Below are positions 1 through 64,000 of a DNA stretch of 64,000 nucleotides, piece by piece (positions within the stretch are counted from its first letter, which is position 1; every line of letters starts with the position of its first letter). Source of the stretch: Cladosporium halotolerans (taxonomy: Eukaryota); the NCBI RefSeq assembly GCF_011745625.1, contig NW_027191457.1:372001-436000 (forward strand). Direction: 5' to 3'. The position numbers were made by a program, and so were the translations under genes. The notes beneath the pieces were generated by a model. That model saw only the letters and a program-made list of their open reading frames with translations. It did not search any database and was not told where the DNA came from.

Positions 1-415
1 TGCTTGGCTTCATCGAGTCTCGGCGAGTATAAGACGCGCCCAGCATTGGCGCTTCGCTGCCCAGGCGCGACTCGCCCTGCCCTGCGCGCCGACACGACAC
101 ACCACGCGAGCGTCACCCGGCCGCAGCCCGCCCAACGATGCTTCGATGCTTCACACTGGCTGCTGATGCGCGCAACACCACCGCGCGTGGAGATGGACCT
201 GCCCGCCGGCGACCGCGCCTGGAGCCAAGCTGCCTTGGCGGACAATCGATGGGCTGCTTTTTCGCCCGGGCCTCAGCGCCCGCCGCCGCGCACGCTCGCG
301 ATATAAGTATTTCGGGCGCCGGGAGGCTGTTCGTCGCTGCGAACGCTACGTCCTCGTCACACCAGCCCGACCGTCCATTCCTTGCAGTGTCTCGCGCACT
401 GCCCTACCGATCGAC

Positions 416-2205
416 ATGGCCACCGTCCCGCCGGCGACCGCGCCCTACGACTGGATCCTCGCGATCACGACCATTGCCTTCGTCTTTGCGTCCGCTTCCA
501 ACGGCGCCAACGATGTCGCCAACTCCTACGCGACCTCCGTCGCCGCCAGGACCTTGACCCTCTGGCAGGCCGGTATCCTCGCCGCCATCACCGAATTCAT
601 CGGCGCCGTCGCTCTCGGAGCCCGTGTCACGGACACCATCAAGAATGGAATCATCACCATCGATCGTTTCGAGGGTCGCCCGGCCGTCCTCATGCTGGCT
701 ATGGGTTGCGCCGAAGTCGGTAACGCGACCTGGCTCACCGTCGCGACCTGCCTCGGCATGCCCGTTTCCACCACCCAGACCATTGTCGGCTCCTTGATTG
801 GTGTCGGCTTTGCCTCCCAGTCCGCCATCACCTGGGGCTGGGAGAAGGGCAGTGTCTCTCAGGTCGCCGCCTCTTGGGGTATTGCTCCGCTGATCGCGGC
901 TGGCTTCTCCGCCATCATCTTCGGCATCGTCAAGTACAGCGTGCTGGAGCGCAAGAACAGCTTCGAGTGGGCCATGCGCCTCATCCCCATCTACATGGCC
1001 TCCACCGGCGCCATCCTCGTCACCTTCTTGGGTACTGAGGTCCCCGACAGCCTCATCGCTGAAGGCTGGCCTCTCGGCGTGACCGTCGTCGCCACCTTCT
1101 TCTTCGTCCTCTTCGTCGCCTACGTCTTCTTCGTCCCCTTCTTCAACCGCAAGCTCGTCAAGGAGGACCCGAGGGTTCGCATCTGGCACGTCCCCATGGG
1201 TCCTCTCCTCTACAGGGAGAACGTCAACCTCTACTGGCCCGGCAAGACTGACGAGCTCGTCACCAACTACTACGAGGATGCTTACGATGCCGAGACCGCC
1301 AGCCACCAGTCTCACTCCGACGAGGAGAAGGCCAACATCAAGACCGGCCCGAAGGGCACCAGCACTGTCGACCCGTCTCTCGCGGACGGCTCCAGCTCTG
1401 GCGTTGACGCCCCGGCCAACGCCACCCGCCGCGTCGTCCCGCACCACAAGAAGCACCCTGAGCCCAAGGAGCGCTGGCTGGACCCCGTCAAGGAGCTGCC
1501 CTTCTTCCACCCCAAGAAGATCTGGAACTGGACCAAGTTCCTCCTCCTGCAGGGTGTCGCCCGCGACGCCGTCACTCACAACTCTGACGCCCTCCGCGCC
1601 ATCCACGCCCGTGCCCGCAAGTACGACGTCCGCGTCGAGCACCTGTTCACCTACTGCCAAGTTGTCTCCGCCATGATGATGTCCATCGCTCACGGAAGTA
1701 ACGATGTTGCCAACGCTGTGTAAGTTCTCACGTCCTGCTACGAAGTCAAACAAAAGACCACATCTCTAACAACCGCTCCAGCGGCCCCTGGGCAGCCACC
1801 TACCAAACCTGGCAATCCGGCTTCGTCGACACCGAGTCCAGCACCCCCGTCTGGTTCCTCGTCGTCGCCGGTCTCCTCCTCGGCGTCGGCTTCTGGGTCT
1901 ACGGCTACCACATCATCCGCGCCCTCGGCAACCGCATCACGCAGATGTCGCCCAGCCGCGGCTTCTCCATCGAGCTCGGCGCCGCCATCACCGTCCTGCT
2001 CGCCTCCTCGCTCGCCCTCCCCGTCTCCACCACCCAGTGCCTCGTCGGCGCTTCCATGGGCGTCGCCCTCATGAACTACGACGTCGGCGCCGTCAACTGG
2101 AAGCAGCTGTTCTACATCTTCTGCGGCTGGGTCATGACGCTGCCTTGCGCGGCGCTGATTTCGGGCCTGCTGTGTTTGATGGCGCTGAACGCGCCGCACT
2201 TCTAG
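416..2205 (+). CDS. PHO89: PiT-family (PHO89/PHO-4 type) phosphate transporter; exons 416-1719, 1782-2205
   Basis: Two PiT signatures (GANDVANS and HGSNDVANAVGP, the second joined across a GTAAGT..CTAAC..CAG intron at 1720-1781); PVSTTQ motifs in both halves; multiple TM segments. Confidence 0.93.
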
Positions 2206-3152
2206 ATGGTGAAGAAGAAGCGGGTGAAGGGTTGGAGATTGTAATTAATTCTATATTTTTCTGGTTTCCTCGGATGGAGAGGCAGGCGGGGCGGGAAGCG
2301 TGTAAAAGATGAACGTCTGCTTTTTTTGGTTTTTCCCTGCTGCTTTTGCGAGATACCTTCGTTTTTTTCTGGCTTCAAATGTATCCGACGATTTTCTCTT
2401 CGCATCTTTGGATGGACTCTTTGGCCGCTTCCTGTACACCGCATCTCTCCCACGTTGTGACTTTCAACGGTTCGGAGCTCTTGATGTAACACTCTGATCT
2501 CGCCACCCATCCCACCCACCCCCTGCCAAAATCTTATGCATCTCCCTTGCCGCGACCAAGCTTTTTCGAAATCACCCGACCCGCGATGACATGGTGTGTA
2601 CACCGACCAGGGGCAGAAGGGTCTCCGAGAACAATCGCGATCTAGGGCGGGAGGGTGGAGCTGTATGGTAGGGTTAGGGTTGGGGTTCGGGTACGTAAGC
2701 AACGGGGGCATTGGGACCTGGGATCAGACTCGTCGTGGGATTGGGGGATGGGCTGCGTTCTGGATGGGACGGTGACGGTTTGTTTCGTTTTTCTCTGTAA
2801 CGTGAGCGATGCGGTTTTTTTTGAGGGTGCGGTTGTGTTGTGTTGGTGCTGGTGTTTTGTCGCGCGGTTGCTGCCCAGGGCTTTGCGCGGTGGATGGGTG
2901 ATTGGTTCGTCCCAGTACCTAGGTACGTCGACGACGTTTAGGCGCGACTCGATCTTCCGTCGCTGCTGCCGGCCCGTAATTCTGACCGTGATAGTATTGA
3001 ACGTGGTTCTCATGTCGAGAGTAAACGCGTTCTGGAAATCGACACGACGCGGCGCACAGCGTGGCCTGCCAGCTACGCATTCTCCAGCACTCTCCCTTAG
3101 CGAAGCCAGCAATCCATTATTGCCTTGTGATCAATCCCGCATACACCCACCC

Positions 3153-4699
3153 CTACCCACCCCTCCCCAGCCCATCACCCTCCCCCTCCTCACAAACCCT
3201 CGTCTCAACCGTCTTCCGAATCCCCCTCTCACCCTCCCCCTCCCCCTCCCCTTCCCCCAAAATCCTCTCCTGACTATCATTCTCCCCCCCCAAACTCCTC
3301 AACTGCGCCTCGACCTTCGTGCTCGCCCTGCCCGGCCCCGAAGTCTTCCCCACCGTCGTCGCCGTCGAATACAGCTCCAGCTCCCTCCCGTACGACAGCG
3401 GCTGGTTGGACCGCGACCTGGAGCGCGCGGAGGAGCCGCCGGCGAAAGCGGATTTGAACAGCGGGCGCAGCGACGCGACGGAGGCGCAGACGATGGCGGC
3501 GTTGACTTCGATCTGCGACCAGAGGAGGACCTGTCGCGGAATTCGTTAGGGTTGGGTGGGAGGATGGGGTGAGGGGGAGATGGGGAAGCGGCGGCGTACT
3601 TCGATCGTGTCGTAGGCCGGGTCGCCGGAGGTGAAGTAGACCCAGAGGGCGTAGACGCGGACGCCGGAGGCGACGACGGCGAGGCTGCCGATGAGGAAGA
3701 TGGCGATCACGGCGACTGGGGTTGGAGAGGGGGGTTAGTGGGAGAGGAGGAGGAGGAGGCTTGAAGGTGGGTTTGGGGGGGACTTACTCTTTTTGCGCCG
3801 GTTGACGTTGAGGTCTAGGGCGGGTTTGATGGGGAGGAGGAGGACGGCGAGGTCGGTGAGGATGTTGATTGCTGCCATGGTGTAGTAGGATGTTTGGAGG
3901 TCGTTGCAGGCGGGGTTGGGGAAGGTGGGTTTCCAGGCGTCGGAGGGGTTGGCGCATTCGAATGCCTGATGGGTTGTTTGTTAGCTTTGCTGTAGATAAG
4001 GCATTGGGTGTGGTTTTGGCTTACGTTGACGAACATGATCACGATGGTGTAGACTATGACGAACGCAGCAGTGCCGTAGAGAGCGATTCGGTTGATGCTG
4101 GGTGGCGGGAACACGCGGTCGTACAGGGCGAGGAATGACATCTTGACCAAGGATAGTACCAGAGGATAGATGATCTGGTATGCGTACCTAGAACGATGTG
4201 GGTTAAAGTGTTTTCAATTCCCCTGTTCAACTAACGTACCAATGCTTCAGTGTTGGAATGTACGCCGCTGCTGGATCCGCAAGGTAGTTCTCAGGATGCG
4301 TTCTGAACAACATGGTCAGAAACTGTGTTCACCTAAAGGCGCATTTCCACTCACCCAGCTCCATAGCTGATATGGAAGCCATTCATGATGGCTAATGCGA
4401 CTGCAAAGCATAACGCCAAACCAATAAAGAGATCGTCAAGGCCGAGCTTCTTGACGAAAACTGTTCGACAGTAGAACCTGTGCGTACCGAATCAGTGTGG
4501 TTTCGTTTAATGAAGGATTGAACGTCGTTATCTTACCGTGCGCTTACTACGCATATTGATATAAAAACCAGCACGCCAGTGACAGCGAGAAACAAAGGCT
4601 GTTTGGAGCCATTGCCAGTTCTGCGAATCGTTAACAATCATTACTCGATTCAATTCAGGTCGGCGAGACTACATACTCAATCTTAGGCCACTCGCCCAT
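3153..4699 (-). CDS. Pth11-like (fungal rhodopsin-domain) 7TM integral membrane protein, multi-exon
   Basis: Spliced reading gives MGEWPKIE..RFYCRTVFVKKLGLDDLFIG..VKMSFLALYDRVF..AAINILTDLAVLLLP..QIEVNAAIVCAS, typical of this family. Canonical introns; no CFEM domain seen. Confidence 0.8.
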
Positions 4700-6189
4700 G
4701 GTCACCGACAGAGTGGCACACAAAGCCAGGGCGAGTCGAAACTGACGAAGCTGGGGGGCGGCAGAGGCATTCAACTACCCTGCCTCTGCGTCTCGAATGG
4801 ACCCAGTTCAATCCTGCAGAAACAAGGAGCGTCATTCGCATGGCCCAGGGACTCGGTCAGGAGTCATGTCAACCTGTGGCTTCGATAGCTGCGGTAGCAC
4901 AGTACTAGTGTATTCCTGGCAACCCTTCTTCACGGAGGACTACGAGGAAAGCATATCCTTTGATATGAGGATCTTACGAGATACTCACAAACTTGAACGG
5001 TGATGCCCTTACGAACGTAATCTTCACTGTGTGCTTTGGCGTCGATCGCTTCTCGCTGCACGAGGTTGGATCTTCAGGTCGATGCACCTTTCGCTTGGGT
5101 ATCCCAGCTGACACGCGAGATCCAGCGTTACAGCAGGCCAGAAGGATGGACTAGATTCTGGGCTGACCCACCGTCACATGCTCTCAATGGCCAACGGGTA
5201 ATTTCTGATTTGGTTGCGGATCCGGAGAATCGTCCGGCTTCCCTTAGTGCTAGCAAGGATAAAATGGTGGTGTATTCAATAGCAAGGCTCGGTTGGATGC
5301 AGAGTATCGGACCCTGACGGCTTGATATCTACGAGGGATCGGATACAGTTGCTGTTCAGGCGTAGCGGGCGGGACGCTGTGTCCTGAAGAGCAGCGCTGA
5401 CCATCGACGTTCGGCGCCGTTCTACATGGCGCCGCCGTCGCAATGTTGCAGGTCTTGGCCAGATCCGGCGCGGGTTGAAAGTGGGCAATGCCCCTCCTAA
5501 TCCCTGCGCGCAAAAGATCTGGATCGTGTTTATATCCTTGCCCAGCAATATGGTATATATAGCGTTCCTTTCGGGGTCTCCGCCTGCCGCGGAGACAGCA
5601 ACCGCTCGCACTGCCATCAGCTCATCTGCCGTATTTGAGAGGAGTCCAAGACATTGAGATGCCTACTGCACGGCGTTTATTTTATATGCGGGGGCCGTTT
5701 CCGGCAAAGTGTTTCGCATAGCCAACCTAGTGCCGGTGGCGTTCGGGCAGAGTGAGTGGGTGGGTGGAGAGAGGAGGAAACGGCGAGGCGGCGACAGGCT
5801 TCGCTTCGATGCAGCCCGAGATGGCGGAGACGTCTCGCACAGGGCCTAGCGCAGCTCTCTGCAGGGGCCACAACAGCGATGGTGCATGCTTGAGGATGGA
5901 CTACCTTCAGACTACTCACTACTGCGCATCCTTCGCTTGTATAGAGCTGCCGGCCACCGCCTGTCAGAACAAAGCTGCGCTCGACGTGCAGCAATCGCGG
6001 CCGTTAGCTTCGTCTACTCGCCATGCTCCTCATTAATTCTGACTCGCCGTTCACTCCAATGCTACTGACAATGCAGGGGTGCATGAAGGAGGCTGTCGTC
6101 TTTAAAGGCGCAGCCCATTTCGCTGTTTCACCTTTCTGAGGATCGCCAAACTCTACTCCAACCGACTCTGCCCAGCCGCCCTCTTCGCC

Positions 6190-7504
6190 ATGCGTGTCTC
6201 CTCCTCCATCACGGCCTGTGTCTTGGCCACTGCCTCGTTTGCCGTAGCTGCTCCAGCACCTCACCCATCCAAGGGAAAAGGACCTGTCGGAGCTCCTCTT
6301 CCGCCTCGTGGTCCTCCTTCGCCGCCACATGCCAAGCGATGCAAGAACCCTCTTGTCCGCAAGGAATGGTGAGTGGAAATGACCGTGAATCCACAGCCAA
6401 AGCTTGAGCTGACCCTTGTCTTGCAGGAGAGCGTTGAAGAACGTCGAGAAGAAGGAATACATCGACGCCGTTCTTTGCCTGCAGAAACATGAGGCCATCA
6501 CGAAGGAGCAGTTCGCCGACGACGACAGATACGATCCAATTAATCGCTACGATGACTTCCAGGCGGTGCACAGCAGCCAGGCGGACGCCATCCACTTCGT
6601 CGGCTTCTTCACGCAATGGCACCGCTACATGACGGCTGCGTATGAGCGCACTCTCAGAGATGTCTGTGGCTACAAGGGTGCTCAGCCGTAAGCACTGCCT
6701 AATCCGAGAATTATGACGCTCCTCCGACTAACGTCCCCTTAGTTACTGGAACTGGTCTCTCGACGCCCATCCCGATGATCGTCTCTCAATGGCCGCCTAC
6801 GACACCGAGATCTTCTCTCCCGACACCGGCTTCGGCGGGAACGGCCTCTACATCGAAGTCCCCGACTCGCAAGATCCCTTCGGCTTCAACGCCCAAGGCC
6901 GCTCTGGCGGCGGCTGCGTCCAAGATGGTCCTTTCACCAGGCCCAACTTCGCCGTCAACATCGGCGAGAAGAACGGCTCCGGCCAGTGCCTGAGGCGCGA
7001 TTTCATGCCGGGCATCTTCAACTTCTTCGCCGACCCCAATACCCTCCAGAAGACTATCGACCAGCCCGATTTCGCCAGCTTCGCCAGCGTCCTCGAAGGC
7101 AGACCCGACTTCGGCGTCTCGAACGTCCACGGTAGCGGCCACTTCGGCGTCGGCGGCCTGCTCGGCCAAGCTGGTGACGCCGCCAACAGCCCTGGTGGTG
7201 AGTCCTTGCTCTACATCCTCACATCATTATGTGTTTTGTCCTAACATTACTGTTTCATCCAGACCCCCTCTTCTACCTCCACCACAGCATGGTCGACTAC
7301 ACCTACTGGCAATGGCAGCAGAAAGACCTGAAGACGCGCCTGCACGAGGTCGGCGGCTCGACGACGCCTTCCGACTTCAACTACGAGAGCGGCGTCAACG
7401 TCACGCTGGACTTCGAGGTCAACCTCGGAGCCATCGCGCCGTCCGTCAAGGTCAGCCAGCTACTTGACTCCGAGGGCGAGCTGCTGTGCTACACTTACGA
7501 GTAA
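6190..7504 (+). CDS. Secreted tyrosinase / type-3 dicopper oxidase; exons 6190-6368, 6427-6687, 6743-7197, 7263-7504
   Basis: Signal peptide, VRKEWR motif, CuA site (HSSQADAIHFVGFFTQWHR), PYWNW, CuB site (HGSGH...SPGDPLFYLHH); three canonical introns restore the frame. Confidence 0.92.
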
Positions 7505-8051
7505 ATGTCATGACATGGGAGGGATGCGGGTGGTGAGCGCTGCCTTATGTTCTTTTTAGACATCTTATTCGGGCCTTCGCCGGATACTGGACGCTTTGCG
7601 CAGAGGCATGACCACCGTACATAGAAACGACATCTGGGCTATACTGGCCTTTAATATTCGAAAATATCTACAATCCGACACTATCGCGTCTCACACGAGC
7701 GGCCCTACTACCATTCCCACGATGCAGGGGAAGATGGGAGATAAGGTATGATGACCCGCAAAAAACGATCAAAATGCACGTAACTTCTGAGAAACGTAAT
7801 CGAAAATCTGTAGGCAGTTGGGAGGTACCTTTTCCATGGCACTGAAAGACATACCCGCAGCTACTATCGCTCATTGCAGGAAATGAAGATTGGTGTCAAT
7901 ACCAAATCGTATTCTCCTTGCACTCATCCCTTCGCAGGGCGGCGGATTTATCGCAATCATCTGGTCTCTCCAAAGCATTGCGCCGAACCAAGACATCAAC
8001 GCGCCCACGACCAAAACTCACTCAAGCACTCCTGGCTTAGCCTCCTCTGCT

Positions 8052-9347
8052 CTACAAACACTGGAAGTAGTACCCACTGCCCTGGCAAGTGGATCCAGCC
8101 TACAATCAACGTCAGCCTCTCAATAAGCACACGAACCCCCAGCCTTCCAAGAAAACTTACCGCACAAGTCGTACAGCCCGTCCACGTCTGCCCACCACAC
8201 TGCCCATACTTCGCCACCGTGCACCCACTCCCACCTCCTGCCGTCGTCGTGGTCGCCCTGCTCGAAGTTGTCGTCGTCGTCGATGTCCTCAACGTCGTCG
8301 AGCTCGCGGCCGTCGTCGAAGAAGACCCCCCGCCCACACCAGGCGTGTACAGCGTCCCCTGCGCAGGCTTCTGGTTCCCCGCCGCGCCGACGGACGCCGC
8401 GTAGCCCGTGCACTTTGAATTACCGGGCGTCTTCGCCACGCCGCCTGCGTAGACGGTGGGGCCTGGGTCGATGTAGGTCGTCATGCTGCGGTGGATGTCG
8501 ACTTGGATGCCGGGGTCCTGGCAAGGTTAGCGGGAGAAGAGGGGAGCGAGGGCTGGGAGAGACGATACGGTGTTCTTGTACGCGCCGGGCAGCAGGACGC
8601 CGCTGGGAGAGGCGCTGCCGCCGCCGGATACGGTGATCTGGTAGCAGGAGACGTAGAATTGGGCTTGGTTGAGTCCGGAGGCGGTGTGCAGGGCGATGAC
8701 TTCGGCGCGGAGGAGGTAGTCGCCGGGGGCGATGTCGGACTATTGCGACGTCAGTCGTTGAGTAGGTTCTTTCGAAGGGAGGAGTGCAGTGCTCGAACTC
8801 ACTGGGATCTTCACGTCAACCCTCCCGCAGCAGTTATTCATGTCCTTCACGCCCCACCAGTCGTTGTCGCCCACGCCCTGGTTGGCCGGCGCCCAAGTGT
8901 TGGCGAAGATCTTGAACCAAGGTGTGGAGCCGTCCGCGGTACGAGCGTCAGAGACCTTGCTCAGATACGCGTGAACGGGACCGTAGTGAGCGCCGCCGAT
9001 GGCCTCGGGCGTCAGCGTCGAGAGCGTGCAGGAGCGGTCGCCACCCTGCTGGTGCATTTCGACGGAGACGGTGTCGCCGGCTTTGACGGCGCAGCGGCCG
9101 GCGACCTGGGAGATAGTCAGTATGTCGCGGACTGTGTATGGGATGGGTTGGATCTTACGGCGCCGCGGTTCACGTTGCATCTGATGCTGTTCGCGGAGAC
9201 GTCGGTGAGGGGGCTGTTGCTCTGAGGTAGACGGACACAAGTCTCGCCCTGGTCAACGCCGTTTACCCAGAGATCTTGAAAGGTCGCATGGGCGGCGACC
9301 TGGGTTGCCGACAGGGCTGCTAGCGCAGCGAAGATCGTCGACTTCAT
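8052..9347 (-). CDS. AA9 lytic polysaccharide monooxygenase with Ser/Thr linker and C-terminal CBM1 (5 exons)
   Basis: Signal peptide followed by His1 (HATFQDLWVNG); MHQQ..DRSC..EAIGGAHYGP; GDYLLRAEVIALH; QFYVSC; CBM1 YGQCGGQTWTGCTTCA|GSTCQGSGYYFQCL*. Confidence 0.95.
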
Positions 9348-10058
9348 GGCTGAGGAGACTGAAGGGAACGAGACGGGTGAAGGAGCGATATCAGGAGCGA
9401 CGTGCGCCCGGTTTTATTCTGTCCGTAAGCATCTCATGCTGCTTTTTACCAGGTCAAGCCTGCCGCGTTGCCTCGATTCGTGACCAGAGAGCATCGTACC
9501 GGGTGAATGACAAACGCCACATGTCGGAAGGGCGCTTTTGATAGATTAGAGATAGGGCTTATGACGCTGAGAATCCCGCATCGGTCGAATAGATCTCACG
9601 GGCGTATGTTTCAGGCGCGCAGATTCGATGTGCTTAAGACGGAAGGCGTGTGTAACACTGAGACAGGAGACGGACGACCTGGACCGCTTAGCCCGAAACA
9701 ACCACAGCGCGGGCGAAAGAGATCCGTGGCTGATTCGACACGGCTTTTGCAGTAAGGTGCGGCAGTCGTCAAAGGTACAAAATATCGTTTGGAAAGACGA
9801 GATGCTGTTCTTAGGGGATGAAACCGAGTGCGATGCACTCCAAGACAATCTTGCTACGTATGGAGTTGTCTTTGTGGCTTGTCTTTTCGAAAGGATTGAT
9901 CGAAGCCAACCCGTCGGGAAGTCGGGATTCTGCGACACAGCAATTCACAATCAGCGAAACATTTCTCTAGAATCGATTTCTTTTCGGGTATCAAAACTCA
10001 TGAATCATCTCACGACCAACCCCAAACCCCAGGCATCAACTTCGCCTTCGAAGCCACT

Positions 10059-11702
10059 CTAAGGCACGTCCTCAAACGCCCACTCCCTCCCTCCCTCCTC
10101 CGGCCCCTCATCGATATACAACAAACTCCTCAACCCACAGAATCCCCCCGCCGTCGCTGTCCTCACCACCTGCGCCCATGTCCCATTAAGCCCGCTCCTA
10201 TCCAGCCTCCGCCCACCCTGCGCCAAAACCCGCCTGCTCGCCTCATCCCACACCCACACCTTGTCGACAACGCGCTCGCCCGGCCGCTGCAGCCGGCGCG
10301 GGTTGAAGCGCGGCAGGCCCGCGAGGCGGCTGACGGCGTGCTGGACCCAGGGGTAGAGGCGCTCGAAGCGGCGCGTGAAGGGCAGCCAGCGGAGCGTCAG
10401 GGGGGAGTAGGCGACGCGGACGTAGGGGTTCATGTAGATGCCTGGCTTTGGCTGGCCGGTGAGCTCGGCGAGGTCGGCGTGGATCAGGCAGCACTCCGAG
10501 GAGTCCCAGTAGGTGTCTGGCTCGGCGCGGAAGCGCAGTGCAGAGGTGTTGGCGGCGGGCTTTGCGGGCAGACTTGCTTCGGCGATCTGCATGTGCGGCT
10601 GGAACCATCTTGCCTCGAAGGCCACAATGCCGCCCCAGCAGCTTTTGACGCGCACGGCGTCGCGCTGCGCGAGGGTGTCGTGGCGGCTGGTGGCGTTGCC
10701 GGCTGCGGCGAACCAGGGGAAGAAAGGCACGCCCATCTGGTAGCCTTCGGTGTCGCGCGTGGCGAAGGTGTCGTAGAATTTGAAGGGGTTGATGAAGTCG
10801 ACGGCGCATGCTGCGCGGTAGTTCGTTCTGCCTGATCGCTCGTCGAGGTTTGTTGAGAAGAGTAAGTTGGCGGCGTCGGCTGGCTCGAAGAAGACGTCGT
10901 TGAGGTAGAGGACTTTGTCGAAGTGGATTCTGGAAGCTGGCGATTGAGGGTCTGTGAGAGGGTGGAGCGCTCGATTGCGCACTTCGGCGAGGAAGGCGAT
11001 GCGTTTCAGCCGCGAGGTACCGCTGGGCGTAGTGACATGAGGCAAGGGAGCGAGGTCTAGTTTCTCGTGAACGATAGACTTCTCGCATGACACTTTGTGG
11101 GCATAGGTGTCCATAGCAAGCCGTGCACCTTCGTCCACATCGTTTTGGTAGATGCTGAGAAAGACGTTCTCAGGACCGACAATCTCTATCAATTGAAGCA
11201 GTCGTTCACCCCACTCACCACCCAGGAGGTGTCCGTGGTTGTCGTAGATGCTCGCCGCGATGAAGACCTTCTCATTGTGGATGTTGCCTCTTCCAGCCGG
11301 CCCGAGAGCTTGTATCCTTTGCGAGAGATGGACGTAGTGTGGTGGCGGATGTGAATATGAAGGGAAGAGAACCCCACACAGGGTCACAAGTGTAAAGACG
11401 AAGTAGAAAAAGAGCGTGATCAACTGAGCAACGCAGAGCGGAGAAGATCGTCTTCGCCTTGTCGCTAGTAAAGAGAAAGACGCCAACGACAATCTGGACC
11501 CGCCAGAGCGCCGCCGTGTTCGCATATTCCATCGTGGTGTCCATGAGGGCAGTCGTGCAAGTCGTAGATACGGCGAAGCTTTCGGATTTTCCACACCTCC
11601 CAGCTCATACTCCGAGCCTTCATCATCAGCATATTGGGTGTCATCTTCGAACGAAGCGCGGTAGAGCGACTCCCGCTCCAGGTGATCTCGGCTTTGAGCC
11701 AT
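10059..11702 (-). CDS. CAP59-family (GT69) alpha-1,3-mannosyltransferase-like type II membrane protein
   Basis: Single N-terminal TM segment; RIAFLAEVRNRAL, VLYLNDVFF, FYDTFATRD, VKSCWGG and SECCLIHAD motifs. Start taken at MAQSRD. Confidence 0.88.
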   Translation of the reverse strand: MAQSRDHLERESLYRASFEDDTQYADDEGSEYELGGVENPKASPYLRLARLPSWTPRWNMRTRRRSGGSRLSLASFSLLATRRRRSSPLCVAQLITLFFYFVFTLVTLCGVLFPSYSHPPPHYVHLSQRIQALGPAGRGNIHNEKVFIAASIYDNHGHLLGGEWGERLLQLIEIVGPENVFLSIYQNDVDEGARLAMDTYAHKVSCEKSIVHEKLDLAPLPHVTTPSGTSRLKRIAFLAEVRNRALHPLTDPQSPASRIHFDKVLYLNDVFFEPADAANLLFSTNLDERSGRTNYRAACAVDFINPFKFYDTFATRDTEGYQMGVPFFPWFAAAGNATSRHDTLAQRDAVRVKSCWGGIVAFEARWFQPHMQIAEASLPAKPAANTSALRFRAEPDTYWDSSECCLIHADLAELTGQPKPGIYMNPYVRVAYSPLTLRWLPFTRRFERLYPWVQHAVSRLAGLPRFNPRRLQRPGERVVDKVWVWDEASRRVLAQGGRRLDRSGLNGTWAQVVRTATAGGFCGLRSLLYIDEGPEEGGREWAFEDVP

Positions 11703-12786
11703 GGCATGCCATGAATGTGAGTGAGGCTGAGTGCTTGCGAGCAAGGGTGTGTCAGGGCATCACGAAGACGAGCTGCGAGGGAGGCGAGCAAACGAAGCAG
11801 AGCACGCGAGCACCACGGCGGGTACTTTGAAGAGTGCGCGAGGCGGAGGCATTAGTGAACGGGAGCAAAGAAGAGCGTCCGCAGCCCTGAGCAAAATAGA
11901 AAAAGCACCGACTACTCGCGTACGCAGCGGCGCAGCGCATCGCGTGAGGTGCGCATGAGGCATGTCGCACAAGCAGCGCCAGGCCGCTGGGAATTGTCGC
12001 GCGCGCGGTTGGCTGCGCAGCGCAGCGCAGCGACGTGTGATGAAGTCGCGCACGCAAAAGCGGCGATCGAATGCGTAAGGGGGTCAAGCATTTTAGCGCC
12101 ACGCTTAATCCGCATCTCCACGGTCCCTGGGTTTGGCGAAGCACGTGCTGAAGGGACCAGACGGCCATTGGCATCGCATACGAGCGTATAAAAGCCACCC
12201 GCCAGCTGGGCCAGTTGGGCGCCCAGGGCCCGCAGGTACGAAGGCCGAGGCCCGTGGAGATGTGGGCGCGAGATGCCACGAGCACGGCCGAAACCCTGTG
12301 CGCATGCTTGTTTGACGGATCGAGAAGTCTAAAACGTGAGCGGAAATCATAAGGCAAATAAGGCGGGCGCTTTGTCAGTATGGCGCGAAGCATCTTCTGG
12401 ACGAAGCATGGAGGGGAGGTCCTGCGTACAGGCGTGCTGCTCAGCCACGACGCCAGAGCGGAGCGATCCAGCCAATAGCAACGACAACTTTCGTACCGAA
12501 TCGAATTCAGATTGTACAACGAGGGGATCGAGTGGCCGCGTCATCATGGCTTGCTCGGCAAACTCCATCGTATACCGATAGTGAGAAATTATATATCCTG
12601 ACTGACAACGTTAGAAGATGCGATGCCGCAAGGCTGGTCGACTGCGATGACGCGGTCAACGAAGACAGTTCAGTAGACCAACATTTGGAATGAAGCTTGC
12701 AGCCACACGGCAAAACGGCACATTTGTTGCAAACAGCATTAGCAGAAAATATTGGGTATCATACCAGCCCCTACGTCAATAGTCAT

Positions 12787-15402
12787 CTAAGCAGCGAAAC
12801 GTAACTCCCGCTCACCGAGTACCGCAGCGCGTACTTGCAGCACCGCGACCAACTCGAGCACAAATTCTTGCAGTACCACAACATTCGTCAGAACGTGGTT
12901 GAGACTTGCTGACCGCTGGGCTTCAGCATCTTCACCGCCAAACGTAATCTTTTGCATCAGCACGTCAGTGGTAGATGGTGTCTCTGGAGGAGGCGGCTGG
13001 AAAATAGAGCGGGCAGGCTGGGGCGTGGCGGGATGAGACGACACAGATTCTGTCGCAGGTGCCCTGTTGTTGCCTTCAGCGGGACGCTCGCCTGCAGGCG
13101 ACACAGCGGAGCTGTGGTCAGCCGATTGGTCACCTGACGAGACGTCCGTCGCCTTGGGGCGGCCTCTTCTTGCAGATGATGTGCTTGACCCACGACTGTG
13201 ACCGGTCTGCTGTGGCCTTGGGACGAGAGGCTCCAGGTGTGTTGGCATCGGGCTGCCCGAGAGCGAGTGAGGATCGGGGACGGATGCGTCGAGGCTAGCG
13301 GCTTGTAGCATGTTCTTGCGGCCCGAAATCAGCTGATCGAGGTTGGGGACCGATTCTCGTACCGTGGCCAACTCGGTTGCAAGAGATTCAAGCACGTTGT
13401 GTACGATGGGTGCCCTGTCTTCAGACCAGACTGGCCGACGTGTCGCCTGTTCCAAGGCTGTCAAGGCGGCAACCTCGTCTTCCTCCGTATAAGCCAACCA
13501 TGACTTCTTGGCCCCGGAGCCGGGTCCGTGGTCAAAGGCGTAGTGTGCAGCCTCCAGGGCGAACCAAATGTCGAGGCGGATTTCAACGCATGATGCTATA
13601 GAGATAAGCACTTGTGTGAGCGCTAAGTTGACATCAATGCTATTGGTGAAAAAGGAGCGCAATAATGCCGCTAATAAGCGCATGAAGGCATCTTCCTTGT
13701 GAAGGATCTTCACGTTGACCGGCTGATGCGCGTGGGCAGCCTTTTGGTCAGCTGCCGATTGCCCGGGGAACGCCTGTGTTTCGACAGTGTTACGAACGTC
13801 CTCGGCTAGGCCAGCGTATGCCTCGTCAATACCAAGCTCGTGCAGCGATACTGCCAGGTCGGTATACCGCTCAAGCTCCACCTCATGATCGCCAGCACTT
13901 CGCAAAGTCTCATGCACGGAGACCTGATGCGCTTTCAGTAAAGTACCGAAGGCGTACTTCTTGTGGCGGTTGATGATGGTGGAAGCCAGGCTGAGCGCTG
14001 CGTACACGGTGGAGTCGTTGTTTGAGCTAAGACTGTTGGAGATCAGATCCACGAGGTTGAACAAGGTAGGCTCCACCGCGTCATCGGGATCTTTCGTAGC
14101 GGCTAGCAACATAAGGCTCTGTCTCCGTTTGACAGCAGTTGGTGAGCGAGGAGGCTCGCTTGATCTGCGCTCTCTCGAGAGCTCCATATCTGCGGGCGTG
14201 GGTGCATCACGTATCGCCAGGAGGTATGCAAGGATGTTGTGTATCAGATCCGGATAATCGAGTGCCGCAAGGATCGTCGTCACGTATGTGAGCACCGCAA
14301 CAGAACTTCCTGCATCTGTGTCGCTCGATTGAAGAATGGATGGATACAGGAGCTGTTGCAAGAACAGGATCTGAAAGTGATCGAGCAGAGTCTGCTTGAC
14401 ATCTGCACTTCGACAGTGGTCGAGGACGTCCTGCCAGAATGCCAGGTAGGAGAGGAAAGTAGCAATGTGAGCCTTGTGCCGATCCGAGAACGCTGATTCC
14501 GCTGTTGCCCGAGGATGCGTCGTGCTGTAGTCGCTCATAGCGAGCACAGCAGGTAAAGTAGCGTCGGGATGCAGAATACTCAGCTCTCGACTGAGTTGAC
14601 TGTATAATGCTCCCAGCCCGGACGCCATCAGGGTGGGCAGATCGCTCGATACTACCCACTCCTCCAAGTCAGACGACCGCCCTGTTGCCTCAAATATGTA
14701 CAGTAGCCCGGTCCTCGCGAAGTCACCGATTCGGCCATCATGATGCACTCGGTCGATGAGCAGGTAGCAGAGAGGGAAGTCATCCTTCTGGCTAATCCCA
14801 ACGAATCCCTTTTTCTCTTTGACGGTGGGATAGTCAAGGTCCGGTTTGGCCGACGATGCAAACCAGACAGGTAGGATATCTGGCTGCAAGCGAATCTTAG
14901 CCGCGACTGTGAAGAGCAGCTCCAAGATCGCAGTCTCCGTGTCCAGCTCGAGGAGAACGTTCCCAGTGTCCACAACCCTTGTGACCAACCGCATCAAGCT
15001 CTTGGCGAATGGCTGGCTCGACAAGAAATCCTCCTCTTCGCTGTCGACCAATGTTGCCAGCAGGGTGATCGTCGAATGTATGAGGCCCTCGTGGTGCCCG
15101 ACTATGGCCGCCCTGGTGACCGTCACGTATATCTGGTTGGAAGCCGCATACTGCAAGCACAGATGCGGCGCCGGCGCCCTCGTCTCCTCGCGGATGAGCT
15201 GCGAAAGTCGGTCGAAGAGCTTCTTCAGCTCGTCAAGCGTGATAGCCTCCTTGGCGAGGTTCCGTGGGCGATTGCATAGCTGTTGAACCGCAGCGTACGC
15301 TTTCTTAAAGCGTGCGAGGCGGGCCCGTGGGTCGTGTACGTGTTGTGCTGGAGCCTTCCTTGGGGCGTAGGAGCCTCCTATCAGCCGTGACCAGAAGTCC
15401 AT
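12787..15402 (-). CDS. FHIP / RAI16-like protein (FTS-Hook-FHIP dynein adaptor complex)
   Basis: 871-aa ORF beginning MDFWSRLIG, with HHDGRIGDFARTGLLY, MASGLGALYSQL and C-terminal LTNVVVLQEFVLELVAVLQVRA. Confidence 0.85.
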   Translation of the reverse strand: MDFWSRLIGGSYAPRKAPAQHVHDPRARLARFKKAYAAVQQLCNRPRNLAKEAITLDELKKLFDRLSQLIREETRAPAPHLCLQYAASNQIYVTVTRAAIVGHHEGLIHSTITLLATLVDSEEEDFLSSQPFAKSLMRLVTRVVDTGNVLLELDTETAILELLFTVAAKIRLQPDILPVWFASSAKPDLDYPTVKEKKGFVGISQKDDFPLCYLLIDRVHHDGRIGDFARTGLLYIFEATGRSSDLEEWVVSSDLPTLMASGLGALYSQLSRELSILHPDATLPAVLAMSDYSTTHPRATAESAFSDRHKAHIATFLSYLAFWQDVLDHCRSADVKQTLLDHFQILFLQQLLYPSILQSSDTDAGSSVAVLTYVTTILAALDYPDLIHNILAYLLAIRDAPTPADMELSRERRSSEPPRSPTAVKRRQSLMLLAATKDPDDAVEPTLFNLVDLISNSLSSNNDSTVYAALSLASTIINRHKKYAFGTLLKAHQVSVHETLRSAGDHEVELERYTDLAVSLHELGIDEAYAGLAEDVRNTVETQAFPGQSAADQKAAHAHQPVNVKILHKEDAFMRLLAALLRSFFTNSIDVNLALTQVLISIASCVEIRLDIWFALEAAHYAFDHGPGSGAKKSWLAYTEEDEVAALTALEQATRRPVWSEDRAPIVHNVLESLATELATVRESVPNLDQLISGRKNMLQAASLDASVPDPHSLSGSPMPTHLEPLVPRPQQTGHSRGSSTSSARRGRPKATDVSSGDQSADHSSAVSPAGERPAEGNNRAPATESVSSHPATPQPARSIFQPPPPETPSTTDVLMQKITFGGEDAEAQRSASLNHVLTNVVVLQEFVLELVAVLQVRAAVLGERELRFAA

Positions 15403-17278
15403 AGCATGCCGCGGCGCATGTTGACGCCAGCAAGGGTACCGGGAGGCGTGAAGCCGACTGTCTGGCCGGAGGTGATCGCGAAATGCGCGGGCTTCACCAG
15501 CCTAGCGCGGAGAGGCAGCGACCGGCGGGCTTCCCAGAAACGTGATCTGAGCTGGAAGGCAACCTCACTACGATAACATGGATATGGATATGCATGCGCA
15601 CGGACAGGATCTCGATGGTCGGTCTCATCATTCTCATCGGCCACGAGATCCAGCATCGTGTCAGATTGCCTCCTCCCCTGCATCGGCCTCTCGAACTCTC
15701 CCACCTCACGGCTGAACGTGCTGCAGTGAGACGAAGGATGCACGACGATAAGGCGCTCAAGACGAGATCATGTTTCGCAGGCCTTGTGCATATATTGTCA
15801 CAGTCAAGCTCATCTCAATGGCAACGAGCGCGAAATGCCGATAATAATCTGGGCTGCTGGCATTGCAGGACGGGAGGTGCATGCAAGCACGATGCCGCCA
15901 TCCGGGAAGCTTCCTATTTGCTAAGGTACACAGCGTTCAAGGCAACCACTATTTTTGCGCCACGCTTCTTGAGTTGCCTATGACCGAGCTTGTGTACCTC
16001 CAAACCGAGCCGCTGGGGCCTCGTGGAACGATCGCAGTCTCCTGAGTATCTCAACGGTGACAAATCGCAATGCTCGCGTGAATGATATCTCAATTCCTCA
16101 TTGCTATATAAATCACGCTATCCATATAGAAGTGCAACAAGGTCGCCTCGTCCAAGGTTGATCTGTCCGCCCCCACACTCATACGAACATGCAGTGTGTC
16201 AACGCATCATTTCGCTTCAATGCACCGTGATGAGCTAAGTCTGTCTCTCCCAGGACGGAGATGCCTTTGCACGCCGCCTGTGCGACGCCGCGCTACCTCG
16301 CCAAAAGCAATTGGACGGCTGAACGACTTCCGTGGACTTGAGGCCTGGGTGCAAGCCCCAGAAAGGCCGTTTCTCTGGTCAACATTCACTCTTGCTGACC
16401 TTCGCAGAGGATGCCTTGCATGCGAACAAAAGCGAAGGAGTGACGCTCACTGCACGCCACCCTTACACCATGATGGAGCGCTTCTCTTCTGTGGACTGAG
16501 CATGCCTTTCCACGTTCTCAGCCAAACCTGTGGCTTCGATCCTTGTGAACGTCAGCTCCGGCGGGTGCGGCATGCACACAGAGCCTAGCCTATGATTTGG
16601 CGCCCTGCCTTCCTTCGAGAAGCAGTAGTGCGAGAACGATGATGCATACGGGCCGCCGCCCACCTAGGACGCAAGCACGCATACGTGCGCAACGGACGCA
16701 CAATCAAAGCAAGGCCAGCATCTGGAACGCAAGCCACGAAGGCGAACGGTAATCGAGTGCTATCGATGGCGCGGCATGTCAGTGGTAGGCCTTTCAGCCT
16801 GCTCATAGTCGACCACACGTAAGATGTGAGGCAAATCATCAGCAGGCGGCATGATTCAAATAAAGGCATCGCAGCATGTGTGGGTGAGAAAGTCCCTTCA
16901 ACAGCCGCCACTCTCGTGTTGCAGTGGGGCTTGCAGCAACGCCGTAGTGCTTCATCAGACGAGGCCGCCTTGTTGGAAGGCAAACCCACAGGACGCGGAA
17001 GGTTGCCTCGTTTTTCATCACATGAGACAGCAGCCCCCGCACCCTCTACCTGCCAAGCTCAGGGTACCTTGGTCTCGATCATGGCTCTGGCTTTGGTCTA
17101 CGTTCGACGATGTGATGTGTTATATCTCGTGCCGCCTACGCATCTCGTGTCGTATTGTACTTCCCACTACGTTCGTCGGCGTCACAAGGGCGTACATTGT
17201 CTGTGAGTAAGCCTCCCTCTCATCGCGAAATCGGAGCCGCACCCGACCCCAGCCAACTCGTCACCCTGATGAGCTTGC

Positions 17279-17285
17279 TATAAAA
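17279..17285 (+). promoter_or_regulatory. TATA box for the Est1-type gene
   Basis: TATAAAA about 195 nt upstream of the proposed ATG at 17475. Confidence 0.45.
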
Positions 17286-17474
17286 GAAGGCCATACCGCA
17301 CCACGCGCGACGCGAACCATCGCCAGATCGTACTTCAGCAGATCTTTCGCCTTGTTCTGCGTCGAGGCAGCCTCGCTGTGGTGTCCCGTCACTGACCGGA
17401 ACCAGGCGACACTCCGCGCACTTCCGCTTAGCGCGATTCGTGTTGGGCTGGGCAGCATTCTTGAGGCCACTACT

Positions 17475-20188
17475 ATGCCACCGCGCCCAAGGCACTCTGC
17501 GGACCAGGTGTCGGGGCGCGCCACCTTCGCCAATAGCTCCAAGACGGCAGGTGAAAGGACCCATCGGCAGAGTCATCGGAAACACCGCGGGCCGTCGATT
17601 CGCAGATCAACGACATTTCGTTCGCACGAGGCGACCTCCGCCCTGTGAGTACTCTCTGCATCAAGCGCTACCTGTTCCGCCATTTTCGGAATCCGCCTTT
17701 TTGCCTCGCAATCTCCGCCGCCCTCCTACGCCCCAGGCTGACCGATCTGTCGAGCAGAGGACCACAATATAGTCGTGAGCTCTGCGGCAGTCCCCAGCCA
17801 TGCAGGCCACAACTTTCACCATCATCTTGCGGCTCCATGCTCAGCAACAGAGATGACCTGACGCCAGAAGCGGACTCGTCTCAAGATGAGTCCCCAGGGT
17901 CCCAGCCTGCGGCCGCAACCTTCTCCCGACTTCGTATCAAGGCTGAAACGCCACCTTCACACGAACATCAGCGAAAGTCACCGTTCCCCCAAAAGCGCCC
18001 TGCTAATGGATCCAATCATGCTCCATGTCAGAAATACCAGAAGCATGAGTCCTGGCATGGCTCAGCGTCGCAAAGCTCATTTCGTGATGGGAGGCCTCGG
18101 GCAGTAAGCCGAGAAGCTGTGCCGAAAACTGCAAAGGATGATCGACACGATTCTCTCTTTGAATTGAAGGAGGTGCGGAGCCCCATGCCTGCTGTGATGG
18201 AAGCCTTGCTGATCGTATGTTCAAAGTCGAAAACCTCACTTCAAGTCTATCGAGAGGAGTTTGCCGATCCAAACTCAACTCTGATACCTCAAGACTCGCT
18301 GCATCTGCGTGGAAAGAGACGATGGGCTGGCATTGATCTGCAACCCGAGTTTTCGCCCATTTCCCAAGAGCAACTCGCTACCGAGGTCAAAGGCATCTAT
18401 GCCGGCTTGGTCATGGTAGAAGCCAAGTGTATCAACATCGACTCCCAAAAGGCGTCGCATCCTGATGAGCCCATTGATGCCGACCAGTGGCAGTCGCTTG
18501 TTGCAATTCATAGAACGTTACTTTATGAACACCATGACTTCCTCATGGCGACGCAGCATCCCTCGGCCAATCCAGCTCTGCTTGGCCTTGCAACAAAATA
18601 CTCCATGCCTGCTCGCATGTGGAAGCATGGTATTCACGCTTTCCTTGAAGTACTCAGACACCGAAGGCCAGATTCTCAAGAGTACATGCTGGCCTTCATC
18701 TACCTGGCCTATCAAATGATTTCTCTGCTTCTCGAGACCGTGCCTGGGTTCAAGGATACTTGGATCGAATGTCTTGGTGACCTGGCACGGTACCGCATGG
18801 CCATTGAAGAGGACAGAGAGATCCATAATATCTGGGGTGGGACAGCCGGGAGGTGGTATACGCTTGCTGCTGACAGGAATCCATCGGTTGGGCGGCTCTA
18901 TCATCATTCCGGTATCTTGGAAAGGCCTTCTTTGCGCAAGTTTTACTTGTATGCACGGGCGCTAACCTCCGTCTTTCCTTTTCCGAACGCAAAAGAATCA
19001 TTAGGAACGCTCTGCATTCCGATGCTGGAAGACGAACACGCACGAAACAACGCCATTCATTCCGCAGAGTGGATGACGATCTGCTTTCAGGCCGGAGTCT
19101 TTCTTAATCGTGAGACTGAGCAAACTCAAAAAGATGGCAGGGTAGCCGTCAAGCTGCTGACCGAACAGAGTAGCGCCAAGTTCGCCGTCTATGGTGTATC
19201 TCTAGCTGTAACCAACATAGCAGCTTTGTTTGGCTTCGGGGTCCCGGAGAATGTGCACCGCCAACTCTATGAATCGGCTCTCAACAGAGAAAGTCTGGAC
19301 TCGCGCCCATCGCGGGAAGACACGTTGACGCCACAATCTTCTACCGACAATCTGCTCATCGACCTGAAGCGAGCTCAACGCCCCTTGGATTCCGCCTATG
19401 ATTTCTGCTTTCATGTTTTCAACATTACCATACGTCGTGCGAAGTCCAGAGACTCACTATGTGACTTCCTTCCTCACGTGCACATTACTCTTATCTTTTT
19501 AAACAGTATCAGCACCCTACGATCTCGGCTCACCTCAGACGAAACCCATATATATACGACCGAGGCCAATCTATTCGACACCACCATGGTCGACTGGACG
19601 GCGCTCTCTCATTTCCTTAACATCGTCGCCAATTTCTACCCCATCGCTTCCCGCACTGAATCTTTCGCCGATGGCGAGACGTTCCCCAAAGATGGCAACC
19701 CTCTGCACGAAGACTACCTGATACGCGGACTAGTGTGGTCGCAATGGTATTTTGCTCCCGACTGGTTCGACAACATCAAAGACGACGACGGCTCGCGCTG
19801 CCTGGAGGACGACAGCACGAAACAAAGCCGCGCCGCGAGAGTGCTGTACTTGGGCATGGTCTTGGCCCAGAAGACCGCCTGCCTGAGCTACAACCGCTGC
19901 ACACGGCGGTTCTCGGCCTCTTCGCCTTCCAGCGAGGACGCCATGGACACCGCTCGCAGCAGCGACGAGTCGCCCTTCGACGGCGACTATGTGCTCGTGC
20001 CCGAGGACGTGGCCGCGGAGTCACAGTCCCACAAATCATACGTACGTCCTTCGCGTTCGCAAGAGCGGGCTGGCACCACACCCAACCGACAGCAGCAGCG
20101 GCAGTCGATTCTGAAGGCGGAGCAAAAACACCATACGGACGCCCGCGTGCAGATTGTAAGTAGCGGAGAGGAGGTAGGGTGGGCTTGA
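17475..20188 (+). CDS. Est1/SMG6-type TPR DNA/RNA-binding-domain protein; exon 1 17475-17644, intron 17645-17757, possible in-frame 54-nt intron near 18173
   Basis: Core EVKGIYAGLVMVEAKC..HRTLLYEHHDF..YSMPARMWKHGIHAFLE..WIECLGDLARYRMAIE..GRLYHH. A GTGAGT..CTGAC..CAG intron joins ATG 17475 in frame to the long ORF. Confidence 0.8.
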
Positions 20189-20717
20189 CGACGAGAGGAG
20201 ACGACGAGAGGCTAGCTTGTGAATAGCTGCAGTCCTGACTTGGTGCGAGATCACAGGGGGTGTGCGGAGCGGAGCTGGCGGTGCATTGCAGCCCGATTCC
20301 TCCTTGTACATGCAGACCTGGCGCTGCTTTGCCGCGCAGCCGTTCGCGGGCTGTGATCGACGTCGATATTAGCCTGCCGGTGAAAAGCGCTTCAAATCAA
20401 AATTTCGAAATACTACGGTACGCCTCAAGTCACAGCTCCGCCTTGCGGAGCTGGATTTCTCAGGCTTTTGAGGCATAGCCATGCCTCCTAAACCAACGCC
20501 TTCCATCCTGAGGTTGCAATGCATGAGCCAAAAAAAGTCCCACGCTAATGTGATGGCAAGCACCCTTTGATTGGCCGAAGAATGTCCCCGTCTTCGATGC
20601 CATCCACGTTGCGAATAACCACCCCAAACCAAGTTCCCAAGTCCCAATGAAAGCCTCGACCTCGCCCAAACCCCCATCAGGCCGTTGCCCCTTTCCCTCC
20701 CCTCCCATTCCCAACCA

Positions 20718-21749
20718 TCAACGCACCCGATAAATGCCTCCTTTCCCCTCCTCAAAATGCTCACGCCACCCCTCCCCATCCAACATCGGCACCCCACGCA
20801 CCGCCGCCAAAGCCGCCAACAACTCAAAAATCAGCTCCTTCGGCAGCTCATCCGCACTCGAGAGCTCCGCGAAATCCTCGAACGGCGCCGCCTTCGCGGT
20901 GAAATCCATCAGCAAGCGGCGCAGCGGGCTCTCGGCGCCGCGGCAGCGCTCGAAAGCGTAGACCAGCGCTTCGCCCGGCGTGGTCATGTCGTAGCCGAGG
21001 CGCTGGCCGAGGAGGTCGATGACGGCGTTGCAGAGGGCGGGGATCTGCAGGTGTTCGGCGAAGGTGTAGATTTTGGTCAGGGTGAGGGCGTCGAGGGGCG
21101 TGTGCGGGGAGCGCGAGGGTTGAGGGTTGAAAGTTTCCGAGCGGGCATCGTCGTCGTCGTCGTTGTCGGGGAGAGTGCCGTCGTAGTAGGTGAAGGTTCC
21201 GTCTTGGGTTTCGACTTCGTAGGAGATCTCTTCGTTCGTGTTCTTCTGGAATGGCTGGCTTGACACGGACTCGTCGGCTGAGTTGGGGGACTTCTCGGTC
21301 TCGAAGAGGATGTCGCCGGTGTAGAGCCACTCCTGGATGCGTTCGAAGATCTTCGGGTCTTCGTGGGGAAAGGTGAATGATTGCAGCTTGGGATCCTTCT
21401 TCAGCTCCGCGCGGAAGAAGCGAGACTTGGAGCACAGATGACCACGGTGGGTCTCAAAGGTGTCGAGGCCGTCTTCCTCGGTGCCCACGATGATTTTGAT
21501 CGTCCTGTAGAAGCGGCTGCGGGTGTCTTCACTGCTGAGATACGTGTTAGAATATATCTGGAGAAAATTACTGGCTGAGAATACTCACATTTCGTCGAAG
21601 GCACGCTTGGCGGACTTCTGTGGCGTAGGACTCAAGACGGACAAGGTGGGCGAAGTGGCCGTTGGCGATTCCAAGATTTCGGTTGAGGCGTCGGCCGTAG
21701 TAGGCGTAGTGATGCCGCCGGCTTTGGTCGAGAAGATGGTTGAGAACAT
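20718..21749 (-). CDS. BTB/POZ-domain protein; intron 21535-21588
   Basis: IKIIVG..FETHRGHLCSKSRFFRA..EDPKIFERIQEWLYTG..IYTFAEHLQIPALCN; canonical intron. Confidence 0.85.
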
Positions 21750-22061
21750 GCTTGCAACGTCGAAACAGTCTAAATAGCTAGACCAAAGGTAGCAATAGCG
21801 GTGGAACAAAGGGTCTGCAGCCTAGCGCAAAAGAAGTTGAGGGGTTGGGTGAAGAGAGCAGGTCTCGTGGAAGGAAGTTGACGACTTTCTGAAACGCTTG
21901 GTGGGCAGAATTGCATCCATGGGCTCTTGACGTAAGAAAGACTGGAGTGAATAGAGTCTGAGGTGAATGTAGTCTGCATTCGGCCGCAAGGTAACAGCGC
22001 AAGACGTGAAGTGCTTCACAGACATCATTTTAGCAGAAGTGAATACGGTAAAACGCAACCA

Positions 22062-22787
22062 CTATGCACCCTTCCTTGCACTTCTCTCCTCGTTCTGCTC
22101 CTTCACCGCAGCGGCAACAGTTCCATAGGCATCCCACAGAATCCAAAGCGGAATGAACACCCACAAGGTGTTGAAGAAGAACAGATAAAGCCACGTAAAC
22201 ATCCAGCTCGAAGTGTCCAGATTGGGGCTACCGCTCAACCACTCGGGCATGAAAGTCATCCAGCCGCCGTACAGCTCGCCCGTCGCAAGGACGACCATCC
22301 AGAAGCTGGCGTCACTGCGCTTGTTCTTCAAGCAATAGCATATCCATACAGCTAAAGGGCCCGCGACGAAGACCGTCAGGAGCTCCAGACTGATGACCGT
22401 CAGATCGCTCCCGCCCCATCGTTTGTCGGCCCTAGCATATTCCCTCCAAAGCGCGCTCATGGGCGAAGAACCGTAAGATGCTCCATAGACTCTTTCATGG
22501 TCGCCGAGGAAGAAGACATTTGGCGGGAGGTATTCGGATGCGACTACGCCGGCTTCAGCGAGAAGGCTGCTGCTAAAGAAGCAGTTGTAGAGGTACCCGC
22601 CCTCGAGGATGAAGTGGATCAATGCATCGGTCGCGTGCCAGATGAAAAGGAAGCGTGTCTTTTTCGAGGCTGAGGCAGGGAGGAGTTGGCGTGAAGAAAT
22701 GTAGCCTAAGACAAGGATTGCGACCGTAGAGATCAGCGACCAGACCGTGGTCAAGCTGACGAGAGTGGGAGCCTCGGTGTCCGACAT
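22062..22787 (-). CDS. EBP/EXPERA-family (emopamil-binding, sterol isomerase-like) membrane protein
   Basis: DALIHFILEG, LWREYARADKRW, ELYGGWMTF, FFNTLWVFIP motifs. Confidence 0.9.
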   Translation of the reverse strand: MSDTEAPTLVSLTTVWSLISTVAILVLGYISSRQLLPASASKKTRFLFIWHATDALIHFILEGGYLYNCFFSSSLLAEAGVVASEYLPPNVFFLGDHERVYGASYGSSPMSALWREYARADKRWGGSDLTVISLELLTVFVAGPLAVWICYCLKNKRSDASFWMVVLATGELYGGWMTFMPEWLSGSPNLDTSSWMFTWLYLFFFNTLWVFIPLWILWDAYGTVAAAVKEQNEERSARKGA

Positions 22788-23055
22788 TGGATTGGCTATA
22801 GGTGGGTGGGTCTATATGCGCAGGTTTGAGTTACGGGAGGATTAAAGTTGTCTTTAGAGCTTGGGGATTCCACGCTTTGCGGACACGCGCGTCGCGATCT
22901 GGCAGTTCGCCCGAGGCTCGACGTTGGGGTCAGCAAACTTGTTGCTAGAATACATAGGTAGACACGACACACAGACACAATGGATGCTTTCATAGCGACG
23001 CTCGGATCTAAAACCACACCTCAGTACCACATGGATATTCTATCTATGCACGCAT

Positions 23056-24994
<1,939 letters not shown>

Positions 24995-26618
24995 TCAGCT
25001 TCTGCCGTCGGCCTTTCTCTGCATGTCAGCGCTGGACCAGTGGCGCAATGCCCTGCGATTTCCTCCGTCCTCTCCCACCCCGGCTGCGCGCCGTCTCGAT
25101 CGTCGTCGACAGCAGGAAGATGACTCGCGCCCTGGTCAACGGAATGGCCGGCGTGTCGCGTGTGCTGCGGCGTACATGTTGCATCCGCGAGCGCATGGAT
25201 GCCCGCAGGCCAAGGCTCAGCGCCGTAATGGCCGAATCCTGAGCATCACACCTCGGCCGCACTTTCGGTCCACTTTTGACCGGCCCACTACCGCTCCACT
25301 TCCCCACGGGCAGCCAACGTTAGCAGTGCGGAGGTGGAGACCAAGATCGAGTTCGCATTTGGTAGGTACATTAGTCTGATATCAGGGCGATCTTCCTCAC
25401 GTCAAACGTCCATACATGACCGCGAGTGAAAGAGACCCGACCTGGCACAGCATTATGACAGTACGAAGCACGACGCGGGGGCCGCATTCTCCGAGGGTCC
25501 CAAGAGAAACTATATCCGGCCGGCTCAAGCAGTAATGCTACTGCACAAGGCTCGTTGCCCTATTCGAGACAAGCAGCCGCCACTCAGAAGTCTCCCGCAC
25601 TGGCAGCGTTGGCAGTGCTACCGTGCCTGTCAACCGAACGAACATCTTTCCAGCTGCAGGCCGCCTTACACAGCGGGGAACCTGGACAGTGTGCATACCG
25701 AATGGGAGGTAACGGGAACGCTTAGGAATCACGCAGCATCTTCTAGGCCTCGCGACTTCAACAGCGAGAGTCGTTCAACTTTTCATCGGATGTTGCTGGG
25801 AGACCCAAAAAAGGTTCATTTGTGGGTGATCACAGCGACGCTTCGACTCCAGGACTACTTCTCACCATCCGCTACAAATCTACAACGGCTTGTCGTTCAA
25901 TCCGCCCAGCTCTTGGACCTACCGGAACTACCGCTACGTACACCCGCACCTGTCGCTATCCGCGCGTCAGCATAAGCGGGATAGCTTTGGGTCGCATCAA
26001 CCGGTGCCACACGGAACGAGCATTGTCTCGAGGCGACTAGGTCCTGCGGGGCCTCACGACGCTATTGCAATTGTCCAATGCCACGCGCGACCATGTTTGG
26101 ATCCAGGCGACAGTCCTCAGATCCGGTCTGTTCCTTTAGTCCGACTGCATGATGCCCAGCGGTTCCAGACAGCCCAGATTCGGGTGTGAGCCCGGTCAAC
26201 GTTTCGGTGCAGAGCGTTGATTCCACCACGATCTCCTTTCAGAGGTCTCTTGAGGGCTTGCACCTTCTCAAGACGTATTAGTTTCATCTACCCTCGGCGT
26301 TAACGCGCATGTCAGGTTCGATCCCACGCAGCTGACGAACCGCACCACAGCGAGGCTTGCTTTGGGGGGCTTGTATGACTGAGGTATCCAATCAAGTGCT
26401 TGAGCCAATTGCCGCTCACTCAGACCTGCTAGGATATCGCCGGCTTCCATCCTTCTCGGCTCGTGTGAGGAGTCGAGAAGTCGCAGATGCTGGGCATCGT
26501 TGTTATATCGTTCCGAATGGTTGGCCTTATATCTGAGTCTTAGTCCCACCATCAGCAGCGTCAACCATCCTTACCATTGAGCTTAACCAGATTGGGATCT
26601 TTAGCAAAACTAGTTGCC

Positions 26619-27861
26619 ATGGACATCGCGAAAGATATATCGCCGCTAAGCCCGGTTGACATACAAGTCAGTCACGTCGAACACAAGAGAACCGGGTCCA
26701 ATGAGACAAAGGGAACATCGATCTTCGCGGAAACTGGGCCAACGATCGATCGAAGCAAGACAAGAGAAGCCTTCACAAAGTCCAAATCGTCGAATCCTGG
26801 CTTGACATGGCCTCGGATCAGGCATGCGTTGAGAGAGCCCTTCTCCGAGTTCATGGGAACGTTCATCCTGATCATGTTCGGTGATGGTGTCGTGGCTCAG
26901 GTCGTGCTCAGCAATGGGGAGAAGGGAGACTATCAGTCCATCTCATGGGGATGGGTAAGTGGTCGTGTCATCTTCTCTTGCTCGGTTATCATCGCTGACC
27001 TGACTGACAGGGACTCGGTGTCATGCTCGGTGTGTACGCATCTGGCATCTCTGGAGCTCACATCAACCCTGCCGTTACTTTCGCCAATTGTGTCTTTCGC
27101 AAGTTTCCTTGGCGTAAGTTTCCAATCTACACACTCGCTCAAGTCCTAGGAGCAATGTGCGCCTCAGGCGTCGTCTATGCCAACTATAAGTCCGCTATCG
27201 ACACCTTTGAGGGGGGCGTCGGCATCCGCACCGTCCCTGGATACTCACCCAACGCCAGCGCTGGCATCTTCTGCACCTATCCTGCCGAGTTCATGACCAA
27301 GACCGGCCAATTCTTCTCCGAATTCATCGCTAGCACCTTGCTCATGTTCCTCATTTACGCCCTGAAGGACGACGGGAACATAGGGGCCGGCCCGCTTACC
27401 CCTCTGGGACTATTTTTCGTTATTTTCGGTATTGGAGCATGCTGGGGATGGGAGACGGGATATGCAATAAACCTAGCGCGTGATTTTGGTCCTAGGTTGA
27501 TGAGTTACTTCCTGGGTAAGATATAATAGCAAAAGACCGGTCGAGGGAAAAAGCATACTGATCACACTGCAGGGTACGGACACGAGGTCTGGGCGGCCGG
27601 CAACTACTACTTCTGGGTAAGAGAGGATAGCCCCGCTTCTCATTCACCTGTTCACTGGCTGACAACTCTCAGGTCCCTATGGTGGCGCCGTTCTTGGGAT
27701 GTACCTTCGGCGGGTTCTTGTACGACGCGCTGCTGTTCACCGGAGAAAGTCCGGTCAACACGCCTTACTTAGGCCTGTACCGGTTTATTCCGGGAATGCG
27801 TCATGCCTACGATGGTATCAAGTGGGATCCGGAGACGATGAAGGAGACCAGTCCGGTCTAG
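26619..27861 (+). CDS. Aquaglyceroporin (GlpF/Fps1-like MIP); exons 26619-26954, 27011-27515, 27573-27616, 27673-27861
   Basis: EFMGTFILIMFG, SGAHINPAVT and GYAINLARDFGPRL (NPA/NLA boxes, with the Asp after box 2 typical of glyceroporins); three canonical introns. Confidence 0.93.
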
Positions 27862-28767
27862 GATGGCACTTGCTGCACGGTCGGCCAACGACTGGTTTGA
27901 GCGAAACACTAGGAGCCTGGAATGCTGTGACTTTTGGTAGTCTTCAACCATGTGTAGGAAGGGTCCAACCAGATACTCTTACGAATATACGGCTCTGTGT
28001 ACCTATCTAGCTATGGTTCGCGTCTCGATGAGCACCTTTGTCCGTCTCTTCTGTTCCGCCTAGAAACACCACTTCAAGCTTGTACCCCTCCAATTCAGAC
28101 TTCACTCTTCCGTTGAAAGCGATTTCCCTGTCACAAATTACTGATTCCCTAAATCTGCCAAAATGTAGACGGAGAGTCTTACGAACCTCGTGAATGCTGT
28201 CAAGTATGATTCCAGCGGCGCTGTAGATTCGGTATCCCGTATCTGTTACGATAAACCAACTTGAGCAAACCATCACCATCAAAGTTGGGAACATTGGTTC
28301 ATCTGTGATCTTTGGATCTTTATCTACTCTCTGCGCTCGTATCATCCCTCTCCACAAGAGAAAACCAGGGTGGAGTCCCTGAGATGGACACAATCTCGTT
28401 CTCCACCATTGGCAACAAACCCGAGTGCTGGGCTGCAAATAAGGTAGAATGATACACAAATGAGTTACTTGTTAGCTGCCGGACCGTCTCCTCGCACTAC
28501 TGATATTCTTCAGCCAGCTTCAGTATCAAGTATCATAGGTAACAACACGTTGAACGTATGCGAACTTGGAGACAGCCGAAAGCCTGAGGAAATCGTCGAA
28601 CCATGTGCACGATCAACGAATTACTACGAGTATATGTGCTTCCAATAATACTCGTAAAAGCAAGAGGCCTAGAGCGCAAATCAAGCTTGGGACGATAATT
28701 CAGAACAATCTTGAGCGCCCAGGCCCTGTAACACCAACCTCCCCTACACCAGAAAACATACTTCAGC

Positions 28768-30446
28768 CTACAGGACATCCCGTCGCCCAGCAGGTCCACC
28801 AGAATCCGGCTCACCACGATTCTGCTCCTCCTCCCTCGGCCTCGTGAGTCCCGCCTCAGGATTGAAACTGACTCCTCTGCCACGCAAGCCCGGCCTCGCA
28901 AGTGGCTCGCCGCCCACAGCCGCGCCAGGGTATATCGGCGGCGCGGGCATGTCAAAGGTGCCGGGATATGAGCGGTAAGGAGGCAAGCCTTCGCCGGGAC
29001 TAGGTACTCCGCTGGCGAGCGGGAACACTCCAGGTGCAACTCCTGATGGCCTAGTCGCTGGCATGGGTGGAGGTGAGCCTACGAGCGGTGTTCCGACAGG
29101 TGTTAGGATGCGTTCGGGTGTTGCGGCTGCTGCTGGGACTGGAATTGGCCGGTGTAGTGGGCCGTTTTGCGGTGATATTGGAGAGGCATACTGAGGCGGC
29201 GGCGGCGGTGCTGCGGTCGTAGCGTTTGGTATTGATGCTGCGGCCGGCGCTGCACCGAAGCGAACATTATCGTCGAAGGAGCCGAACACCGCTCCACCTG
29301 CACCGCTCCCACCGCCATTATCGGGGCGAGGCCGGTGCGGTCCTCTTGGTGGTCCTCTAGGCGAACGCAAACCTACTCTTTGTCAGCGCAGGATCATCTA
29401 ATCACTTCAACAGCAGGAATTACGTACTCACCATCGCCGCCTCTGTCGCCGAACAGGTCGTCCAAGTCATCGTACCTGCCTCGACGCCGTCGTCGACCAC
29501 CACCAAACCCACCACCTCGACCTCTCCCCCACTCAAGCTCATCGTCCTCATCGTCCCATTCAAGATTCCTCATACCTCTTCTCCCGCGACTCGGCCTCCT
29601 CATACCACCGCCCATACCCCCAACTTCAGCCATCATACGAGGATCAACCCCTCCACCACCACCAGCCATCATAGGATGCATGCCCTGCACAGCCCCACCA
29701 CTAGCCATAGCAAAAGGATTCATCGCCGGCTGCATCCCGCCCATCCCCCCACCAAAAGGACCTATCCCCGCCGCAGGTCCCGCTCCCATCCCCGTCCCCA
29801 TCCCCATCCCCCCGGCCCCCACCAAACCCATCTGTTGCAACGCAATCAACTTCGCCAGCTCCGGCACCAGCGGCTGCAAATGGCTCAGCAGCCTCTGTTC
29901 GAACCTCTTCTCCCTCAACTCCGCCGGCGACCCGAACAGACAATCGCTCATAGTCTGCACCTGGTCGAACATCTCTTTCACGCGCTCATTCTGCCTCCTG
30001 GCAGCTTCTACGTCCGCGCCGCCGAACATCCACGGCGCCCCAGCTCCAGCTCCAGCTCCAGTCCCAGCTCCAGCCCCAGAGCCAGGACCAGGGTACCCAG
30101 CAAACCCCTGCACCTCCGCCCACGGCACCTCCGTGATCCCCCTCTGCTGCGCCATCAGCTGCCCGAGCACGCGGCTCAGCACATCGTAGTCTTTGGGGCG
30201 CCAGGGCTGCGCCGCCCAAGCGGGCGGCATGACGCCCGCGGCGGCGAGGTCGGCGGGGTCGCGGTAGGACTCTCGCGGCGGGCCGCCGGTGTTGTTGCGC
30301 TCGACGTAGACGTACTTGCTGCGGGAGTGGTGGGGCCCGCGGCAGAAACAGTGCGGCGGCGAGCCGCCGTGGCAGAGGCGGAAGCAGTCGGCCGGCAGGT
30401 AGAGTTGGGTGTAGGCGTGGGAGGGGAGGGAGGGGGAGATGCCCAT
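28768..30446 (-). CDS. Gly/Met/Pro-rich low-complexity hypothetical protein; intron 29373-29431
   Basis: Two long ORFs joined in frame by GTGAGT..CTGAC..TAG; Cys/His-rich N-terminus (CFRLCH..HCFC..HH). Confidence 0.65.
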
Positions 30447-31236
30447 TTCTCGTTTTGGGGTGGATTTTGGGGGAGGGGATGAGGGGAGGTCAGGACATTT
30501 GGCGGGAGGGGCGGGGAGGAGGAATTTGGGGTGGTTGTGGGTAGAGGGTTTGGGCGAGAGAGGGAATTAGAGCTGGGGGCGTGCCCGTGGGGTGTGATGC
30601 TTTGCTTTTCGTCTTGGGGCGCGGAGGGGTGAAAAGAGTCGGTGAAAAGGCGAGGAGGCTGTCAGAGTCACACGCCAAGGCGTTTTGTGAGAGAACAAAC
30701 ATTTTGCTTTCGAGGCAGCGACCATTTGCGAAACAAGGCAGCCAGCTGGGTAAGCCGAAGCGAGGCTTGAGAACCAACTTGCTTGCCATCGCCTCCTGTT
30801 TTTCACCGCTTGAAGTGGTTGATGCTGGTCTGTTGTCACAAAGTATAGTGCCTCTTGTTTCGTGCCGGTCTCTCGAACAGGAACCTGTTCGTGTGGAACA
30901 GTACATGTTGGTACCCGTAGGCCCCAGGCTTCCGGTTGGGCTCGTCGGCCATACCCAAGGGCTTTGCGGCGGGGCTATGTGCACCGAGTGATGAGATCAA
31001 TGTGTAAAAAGAGTAAAAATGCAGGTCTAAAAATGCAGAAATCAATTTGGTGGTATCAGACCGGGAAACACCGGAAGTCGTTCTCTCATGCGCCGCCTTC
31101 GCCGCGCTCGTAATAAAACAGAAAAGACGTCTTCAGACTGTCGAAACGCCATGTTCCAGTGCCGCATGCTAGCGCCTGGATGCAATGCTGGGACCTTTTC
31201 TCACGCTATCCACCCAGGCAGAAGATTCGTCCTCAC

Positions 31237-32132
31237 TCAGTACTTGTGCTTGTATTCCGGAAGAGTAGACCAAACATGCTGACAGGCGCAGCACACGAAG
31301 AAAATAGCCTGTGCTCGATGTGAATAATTGGTTGGGCGCGAAGGTCTCACCAGGAGGGCGAGCTTACCATTCCTGTTTCAGCTGTTCGCTGCTGGGATTG
31401 GAAGTAGACGGCGTCTCTGCCGTGACACTTGCTGCACGGCTCAGCGGTGTGCGGGAGCTGTTCAAACCAATCTGTCAGCACACACTGCTGATCAGACAGA
31501 CACCGAGGTATCCCAAAGTCATGAATTTCCTCCTCTTGCCTCCCTCATGACGCAGCGGTGGACATGGACCTCTCCCTCTGCTCAGCCTTGACGAGCTCTT
31601 CCTCCTGTTGCCCATTCTGCGCCCGATCAGGATCGTCGACCTCGAGCGCGAGGTGGCCGTCTGAGGGTTGGCCGCAGAAAGGGCATAGGATCTCCTGGCC
31701 GCAAAGCGTGCACATTTCGGGGATGTCGTCGCCATCGCTGTCCATGTCCTCCGTGTGATCCTCCATGACTGAGTCGGTGGCGTGATGGTGGTGATGATGT
31801 TGGTGGTGCTCGGAGTCACTAACCGTAGGATCCTGAGCGACGTCTTCGACGTTGCCGGCAGTCTCAGCGATTTGTTCTTGGAGCGCGTTGCGGTAGATGC
31901 ATGCGGCGGTCGCGGGCTCGCTGTACTGGCACGAGCGGCAGGCGAACATGAGAAGGTTACTTGTGGGGTCCTCTTTGGGGTAGAGCATGTTCGAGCTGCG
32001 AATGTGTTAGTGCGAGAGAGTTCGACAAGTCGTGGAGATTTCTCACCATTCGCGACAGAAGCGGAAGCTGATCTTCTTGGAGTCACCCTGCGGTTGCTCG
32101 GCGGCGGCGTCGGTCTCCATGTACTCGGCCAT
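31237..32132 (-). CDS. RPB9: RNA polymerase II subunit Rpb9; exons 32132-32047, 31995-31824, 31457-31368, 31308-31237 (139 aa)
   Basis: FRFCRECSNMLYPKED..FACRSC..DPT|LPHTAEPCSKCHGRDAVYFQSQQRTAETGM|AIFFVCCACQHVW. Both zinc ribbons are recovered using canonical splice sites. Confidence 0.95.
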
Positions 32133-32597
32133 GGCGGCAAGATATGTGGAAGTTGAGCAGTGGTGGTAGCGACTGGTATGGAGCGCGCAGGTGTGTAGTG
32201 TCGGGCTGTGTCTTTTGCGAGGGCGACAGTGGTGTATGCTGTAAGAAAGGCGGGCGGTCTTTCTAGCGCGGCGCGGATTAGAGTTGGCGGGAGTGGCTGC
32301 CGAGCGGCGGCGCCTGGCAATCCCCGAGCGCGCAGGGCTCGAGCGCGGCGACCCCACCACTCCCACCACCTAGCAACGGGCCTCCGCGCCCTCACGTGCT
32401 CCTCTGTTCTCGTGCCCTCGTCCAACGTTGCCGGCCCCGTTTGTCAGCGCAACGCCGCCAGCTACAGCACAGAACATCCTCTCCCACCACCGCTCCCACT
32501 AGTCCAGCGCCTCTGTGGAGAAGCCGACGGTCCTCAAATTGCTCGTCCAGCCGCCCTGTCACACCACGTGAATCCATATTGCGGAGATCCAGCAACA

Positions 32598-33592
32598 ATG
32601 GTGAGTCTCCCGCGCCCGCAGAATCTGGGGAAAGCTGCTGCTGCGGCGGCTGCTGGGAGAGACGGGCTCGCTAACACGCCTCGCAGGCCACTGGACTTCC
32701 TCCTGGTTGGGTATGGCAAACAATTAATTTGCGCAGACGATCATGATTGCTGTGCCACGCCGGCGAGATCGCCTTTTCTGACACGTCTCACAGGAGGTTC
32801 GCCACTCCAACAGCAAGAACCTGCCCTACTACTTCAACCCGAGCACCAAGGAGTCACGGTGGGAGCCTCCCGAGGGCACTGATAGCGAGAGCCTCAAGCA
32901 CTACATGGGCCAGTACCACACTGCTCAGTTAGGCCGTGACGGCGCCCTCGCCCAGCAAGGCCTCGAAGGTAAAATCAGATGTGCCCATTTGCTCGTCAAG
33001 CACCGTGATTCGCGCCGTGCATCCTCGTGGCGCGAGGCCCAGATCACTCGCTCGAAGGAGGAGGCTCGTGGCATCATCGAGAACTACGAGAACAAGATCA
33101 AGAGTGGGTCGACCAGCTTGGGCGACCTTGCTACGACGGAAAGCGACTGCAGCTCGGCTCGTAAGCGCGGTGACTTGTAAGTGAACCCGTCATCCCGGGT
33201 CTCGTTCTATCTCTACCCGCGTGCGATCCGAGAGCGACGCCCTTATTGCCGGCTGGGGATTGCACACTGAGCTCGTGCGACACGCGACAGCCGCTAACGG
33301 AGACCAGGGGATTTTTTGGGCAAGGCGACATGCAGAAGGAGTTCGAGGAGGCCTCGTTCGCGCTGAAGCCGGGTGAGATTTCACCTGTCATCGAGACGGC
33401 ATCTGGGCTGCATTTGATTGAAAGGTATGTCAGCGCCACCCGCGCCACACGCAATGCCGTTTGTTTCTTTTTGGTGGCTTTCGCATTCCGCTCGCTGCTT
33501 TCGGCCGGGCTTCGCGGAACATGCAGGTGTCCGCGCTGTTACAAGGATCGTTACGCTGACACGTCTCTTTGTCTGTCTGCAGGCTCGAGTGA
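32598..33592 (+). CDS. ESS1: Parvulin-type peptidyl-prolyl isomerase with WW domain (Ess1/Pin1); 5 exons, first coding exon is only the ATG
   Basis: M|ATGLPPGW|EVRHSNSKNLPYYFN..SRWEPP; HLLVKHRDSRRASSWR; SDCSSARKRGDL|GFFGQGDMQKEFE..SGLHLIER|LE*. Confidence 0.95.
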
Positions 33593-34500
33593 TCGCAAAG
33601 AAACCCGAACTTCTGCATGTCGTGCGCGACAGCGGCTGGCCGCCTTGCGATTGACAAGTCATTTGACCAGGCTAGGGCATCATATCGGTGACGGCTCACT
33701 TCAACGCTTGTCCCTGGATCTTCAACGCGATTTCCACTTATCAAGGAGAAAATTATTGAATAGGAAAAAAGCCCAATGCTAATGTGAACATTCGAATGAC
33801 GTCCATTGCGCCGAGTGCGGTGAGCTCGCCAACCGAATTTCATTGTCTTCGTTCCTGTCCTTTCCGTTGCCACGCGCTTGTGCTCGGCTGCTGTTCTACC
33901 CATCATGAAACCTGCGAGCTATACAGTTGGCAGTGTTGCATCTCCCGGCCAAGCAGCCTCCCGTTCCTTCCCTACGGTTTGACAAACACCCATATGATGA
34001 CGCGTTACGAGGAGCGCCTATGCGGCGACCGGCAAACCGGCTCTGTGCCTAATGGGTCACTGTTGGCAGCCTTCGAAGGCCCGGCGTGTCATTCACTCGA
34101 GTTTGCGCGGGTCGTCCCCGAGCCTGCACGTTCGTCCCACGCAGATGCCAGTCGCAACTTAAATCCGCGCAGAAGCAGGAAGTCGCGGCGGGGGAAGGAG
34201 CAGCAGACGCACTTGCACTCTTCCTCGTTCACGTCGCTTGGACTACACCAACGTCGTCCGCCCGATGACAACCTCCCCCATCGACCTCTTTCGTTCACTT
34301 CCATTGCAAACTGTCTTTGGCCTTCGCCAAACGCCACTCATTTGTCCAACCTCTTGGTCCTACAACAGAAATACCCTGCAACAGAGAAACAGTCCACACA
34401 GCGCCGGCGTTGTGAGCACTACCTCGAATTGCTCCCTGCTTCGTTCAGCAAGTCGGACGTCTGCTTATCCGATCCCTGTCTCGTCAGCTCTCCATCCGCA

Positions 34501-35478
34501 ATGGACAGAATCCCTCTCCACCGTCGCGCCTCCTGGGGCAAGAACCAGCAGTCGTACGATGCGTACATGCGTAACGATCTTGCAAAAATCCGCTCACCCA
34601 CTTCTAGCCAGGACTATGGCATAGGGAACTTCTCCTACGACGACAAGCACCTGAGCGAATGGTCGATGCCTGACACGATCAAGCAGCAACACCTGCCCGC
34701 CCAGATTGTCGAGAAGACGGACGATTGGCGTACTTCGGGTGCTGCCCTCGACACCGCTCTCGAGCGTATCGAACACCTTCACACGGAAGCCATGCTTCGT
34801 GGTTGGCCGGACAAGAAGCATGCACACCTCGCTCGCCCTCACTGGCCGTCTCCTACCGGTCCTGGCGCTCAGTCTCCGTCAGCTGGTCCAGTATCCCCTA
34901 CCGCCTCAGTGCCAGACTCCCTCGAGCGTGCAGATTTCAGCCTACCATTCTCCCACCCCGTCCGCTTCGGCGCGCCCACCCGCCCACCAATGGGCATGGA
35001 ATCTCCACCCTTCACCCCAGTCAACGCGCCCACCACGCCCTCCATGTCCGCCGAAGGCGCAGCAGCCACGCTCCCAGACCTAGCCAAACTCAACACCCAG
35101 CTGTCTCTTGCTAACAACACCGGCGCCATGTCGCCCGTCACCGCTGGCACGCTGACCCCCAGCCCACCCGGCTCGGCCACCGCGCCGCTCTTCGATGAGC
35201 ACGCCTGGGAGACGTACATCAACCAGTGCAAGAACGAGCACAACGACCTCCGCTGGAATGCCCTGAGCCGCTTCAAGGGCACGGCGAGGGACCTCGACAA
35301 GCTGACCGTCGAGTACGCGCACACCTCGGAGTACGCTGAGGTTCTCAAGGTCTTCAAGCTGTGGTGGGATGGACAAAGGCCGAAGGTGAAGCTGTACGAG
35401 GATAAGGTGAAGTCGCTTGAGTTGCCGACTGAGGACCAGGCGAAGCGTGAGCGTCTTGCCAAGGGGCTGACGGTTTAG
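34501..35478 (+). CDS. Hypothetical protein with Ser/Pro-rich middle and helical C-terminus
   Basis: Coding-like codon usage from MDRIPLHRRASW onward; ATG context GCAATGG; family not recognised. Confidence 0.7.
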   Translation: MDRIPLHRRASWGKNQQSYDAYMRNDLAKIRSPTSSQDYGIGNFSYDDKHLSEWSMPDTIKQQHLPAQIVEKTDDWRTSGAALDTALERIEHLHTEAMLRGWPDKKHAHLARPHWPSPTGPGAQSPSAGPVSPTASVPDSLERADFSLPFSHPVRFGAPTRPPMGMESPPFTPVNAPTTPSMSAEGAAATLPDLAKLNTQLSLANNTGAMSPVTAGTLTPSPPGSATAPLFDEHAWETYINQCKNEHNDLRWNALSRFKGTARDLDKLTVEYAHTSEYAEVLKVFKLWWDGQRPKVKLYEDKVKSLELPTEDQAKRERLAKGLTV

Positions 35479-36246
35479 ATGAGATGTTCTGGATCCGTAC
35501 GAGGGTCGCGGAGGTGGTGAGCGTGGGGTTGACGGCATACCTTACACGAACGGAGAAGCACGAATTTCCTTTCTCAAAACATCCTGGCAGAGCGGCATGG
35601 ACTGGCGAACCTCGAGATTTTTCAAAGCAGACCTAGCGAAGTGGGGCGACGGCAAAAGTACGTTTCCTTTCGACCTGCTGTTCTCCTCGACTTGTCGACC
35701 TGAAAGTTTCCCCTGTGGATGAACTTGGAAGATACTTCGCACTGAATGCATTTGGGCAGATGGTACACGGCTTTTCTTTTTCCCTCCGTCTTCTCTTTCT
35801 CATACTTGCATCCAAAACAGCAATACCCTGGGGCTGTAACATTAGCAAAAAGACAATCTGACAGAAATATGCTCACGTCTCTCAACTAAAGCTCCAGTCG
35901 TGCAAGCGCCCTTCTGCCCGGTACCAATGTCTTCTGACATCTGTGTGCGAGTCAAATCAAGAACACCCTCCACAGATGCCGTCTGAACCATGATTTGCGC
36001 TTCTCTTGAGGTGGCGATTCTTCCTTTTTCTTTCTTACAGTAATAATCTGTTGTACACGTACACCCTCGCAAGCATCCAGCCGGAGGTCCAAAGCCCGCA
36101 GGCTCTTCTTTCGTCCAGAGCAGGCAATCCTAACAAAAAAAAAAACACCATGCAACGCCGCCGCTATGCCCATTCCACCTCCTGATCTTTCCTTCCTCCA
36201 TCATCTTACATTTCCCCTCGCCCTCTACCAATCCCTCAATGTCCCC

Positions 36247-36876
36247 CTACAAATGCATCGGCGCCAAGCTCAGAATCTTACTCCACTTCTTGCCCCTCAG
36301 CTCGTGCGCCACGATCCCGTTCAGCCTGCTGCCAATCGGCTCGCCGCCCTTGTTGATCAGCACGCAGGCGTTGTCGTCGAACTTCACGACGCTGCCGTCC
36401 GGCCGCGAGTATTTCTTCGCCGTCCGCACGATCACCGCGTGCCGGATGTCGCCGCGGCGCACTTTGTTGGCCGCGCTGACGGACACGGAGCCGCCGGGGC
36501 CGGACTCGGGGCCGAAATTGCGCTGTTTTTGGACGACGACGATGATGCGGTCGCCTGGTGGGAAGGGGGTTAGTTGGTGTTGGGAGAGCGGTGTTGGTTG
36601 GTTGGAGGGTGTGGAAGGTTGGCGTGCTGGTGGTGGTAGGAGTGGTTTGCGCTACGTACCGACTTTCGCGGCGCGCTTCATCTTCAGGACGTTGATGCAC
36701 TCGGCGACGGCGGCGCCGGAGTTGTCGATGACGTTCAGCATGGACTGGAGGGAGTTGGTGTGTTAGCGGAGGTGGTATGGGAGTCGTGTGCGGAGGAGTC
36801 TGGCGCATGCGCGGCGGCGGCGGGCTGGCGATCGCAGGCGATGGGTTGGGGCATGGCGTACCTTGAGTTGGATCAT
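36247..36876 (-). CDS. MRPL38: Mitochondrial ribosomal protein uL14m (3 exons)
   Basis: [54 protein letters not shown]. Confidence 0.93.
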
Positions 36877-37570
36877 CTTGGCGAGCTGCAGGAGGGTCCC
36901 GTGGTCCTTGTTGTCGATGTGTTCAAGCCTTCAGTGCCTCTTGCAGCACTCAGCGCCTTCGCGGAAGTTCGCAGTTGGAGATGCTAGCGCGCGATGGCGG
37001 GCCGCATCTGCAGGCGCTAGCGGCAGAGCATCGCGCCGTCTGGCCCGGGACGGACAGGGCCCCAGGGGTCGCCGGGTGGGCGGGCTGCAAGTGGCTGCCG
37101 CTAACGTCGCTTGTCGCTTGCGCCTGCGCCTGCACCTGCGCCTGCACTCGACACTCGCTCGCTCGCTGGACATCTGGGAGACGCGCGCGCACGCGGCTGG
37201 GAAGCAAGGCACCGCTCCCTCGTTCTCTCGCCCTCTCCCCTCTCACATCTCACACCTCGCTCACCCTCAGCCTCGCCTTGTGACCCTATTGTTGTCCATA
37301 CCAGCCACCCGCCATTCCTCCCATTGTCGCGGTTCGGCGGCTCCCTGCATTTGTTTTTGCGCCTGTTTCTCCGCAGCAACCGGACAAAGGTCATTGCACG
37401 ACATCGCATCCTTCTACGCACGTGCATCTCAATCGCCATTCCCTACTCTCCAGGACGACATTGCCTGCTGCGCATTCTGCGAGGGCATGCGACACCACGA
37501 GGAGACGTTCTGCGCGCCGTGATTTTCCCTGCTCTCCCTGGCGTAGTTCGCTTTGCGCCAGTGGGCAATC

Positions 37571-40234
37571 ATGCCGGCGCGCGCGGCTGACTTGGACGCG
37601 GCCTTGCAAAAGAAGGGCGGCCTGACGCTGTCGCAACTCGCAAACTACGATGATTTGATCACCGATGCTCTAGTCGATCGAGTGAGCGCTGCCGTGTCTT
37701 ATATGTTGTGGTCCTAGACCGAAACTGACCAGCCTTGCCAGGTATATTTTTGGGCATCGATTCGCAAGCTGAAGCCCAACTTCCACGCCTCCCGCGGTAT
37801 CCAAGAAGAGGCCGTGTGTAAGATCCTACAACGAGATGTCATCATCGACAAAGACGCCACGCTGGCGCATCGCAACCTGCTCCGCCTCCCCGGCATCGCA
37901 AACTACCTCCGCAATCTCAGGACCCAGGATGAGAAGGAACACTTTGAGCGCCACTTGCGCAAGTATATCAACATGTATCTCCCGGAGTGCCCCTTCGAAG
38001 TATGCACGACAAACCGCTACACGATCTTGACCCACGAGGCGTGCGTCGTCGCGCGCCGCCCGATCAAGCAGGGCGAATCGATCCGCTTCTTGAGCGGCAT
38101 CCAGGTGGAAATGACGGAGAAAGAGGAGGAGGAGCTTTCCAGCAGGACGGATTTCAGCATCGTTATTTCCAGCCGGCGCAAACGCCCGAGCCTCTTCCTC
38201 GGACCGGCGCGTTTCGCAAACCACGACTGCGACTCCAACGCGCGCCTTTCGACCAGCGGACCGCATGGGATACACATTGTTGCACGGAAGAGCATCGCGG
38301 TTGGAGAAGAGATCACAGTGCAGTATGGAGACAACTACTTTGGCGAGGACAACTGCGAGTGCCTTTGCGCCTCGTGCGAAAAGGCGGTCAGGAACGGTTG
38401 GGACCCCAGGGGCCCGATCTTGCACGAGAGCGACAGTGATAGCGACGAAGAATCGGAGACGAAAGAGGGAGATTCGTCTTCCCGCTGGCCTCCACCTCGA
38501 GCAAACAAGAAATCGACTTCAACACCTACGTCTCTCAAGAGGAAGCGAGGAGTGAAAGAGGAACCGCAGGAGAGCGAATCGCCAAAGAAGCGCGGTCGCG
38601 CCGCAGTGAAAAAATCTGCCGTGACTGGCAAGTTTACGAAAGCTTCGGCAGCAGGGAAAGAATCGCGAAAGAGCACGACAGTATCGCAAGAAATAATGGC
38701 TGAGTGGTTCGCAAAAAGGTTCAACGGCGAGCCAACAAAGGAGGAAGCGAACGAGAAAGCGTTGAATGATTTTCAGAAGCAACTCGAAGACGTCGAGTCA
38801 ACTGCTCCCGAGAAACGGGGTGGTTTCGAACAAATGATGGGTATCATGACAGCGGCTGCTTCGCGAAAAATCAACAAATTGGACGCGGAAATTGCGAAGA
38901 TGAACGCCGAAAGTGCATATCTCATGCAAATCGACGTGGCGGACCTGCCGCGGCGTTGCGACCAGAAAGCGCCACAGAATCAGCCCGCCATCAAGACCGA
39001 GGACTACGATTCCCAGGATGCACTAAGCGGAGCTTCCGCGTATGACCCTATGGACGTCGGTGAAGCTGCTGGCGACCTTACGGAATCACCGACCATTGAT
39101 GTCACGGGTTGGTTTACTCATTCTGCAACAGAATTTCCTGAGAGATTTATCAAGAATCGCGATCAACTATCACCAAACAAGCAGAAGAAGGGGAGGTCTT
39201 CAAAAGTCACGGACAAGTTCGCTCAATCAAAGCTTTTGCGAACACCGTTGAAACAAGAGCGAAGTCACTCCAACTTACGGAATGTATTGAACGCGGATGA
39301 CGATGCCGCAAGCGACATCTTCGAGATACCCGAGTCGCCTCCACCAGCAGACCCGCCCAAGCGTTCTCGCGGACGACCAAGGAAATACCCCCGGAAAGCA
39401 GCTCCTCGAGATGAGTCCAGCCATCTAGTCGAAACTACCCACAACTCAACAGACTCCAGCTCCATGTCATCTATCTTCAGCACCGAAGGCCTCGCCGGTG
39501 AGGCCTCTTCGCTATCATCTACCGACCAGTCACCCAACCGCCTCGATGGCTTCTCCGCCGGCAACATCTGCCAGAACATCGTCGAGATGTACACCACCGA
39601 GCCCTCGCCCGAAGAAACCAACTGGGAAGAAGAGCGCAAGATGAGCACGGAGCGCCTGCAAGACTGGTCGCGCGGGCGCCTGCCCGTGCGCAAGAGCAGC
39701 CGCCGCGCCCTCGCCATCACCAGCATCGAAAACCCCCCCTCGCGCGCCGGCGCCTCGCGCTCCGCCTCCGCCTCCTCCACCCAGACCAAGCGCGGCGAAC
39801 CCCGCACCCCCGGCGACTACCACCTGACGACCACGCTCCTCGCGACCCCGTACCACCGCTGGGTCGAGTGCCGCAACTGCGACGAGTTCTTCGTGCAGGC
39901 CGAGGCCTACCTGACGCGCATCGCCTGCCCGCGCTGCGAGCGCCACAGCAAGTTGTACGGCTACTACTGGCCCAAGACGGACCGCGAGGGCCGCTGGGAC
40001 AACGAGGAGAGGGTGCTGGATCACCGCACGATTCATCGCTTTATCGACGCCGAGGACGAGAGGCTGGAGAGGAAGGGCAAGAGGGGGCTTGCGGAGGTTA
40101 TTAGGGAGAGGGAGACTTCGTCGCGGGCGAGTGAGGGGAGGGGGGAGAGGTTGAGGGGCAGTCCGGCTGGTGGGGCCGGTGGGGGTGGTGGTGGGGATGG
40201 GAGGAGGAGGAGTGCGAGGAGGTCGATGATGTAG
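37571..40234 (+). CDS. SET9: Histone H4K20 methyltransferase Set9; intron 37682-37741
   Basis: YDDLITDALVDR|VYFW; SET core LFLGPARFANHDC..GEEITVQYGDNYFG..CLCASC; AT-hook RGRPRK; C-terminal CRNC..CPRCERHSKLYG. Confidence 0.93.
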
Positions 40235-40709
40235 CTGGTGTGGTGTGGTGTGGTGAGTGTACTTGCTCGAGCTGGCTGGCTAGCTGGTCTCGAGGATGGC
40301 TGGGGGATCTTTTGACGTGGGATGTGTGCATGATTGTGTATGATTATTTGAGTCTATGAATGTGCAAAGATATCTTCTCGAAAGCTTTTCATGCTGTCTG
40401 TGGTGGTCTGTCACATCACAATGCCCGTCTGTAATTAACACCTACCCTATACGATACATGTAGATGAGTTGTAGCAAAAGTACGCACATGTCGCGCTAGT
40501 CCCGATAAGGAAGTCACGCGTCACGTCACCTCACATCGACTTTCCCGAAATCGATAAACACGAAGCACAGTATCAGCCATTGATCTAAGGATTTTGTCTG
40601 GAATAACGGAAGAAGCAACAAAGCCCTACAGACTGGAGTTTCGAAATCAATCAACAAGAGCAAGAAACGCTCAATCGACCACGAGAAAAGAAAAAAACCC
40701 ATAGAAGAC

Positions 40710-41339
40710 ATGACCGACCCAGAAATGCCGCCAACGCCGCTAACCCTCATCGTCGCCGCCACGCCCAAAAACGGCATCGGCAAAAACGGCTCCCTGCCCT
40801 GGCCCATGCTCAAGAAGGAAATGGCCTACTTCGCCCGCGTCACAAAACGCCTCCCTCCCTCCTCCTCCTCCCAGGAAACCAGCAGGCGCAACGCAGTGAT
40901 CATGGGCCGCAAAACCTGGACCTCTATCCCGCCTAAGTTCCGGCCCCTCAAAGACCGCACCAACATCGTCGTCTCGTCCCTCTCACGGGAGGACTTGGAG
41001 GGCGCGACGGACGAGGTGATCGTCGCGGGCTCGATTCAGGCTGGGCTGGCGGATCTCGAGGCGAGGGCGCGCGAGGGGAGGAGTCCGGCGCTGGGGCGGG
41101 CGTTTGTGATTGGGGGTGCGGGCGTTTATGGGGCGGCGTTGGGGTTGGAGGGGGCGAGGAATGTGCTGCTGACGAGGGTGGGGAGGGAGTATGAGTGTGA
41201 TACTTTCTTTCCGGATTTGGAGGCTGAAGGGTGGGAGAGGAGGGGGAGGGGGGAGCTGGAGGAGTTTGTGGGGGAGGATGTGGGTGGGGAGCAGGTTGAT
41301 GGGGAGGTGGGGTTTGAGGTGCAGCTTTGGAGGAGGTAG
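40710..41339 (+). CDS. DFR1: Dihydrofolate reductase
   Basis: LIVAA..GIGKNGSLPWP, NAVIMGRKTW, RPLKDRTN, FVIGGA, CDTFFP. Confidence 0.97.
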   Translation: MTDPEMPPTPLTLIVAATPKNGIGKNGSLPWPMLKKEMAYFARVTKRLPPSSSSQETSRRNAVIMGRKTWTSIPPKFRPLKDRTNIVVSSLSREDLEGATDEVIVAGSIQAGLADLEARAREGRSPALGRAFVIGGAGVYGAALGLEGARNVLLTRVGREYECDTFFPDLEAEGWERRGRGELEEFVGEDVGGEQVDGEVGFEVQLWRR

Positions 41340-41487
41340 GGGGGTTTTTGGCAGGGTAGATGGGAGAAAGGGTTGGTTGGGCTTCGGAAGGTTTGTGGTT
41401 CAAATTGTACGAGAATTAGCGGCTTCGGATTGGTCGACCGTGTCACTGAACATGGATTGTGCGAGAGGAGTTGGATCGTTCTGTGGG

Positions 41488-42743
41488 CTACAGTATTCCC
41501 GGACAGTGCGGGCGCGGTTTCCTCGCAATGTCTCTCCCCATACCAACAGTGTCCACAATCATCTTTTTCTTCGCTGAACCTCCGTCAATACTAGTGCAGT
41601 AGAGCTGAGGACTTGTGTGAGCTTCAGATCTTAGGTCCCTCGTTTTGTGCCAAGTGAACACCGGCTCGGCATTCGGCAAGGAGATAATGAAGGGATTCTG
41701 AAAGTCGATTGAATGTTCGTCCATCGCTTTCGCGTCTTCGGGGGTGCGGCATACTTGCTTGTGGCGACGGTAGTCCTCGCGCTGGCACATAGTGTTGCAG
41801 TAGATTTGATCCTTGCAACGATCGCAAACCAGAGCCTTGACGGGTTCAATACCGCAGCCACCACACACCTTCTCATTGGGGCCGTATCCCATCTGTGCCT
41901 TCATGATAGGGCTGACGATAGAGTCATGACACTTGTCGGTTTCGACCAAGATAGCGTAGTCTTGATACACACCTCCCACCATTCCACCGACGTGCGCATC
42001 CGGCTGGACGTCGAACACATTTTCCAGCGGGCGAGCGTAGTTGGCAAAGTCGATGGGAGTCCCAGGTTGGAAGCCACCGTTCTTGTTAAGCGCTGTAGCC
42101 ATCTGCACTCTTGCGCCATACACGAGAGGAGCGAATGGTAGAACGCCGAGCATCATGTCCTTGAATGTTGGGAAGAGCTGTTTGAAGCCTGGACTGGTGT
42201 GAAGGGTCGAGCAACCAAGACTCATCGCACAAGCCCCGAGGATGACGGGCATATAGCCATGACAGGTGTAATCGGAGGCCGCAATTGGGTTGAAGAAGTT
42301 GGCGACCAGCTTACGCACAAGCTTGTGCAGCACACCAGAGTCGAGATGATCGCGGACCTTCTGTGCCGCTTCAAGGTTCGAGCAGTTGCCTGCGTACACA
42401 GAGTAGGTGACGTCCTCGGCTCCAGGGGGCATGTTTGCTTGTGGGTAATTGATGCCGTCCTTGGTAGCGGGATCGGTCGACATGTCGCCGTCTTCTGTGG
42501 CAGACGGCTCAGTCACCTTGAGCTGGGCAATGCCATCTGAGATGGTGGAAAACTGAGTTGCTTTGAGTTGAACAACGCCGGCAAGCTCGTCGAGGTAAGC
42601 CACAGCAACCATGGCACCATCATTCTCCTGGTCCAGTGTTAGCATGTACACAATCGGCAGACCAAACGCCTGCTTATGGACTGTTCACTCACAAAGACTC
42701 CCTCGCCCCACACTCTACCTTTTGTAGGTGATATGAACGGCAT
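41488..42743 (-). CDS. MYND zinc-finger protein (short first exon MPFISPTKGRVWGEGVF, then an intron)
   Basis: CGGC..CDRC..YCNTMCQREDYRRHKQVC; GTGAGT..CTAAC..CAG intron at about 42630-42692. 3' end uncertain. Confidence 0.75.
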
Positions 42744-43085
42744 GTTCGTGGATATTGATGGCAGTTGTTGGATGGCAGAATTGCTCAGGAAGAGGCTGAG
42801 CGGAGGTGCTTGTTGTGGTGGTTTGTGCGAAAACCAGACTAGCTCTGTCAGGCAACCGCCAAGTAGCACTCTTCATTTCAGACAGGCAGTCACCGACGCC
42901 TGCGGTCAAGTGACCCAGACGCACGGAATTCACTTCAAAGCGAAGGTCAAGCACGCCCTCGGGAGGATACTTTATCATCGGCCTCCAATGTGTTGGAACA
43001 TCATTCTTGAAAAATCCTGGTATCTGTAGACTCCACGCTAGCATCCCAAAGAAAAGCAATAACCCATCCCAAACCTTTCAAGGTA

Positions 43086-43897
43086 TCAAAAATCCGTTTC
43101 CGCGCCATTGCCAGAGACGACCCTCCGTTCACCATCTCTGCCTTCTCGGATCTCAGGACCAGCTCCGAGGCCTTCTCCGACGACCCCATTGTGGTGGTTG
43201 ATACTCGTCTGGTCCTCTTTGCCATTTGCATGTCCCGCACTTCCAAACGTAGGTGACTCCCTCGCATCATAAGACCAATGCCCATCTACAAAAACATTCG
43301 CACGAACAGTACTCCCATCGTCGCGCTGGACAAGCGGCGGCTCCTCCCCAGAAGAAGGCTGCGTTCCTCGCAGAGAAGGCGCAGGCGCATCAGCAACAGA
43401 CTGCTTCCGCCTCTTCTTATCGCGATGCGGGCGGTCGGCCGGAGGCTACACACGGGTCTCCAATCAGTCCTCCTGCAATCTGCATTCCAAGCTCAAACGC
43501 CGCGTAAGGGGAGCAAGGAAAGAACCCACCGCGCGAGTGGCCGTGCTTGCAAACTCAAGACAGACCTACCGTGCCGACGCCCTCGTCGCCGCTGGCCTCG
43601 CTACCCTCGACGTTCGGCTCCATGCGCTTGCTAAGCTGCTCGAGCAGGAAGGCGCGCTCCAGCCGCATCTTCATGATCGCGCGGTCGAGGCGCACCCGCC
43701 GGATGCGCGCTTCTTCGTTCGCGGCTTCGACTTCGTTTAGACGGCGCTTGAGCTGGATACATTTGCGGTAGTAGGCTTTTTCGACACTAGGTGCGAGAGG
43801 TGTGCCGGCGGCGCGTTTGGAGGGGACTGTAAGGCGGGTGGGTTAGTGGAGGATTGAGGTGGAGGTTGGGATTGAACGTACTGAGCGGAGGAGCCAT
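43086..43897 (-). CDS. INO80 complex coiled-coil subunit-like protein (3 exons; absent from ORF track)
   Basis: Spliced reading MAPPL|IPSKRAAGTPLAPSVEKAYYRKCIQLKRRLNEVEAANEEARIRRVRLDRAIMKMRLERAFLLEQL..; the RLERAFLLE coiled coil resembles fungal INO80 accessory subunits. Confidence 0.7.
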
Positions 43898-44159
43898 TGC
43901 TGTGAAATTGGTGTTTGCGAATGAGTGTCTAGCGCTGTGAAACTGGCAACGAGCGTGTCTGGCAGACTTGGTATGAGGCGGTTGGCGGCTTTGATGGTGT
44001 TGAGATGATGGAATGCGCAGGGTTGGTCTGTGTACAGTAGGTATCCTAAGATGCGGGTGAAGCATGTGAGCGGCTGACGTCGCGGTCGCGCCGCGAGGCG
44101 TGGAGAGGCCAATTTGTAGTAGTATATCATTTTTACAAAATACAGCGCCAACAAGATCT

Positions 44160-44233
44160 GGTCGATTAGCTCAGTTGGTTAGAGCGTGGTGCTAATAACG
44201 CCAAGGTCGCGAGTTCGACCCTCGTATTGACCA
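44160..44233 (+). tRNA. tRNA-Ile(AAU), intronless
   Basis: Acceptor stem GGTCGAT/ATTGACC; D arm GCTC..GAGC; anticodon arm TGGTG-CTAATAA-CGCCA; T loop TTCGACC; T-runs downstream. Confidence 0.96.
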
Positions 44234-45053
44234 TATTCTTTTGCCATTTTTTTGGTCAGGATTTCGATGGGGAAATGCAGGGCTGTATCGACCCTTGGTA
44301 GACCTCGCTTCGAGACGAAGTCAATGTGATGGGCGAACATGTGAAGGCTTCAACCCCTGCAGGTGAGCATGCGGCGGGTTAGAGGCAACGATTTGGCGGC
44401 GCCGGTGGGCTGGCTCTGCCTGGCTTTCCTTTCATGTGCCCGCGCCACAAACAGCGTCATGCCACTTTCACATGCCTCCGCACCGCAGCCTAGACGAAGA
44501 TTTCACCTTGCCTCGCTTTTGCACCACTGAACGCTGTTTCACTGCCCAAACATCCCGCGTTGGATCGCTCGTCTGCTGTCGGCTCGCAAGGTTCTCCCAC
44601 GTGCAATTTACGGATCCGGCTGAATACATCCCGCATTTCCACACACTCAGAAACATCGCCGTCTGCCGGTCAACTTTCCGCCGCCGCCCTTTTCCCAGGA
44701 GTGGACACGGACGGCTCTCACCACAAAATTGATTGCCGGCCGGCTGTGCACGCACATTGATTAAAACACCCACTTTCCCCGTCCTCGGAGAAGAACAAGT
44801 GTTCGGGCGGTCTTCCACCGCTGGCCTAAGCACTAGCGCTAGCAGCAGTAGCGACTCCAGCAGCCAACGCCCGGACGGACGCATATCTGAAGACAATTCC
44901 CGCGAGGCTTGTTATTCATCCGAATCTCCTTTGCTTCGACTGCTTGATTTGAAGATCCGACATCCAGCGTACCTGGCTCTCGACTCTTGAAATTATCAGA
45001 TCCGTCTGATTGCTTCCTCTTTGAATCTTAACCGGGGTGCATGAGCGGTGACG

Positions 45054-46306
45054 ATGGAGAAGTACGGGCAGTATCGTGACAAGGGTACGCATCCAGTCGT
45101 GTACAATGTACTTCCGATCTAGCAGTATTCTGACCAAATTGTTCACAGGCTCCGGCATTGCTCCCTTCTTTCCCGTCTCGTCTGGAGCAGGCAGCTCGCC
45201 TTTGCTGTTTCCGTGGCGGCTGGTATGTGTCAATTTACCTCCATGGCCGCCTCCATTGTGACATTCCTTTACTGACAATGAAATGCCTAGTTTCTCTTCT
45301 GCCTTCGTGTACCGTTTCTGATCTTCGCATGTTTCATCTGGTTTGCTTTCGTTCAATGGACCACGCCTGGAACTCTTCTCCGCAAAGCGAATCTCTGGTG
45401 CATTATCGGCATTCCTGGGATCTGGTGGGTTGACCTGCAGGTCGATGGCGTTAGGCGAGGGTAAGTTGGAAAGGCTCTAATCCATCTCACACGCACTTAC
45501 CAATATTCTCTAGATCCCTAGGCAAGGCTGGCGCAACCCACATGCCCGGCTCGGGCTCCATCGTCGCCGCCTCCCACACCTCACCCCTCGACATCCTCTA
45601 CCTCGCCACAATCCTCGACCCAATCTTCACCCAATCCTACCCGGGCACCAAACTCCTCCGCCCCATACCCCTCACCACCGCCCTGCTCTCCTGCTTTACC
45701 ACCCCACCCACCGCCCCTCCCGCCCCAGGAACCAAAGCCGCCACCCAACTCACAACCCTCACCACCATAACCTCGCAAAACCCCTCGCGCATCACCGCCG
45801 TCTTCCCCGAAGCCACCCCCTCCAACGGCCGCGCCATTCTCTCCCTCACGCCCGCCCTCCTCTCCGCCTCCCCACGCTCCAAAATCTACCCGGTCAGCCT
45901 GCGCTACACGCCCGCAGACATCGTCACGCCGCTCCCCGGCCTCCTGCCCGCACTCCACTTCCTCTGGACCCTCCTCTCGAGCGGCAGCCACTGCATCCGC
46001 ACGCGCATCGGCGCCGCCGTCCGCAACCCGCCCGCCGACGCGGTCGCGGAGCAGCGTGGCGCGACGAACGGCGCGAGAAAGTCGGGCTACGAGAGCAATT
46101 ACTTCGACACGCTGGCGGCGCGCGGTGGGGAAGGGGAGGAGGGTGTGGATGAGGATGGGCTGTTGGAGCCCGAGAGGAGGGTGCTGGATATGGTTGCGGA
46201 TTCGCTGGCGAGGCTGGGGAGGGTGAAGAGGGTGGGTTTGGGGGTGAGGGAGAAGGCGCGGTTTGTGGAGGTATGGAGAAGGGGGAGTAGAGCTAGGAGA
46301 GCGTGA
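45054..46306 (+). CDS. LOA1: Lysophosphatidic acid acyltransferase Loa1/Vps66-like (3 exons)
   Basis: MEKYGQYRDKG|SGIAPFFP..GIPGIWWVDLQVDGVRRG|..SHTSPLDILYL..VFPEATPSNGRAIL. Confidence 0.82.
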
Positions 46307-46733
46307 TGGCGGGTGTTGGGTTTTGTTTGATCGTCTTGCAGTGCCTTCTTCGTGCGAGGCTTCGTTCAGGGAGGATGTTTTTGGGTGGCAGATGGGTGTG
46401 GAAGGGTGGCCCTAGGCATTTAGTTATGGCCTTCAGACTGGGCGGTGAGGATGGGAATGGCCTTTTTGTTCTACTTAGATCTAAAAAGGCCGTGAAAAGT
46501 CCAAGGAGAAGACGTGAACGGAGACGATGTGGCAAAATCAAAAAAAGACCAGTACATAGCTAGCGATAGCGAACCGACTACTTCTTTCTCTTTTTAGACG
46601 ATGGCACATTGTGGAACCCGTTGTGGTTCAATTTTCTTCGCATCTTTAAATAGAGCATTCAAGCCAAAAAGCTATCGTTTCCGCAAAACCGCTGAAATGC
46701 GATCGCTCGCACCACACTGCAAACCCCGATCAC

Positions 46734-48296
46734 CTACCTTCTCCTCCCACCACCACCACCGCCACCGCCTCTCCTCCGTCCACCTCCACCGTGCCCCGCA
46801 CCACCGCCCGCCCCGCGATCCCTTCCAAACCCACCGAAATCAACTCCACCATCGACAACCACATCTCCATCCTCGAACGTATACCGCCTCAGCTGATCCA
46901 ACGCCGTGCCAAGCGGTTTCTGCCGCCCGCCGTCCCAGTCGCGGCTTGTTTCGCGATCCAGCTCGTCGAGTCGCTTATCAACCAGAGCGGGCGAGACGGG
47001 CTGGTAGAAGAGTTTCGGCTGCGCTTGCGTGCAGGGGAAGTGCGCGAGCGCGGTGGGAGAGTAAGGCGGTTTGCGCGGATGCATCGGCGCAGCAGGGCGC
47101 GAGTTGCGAGGGCCCGTCGGGGCGTTGGGCATGCCGGGGCCGGGCACCGGCGTGGCAGTGCTGACGCTGCCGGGTGCCGTGGCCTGGGGCACTCCTTCGA
47201 GCGTGGCGAGGGTTTCGCCGGCGGGAGAGGTGGAGTAGACGACTTCGAAGCGCTTGGATTTGCCCGCGTCCTGCTCCGTCGCGATCCAGTCATGCGTCTG
47301 CGCGGGCGGAATGAAGTCGACCCAGAGCGGTTTGCGCTGGCTTTCGTCGGGCCAGATGCGGTCGTGCAGGCCGGCACGCGCGCGGGCGGCGGCCGAGGTG
47401 GAGGTGAAGATGACGAAGGCGTGCGATTTGAAGGTGTCCAGGTGGATTGTGTCGATGAGCGAGTCGTCTATGGGTTCTTGTGGGGGAGTTGCTAGGTTGA
47501 GGAGGTGGTCGCGGAAGGGTGGGAGTTGGAGGGGTCGGAGGAGGTTGCGAATGTAGAGCGCGGAGGTTGGAGGGTGTTGTGAGGGAGGACCGGTCTCGTC
47601 TGAGGCTGTGTCCATTGCCATTGGCTCAGTAGAAGCTGGCCGCTCCTCTGAAACATCCTGTGCTGATTTCTCTGCCGACTTTTCGATGTCCTCGTCCTTC
47701 ACTTCTTCCTGGCCGCTGACATCCATCACATCGTCGCTAACCGCAGTAGGTTGTATGGTTTCTTTTGCTGATTCCTCGACTGGTGCAGGCGCCTCCTTTG
47801 GTAAGTCTTCTTGCAAAGTTGGCACTTCTTCTTCGTCTGCCGCTCTGAGCTTCTTCTGAACGGAGTCTGAGCTGATGGGAGGCGTAGGGCTTCTGCGCTT
47901 CCTTTTGCGACTGTCGGTCTGGTCGTCGGCAGTTGGTGACGCTGCCTGAGGCGTGATGGTTTCCGCGGGCAGCGCGTCTTCCTTCGCGGGTGCAACAGGT
48001 TGGTCTGCCGGTACGTCGTGACTCTCCGATTGTTGCACGGCATCATTAGAAGGCGCATCGTTCGCGGGAGTCGCGTCTTCGCCATTCTGATCGTCGCCAT
48101 TGTTCGGTGCGCTCGAAGCGTCCTCCTCCGCCTTTGTGTCCTCATTATTTCCAACTTCGTCGCCGCTTTTTTGCGCGTCTTGCGCCTCCAGTGCTTCGAT
48201 ATATTGCTGTTTCCTGGTGAGGCCTGTGGAAGGGATGCCGCGCTCCTTCAGCAGGTCCTTGAGCTCGGCGGCCTTAAGGCCATTGTAGTCGGCCAT
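46734..48296 (-). CDS. Acinus-like protein (SAP domain + RRM + RSB-like motif)
   Basis: SAP LKAAELKDLLKERGIPSTG; RRM ALYIRNLLRP..SHAFV..LHDRIWP..PLWVDF; FPCTQAQPKLFYQP; Gly/Arg-rich tail. Confidence 0.85.
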   Translation of the reverse strand: MADYNGLKAAELKDLLKERGIPSTGLTRKQQYIEALEAQDAQKSGDEVGNNEDTKAEEDASSAPNNGDDQNGEDATPANDAPSNDAVQQSESHDVPADQPVAPAKEDALPAETITPQAASPTADDQTDSRKRKRRSPTPPISSDSVQKKLRAADEEEVPTLQEDLPKEAPAPVEESAKETIQPTAVSDDVMDVSGQEEVKDEDIEKSAEKSAQDVSEERPASTEPMAMDTASDETGPPSQHPPTSALYIRNLLRPLQLPPFRDHLLNLATPPQEPIDDSLIDTIHLDTFKSHAFVIFTSTSAAARARAGLHDRIWPDESQRKPLWVDFIPPAQTHDWIATEQDAGKSKRFEVVYSTSPAGETLATLEGVPQATAPGSVSTATPVPGPGMPNAPTGPRNSRPAAPMHPRKPPYSPTALAHFPCTQAQPKLFYQPVSPALVDKRLDELDRETSRDWDGGRQKPLGTALDQLRRYTFEDGDVVVDGGVDFGGFGRDRGAGGGAGHGGGGRRRGGGGGGGGRRR

Positions 48297-48811
48297 TGTC
48301 GCGTGTAGATACTCTTCAGTCGCGATAAATATGTGATATAGCAATGGGTGAGACCGGTGGATGAAAGGAAGATCTGGCGCACGAATGCGGTCGTTGGAGC
48401 AGCTCAGACCTCAAGCTTTGCTCTGCGTGTTTTGCGCCTGCTCTCGCTCGCGTCTGACGTAACGGCGATCTGCAGGGACGGCGGCGGCGCGCGCAGTGGC
48501 CCGCTGCGAGATGGGCAAGGCGTTGCGTATTCGGCCTGGCGGTGGTGGGGGAGAGACACATCGTTATATTATCATCGCAACAGGGGTGCAGGCCGCTCCT
48601 CATCGCATGCCAGTGCCAGTCACGCGACCTCAACTTCACTCACGCTCCATACAGAGACGATATACTACACACCGCCGACCAGACGCAGCGCATTCGAACA
48701 GACCAGTCTGGCCTCCACTTCTCCACAGACGCGCACCCACTCCGACATCTCTCTCCATATCTCAACACCTCTGCGACTCTCTTGCGCCAACACACTGGCA
48801 ACTCGCCCAAG

Positions 48812-50076
48812 ATGAGTAAAATGTGGGAGGTTGACCCGGAGACCCGGTCAAAACTAGGCGAAATCGCAAAGACGAACGAGAACAACCGCTGCATCGACTG
48901 CGGCGCCCCGAGTCCCCAATGGGTACGTCTCGTCTGGCCTCGAATGGCAAGAATCACATGAGCACCCGCTAACGCCCGCCTCACTTCCAGGCCTCACCCA
49001 AACTCGGCATCTTCTTCTGCCTCGCCTGCTCCGGCATCCACCGCTCGCTGGGCGTGCACATCTCCTTCGTCCGATCCGTCACCATGGACGCCTTCAAGCT
49101 CGCCGAAGTCAAGCGCATGGAGCTCGGCGGCAATAAGCCCTTCAAGACCTTCTTCGACGAACACACCTCTAACACCGCCATCGGCCGCGTCTTCGACGAC
49201 TGTACCATCGCCGAGCGATACGACTCCGACGCCGGCGAGGAGTGGAAGGAGCGCCTGACTTGTAAGGTTGAGGAGAGGGAGTACGTGCCCGGCGCGACAA
49301 AGAAGGAGCCTCCGGCGAAAAAGGCCGCCGCTGGCGAAATCCCTACCCCAGGCGGAGGATCAGGCAGGAACACACCTTCGGCGCAAGGATTCGGGCCGGA
49401 GTCTCAAAAGGCGAAGAACGAAGCCTACTTCGCCTCGAAAGGCGCGGAGAACGCTTCTCGGCCTGAGGGCCTCGCGCCCTCGCAAGGCGGCAAATACGCG
49501 GGCTTCGGCTCCTCGCCCGCCCCCTCCAGCAACAACACAGACGAGTTCGGCGCGCCGACGACAGACGACTTCCAGCGCGACCCCGTCGCGGCGCTGACGA
49601 AGGGCTTCGGCTGGCTGGGCAGCAGCTTCGCCAAGCAGGCCGCGAGCGTTAACAAGGCCTACATCCAGCCGGGCATGGCGAACCTGAACTCCGGCGACTT
49701 CGCCGCTCAGGCGAAGCAGTTCGGCACAAACCTCGGCTCCGGCCTGCAGCACACGTCGCGCGGCTTGAATGATCAATTCAACAGGTTTGTCGACCCGGAG
49801 CACAGCGGCGCGGGCGGCGCGGGTGGGAGCAGGTCGGCGGTGGCGCCGGAGAAGAAGGATTTCTGGGACTCGTTTGGCGCGGACCCCGCGGGGCCGCCGA
49901 AGGAGAAGAAGGACTTTTGGGATGATTTTGCGGCGGCGGGAGAGGCGAAGGCGGCGCAGCAGCAACCGAAGCCGAGGAACGTGGGCACGAGTGCGATGAA
50001 GAACGCGGGTTCGTCGGGGGCTGGCGGACCGTCGGCGTCGAAGAAGGATGACGATGGTGGGTGGGGAGATTGGTGA
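48812..50076 (+). CDS. GCS1: ArfGAP (Gcs1/ArfGAP1 type); intron 48923-48990
   Basis: CIDCGAPSPQW|ASPKLGIFFCLACSGIHRSLGVHISFVRSVTMD; GGKYAGFG; DFWD repeats; C-terminal WGDW. Confidence 0.92.
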
Positions 50077-50582
50077 TCGGTTTCTAGATTTCTATAGAGA
50101 TGAGGAGCAGGAGGCTGGCGTGGCATTTTTGGCATTCGCCTGGGCGGCATTTCGAAGCATACGAGCGGGTCGAGGAGCGTTTGTCATGAGCAAGAGGGTA
50201 TGTTTCATTGATTCCATCGAATTGACGACTACATATGAACGGTCGCTACGTCGATCTTTACGCAAGCTTATCTTCTTCCCATTATACCGGTAGCGGCTGC
50301 GTGGTGGACATTCATACGCGTGGCTTTCGGGTCTCGTGCCATTGACCCTGCCCAGTCTGTAGTGGCTGCATTCACTTACATCTTGCCATTGCAATCATGT
50401 CTGCGCTCGCAGCCCTCGGTCGGAACGTCTCAGTCCATGCCGAGGAAAGTCAGAGGGTTTCTAACCTCACTTCACCCCCACGCCCAGCCCTTCACCCCCC
50501 ACGTAATCACGTGCCATGTTTTTCACATATATATTTTTGCGCAGTTGCCTATGACATAACCAGAAGCATGAGTAGGCGATTC

Positions 50583-50768
50583 GGTCATGTGGCGCAGTGG
50601 GAAGCACTATGACGGAGACCCCCCGGGGTCGGCCTCGCCAGTCATCGAGGACTGCTGATCTGGCACACCCACCGAAAGCAAAATCCGCCTTAACACCGCA
50701 GGTTTTCTTGACACCCCCCGAACGAGATGGGGTGGTTCTTTTGCCGGGTTCGAATCCTGTGCACGGCA
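50583..50768 (+). ncRNA. Putative Pol III tRNA-like structured RNA with enlarged anticodon and variable arms
   Basis: A box TGGCGCAGTGG (50590-50600), B box GGTTCGAATCC (50747-50757), TTTTT at 50773-50777, and several internal helices; no valid anticodon loop. Confidence 0.6.
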
Positions 50769-50946
50769 ATTGTTTTTGCTGGTGTAGTGCGATGCTGTGT
50801 TTCACGTGACGGTTATGAATTGGCACCACCACAACCACCCATCTCTCCCTTGCAATCAGTAGCCGAGACGTGCTGTGTTAGAATGGTCCATACCTCTGCG
50901 TAGCATTCTGCATCAATCTGCGCAATATCTCAACAAACCGCATATC

Positions 50947-52437
50947 TCACGAGCTCCCCCACCAAGGCATCTCAGTACTTCCCAGCTGCCCCGTACCACC
51001 CTTCGCCGCTGTCTCCATCGCGCTTTGCTGCAGCAACTCGAAAAGACTCTGCTCTCGTATTTGCTGCTGAGGGAACTGCGCAGGCGTAAAAGGCACCACC
51101 GGGCTTTGAGCCATAAACTCATGCAATGGGGCGTCATCGCCGTGCTTCCTCTTCGAACCCCGCATACGCCCCGACCCCAGCGGCCTGCCCGGCCCTGCGC
51201 CCCGAGCTCGTGGCCTCGTAGTGCCTCGAGGCACAGATGGGCGATTGGTCTCTCGCGGGCGGTTGTGCGCGGGTTTGGGATGGATGGCGATGTGCTTGTA
51301 CTGCACGATGATGACGCCAGCCGTGGTGGAGAACTTGACTGACACGGAGCCCTTGCAGTCGTAGGACTGTTTGATCTTGCGCAGGGGCGCGATGGACGGC
51401 ACGTGGGCCATGCGGTCCTTGTTCTGGAGGCTGTCTCGGCAGATGTATGAGAAGCGCAGGCTGTTGTCGTCGACGCGGCTGCTCCACGCGTTGTTGAACT
51501 GGTAGCGGAAGCCGTCGTGCGCGCTGATGCGCTCGAGGAGGCCGCGCGAGGCGGCGCGCTGGACGATGGAGCGAATCTTCTCCGAGGAGATGTTGAGGAT
51601 TGTCGAGACGAGGGCATTGGGGCAGGTTTTGAAGGGGTCGGTTGTGGAGGAAGGCGCGGAGGGACTGGATTGGGCGGGGGATTGTGTGATCTCGGTCTCG
51701 CCTTCTTGGGCTGATGAATGGTCGCGCTCCTGGGTGGATTGCGTAGCTTCGCCGGGATTGTTGTGAGGCTGTGACGGCGATTCCAATTGAGATTCGTCTT
51801 CGTCCCTGACCTGGCCAGCCCCTGCCTCCGTTCCGCCATTCTCGAGCTGATTTCGTTTGAACTCATCCGGTAGATCCTGATGGCCACCCTCCGAATACGG
51901 TCCAAAACTAGGTCTCATGAGCGGAACGAGCGCATTCCCTCCCAGCGTGTATTCCGAGCTCGTGCAGTTTGCGACCTCATCAGTAAAGCTGGCGTCAATG
52001 TCGGCCTTCAACTGCGCAATCATGTCTTCCACGTCTGTGAGTGGCTCGACGTCGCTAGACCCGTGCGCCATCCTATTCCTCTTCCTGTTCGACGCATGCG
52101 GAGTCTCTTGGATTTCTTGTGCAGGCGATTCATGTTGCTGGTACGCATCAGAGCGGACGTAAGAAGGCGCGTCGTAGTGGAATGTGTTTGTGTAAGAGTT
52201 GTAGCCGCTGAATGATGTTTGCGACGCGTACGGAGATTGATCGGAGGGCGATGCCTGCGGGTTGTTCATGGAGGATGTCGCGCCATTGGATGTGTAGTAA
52301 GGCGAGTCAACAACGCCCGGCCACGCTTGCCCATGCTGTTGTTCGTCGGATTGGTGTTGTCCGACTCCATAGTATGAATTGCTGGTCGGTGTGACCAGTT
52401 GGGGATTCTGACTCGGTACCAGGACGCCGTGCGACAT
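50947..52437 (-). CDS. Hypothetical nuclear protein with WRKY/GCM1-like (FAR1/MULE-type) zinc domain
   Basis: 496-aa ORF; GFRYQF..RFSYICRDS..YDCKGSVSVKF..VQYKHIAIH; basic patches RKRNR and KRKH. Confidence 0.65.
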   Translation of the reverse strand: MSHGVLVPSQNPQLVTPTSNSYYGVGQHQSDEQQHGQAWPGVVDSPYYTSNGATSSMNNPQASPSDQSPYASQTSFSGYNSYTNTFHYDAPSYVRSDAYQQHESPAQEIQETPHASNRKRNRMAHGSSDVEPLTDVEDMIAQLKADIDASFTDEVANCTSSEYTLGGNALVPLMRPSFGPYSEGGHQDLPDEFKRNQLENGGTEAGAGQVRDEDESQLESPSQPHNNPGEATQSTQERDHSSAQEGETEITQSPAQSSPSAPSSTTDPFKTCPNALVSTILNISSEKIRSIVQRAASRGLLERISAHDGFRYQFNNAWSSRVDDNSLRFSYICRDSLQNKDRMAHVPSIAPLRKIKQSYDCKGSVSVKFSTTAGVIIVQYKHIAIHPKPAHNRPRETNRPSVPRGTTRPRARGAGPGRPLGSGRMRGSKRKHGDDAPLHEFMAQSPVVPFTPAQFPQQQIREQSLFELLQQSAMETAAKGGTGQLGSTEMPWWGSS

Positions 52438-53087
52438 TTTGCCCGATATCGTCGTATTTTAGTGGGGTCCGGATTACAGGACAGTGAGTGGTGGTATAAC
52501 GTGAAGTCTAGTGGGGTTAAGCTTCCCGATTGGGACATCGCATCTGCGCCTTGTGAGCTCGGGCTTTGCAAGATCGGACGTCGGCCGTTGTGACACGAGC
52601 ATGTGGGCGTATGATGTTATCACTCAACGCGGCCTCTGTGCTCAGACGCGTCCTTAGTCCACAGTAAGGATGCGATATACGGATGCTAATTTGTTCGCGA
52701 CCAGATTATCGGAGATTTCGATCCCAACAGCAGTCGCCCTGCCCTTTTTTTTTGTAAGATCACCGATTGATCGCAGCAACACTTGTGCAATCTTTACCAC
52801 AACATAATCCAACTCTATTCGATTCAAACACAAAGGAAGTCCGTAGAAACTCACTGTAAATCCTTCTTACAAGGGGCGAAGTTGGAAGTGTGATTAATGT
52901 GACTTTATTAAATCTATACACGCGTGTATTTTCCCATTACCGACCCAAATGACCATTCTCCAGGGAATATTCAAATAAAAATCGTTTTTCGTGAGCGGTC
53001 TGACATTCAAAGTCGGAACCACATTCGTCCATTGACCACGATCGTCACGACGATGTGATCAAGTCGTCAAAAAGAATTGTGCCGACT

Positions 53088-53857
53088 CTACAACAGAGCA
53101 GCAAGGGCAAGACCGGCGGCGCCGAAAAGAACCGGGGCGGCAGTCTGGTAGGCACCAGAGTCGCCAGTCGCGGTCTCAGAGCCGGTCTGCTGGGCACCAG
53201 AGCCAGAACCAGTGTTGCCAGAGCCCGAGCCCGAGCCACCTGAGCCACCCATGGTCGCGGCAGCAGAGGACGCGGAAGACGCGGCAGAGCCACCAGCGGA
53301 GATGGCGGACTGCGTGACGTCGGAGTCAAGCTGGGACGAATGTCAGCAAACGTGGATTAAGGAACTTGGATTGCACATAGACATACAGAGCTGCCAGAGG
53401 CAGTTGCGGAAGCCTGGCTCAAGAAGCTGGAGACAGCAGCAGAGCTGGCGTTGGCGCCGGCAGAAGATCCAGCAATCGCGCCAGTACCGTTGGTGGCTTG
53501 CGGCATCATGCCAGAGCCAGCGGCAGTGCCACCGGGGAAGTAGTTGCTTGCGGCGGCCGCGACCTCAGAGCTGACCGAAGGGTCGGCGGTAGAGAGGAAA
53601 GACTGAAGGTAGGAAGAGGCCTGAGAAGGGCTCTCGGAAGCGTAGGAGGTCAGGAAGGCGGAAGCCTGGCTGGGGTTGTTCAGCGCCCAGGAGCTGGCGG
53701 CGGAAGCAGCGACACCGCCAGAGCCCTCTGCGATGGCAGAGCTGACGACGGAAGAGGCCTGGTCACCACCTGCAGAGGTGGCAGAGTTGGCGATCTCGGT
53801 GACGTCCTGAGCGGCAACGTAGCCGGCGGCGGCAACAACGAAGACGGAGGCGCGCAT
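53088..53857 (-). CDS. Ser/Ala/Gly-rich secreted, probably GPI-anchored cell-wall protein; intron 53331-53386
   Basis: Signal peptide MRASVFVVAAAGYVAA; low-complexity body; hydrophobic tail AAPVLFGAAGLALAALL*. Confidence 0.82.
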
Positions 53858-54949
53858 CTTGATAGATTTGACTTGGTTGGTGATTTTGAGGAAAGCTTTA
53901 GGGCAGAAGCGACTGATGTAGTAAGACAATGATTGCTTGGAAAGATAGGCAGTCGATGTCCGAGAGTGCAGCTACCTTTGTCTCTTATACACAAGGGCAA
54001 CAACTGCGGAAGCCCGTGCCAGACCCATAAAAGTGATGTAGTGTCAACCCTCAGGACCTTCGATTGGTCTGGCCTTGGCTGCGTTCTCCGCGCGATTTGT
54101 AGTGGTCCCGACCCGCAAACTTCTTTGGCTTACAAGGTTCGATATGTGGACGCGGCCTTCTGGGGCGTTGCCCCGGCGGCCTTTCCGACGCATGTGCTCT
54201 TTGGGCGATCGCGGGCATCTCGTCCAGATGCGGCTTGCCGGCTGGCTCCAGTTCCGGCTGTGCGAGTGAATCTTCGAAGCTCTGCCGCGTAACAAGCCGG
54301 CATTATTATTATGGTTCATTTCGAGCCTGACGTGCCATTCAAGCCATCATCAGTATCGATACAAGTCAGTCAAGGCGAGCCAAGATTCGTGTGGCTCCAA
54401 GAATGTCTGCCTGCCCTTCTCGGCCCCATCACGAAGGCACTCTGGCGCAGGCTAGTGGTCGGGATGAGGTGTAGGCGGCGGTAGATCTAAAGGATCCACT
54501 CCGGGGACTGGCGAGACTGGGCAGAGGCTCCGTAGTGGCAAGGCTGACTGTCGTGTCCGCGCGTATAGCACGGGACAAACGGTTGTGCGGCTGTCTCGAT
54601 CAGCCTTGAGGCTCTTGGCGAGCCCGATGACGTACATCCGGTATAGACCTCACGTAGTGGTGCCGACTCGAATAACGGCTGTCGTCGAGCAAACTTGCAA
54701 GGAATTTAATACCTAGCGTCTCTGAGAAGAGAGTGCGTTGCAAGAGAACGGTAGTACGATCACACGAGGGCCCGGTGAGGCCAGCCGTGGTTTCATCACA
54801 CCATCTCGTCCAGCTCAGCTGTTCAGCTGTGATCCTTCAAGCCATATAGGATGAGCACAGCCTCCAGGTTGCTCGGAAGCTCCTTGTAGATCGTCCACAT
54901 CCTCGCCACCTGCTCTTAACCATCGCAAATTACAGCAACAACGGCGACA

Positions 54950-55951
54950 ATGGCGAAAGGCAAGCAAGATGCAGCCTCCCTGCTCACATGTGAGGCGGAG
55001 ACGCGTCGTCCTTTCATTCACCATCTCAACGCGGACACCTCATGGCTCATCCAGATCCCACGGAATGACGACCACCCTCGCCCATACTTCAATCTCCTAA
55101 TTGACCCGTGGCTGACCACCTCTCAAATTGAATTCTCCCGCTTCTTCCACGAACAAGCCCACACCGTCCCCTCCGCCTTCCAAACCATCGCCGAAATCGA
55201 ATCCTTCATCCAAGCCATCGAAAATCGCGCCTGCACCCTCCAAAACACCCCTGCACCCTCGGAACCCCCAGACAGCTATATCGACGCCGTAGCCTGCAGC
55301 CTCAGCCTCACAGACCATGTCCACGAACCCACGCTCCGCCAACTTCACCCTTCCGTCCCGCTGCTCGTCCGCGAAGACGCCCTCTATGTCAAAAAATGGA
55401 ACCACTTCACCACCATCGCCGCCATCCCACCCTTCCAACGCTCCTGGCAAACCACCCTCCTCCCCTCCCTCCCCTCCTGGCTCGGCATCGGCAGCCTAAC
55501 CATGACCAAAGACCTGCAAGGCATCCATAAAGGCCTTGTCGTCTCCTTCTCCGGCACGCGCCACCCAACCGCCGAAGCGATCGTCTACATGCCGCACGGC
55601 ATCCCCGCGGAGCAAATGGACTTCTTACGCGAACGAGACCCGCCACTGCGCGTGCTGGCGCTGCTGCATGGCCTGCTGAATGTGAAAGTGGGATTGTCTT
55701 GGCTCGGGTACAGCGATGCGAACCTGGGCGCGCACAACGGGCTGAAATTGCAGCGGCTGCTCGAAGCGGAGTACTGGGCGGGCACGCACGATGAGATGAA
55801 AGTTGAGAAGGGTTTTACGTCGTGGATTCTGACGCAGAATCCGATTTCGTTGGAGGAGGCGCTGGAGAGGGAGAGGGAGGAGTGTGGGCAGGAATTGGCG
55901 AGGCCGAATTGGAGGGATGTGGGAAATGGAGGGAGTTTGGTTTTGGTTTGA
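54950..55951 (+). CDS. Fungal metallo-beta-lactamase-fold-like protein
   Basis: HLNADTSWL, LLIDPWL, TDHVHEPTL, YMPHG, NLGAHNG and YWAGTHDE motifs. Confidence 0.7.
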   Translation: MAKGKQDAASLLTCEAETRRPFIHHLNADTSWLIQIPRNDDHPRPYFNLLIDPWLTTSQIEFSRFFHEQAHTVPSAFQTIAEIESFIQAIENRACTLQNTPAPSEPPDSYIDAVACSLSLTDHVHEPTLRQLHPSVPLLVREDALYVKKWNHFTTIAAIPPFQRSWQTTLLPSLPSWLGIGSLTMTKDLQGIHKGLVVSFSGTRHPTAEAIVYMPHGIPAEQMDFLRERDPPLRVLALLHGLLNVKVGLSWLGYSDANLGAHNGLKLQRLLEAEYWAGTHDEMKVEKGFTSWILTQNPISLEEALEREREECGQELARPNWRDVGNGGSLVLV

Positions 55952-56526
55952 GGGATGTTTGGACCATGTCGTGGGAAAGACTGGTTTTGAGCGAGGTTGG
56001 TTGTGTGAAGCATCCCTATGATGGCTGATGCTAGCTTTGTGCTGATTTGGATATCCATCATCACGACGTTACGAAATAATGAATACGCTGTCAAGCAATG
56101 CGATTCAAGAAGGTTCAAATTCCGTTTCATAAGAAATCAAGGCTTATTGCTATGTCATGGTATCATGCCGATTGGCGCTGCACGCTGTCATGCTCCGACC
56201 GCGTTCCCGGAAAAGCCAGCCAGCTACCATCAAAAACTCCGTGGTCCAGTGACCTGCCAGTAAGAAAGAAATTCTGCCTGATTCCCCCATTTCCTCCATA
56301 GTTTGACGTATGCTCGTGAAAAAGCTCATTATGCTGGAACGCTTCATCGCGGGGCTCGCGCCCGCCGATGCCTATGCTTTCTTGATGGATGCTCATGCTG
56401 TTGGCTCCCTGGTGTATTTGAACGAAACGTTCTGAATCCTCAAAAGCAAAATGGGGCTCGTCTGGTGCCCCTCTCCCGAGAGAATTGCGCTTGTTGATTC
56501 CGAGCGGCTGCAGTATTTCAATCTGA

Positions 56527-59500
56527 TTAGTCGGTACCACCATTCGCGTCAGCTTCGCCTGCGTTGGCAGCAGCGATGGCATCAACATCTTCTGTCTCGA
56601 CGCCATGCGTGTTGACGACGATGCGACGGCCACGCTGAGTGGCGGAAACTCCGTCACGACTCGCACCGAAGTCAAGGACCTGTTACATCTGTTAGTCACA
56701 CCCAAAGCGTGGAATGTTAGACGTGCTTACCTCAATGTACGTAAGATTATTACGTTGCACAGCGGCAACACAACGGCGCTCATCAAAGCGAACCTGCCAC
56801 ACCCCCGAAAGGTCTGTCAAAAGGTCACGAACGCATTCTCCATTGCGTACGTTCCACATCTTGAGCGTACGATCAGAGCCAGAGATAACCTTTTGACCGT
56901 CGTGCTGAAAGCAGGTGATTGCACCGGTGTGCGCACTAAGCGTCGCCTTGCAAGCACCGCTCTCGGGGTCCCAGATGCGGAGAGTACTATCTGCCGCTGC
57001 GGAGACCAGGCGATCATGGCTGAGATCAAGCAGGCCGACGAGTGATGTGTGACCCTCAAGGTTGAACAGACAAGAGCCCGTGTCGAGATCCCAGACTTTG
57101 ACGAGGTTATCCATGCTGCCTGATATGCAGCGATTACGGGCATGGTCAAGAACGACCGAGTAGACCTTCTGAGCGTGTCCCTGAAGGCGATGCTGGAGAT
57201 CGCCCGTGGAGATTTTCCAAACTCTCACGGTGCAGTCGTATGAACCTGAGATGAGAGTGTCGCCATGGGCAGCGATGGCACGCACGCTGTTATGGTGGCC
57301 GCTGAGCGTTCGGATGAAATAGGGGTTGTCGCGATCATTAGCCGGGGGGCCTGCCTGGATAATGCTTCTGTCACCCGGCCTCGGCAACTTCCAAACACGA
57401 AGGGTTGAGTCACGGGAGCCGGTGATGATGAGGGGCTCTTTGGGCATCATGATGGGAGTGCCATCGGCGGCAGTATCGACCTGTACAGGCTTGAGGATCT
57501 CCAAGCAACGGACCGTCGAGGTGTGGCCCTGGAAGACTTGAAGGCACCGGCCAGACTTAATATCCCATACCCGAACGCTGCGATCGGTCGAGCCAGAAAC
57601 CAAAGTATCGCCCTCATATTGCAGGGCCCAGACACCGCCCTCGTGGCCTTCAAGCCTTCTTCTCAAGGCTCCAGTCTTGGTGTCGTACACGTTGATCTTG
57701 GTGTCATCACTTCCCGTCAAGATTTTGTCATCGTCGAATAGCAAGCATGTGACGACGTGGCGATGGTGTGCTCTGAAAGCCAGATGCTGCGGTTGGCTAT
57801 CTTCCATCATCCAAGCCTTGCGTATCAAGTAGTGGCGCTGGTATAAAGATTTGAACAGGTGCATGCCACGGAGGGATTCAACTCCTATGGTGGGGTAGGG
57901 AATTGCTTGCGTGGCCGCATTCGCTAATGCAGTCGGGCCCTTGGCCAGTGCCATCAATTTCTTCCATATCGGTGGGTCTCGCTGTGTTCTAGTTGTGGAA
58001 CCGGACGATCTCGAGGTGCGCTTTGCTTTCTTTTGGCTCGGATGCCGGTGTGAATGCTTGCGCTTTGTCCTCGTCACGGCGGAGGAGGTAGTCTCATCGT
58101 CTTCGCTGTCGTTATCTCCATGCACATGGCTGAGATCGTCTTCGCAACCGTCTTCGCCCGGGTGTTGCCATCCCCAACCCTCTTTCACGGCTCTTGCAAC
58201 TTCGCCTTCAGGTAGTACAAATTCATCACGCTCCAGGAGATCCTTCCATGCACGTTCGTCAGAGTTGATGAGCCTACGCCAGCGCTTCGATACCTGTGCA
58301 GCACGGCACATACTCCGGGAGTCCAGATAGCGAGTGATGTTGAGGCCAAGCTCAGGCGGTAAAACGTTGAAAGGGTCGCATTTGAGGGCAGGGTTGACCA
58401 CATTTGCGACCATTTGCAGTGTCGGCTTCGGGCATCTCCGGAGGAACTGATACATCACATATGACTGCAGAGCTTCCGGCATGCTGTCAAATGCGTCTAC
58501 CATCGTAGGAATATCCATGACTGTTGGGCCCGAGTTTTTGGGCACCTGATGCTGTGTGCTAGCTTCGAGATGTCCAACGGAAGCAGATGGATCTAAGGAG
58601 CTGGCGCTTTGTGTCTTGCTGTCATCATCAAGGTCTATGCTTGATTCAACGCTCGAAAGCCCTTCGTTGTGCCTAGCGAACGACGCTTCGAAGGCGTTCT
58701 GGCGAGAAGCTAAAGTGGCGGCAGCAGTGATTGGCGAGAGACTCGGACTGGGAAGGCTGGCATCTTGCTGTGAGCTCGTGAGAATGTTAGGCAAGTTCGG
58801 CCTACGAATGCCTGCATCTTCGGTGCGATCAGGGTCGACCTCCAAGTCAGCGTCGGCTACGGGCGGTGTAGCCGCTGCACCGGCCGTCGCGCTGGCTTCA
58901 ACGAAGCCGCGCTGAGCTTTGTTATTCTTCACAGCAAATGGCGGACCCAGCTGAGAGTCGTCCTCTTGAAGTTCTTCATCGCCAGCATTGTCCTCCTCAT
59001 TGTCTTGTAGCTCTCGCAACCTTGATTGAGGAATCCTTCCGGGGCTTCTCCTCCTCTTGCCTTCCTGACGACTCGAGCTCGCTCTCGGCGGCAGCATCTC
59101 GACGAATCCAACATCGGTGTCAGGCGTTACCGGTGAGGGATTGCTGGGCTCAGGGAATGCTCCAGAAGCTGCACGCTGATTGAGTGAAGGTACCTCTTGC
59201 ATCTCAGACTGAGTTCGGTGAAGTTGCGAGCGCGGCTTCTTGACCCTCCTCTGCAGACTTGCGAGCTCGGCCGCCTCTGCTATAGACGGAGGAGTTGCAG
59301 TACGCTTGGGAGCATCTGATGCCCGAACATTGTGCACGTTCTTGTGGACCCGCGATTGCTCCGGTCCACGTGTCGGAGTCTCATATGCCTTTTCCCTTGC
59401 CTCTCCGTATGTCAAAGAACCGTTGTGCCTCTGCATCTTCGCCTGTAGTCTTCGGTGTTGCTTCATGGTCTCCTCAGCATCTTCCGCCTCGTGAAACGTT

Positions 59501-59892
59501 GTTGGCCGGCCATGAACATCGAAGCAGAACCGCTTGATCGAGCGCGGAGTCGGTGTGAATACAAGAGGATATTGCTTTGGGTCTCTTTCCATAAGATCCT
59601 TGGGTGGGTTCATTATCAGTGGAGGCAGAGATACGGTAGTCATGGTGGTCGTCGTCACAACAGTCTGCTGGGTTGCTGGGCCGAAGCACATGGCGGCTAC
59701 TGTGGAGTTTGGAGGCGCCATGTTAGGCATCGTGGTGGTAGGTGTGCTGTCTTGAGGTTGAGATGTCGGTTGCTTGGAGTGCGGCATGGCTCCTGTGGGT
59801 GACGCTGGAGCGGTAGAGAGGACGCCGTCGGCAGCGAGCGCGGTCGGCACTTTCACATGGAGCCCTAAGCCGAGGCTTTTGGGCGTATCCAT
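56527..59892 (-). CDS. CDC4: F-box/WD40 SCF substrate receptor Cdc4; intron 56680-56730
   Basis: F-box LPPELGLNITRYLD..AAQVSKRW; WD40 series (GHEGGVWAL, GHTSTVRCL, GHTSLVGLL); last exon VLDFGASRDG. Confidence 0.92.
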
Positions 59893-61673
59893 GCCTCAGA
59901 GAAGTCGTCCTCGAGGGAGAAGGGCCGGCGGTACGCGCAGGAGACGCGAGAGTGGGGGATGGTGTCCGATGTGCTTGATGGGTTGCGTGGCGGTAGGGAG
60001 TGTGATGTGCTGCCACGCGTCGTAGAGGCCGGGGCTGGTGTTATCTTGCCAATATCGCCCGTGTGTAGAGCCCTGTCAAACTGAATGTAGTGTAAGAGAG
60101 AGGTGCCCGGCGTCAGCGTGGCGGCGTTCCCAGTCCAACGGTCCACGGGGATGACAGGACGGATGCACGCCGGCACCGCGATGCAGACCAATATCGCGCC
60201 GGATCCACCGTCGCAAAGTGTGTGTGTATTTAGCGGAGGCGGAGGAGGAGTGGGCGGGTCGGCGGTGAGGTGGGTGGTGGTGGTGGAGCGGCAGCAGCAA
60301 CAGCAACCCCAGGTGCGAGTTGTGGAGGAGGACCGGCTTGCACGCTGGACGCGGCTGTGCCCGGGCGTGGCGGTTCACGCCTGGTCCCCTGCAAACCTTG
60401 ACCGACTCGGGCCAACAACACCAAGGCGGAGTCCCCGCGAATAAATGACTCTCTGTGATGACATACATGGCGTCTGACCGAGGTTCGACATTAATGTCAG
60501 CTGCTGACTTCGCCATCCGCCAACGACGTCTCGTGTGCACGGGGAATGCTGCTGTGCGCGAATGTAGAACTCGCCAGACATTCCAGCGATCTGCTTCGAA
60601 GCGTACGGACGGTCCTTGTTGACCTGATTGATCCCATAATCGGAATCGATCAGGCGGGCACTGCGGTTCAAAAAGCTGCTATATGCGGTAACATAGGGCG
60701 CCGTGTCTGTCAAGTCGCAAAATTGATCTCAAGCAAACGCACAATGATACTACATCTCTCTGAATAATCCATCAACGCCGACTCGACACCGCCGTCTTAC
60801 TCCCGGTTTGAGCGGCGATCGATCGTTGTTTATTTGTTGACTCAACCAAGATCTACTCATGCATCTCGGTTTACGCATCTCCAGCTGGACGCTCTACGGA
60901 TAAAATCAGACGATATCAAGTGTCTTACCGAACAGCGTAATTCTCAGGTTCTATTTACGTCTTCACGAGGTACTTGCGCTGCCGACAGCCCGGTGACCTT
61001 CGACATTACACGCCTCGGGATGGCTTCTGCCGGCATATATCTCAATCGATATACAGATTCAACGGTTTCAACTTGTCCTACTTTTTCTTAGATCCGCTCA
61101 TCCCGATACTCTGGGGCATTTGAATACATTGATCACCGAATCGAGTGTGGAAAAGCTCGGTGTGCCATTATGCCTACACGGAGTGAAAGCGGAAAATAGG
61201 AACAAAGAAAAATACCTAATAATCCAGGACAATTTCAGGGGACTTGTAACATATCTGGAGACCTTGAACAAGCTGACGACAATTTCCTGGAAGACGATGA
61301 GATTTGTGACAGAAAACTCTAATTGCTGCGAGTCTTTCTGATATCATCAGGTGCAGCAAATGGTCGCTGGTCAATCTATGGTAAGACTCATGCCTGCATA
61401 CCCACTAATTGGAACCCCTTCGACTAGCTGTCGACTATCTATCGCGTTGAGTTTGGCTGCGTACATCTGTGAGGCATCTCGCTCGCAATGCCGCTTTTGG
61501 ATGCAAGAACATCATTTAATGTGGCGTCATTGTTGGAAAGATGGTTTCAATTAAGAGTGGCATGAAAATAGAATGGCATGAAGAAAAGCGGGTGATTCAA
61601 TCATCTACTCATAGATCAATCACGACTGCATTATCTTTTGAAGAGATTTAGTTTTCACGTATCATGCCTTCAA

Positions 61674-63269
61674 TTACAACCGGCTTGCTTTGTTCTTTGC
61701 CGACAGATCTTTGAGCGCTGACTGCGCTGCCCTCCGTCCGAAGACACCACCAGCAGTCAACCCTGAGCCTCCCGGGTAGTTCCCATAGAACAGCCCCCCG
61801 ACCATCTCACCCGCACAGTAAAGACCCTCTATCCTGCTCCCATCTTCTCTGAGTACCGCAGAATTCTCTGGATCGATGGCAAGGCCAGCAAAGGTGAATG
61901 TAATGCCCGAAGTCACTTTTACGGCAAGCAGCGGTTGTTCCGTAACAGGCAGAGCCCAGTTGCTCTTGGCTAACGGCAACTTCTTCGAGGTCGATTGCGT
62001 CGATAGGCCATCTTTCACGGCAGGATTGAGCTGGGTGTCTGGATGCTCCTTTCGATGTGCAGCCACGGCCCTGTCGAAGTCGTTCAGCGTTTGAAACAAG
62101 GCTTTCTTGTTTTTCAGGCCATCTTCTCCGAGCTTATCAGCCAATTCCTCAACACTCGTAGCCCAGGTCTTCCTAACGATCTCATCTCTGTATTCCTCAG
62201 CCCTCAGCCACTTCTGCCCTTCTTTTCCCCAAATTTGCCACGCCACTCCGCCCGGCTGCTCAAGAATCGCTCTTCCGAACTTGGCATAAGTGTAATTCCT
62301 CAGATCAATGCCCTCATCCACAAACCTCTCCCCTTCGGCATTCACCATAATCCCCAAAGGATATCCACTCTTCGTGAACTCATTCGTCTTCTCCCGATCA
62401 CCTCCATCCGCCGGTGAATCATAATCCCACGCCGTACTATGACACCCGCCCGAACTGAAATCCCCAACCAGCTTCGCACCAACCTTCTGCGCCGCCAAAA
62501 TCATGTCTCCAGTATTATACGGCGTACCCCTCGTATGCGCTCTCTCCCAGCCTTCGGCCAAAAACCTCCTCCTCAGCTCCGGATTCGCCTCAAAACCGCC
62601 CGCACAAAGCACCACGCTCCCCGCTCTCAATACCTCCCTCTCTTGACTGCCCTCCCTCCTAACCACAACGCCCTCCACCCTCCCTCCCTCCCCAACAACC
62701 AACTCCTCCCCCTTCACCCCAAACTCCACCACTCCCCCGGCAGCCCTCACAGCCCCCAGCAGCGCCTTGATCAACCCCTTCCCGCCACCCCCCGCAACAC
62801 TCAAACACAGCCCGCCCCAAAACCGCCACCGCCCCTCAACCTCAAACGCCTGCCTGCGAAAACTCATCTCCCAATCCACACCGCCCACCTCCCGCAACCA
62901 CCTGACCAACCCCAGACTCTCCCCCACCACAACCCGCCCCAGCCTCTCCTCGCTCCTCCCACCCGTCACCCGCTCCAAATCTCCCAGAAACTGCCCCTCC
63001 GTGTACGCCTCCAGGTCGACCTTGCCCGCCAGCTCGGCCGGCACGTTCGACACGAGCGGCAGGATGTCCGCCAGGCCGGCGTGCGCGACGCGGTAGGCGC
63101 CCGCGGTGAAGTAGCCGTTGCCGCCGGCCCAGGGCTCGGGGGCTTTTTCGAGGAGGCGGACGCGCGGGCGGGCGGTGTTGGGGGGCAGCGGGCAGGTGAG
63201 GGCTTCGAGGGCGGTGGTTAGGGCGGCGGCGCCGGAGCCGAGGATCAGGATGTCGGGGTGTTGGGGCAT
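61674..63269 (-). CDS. FAD-dependent oxidoreductase, TcuA/CobZ-like (fumarate reductase flavoprotein family), C-terminal PTS1
   Basis: GSGAAA Rossmann motif, GGNGYFTAGAYR, GGFEAN, RGTPYNTG, RNYTYAKFG, GITFTFAG, GEMVGGLFYGNYPGGSGL; ends -SRL; intronless. Confidence 0.85.
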   Translation of the reverse strand: MPQHPDILILGSGAAALTTALEALTCPLPPNTARPRVRLLEKAPEPWAGGNGYFTAGAYRVAHAGLADILPLVSNVPAELAGKVDLEAYTEGQFLGDLERVTGGRSEERLGRVVVGESLGLVRWLREVGGVDWEMSFRRQAFEVEGRWRFWGGLCLSVAGGGGKGLIKALLGAVRAAGGVVEFGVKGEELVVGEGGRVEGVVVRREGSQEREVLRAGSVVLCAGGFEANPELRRRFLAEGWERAHTRGTPYNTGDMILAAQKVGAKLVGDFSSGGCHSTAWDYDSPADGGDREKTNEFTKSGYPLGIMVNAEGERFVDEGIDLRNYTYAKFGRAILEQPGGVAWQIWGKEGQKWLRAEEYRDEIVRKTWATSVEELADKLGEDGLKNKKALFQTLNDFDRAVAAHRKEHPDTQLNPAVKDGLSTQSTSKKLPLAKSNWALPVTEQPLLAVKVTSGITFTFAGLAIDPENSAVLREDGSRIEGLYCAGEMVGGLFYGNYPGGSGLTAGGVFGRRAAQSALKDLSAKNKASRL

Positions 63270-64000
63270 TTTTTTGTTTGGACGAGGGGGTTTTTGGGGG
63301 GTGGCTGGTAGTTGAGAGGTTTTGCTTGCTTGCGAGGATGGTGTTGTGTACGGTGGCGATGGTTGGAGGAGAAGGATGCCGGGTACAGTCGCGATTGAGT
63401 GTAGACGTCGATTGTCGGTATCGCTCGATGCTGTCCAGTGTCAAACGACGATCGTGGAACAAGTGCTATGAACCACAAGCTCAATGGCTGTAGGATTAAT
63501 TCGATCTCTAACGATATGAGTCCGCAAGCTACAAGTACGAACAAGAAACGAACCACAAACTCAACAACATCCCATCGCCTTTAAAACCAAAAAAGAAACC
63601 AACCTCCACGGCCCACAACATCCCACGGCACCTTCCAACACACCCCGATTACCCATCGAACTCCATTCCCTCACTACACACAGTCGCAAGTCCACCGTCC
63701 ACGCGCCGGTACCCGGACTTAACGCCCAGCGACATCGGTCGCCTCGGCCAAAAGTCCCCACGACCACTGACCACCGACCTCCAGCTCCAGCTGACTGACG
63801 AACCACCAAACCCAGCAAAACCCCGCAGCAACAGCCCTCCCCCAGCCCTGCACGTCTCACGTGCATCCGCTACCACATCTCATAAATCACATACATTACA
63901 TGCGCATGCATGCACGCTGACGGGCGCTTAAGCACGCATGCTTGCAAGCGGTCTGGGCCTGCTGCTGCTGTGCGTCTTACTTCGCGGTGAGGAGGCGTTG

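Follow-up and report, generated by a model that had tools for sequence, protein, structure and literature searches.

Rpb9 is a core subunit of RNA polymerase II (Pol II), with roles in fidelity, start-site selection, TFIIS-dependent cleavage and transcription-coupled repair. Its N-terminal zinc ribbon, together with the linker that follows, makes much of the contact with the polymerase in Pol II structures. Variants of small polymerase subunits, or of the factors that visit them, are known from several lineages: the plant pair NRPB9a/b and the variants of Pol IV/V, the isoforms of human POLR2J (RPB11), the archaeal inhibitor TFS4, and Gdown1/POLR2M. As for the way in which a single gene may give two proteins through the removal, or not, of one intron, the closest described systems are found in budding yeast. 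A passage of PMC7491326 (citing Juneau 2009) states that the unspliced mRNA of PTC7 adds a transmembrane helix to the protein, and another (citing Gowda 2016) that spliced and unspliced FES1 mRNAs specify different C-termini and a different localisation.

The case analysed here lies in a stretch of 64,000 nucleotides from Cladosporium halotolerans (assembly GCF_011745625.1, contig NW_027191457.1, positions 372,001 to 436,000), which we call the window. An initial annotation, made from the letters of this DNA, had proposed that the second intron of RPB9 encodes a full replacement for the C-terminus, including a four-cysteine (Cys4) motif of its own, and the proposal has been borne out. Intron 2, in our judgement, is with high probability a selected, protein-coding alternative C-terminus of Rpb9, made by intron retention.

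The RPB9 gene and its second intron

RPB9 occupies positions 31237-32132 of the minus strand, with four exons and three introns (Table 1). Its spliced coding sequence, 420 nt long, gives a protein of 139 aa, while reading through the donor of intron 2 adds 92 codons, for 178 aa in total, with a CxxC-x5-CxxC motif whose first Cys codon begins at 31712 and whose fourth ends at 31674. The initial annotation had placed the intron at 31458-31823, with a 139-aa spliced product, and had read the frame through for 92 codons to a 178-aa product with its cysteines at 31674-31712; we recovered all of this, at exactly those coordinates. Over the three codon positions the extension has a GC content of 0.70/0.38/0.73, and the spliced coding sequence one of 0.55/0.46/0.73.

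Table 1. Parts of the RPB9 locus, in positions of the window, given in the direction of transcription.
Feature	Positions	Strand	Remarks
RPB9 exon 1	32132-32047	-	ATG 32132-32130; first CxxC of the N-terminal zinc ribbon; joint 31995|32047 seen in X3 and X8 RNA contigs
Intron 1	32046-31996 (51 nt)	-	GTGAGA..CTAAC..CAG; skipped in X3 and X8 contigs
Exon 2	31995-31824	-	Remainder of N-terminal Rpb9 zinc ribbon, and linker; ends ..DVAQDPT; PF02150
Intron 2	31823-31458 (366 nt)	-	GTTAGT..CTGAC..CAG; canonical Rpb9 if spliced out, putative alternative isoform if retained
Alternative coding extension	31823-31548 (92 codons)	-	Continues the exon 2 frame up to the TGA at 31547-31545
Variable spacer	31823-31713 (37 codons here)	-	His tract, acidic residues; 6-69 codons in relatives, always in frame
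Conserved core module	31721-31632	-	P-x-x-C-T-[ML]-C-G-x-[ED]-I-x-C-x-x-C-[GE]..G..L-E-x-x-D; Cys4 at 31674-31712
C-terminal segment with ..EEELVKAEQRER.. motif	31625-31560	-	Predicted helix; coordinates mapped by alignment
Non-coding intron 2 tail	31544-31458 (87 nt)	-	Branch-point-like CTGAC 31478-31474; acceptor CAG
Exon 3	31457-31368	-	Start of canonical C-terminal TFIIS-type zinc ribbon; PF01096
Intron 3	31367-31309 (59 nt)	-	Joint seen in X3 and X8
Exon 4	31308-31237	-	Remainder of canonical zinc ribbon; stop TGA 31239-31237

Spliced and unspliced RNA

Expression was judged from the assembled contigs of two sequencing runs belonging to two studies, X3 and X8, with depth as a coarse measure; both were recognised as cDNA-derived because their contigs carry spliced joints. 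All three introns are spliced in these contigs as modelled, at 31307|31367 (the cut being placed one position rightward), 31457|31824 and 31995|32047, and the RNA continues past exon 4 through the 3′ UTR to 31035. Intron 2 is also present in its unspliced form. The X3 contig that holds it, 425 nt long (31429-31853), covers the entire intron and extends 30 nt and 29 nt into the exons on either side, and has a depth of 151.5 against 258.8 for the spliced joint (a contig of 59 nt), exon 2 standing at 435.6. Its counterpart in X8 (31541-31853) has a depth of 20.5, against 53.4 for the spliced joint. Retention amounts to about 37% (X3) and 28% (X8) of junction depth, that is, a ratio of spliced to unspliced of about 2:1, and for introns 1 and 3 there was no unspliced contig among those listed for the two runs. 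Transcripts retaining intron 2, which the initial annotation had suggested looking for, are thus found beside the spliced form in both.

This retained RNA may be polyadenylated cytoplasmic mRNA or it may be nuclear pre-mRNA. Intronic polyadenylation, which the initial annotation had named as another possible source of the isoform, is neither supported nor refuted by the end of the unspliced X8 contig, which stops at 31541, 4 nt beyond the alternative stop codon, with no loose end there; the unspliced contig of X3 reaches exon 3. Reading the intron 2 tail by eye, we found no AATAAA in it. Two more runs, X1 and X2, are DNA-like, being continuous across all RPB9 introns, and say nothing on expression.

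Conservation among relatives

Nineteen metagenome loci, confirmed with tblastn, served as related loci. The read-through frame is open in all of them, and the full Cys4 motif is present in 18; the contig of L014 ends after the first CxxC, and those of L003 and L015 end before any stop. Eight of the 19 lack the search pattern for the alternative module and could be found through the exon 2 pattern only, so that they make an unbiased sample. Exon 3 is present downstream wherever there is enough DNA (12 of 12 loci). Intron 2 is 263-384 nt long in these loci, the alternative stop always comes 65-124 nt before the acceptor, and in the 16 complete loci it lies, without exception, just before the branch point. 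Taking the window with the 19 loci, none of the 20 donors of intron 2 is GTAAGT or GTGAGT.

At the protein level, profile searches returned 384 matches at E<=1e-3 and 364 at E<=1e-10. The four cysteines are kept in 287 of 295 related proteins, the other eight being five truncated fragments, one assembly chimera and two proteins with a single Cys replaced (P0096, P0119). Threonine after the first Cys and glycine after the second stand at 100%, and the isoleucine at 97%. The spacer between exon 2 and the module varies from 6 to 69 codons among the proteins, yet stays in frame with exon 2, a state which for most of these matches is partly a matter of ascertainment because they were found through containing both parts. 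The C-terminal segment is kept in Cladosporium and its Capnodiales-type relatives, with acidic tails in its place in Pleosporales. The His tract that the initial annotation had seen in the alternative tail is real, but it is lineage-specific and variable in length, and so does not belong to the conserved module.

All 35 matches that were named and tabulated come from genera that we place in the Dothideomycetes, with the lineage checked for four species. We take their orders to be Cladosporiales, Mycosphaerellales, Pleosporales, Mytilinidiales, Myriangiales, Venturiales, Botryosphaeriales, Eremomycetales and others. Where the initial annotation had looked to the Pezizomycotina for retention of the frame and of the cysteines, both are indeed kept far beyond the genus, but the named relatives are Dothideomycetes only. 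It had listed stops, frameshifts, loss of the CxxC pairs and a want of retained transcripts as outcomes that would speak against it, and the data went the other way on each. In many cases the read-through form is what public RPB9 gene models contain, with 168-183 aa in the Capnodiales-type fungi and 147-173 aa in Pleosporales, and a record from Ascochyta lentis bears the name 'rpb9, variant 2'.

Selection on the extension

Within the extension pN/pS is 0.10-0.25 in the read-through frame against 1.2-6.7 in the +1 and +2 frames. The ratio is thus far below 1 in that frame only, as the initial annotation had expected of a coding intron. Over the 11 pairs listed, NG86 dN/dS of the extension is 0.05-0.20, for dS of 0.45-1.5. 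Variable sites fall at the three codon positions as 10/77, 11/77 and 46/77 in the extension, and as 2/57, 1/57 and 29/57 in exon 2; in the non-coding tail of intron 2, 29 of 76 ungapped sites are variable in the Cladosporium group. Between distant relatives, the extension changes faster than exon 2 does (pN 0.17-0.41 vs 0.07-0.20). A gene on the opposite strand was considered as a source of the conservation and rejected because, when the minus strand is read in the read-through frame, the substitutions fall at third positions; every opposite-strand frame, moreover, has three to four stops in this window.

Domain content and structure of the module

Exon 2 with the extension matches Pfam PF02150 (Zn_ribbon_RPB9; E 2.9e-07, 30.7 bits, cut-off 25.2), and exon 3 alone matches PF01096 (Zn_ribbon_TFIIS; E 7e-08, 32.6 bits, cut-off 21). 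The extension of the 178-aa isoform gives no PF01096 match at E<=10 and reaches the threshold of no Pfam family, the only match being the rubredoxin-like PF21349 (RUBY_RBDX) at E 0.0058 and 16.5 bits, for a cut-off of 26.5. A search of PDB sequence profiles with the extension gave nothing significant either, eS27 coming best (E 0.084) at its CPxCG knuckle. The Cys4 module, of about 30 residues and with no family assignment, is a new module; to go by its cysteine pattern, it presumably binds zinc.

A profile made from the extension only, run against 1.84 billion representatives, had 65 matches: 54 have the end of RPB9 exon 2 upstream, one has a divergent N-terminal part and ten are short fragments, so that the module occurs in a non-RPB9 protein context in none of the 65. 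The AlphaFold model of the homologue P0003 is of middling quality (mean pLDDT 68.7, pTM 0.31), with pLDDT 67-83 in the core module and 80-90 in a predicted helix at residues 149-170. Submitted to Foldseek, this model found, through its N-terminal part only, the Rpb9 chains of Pol II structures, those of yeast sharing 54% identity with it across 65 columns. Longer Foldseek alignments, with an rmsd of at least 16 Å, were set aside as meaningless. The ESM Atlas yielded only Ascomycota clusters named RPB9, with structure matches at TM<=0.25.

A probable second Rpb9 and its rivals

Intron 2 codes under selection class-wide and about a third of the transcripts retain it; RPB9 therefore very likely makes a second Rpb9. 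With intron 2 spliced, the product is canonical Rpb9, made of the N-terminal ribbon, the linker and a TFIIS-type C-terminal ribbon. With intron 2 retained, the frame would run from ..DPT into the spacer, then through the Cys4 module (CTxCGxEIxCxxC), an acidic L-E-x-x-D segment and a lineage-specific tail, to end at a stop just upstream of the branch point. The resulting 178-aa isoform would keep the N-terminal ribbon and the linker while exchanging the C-terminal ribbon, on the supposition that the mRNA with intron 2 is exported and translated. Since ribbon and linker make much of the contact with Pol II, the isoform would still dock at the lobe and jaw of the enzyme. Pol II bearing it would be deprived of the functions of the C-terminal ribbon, namely co-operation with TFIIS, fidelity, and turnover of Rpb1 after damage, and would gain a new zinc module, acidic in character, close to the jaw and funnel. 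We put forward such a Pol II variant tentatively, as a possibility with somewhat less than an even chance of being right. A still more speculative and rather doubtful extension of the same idea is that Dothideomycetes run two kinds of Pol II, the Cys4 module regulating TFIIS access, proofreading, start-site choice or damage-induced Rpb1 turnover, and the splice ratio of intron 2 acting as a switch with which the cell would adjust the fidelity of transcription or its responses to stress.

An open frame might be no more than an accident of a GC-rich, acidic, low-complexity intron. Base composition gives a probability of 0.06 that the frame is open in this window, and of 0.003-0.11 in the relatives; stops are likewise missing from the +1 frame of the extension, both in this window and in the majority of relatives, and one frame of the opposite strand is frequently open as well. 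Judged from the sequence, openness alone is weak evidence, while conservation, in-frame indels and pN/pS are decisive. Chance is refuted, to our near certainty, by conservation across species, by pN/pS values specific to one frame and by the near-invariant cysteines. Regulated unproductive splicing deserves more attention: retention of intron 2, whether through autoregulation, nuclear detention or NMD, would lower the amount of canonical Rpb9, and the peptide would be functionless. An intron that is unusually long in all lineages (263-384 nt, vs 51 and 59 nt for the other RPB9 introns here), the consistent lack of GTAAGT or GTGAGT donors and the substantial retention in RNA contigs would all suit this explanation, and so would the alternative stop, with the exon 3/exon 4 junction 177 nt downstream of it. 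Because of this position, and of the long 3′ UTR that it creates, the retained mRNA could be an NMD target. A purely regulatory intron, however, has no need of an open frame, yet this one is open across indels of 6-69 codons, with substitutions that gather at third codon positions in one frame only and a four-Cys motif of about 30 residues that is near-invariant across the class. In NMD-coupled unproductive splicing, the peptide that the retained sequence encodes would be unconstrained; here it is under purifying selection. A regulatory role with a functionless peptide is, to us, improbable. The regulatory role and the isoform may nevertheless coexist, as retention could both set the dose of Rpb9 and yield the isoform.

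It could also be that the module is an internal insertion, joined to exon 3 by a donor inside intron 2 in a long Rpb9 that contains both, the form that ends at the stop being a by-product. Such an architecture is seen in P0270 (218 aa), where a single frame takes in the module and also a complete Zn_ribbon_TFIIS (E 2.8e-13), and the ESM Atlas has a 98-member RPB9 cluster with a 217-aa representative, where PF02150 is found on 99% and PF01096 on 65%. But both parts occur together in just one of the 295 proteins, none of the 16 complete loci has its stop anywhere but just before the branch point, and in the RNA contigs from relatives of this species, which drop rare variants, no joint other than the canonical one was seen beside the fully unspliced form. 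The in-frame GT sites after the motif in this window, read by eye, are GTCGAC and GTCAAG only, both poor donors; with neither such a joint in the contigs nor a plausible donor, we rejected an alternative in-frame donor here. The insertion is, overall, very improbable, and we give even less credit to a separate small protein, made from an internal start on the retained transcript or on an independent one, and unfused to Rpb9. There are Met codons before the motif (..DSVMED.., ..PEMC..), and the database ORFs P0024, P0250, P0252 and P0265 start inside the extension. Several of these short ORFs, though, resemble prokaryote-style calls from the donor GTG, and an independent ORF need not keep the frame of exon 2. 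The eight loci found through exon 2 all read through, with no stop before the motif or the end of the contig, and although the stretch after the donor varies in length, no locus has a stop or a frameshift in it.

Significance

Our search of the openly accessible literature found no description of an alternative Rpb9 isoform or of RPB9 intron retention in fungi, and the initial annotation knew of none. The sequence itself was already public in the form of RPB9 gene models. The public 'RPB9' models of Dothideomycetes being often the read-through form, without the TFIIS-type ribbon, comparative work based on them misreads the canonical protein. Many major crop pathogens are Dothideomycetes. A class-wide, selected isoform that swaps the C-terminal domain of Rpb9 would be, if true, a rare case of splicing-based diversification of a eukaryotic core polymerase subunit.

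Comparison with known systems

Set against canonical Rpb9, and the Rpb9, A12.2 and C11 type in general, the gene is ordinary as regards its N-terminal ribbon and linker, and its spliced form has the TFIIS-type ribbon. The predicted 178-aa isoform departs from that type in that it is without PF01096, the CxxC-x5-CxxC spacing being too short for a TFIIS-type ribbon. With the knuckle pairs of rubredoxin-like proteins (RUBY_RBDX) it shares two close CxxC(G) knuckles, a resemblance of pattern only, since the score of 16.5 bits is under the cut-off. The proposed isoform would join NRPB9a/b, POLR2J, TFS4 and Gdown1/POLR2M as a way of diversifying or regulating a polymerase through an alternative peripheral subunit or a TFIIS-like factor. 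Most of those variants came from gene duplication, whereas for RPB9 it would be intron retention in a single gene. We found no sequence relation to them; TFS4 appeared as a Foldseek match at probability 0.30 only, which is no evidence.

The nearest parallels are PTC7 and FES1, in so far as the passages of PMC7491326 devoted to them describe these genes: one gene has two products according to whether an intron is removed or not, and the in-frame retained intron is conserved among relatives. At RPB9, likewise, spliced and retained RNAs coexist, and intron 2 reads on in frame and is preserved as coding sequence among relatives. The differences are that RPB9 encodes a core Pol II subunit, that the fungi concerned are Dothideomycetes and not Saccharomycotina, and that the case is known from RNA and sequence alone. 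Furthermore, what the retained intron of RPB9 would bring about, unlike those of PTC7 and FES1, is the exchange of a whole zinc-ribbon domain for a different Cys4 module.

RPB9 and the reading frame of its second intron

In the window, RPB9 is made of four exons on the minus strand, from about 32132 to 31237, and its spliced coding sequence encodes 139 aa. If the intron-2 donor is read through instead, 92 more codons follow up to a TGA at 31547-31545, for a total of 178 aa. That this intron encodes an alternative C-terminus with a Cys4 motif of its own was the proposal of the initial annotation; frame, stop and cysteine motif were re-read from the sequence, all its numbers for the intron were correct and the observation is confirmed.

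Features of RPB9 in the window
Feature	Position or length	Strand	Remark
Exon 1	32132-32047	minus	
Intron 1	51 nt	minus	
Exon 2	31995-31824	minus	Pfam Zn_ribbon_RPB9, E 2.9e-07
Intron 2	31823-31458, 366 nt	minus	GTTAGT...CTGAC...CAG
Exon 3	31457-31368	minus	Pfam Zn_ribbon_TFIIS, E 7e-08
Intron 3	59 nt	minus	
Exon 4	31308-31237	minus	
CxxC-x5-CxxC	31712-31674	minus	inside the read-through extension

Codon-level constraint on the extension

By base composition, the probability that the extension would stay open is 0.06, weak evidence by itself, and in this stretch, acidic and rich in GC, frames other than the read-through one are frequently open as well. Among the 25 proteins matched by a search with the extension only are two NCBI gene models, from Cladosporium allicinum and C. 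fusiforme, that represent the read-through form. Metagenome contigs, when scanned, yielded 19 confirmed RPB9 loci (identity 41-88%). Eight of them lack the search pattern of the alternative module and could be found by the exon-2 pattern only, so that these eight form an unbiased sample. The donor is read through in frame in all 19, with the full Cys4 motif in 18; L014 extends only as far as the first CxxC, and L003 and L015 reach the contig end before any stop. Exon 3 comes next in 12 of the 12 loci with sufficient downstream DNA. The alternative stop of intron 2, which measures 263-384 nt in the related loci, falls 65-124 nt short of the acceptor and lies immediately 5' of the branch-point motif.

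Substitutions were counted in nine Cladosporium-group sequences. Variable among ungapped sites at codon positions 1, 2 and 3 were 10/77, 11/77 and 46/77 in the extension, 2/57, 1/57 and 29/57 in exon 2; in the intron tail past the alternative stop the figure was 29/76. The read-through frame has a pN/pS of 0.10-0.25, the two shifted frames 1.2-6.7; NG86 dN/dS of the extension is 0.05-0.20 (dS 0.45-1.5). Between more distant sequences, the extension changes more quickly than exon 2 (pN 0.17-0.41 vs 0.07-0.20), with pN still below pS. This comparative evidence argues strongly for a coding extension, and a chance open frame is refuted.

Distribution and sequence of the module

Profile searches gave 384 matches at E<=1e-3 and 364 at E<=1e-10, the best 120 of each being listed. 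Among the matches listed, 35 named proteins were tabulated, all from genera that we take to be Dothideomycetes (the lineage of four species was checked): Cladosporium, Pseudocercospora, Cercospora, Septoria, Lecanosticta, Hortaea, Meristemomyces, Parastagonospora, Pyrenophora, Alternaria, Curvularia, Ascochyta, Plenodomus, Lophium, Elsinoe, Venturia, Verruconis, Phyllosticta, Coniosporium, Eremomyces, Trichodelitschia and others. Many read-through records carry the name RPB9; one, from Ascochyta lentis, is called 'rpb9, variant 2'.

Four cysteines are present in 287 of 295 related proteins. The other eight are five truncated fragments, two proteins with one cysteine replaced (P0096, P0119) and P0022, where an unrelated N-terminal part precedes the last ~50 residues of the Cladosporium extension, from inside the Cys4 motif; this very probably reflects a chimeric assembly, and the protein was excluded from the alignments. 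The core reads P-x-x-C-T-[ML]-C-G-x-[ED]-I-x-C-x-x-C-[GE]..G..L-E-x-x-D, with T and G at 100% and I at 97%. It follows a spacer of 6-69 codons, which in the window includes the His tract and acidic residues. Tails after the core are lineage-specific: a ..KAEQRER.. segment, predicted helical, in Cladosporium and Capnodiales-type fungi, and acidic tails in Pleosporales. A more distant RPB9 read-through group (P0254, P0257, P0264, P0266, P0272, P0279, P0284, P0287, P0289-P0293) has in common a second motif after the module, ..SDPxSDDDxGEY-like, and could indicate that the feature reaches further than the named Dothideomycetes.

Against 1.84 billion representative proteins, an extension-only profile gave 65 matches: 54 with the RPB9 exon-2 end upstream, one with a divergent N-terminal part and ten short fragments. 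None of the 65 places the module in another protein, and it is therefore exclusive to RPB9. In P0247 the Cys4 module is normal, but the Rpb9 N-terminal part ahead of it is acidic, has diverged strongly and is degenerate in places; either a diverged paralogue or an ORF assembled wrongly may account for it.

No Pfam family scored above cut-off on the extension (the best, a rubredoxin-like knuckle, reached 16.5 bits vs 26.5), and a PDB sequence search with it gave no significant match. An AlphaFold2 model of the C. allicinum homologue, built from an alignment of 60 sequences, shows a confident N-terminal ribbon (pLDDT ~90), with the knuckle at 67-83, the terminal helix at 80-90, and linker and spacer disordered (mean pLDDT 68.7, pTM 0.31). 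Foldseek retrieved Rpb9 chains only, matched via the N-terminal part.

Two RNA forms

Four runs (X1, X2, X3, X8) were aligned to 31000-32400 of the window, all but four contig pieces being listed. The runs match the window at 95-99% and so stem from close relatives, not necessarily of the same strain. X1 and X2 contigs look DNA-like, because they run unbroken through every RPB9 intron. X3 and X8, from two separate studies, have joints at 31307/31367 (cut one place further right), 31457/31824 and 31995/32047. These are exactly the three predicted, which shows that both runs contain cDNA and confirms the gene model. At the intron-2 junction X3 forms a two-path bubble: a spliced 59-nt contig (depth 258.8) and an unspliced 425-nt contig, 31429-31853 (151.5), which add up to about the exon-2 depth of 435.6. 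In X8 the spliced depth is 53.4 and that of the unspliced contig, 31541-31853, 20.5. By contig depth, a coarse measure, the intron-2-retained share of the junction is ~37% in X3 and ~28% in X8. No unspliced contig for introns 1 and 3 was found among those listed for X3 and X8, which speaks against plain genomic DNA contamination. RPB9 thus yields two RNA forms, the retained one looking alike in contigs whether nuclear pre-mRNA or exported mRNA.

X8 also has loose ends at the exon borders 31996 and 31309, in contigs with 6-10 differences. They resemble spliced RPB9 transcripts from further related species present in X8; on that reading, more than one relative shows canonical splicing.

How two isoforms might work

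The extension borne by the retained form is coding sequence under selection, in frame with the N-terminal ribbon and linker of Rpb9. The retained mRNA would be translated into a 178-aa isoform, with the TFIIS-type ribbon swapped for a tethered acidic Cys4 module. Pol II structures and yeast genetics assign much of Rpb9's docking on the lobe of Rpb2 and the jaw of Rpb1 to its N-terminal ribbon and linker, and several of its functions to the C-terminal ribbon (TFIIS responsiveness, fidelity, Rpb1 degradation after damage). Given this division, the simplest mechanism would be a Pol II sub-population that elongates, proofreads or responds to damage differently, under the control of the intron-2 splice ratio. 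Retention may be favoured by the length of intron 2 (263-384 nt vs ~50-60 nt) and by its conserved non-optimal donors: GTTAGT, GTCAGT, GTGGGT, GTAGGT and GTTGGT occur, GTAAGT or GTGAGT in none of 20.

Retention might instead be regulatory and unproductive, its peptide functionless, a reading opposed by codon-level selection in the extension. A separately translated small protein is likewise counted against, the frame being kept with exon 2. Alternatively, a downstream donor in intron 2 might join the module to the TFIIS-type ribbon. Both domains do occur together, in P0270, where the Cys4 module and a full TFIIS-type ribbon share one frame with an acidic run joined straight to ..LPR.., and in an ESM Atlas RPB9 cluster (98 members, 217-aa representative) with PF02150 on 99% and PF01096 on 65%. 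Because of these, the module may be an internal insertion in some lineage, via a downstream donor or stop loss; no such joint was seen in the contigs aligned to the window's RPB9, nor does the intron there have a plausible donor, which counts against an insertion isoform.

A neighbouring gene and an open frame

RPB9 stands head to head, with ~650 bp between, to a gene at 32782-33180 (+) and beyond that encodes a WW domain (E 4.4e-07) and, after it, a PPIC-type rotamase (E 5.9e-06), by which it is a predicted Pin1/Ess1-like prolyl isomerase. The yeast Ess1-type enzyme acts on the Pol II CTD. The two genes may share a promoter region. At 29397-30566 (-) lies a 390-aa open frame, Gly/Met/Arg-rich, with GMG repeats and a C-terminal RGG-like run, for which no Pfam match at E<=1 was found.

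Comparison with known systems

The spliced product is ordinary Rpb9. The alternative product fails the PF01096 criterion and is for that reason not a full member of the family. In a literature search no account of a second form of Rpb9 was found; the read-through sequences are already public, as unremarked gene models. Sequence and RNA contigs bear out the intron-retention isoform put forward in the initial annotation to the extent that such data can; its protein and its function are predictions. Subunit variants diversify polymerases elsewhere, as in plant Pol IV/V subunits, human RPB11 isoforms and archaeal TFS4, to which the alternative Rpb9 bears a conceptual likeness only. As a mechanism, translation of the retained intron would resemble yeast PTC7 and FES1 (PMC7491326). 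Protein-coding intron retention is already known; it is the site that is unexpected, a core Pol II subunit, with conservation across a fungal class.

Follow-up and report, generated by a model that had tools for sequence, protein, structure and literature searches.

The window, meaning the whole 64-kb stretch of DNA that was analysed, carries ordinary eukaryotic genes and a tRNA-shaped unit that does not appear to decode. The unit is found in a spacer of 870 nucleotides that extends from the stop codon of GCS1 (50076) to the stop codon of a convergent ORF (50947-52437, minus strand). The ORF on the GCS1 side (49084-50076) corresponds to the C-terminal part of an ArfGAP protein, and its best named relatives come from Cladosporium fusiforme (83% identity) and from the GCS1 proteins of many Capnodiales. 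These relatives place the window in a Cladosporium-type ascomycete and bear out the location downstream of GCS1 that the first-pass annotation had given for the unit. No Pfam family was found for the ORFs 49084-50076, 50947-52437 and 54950-55951, each of which was read from a single ORF. The principal features of the window are as follows.

37973-40234, plus strand: SET-domain protein (Pfam on long ORF; ordinary eukaryotic gene)
41488-42645, minus strand: MYND-finger protein (Pfam on long ORF; ordinary eukaryotic gene)
46734-48296, minus strand: SAP-domain protein (Pfam on long ORF; ordinary eukaryotic gene)
50583-50777, plus strand: the unit, tRNA-shaped and non-decoding, with the anticodon loop replaced and the variable region swollen by large inserts
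50947-52437, minus strand: convergent ORF of 496 residues, with no Pfam family when read as a single ORF
56692-59892, minus strand: F-box plus WD40 protein (Pfam on long ORF; ordinary eukaryotic gene)

Every sequence feature named in the first-pass annotation was found again at its position. These include an A box at a tRNA-like +8 position, a D-arm-like GCGC/GCAC pairing, a perfect B box within a T-arm-like hairpin, a T5 run as terminator and an imperfect pairing of the two ends, wherein 6 of 7 positions pair between GTCATGT (50584-90) and GCACGGC (50761-67). The parts of the unit and of its immediate surroundings can be listed in order.

50527-50534, plus strand: TATA-like element located about 50 nt upstream of the tRNA-like 5' end; putative TFIIIB site
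50540-50780, plus strand: repeated family unit, as delimited by matches to other contigs from the same organism
50584-50590, plus strand: 5' acceptor-like strand GTCATGT; ARAGORN frames in the deletion scan described below start at 50584
50590-50600, plus strand: A box TGGCGCAGTGG, located by pattern search
50592-50607, plus strand: D-arm-like hairpin GCGC-AGTGGGAA-GCAC, with one C-A mismatch
50609-50645, plus strand: anticodon-position arm, in which ATGAC/GTCAT closes a 27-nt insert holding a GACCC/GGGTC hairpin
50646-50744, plus strand: insert of about 99 nt at the variable position, which includes local hairpins at 50676-50709 and 50712-50734; the part most common to paralogues
50739-50742, plus strand: internal T4 within TTCTTTTGCC, 5 nt ahead of the B box, where Pol III might stop early
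50745-50759, plus strand: T-arm-like hairpin, holding a perfect B box GGTTCGAATCC at 50747-50757
50761-50767, plus strand: 3' acceptor-like strand GCACGGC, which pairs with GTCATGT
50773-50777, plus strand: T5 run that is probably the principal Pol III terminator, 16 nt downstream of the B box

There is only one match to the B-box pattern on both strands of the 64-kb window, where 0.21 matches are expected, and there are three matches to the A-box pattern, where 0.99 are expected. The two boxes are 147 nucleotides apart, close to the spacing given earlier, and they form the only site in the window where both boxes lie on one strand within 160 nucleotides before a T run. Thus, the promoter-like layout is real and is more than a chance assembly. 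Pol III terminates at T runs, and the combination of A box, B box and following T run that is expected of a tRNA gene is present in the unit. Words comparable to the TATA-like element are located 31-43 nucleotides upstream of the tRNA-Ile gene of the window and of a tRNA-Asn gene in a related fungus (locus L002).

Palindromic CACGTG words, which resemble E boxes, are found on both sides of the unit, at 50507-50513 (about 75 nucleotides upstream) and at 50802-50809 (about 25 nucleotides downstream). The small flanking words, comprising 7-mers that contain CACGTG and the pair CATAACC/GGTTATG, were considered as terminal inverted repeats and were rejected because they do not occur in mirrored order.

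A tRNA frame with two insertions

At the gathering score, the sole Rfam match in the whole window is the tRNA-Ile(AAT) gene at 44160-44233, and nothing is matched at the unit. A permissive Rfam search of 50400-50950 with E values up to 10 returned two meaningless matches (E 8-9.5) and no tRNA, and Rfam 15 holds no family for the unit. Similarly, ARAGORN reported no gene at the unit, either with default settings or with introns allowed up to the 3000-nt limit. These results agree with the initial view that the unit is neither a canonical nor an intron-containing tRNA, and that it shows no hallmarks of SRP, RNase P/MRP or U6 RNA, for none of which the Rfam scans gave a match. Calls made by ARAGORN at relaxed thresholds ('Ser' at 50722-50806, as well as calls on the minus strand) were unconvincing.

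A tRNA frame emerges when part of the unit is taken away. Every internal stretch of 20-149 nucleotides between 50600 and 50750 was removed in silico, and ARAGORN called a tRNA in 186 of the resulting 8775 variants. There are 163 calls that represent one and the same frame, almost all of them listed as starting at 50584. This frame appears upon removal of 72-97 nucleotides inside 50648-50745 and has the anticodon CGC. It still needs a 20-nt insert after position 31, where the 5' strand of the anticodon stem ends, and it carries a C at position 37. The acceptance of a frame by ARAGORN once the variable-position insert is removed sustains the earlier proposal that the unit is derived from a tRNA, and the frame of the unit (ends, D arm, anticodon stem and T arm) is that of a tRNA.

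The CGC frame, obtained in 163 of 8775 variants, could be taken to indicate a working tRNA gene with one or more exceptionally long introns, and the tRNA genes that relatives carry at the same site do have introns of 10-11 nucleotides (Cys) or 41-43 nucleotides (Asn). However, such a gene would have to lose two separate stretches, the first following the 5' strand of the anticodon stem and the second within the variable region, and neither of them is located at 37/38, which is the site used by nuclear tRNA splicing. Two insertions at sites that this splicing does not use effectively rule out a working tRNA. The anticodon-position arm lacks a 7-nt loop with U33 and the putative loop has a C at position 37, such that the unit has neither the 7-base loop with U33 and purine 37 of a decoding tRNA nor an intron at 37/38. 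The failure of ARAGORN even with introns of up to 3000 nucleotides, and of the Rfam tRNA model even at E values up to 10, points in the same direction.

A C-rich word (GA/ACACCC[C/A]CCG, twice with AA after it) occurs three times inside the unit, at 50615-50625, 50665-50676 and 50711-50722, and the last two copies are 46 nucleotides apart. This recurrence suggests that the inserts grew by local duplication.

The fold that had been proposed for the unit stands only in its parts. All of the claimed helices consist of standard pairs, including ATGAC/GTCAT, GACCC/GGGTC, GAGGAC/GTTCTT, AAG-AAAATC/GGTTTT-CTT and CACCCC/GGGGTG, but the structure as a whole lacks thermodynamic support. Its energy is -34.2 kcal/mol, compared with a minimum free energy (MFE) of -55.1 kcal/mol for the same stretch, a difference of 21 kcal/mol, and its closing helices have pair probabilities of 0.00-0.27. 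The native MFE of -55.7 kcal/mol is also unremarkable beside that of shuffled sequences (-64.0 +/- 4.7; z +1.78), since 196 of 200 shuffles are at least as stable. Thus, the multibranch fold of the variable region is not upheld. The long hairpin at the anticodon position is retained in its inner GACCC/GGGTC helix (pair probability 0.85), but not in its outer ATGAC/GTCAT helix (0.01).

What the folding calculations favour instead are local hairpins, at 50617-50630 (0.85) and 50676-50709 (0.54-0.73), with lower values for the hairpin at 50712-50734 (0.24-0.31). In a 77-nt contig from a paralogue (depth 56.5, spanning 50643), a G-to-A change at 50611 breaks a G-C pair of ATGAC/GTCAT with no compensation. 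By a hand count, about 3 of 11 variable core positions are located in predicted stems, where about 3.8 are expected, and there is no depletion. Of the marks by which a generic structured RNA would be recognized, stability above that of shuffles was not found in the unit, and the one informative stem change in a paralogue is not compensated.

Copies in the genome and the same site in relatives

There are 24 public sequencing runs that match part of 50480-50860. The comparison of contigs draws on four of these and not on the other 20, many of which contain 0.31-0.36 of the sampled words. In one of them, an assembly-sized run from organism A (X1), there are 19 matching contigs, and those that carry the window's own flanks (records 1 and 7) have 0 differences. 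A further five contigs, 17.9-67.3 kb long (records 2, 4, 5, 6 and 8), align with parts of 50461-50780 and show 8-13 differences. The unit is therefore not an orphan, as diverged copies of it are present on five or more additional long contigs from this organism. The summed contig depth in this run rises from 31-62 in the flank to about 120-165 (50540-50635) and about 300 (50636-50755), and falls to 34 after 50780; this depth is not equal to copy number, and the count of contigs gives at least five other places, perhaps about 10. The 3' core at 50636-50757 is the part of the unit most common to the copies. High copy number with target-site duplications had been named beforehand as a sign of a SINE, and the contig comparison speaks to the first part of this sign, in that there are several copies.

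The paralogues are 88-93% alike over 50668-50757 (8-13 differences per 89-143 nucleotides) and become abruptly unlike before 50668 and after 50757, such that the divergence forms a mosaic. In one paralogue, the unlike 5' flank retains a 9-mer of the window (50646-54) between different letters, which by eye can again pair. The paralogues also differ in the 3' acceptor strand, a variation that is not expected of a working tRNA. Several copies have in common the 43 or so nucleotides that precede the tRNA-like start (from about 50540), and one copy matches from 50461. This shared upstream sequence fits duplication as DNA and not the copying of a transcript.

Another organism (E, run X12) has paralogue pieces of its own (records 10, 14 and 15), and in one of these (record 14) position 50744 is followed directly by a T run, with the B-box segment absent. 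The orthologue of the unit in organism E differs at 3 of 195 positions. The flank upstream of it differs at 13 of 237 (p = 0.039), and the comparison with both flanks gives p = 0.14. These counts are weak evidence at best that the orthologous unit may be under constraint.

A blastn search of the window together with the syntenic loci described below matched the unit only to itself, and there is no second copy in the 64-kb window. An exact 22-nt pattern, taken from the most conserved part, has 0 matches in collections of genome and viral contigs, both of which are poor in fungi, so that this result carries little weight. In those parts of the literature that were covered, no such element was found described for Cladosporium or Dothideomycetes.

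A scan of metagenome contigs with GCS1 alignment yielded 66 loci from Cladosporium-like and more distant fungi. Searches of these loci with blastn and nhmmer for 50560-50800 gave no match, the best alignment being 24 nucleotides long (E 0.74), and the B-box regular expression has 0 matches among them. The lack of a copy in the 66 syntenic loci indicates a family that is young or fast-evolving. In the Cladosporium-like loci that reach far enough past GCS1, the spacer holds ordinary intron-bearing tRNA genes.

L003 2321-2405, plus strand: tRNA-Cys(GCA), 10-11-nt intron
L004 3383-3466, plus strand: tRNA-Cys(GCA), 10-11-nt intron
L009 4184-4267, plus strand: tRNA-Cys(GCA), 10-11-nt intron
L010 3832-3915, plus strand: tRNA-Cys(GCA), 10-11-nt intron
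L002 5428-5543, minus strand: tRNA-Asn(GTT), 41-43-nt intron
L008 3286-3399, minus strand: tRNA-Asn(GTT), 41-43-nt intron

The occurrence of tRNA-Cys in four loci and of tRNA-Asn in two loci of relatives marks the spacer as a site of Pol III genes. The 496-residue downstream ORF is syntenic in three of the loci (L004, L009 and L010), with 39-42% identity. Judged from these sequence comparisons, the arrangement points to tRNA-gene turnover at one site downstream of GCS1. An alignment with the syntenic tRNA-Cys was considered as evidence of descent from that gene and was rejected as such. MAFFT placed the core at that gene, and the local alignment covers only 23 nucleotides, mostly of the T4-GC trailer, with a score that was reached by 8 of 300 shuffles.

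RNA evidence and possible transcript ends

One contig from an RNA library covers much of the unit.

50579-50713, strand not shown by the contig: stretch matched by an unspliced contig of 168 nt (run X19, record 17)

This contig has 1 difference from the window and a depth of 24.3, and it carries loose ends of 17 and 16 letters that we take to be the ends of Illumina adapters. It begins 11 nucleotides before the A box, where a Pol III start is expected. Across the anticodon-position insert and the greater part of the variable-position insert, as far as about 50712, the fragment follows the DNA without a break, and there are no joints in any run, which argues further against a tRNA with long introns. 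The flanks of the unit are without cover in this run. Stretches of the unit itself that lack cover in this run and in run X5 are no evidence of absence. X19 is a soil metatranscriptome, and the contig is a single one from a mixed sample in which DNA carry-over is possible; such a contig is no proof of the strand or the ends of a transcript.

There are two T runs at which transcription could end. The internal T4 is part of the 10-mer TTCTTTTGCC at 50736-45, which is identical to the 10-mer that follows the tRNA-Ile gene of the window and is there followed by T7 (44159-44255). The tRNA-Cys genes of two of the syntenic loci (L003 and L004) are likewise followed by T4-GC as their first T run, and Pol III may normally stop at such a trailer in these fungi. 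The paralogue piece of organism E from which the B-box segment is absent (record 14) fits a short form that ends at this site.

What the unit may be

We give roughly even odds (a probability of about 0.5) to the reading that the unit belongs to a small, lineage-specific family of Pol III units that are derived from a tRNA, do not decode, are transcribed, have been duplicated as DNA and carry the insert as payload. The family is perhaps confined to a single Cladosporium lineage and occupies five or more places per genome, perhaps about 10, and the unit probably makes a small non-coding RNA. The surviving parts of the tRNA (A box and D arm, B box and T arm, pairing ends and T run) would serve as promoter and end scaffold. 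A GC hairpin would take the place of the anticodon loop, and about 99 nucleotides would have been inserted at the position of the variable loop. From the arrangement of the boxes, we infer that TFIIIC binds both of them across the 147 nucleotides and places TFIIIB on the TATA-like upstream region.

Transcription by Pol III would then start a few bases before 50584, near 50579-50584. It would stop either at the internal T4 (50739-42), yielding an RNA of about 160 nucleotides, or at the T5 run (50773-77), yielding one of about 195 nucleotides. A stop at T4 would leave the B box downstream of the RNA, and read-through would carry the transcript on to its end at T5. The inserts are predicted to be kept in the RNA, and the inserted domain, rather than decoding, would be what the RNA contributes.

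A more ambitious version of this idea proposes about 10 Cladosporium-specific Pol III ncRNA genes built on a gutted tRNA scaffold. In this proposal, the conserved core and a paralogue-specific hairpin (the same loop word with different stems) would form the working part, and the genes would produce a set of RNAs with different targets or partners. The ends of the tRNA would supply promoter, processing signals and stability. Perhaps the RNAs come in two lengths that are set by read-through of the internal T4, with the B box outside the short form. We regard this proposal as speculative and probably incorrect in its full form.

If the units are indeed a family of ncRNA genes, they would represent a rare documented case from a filamentous fungus of tRNA genes rebuilt into longer Pol III RNAs. 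They would also offer a natural example of TFIIIC boxes 147 nucleotides apart with a possible terminator between them.

The unit shares much with nuclear tRNA genes (RF00005), including the A box at a +8-like position, the perfect B box in a T-arm-like hairpin, a D-arm-like hairpin that carries G18 and G19, pairing ends and a T-run terminator. It resembles the true tRNA genes nearby in its TATA-like upstream word and its T4-GC motif, and it occupies the same site downstream of GCS1 as the tRNA genes of relatives. Unlike a tRNA, it has no 7-nt anticodon loop, has about 20 nucleotides extra in the anticodon arm and about 99 at the variable position, and in the register of the end pairing has a single base between the acceptor and D stems. 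It also fails to match either Rfam or ARAGORN.

Among other Pol III RNAs, vault RNA resembles the unit in having an A box inside the gene, a B box far from it, and 5' and 3' ends that pair. The yeast gene SNR6 has its B box beyond the terminator, and a stop at the unit's T4 (50739-42) would similarly leave the B box downstream of the RNA. Yeast SCR1 is a Pol III type-2 ncRNA gene and belongs to the class with widely spaced or downstream B boxes. In contrast to all three, the unit is part of a multi-copy, lineage-restricted family with a predicted length of 160-195 nucleotides, and it has no sequence or Rfam match to any of them.

A different explanation is that the unit represents one copy of a retroelement, either a tRNA-derived SINE or some other non-autonomous kind. 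Such a family would spread by way of its Pol III transcript, relying on a LINE or LTR element, and its RNA would have no cellular role. SINEs of tRNA origin exist in fungi, as exemplified by MgSINE and Foxy, and the unit resembles such elements in its tRNA-inherited internal Pol III promoter and in its several diverged copies, which are scattered over five or more other long contigs and show 8-13 differences in about 100 nucleotides. However, SINE heads keep both boxes within about 70 nucleotides, whereas the A box of the unit is located at its 5' end and the B box follows 147 nucleotides later at its 3' end. There is also no A-rich, simple-repeat or LINE-like tail, and the unit ends in an acceptor-like strand and a terminator of its own. 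Thus, the suggestion of a 'SINE head' in the first-pass annotation fits poorly, as the B box is not part of a 70-nt head and no tail comes after it.

Two further observations could be read as traces of retroposition. More contigs contain the 3' part of the unit than the 5' part, which resembles 5' truncation, but the apparent loss consists of loose ends that are homologous and diverged rather than truncated. Likewise, the 7-mer TTTTTGC is present on both sides (50534-40 and 50773-79) and could be a target-site duplication, but it may not be one because it resembles an ordinary tRNA trailer of the same fungus. The upstream sequence common to the copies (50540-50583, and in one copy from 50461) is not expected of retroposed transcripts, and the copies seen are a handful, about 10, rather than hundreds.

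A known parallel among fungal retroelements is the Helenus group of TRIMs, whose LTRs harbour a tRNA-like sequence (Kojima 2024, PMC10886601). Helenus provides interspersed fungal tRNA-like sequences that, like the unit, have conserved A and B boxes and form no working tRNA, and its defining marks are a pair of LTRs with PBS and PPT, together with duplications of 5 bp (PMC10886601). It is reported from Pucciniales and some Agaricomycetes, that is from basidiomycetes only and not from ascomycetes (PMC10886601). The unit has no second copy in the 64-kb window with which it could form such an LTR pair, though it might be part of a solo LTR. On balance, we consider a retroelement copy to be unlikely. 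If the unit does prove to be a mobile or duplicating repeat, it would be mainly a matter of annotation, as a Pol III unit that tRNA finders and Rfam have missed, and it would provide a marker of tRNA-gene site turnover between Cladosporium species.

Slightly more doubtful is the explanation that the copies are decaying tRNA pseudogenes that arose by segmental duplication, in which slippage and internal duplication expanded two loops and the boxes are leftovers that give rise to spurious transcription at most. The mismatches in the acceptor, D and T stems, the missing anticodon loop and the repetition of the C-rich word at 50615, 50665 and 50711, which suggests local duplication, would all be natural in a pseudogene, as would the lack of a signal of fold stability. 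One paralogue change is uncompensated and one paralogue is without the B-box segment, as in a decaying repeat, and in more distant Cladosporium-like genomes the syntenic site holds normal tRNA genes in place of the unit. However, decay of this kind is difficult to reconcile with an A box, a B box and a terminator that are all perfect in the window copy, with the fragment in an RNA library, with an orthologue in a related organism that differs at only 3 of 195 places, and with a pattern of conservation among paralogues that is a mosaic and not uniform. A working tRNA gene with exceptionally long introns is very improbable, given the two removals it would require.

One minor point concerns the sequence just beyond the A box. 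Position 50601 is a G in the window and an A in every covering contig of the four runs compared, including the run from the same organism in which the flanks are identical. This discrepancy reflects either a difference between strains or an error in the assembly of the window, and with an A at this position the A box still fits the consensus.
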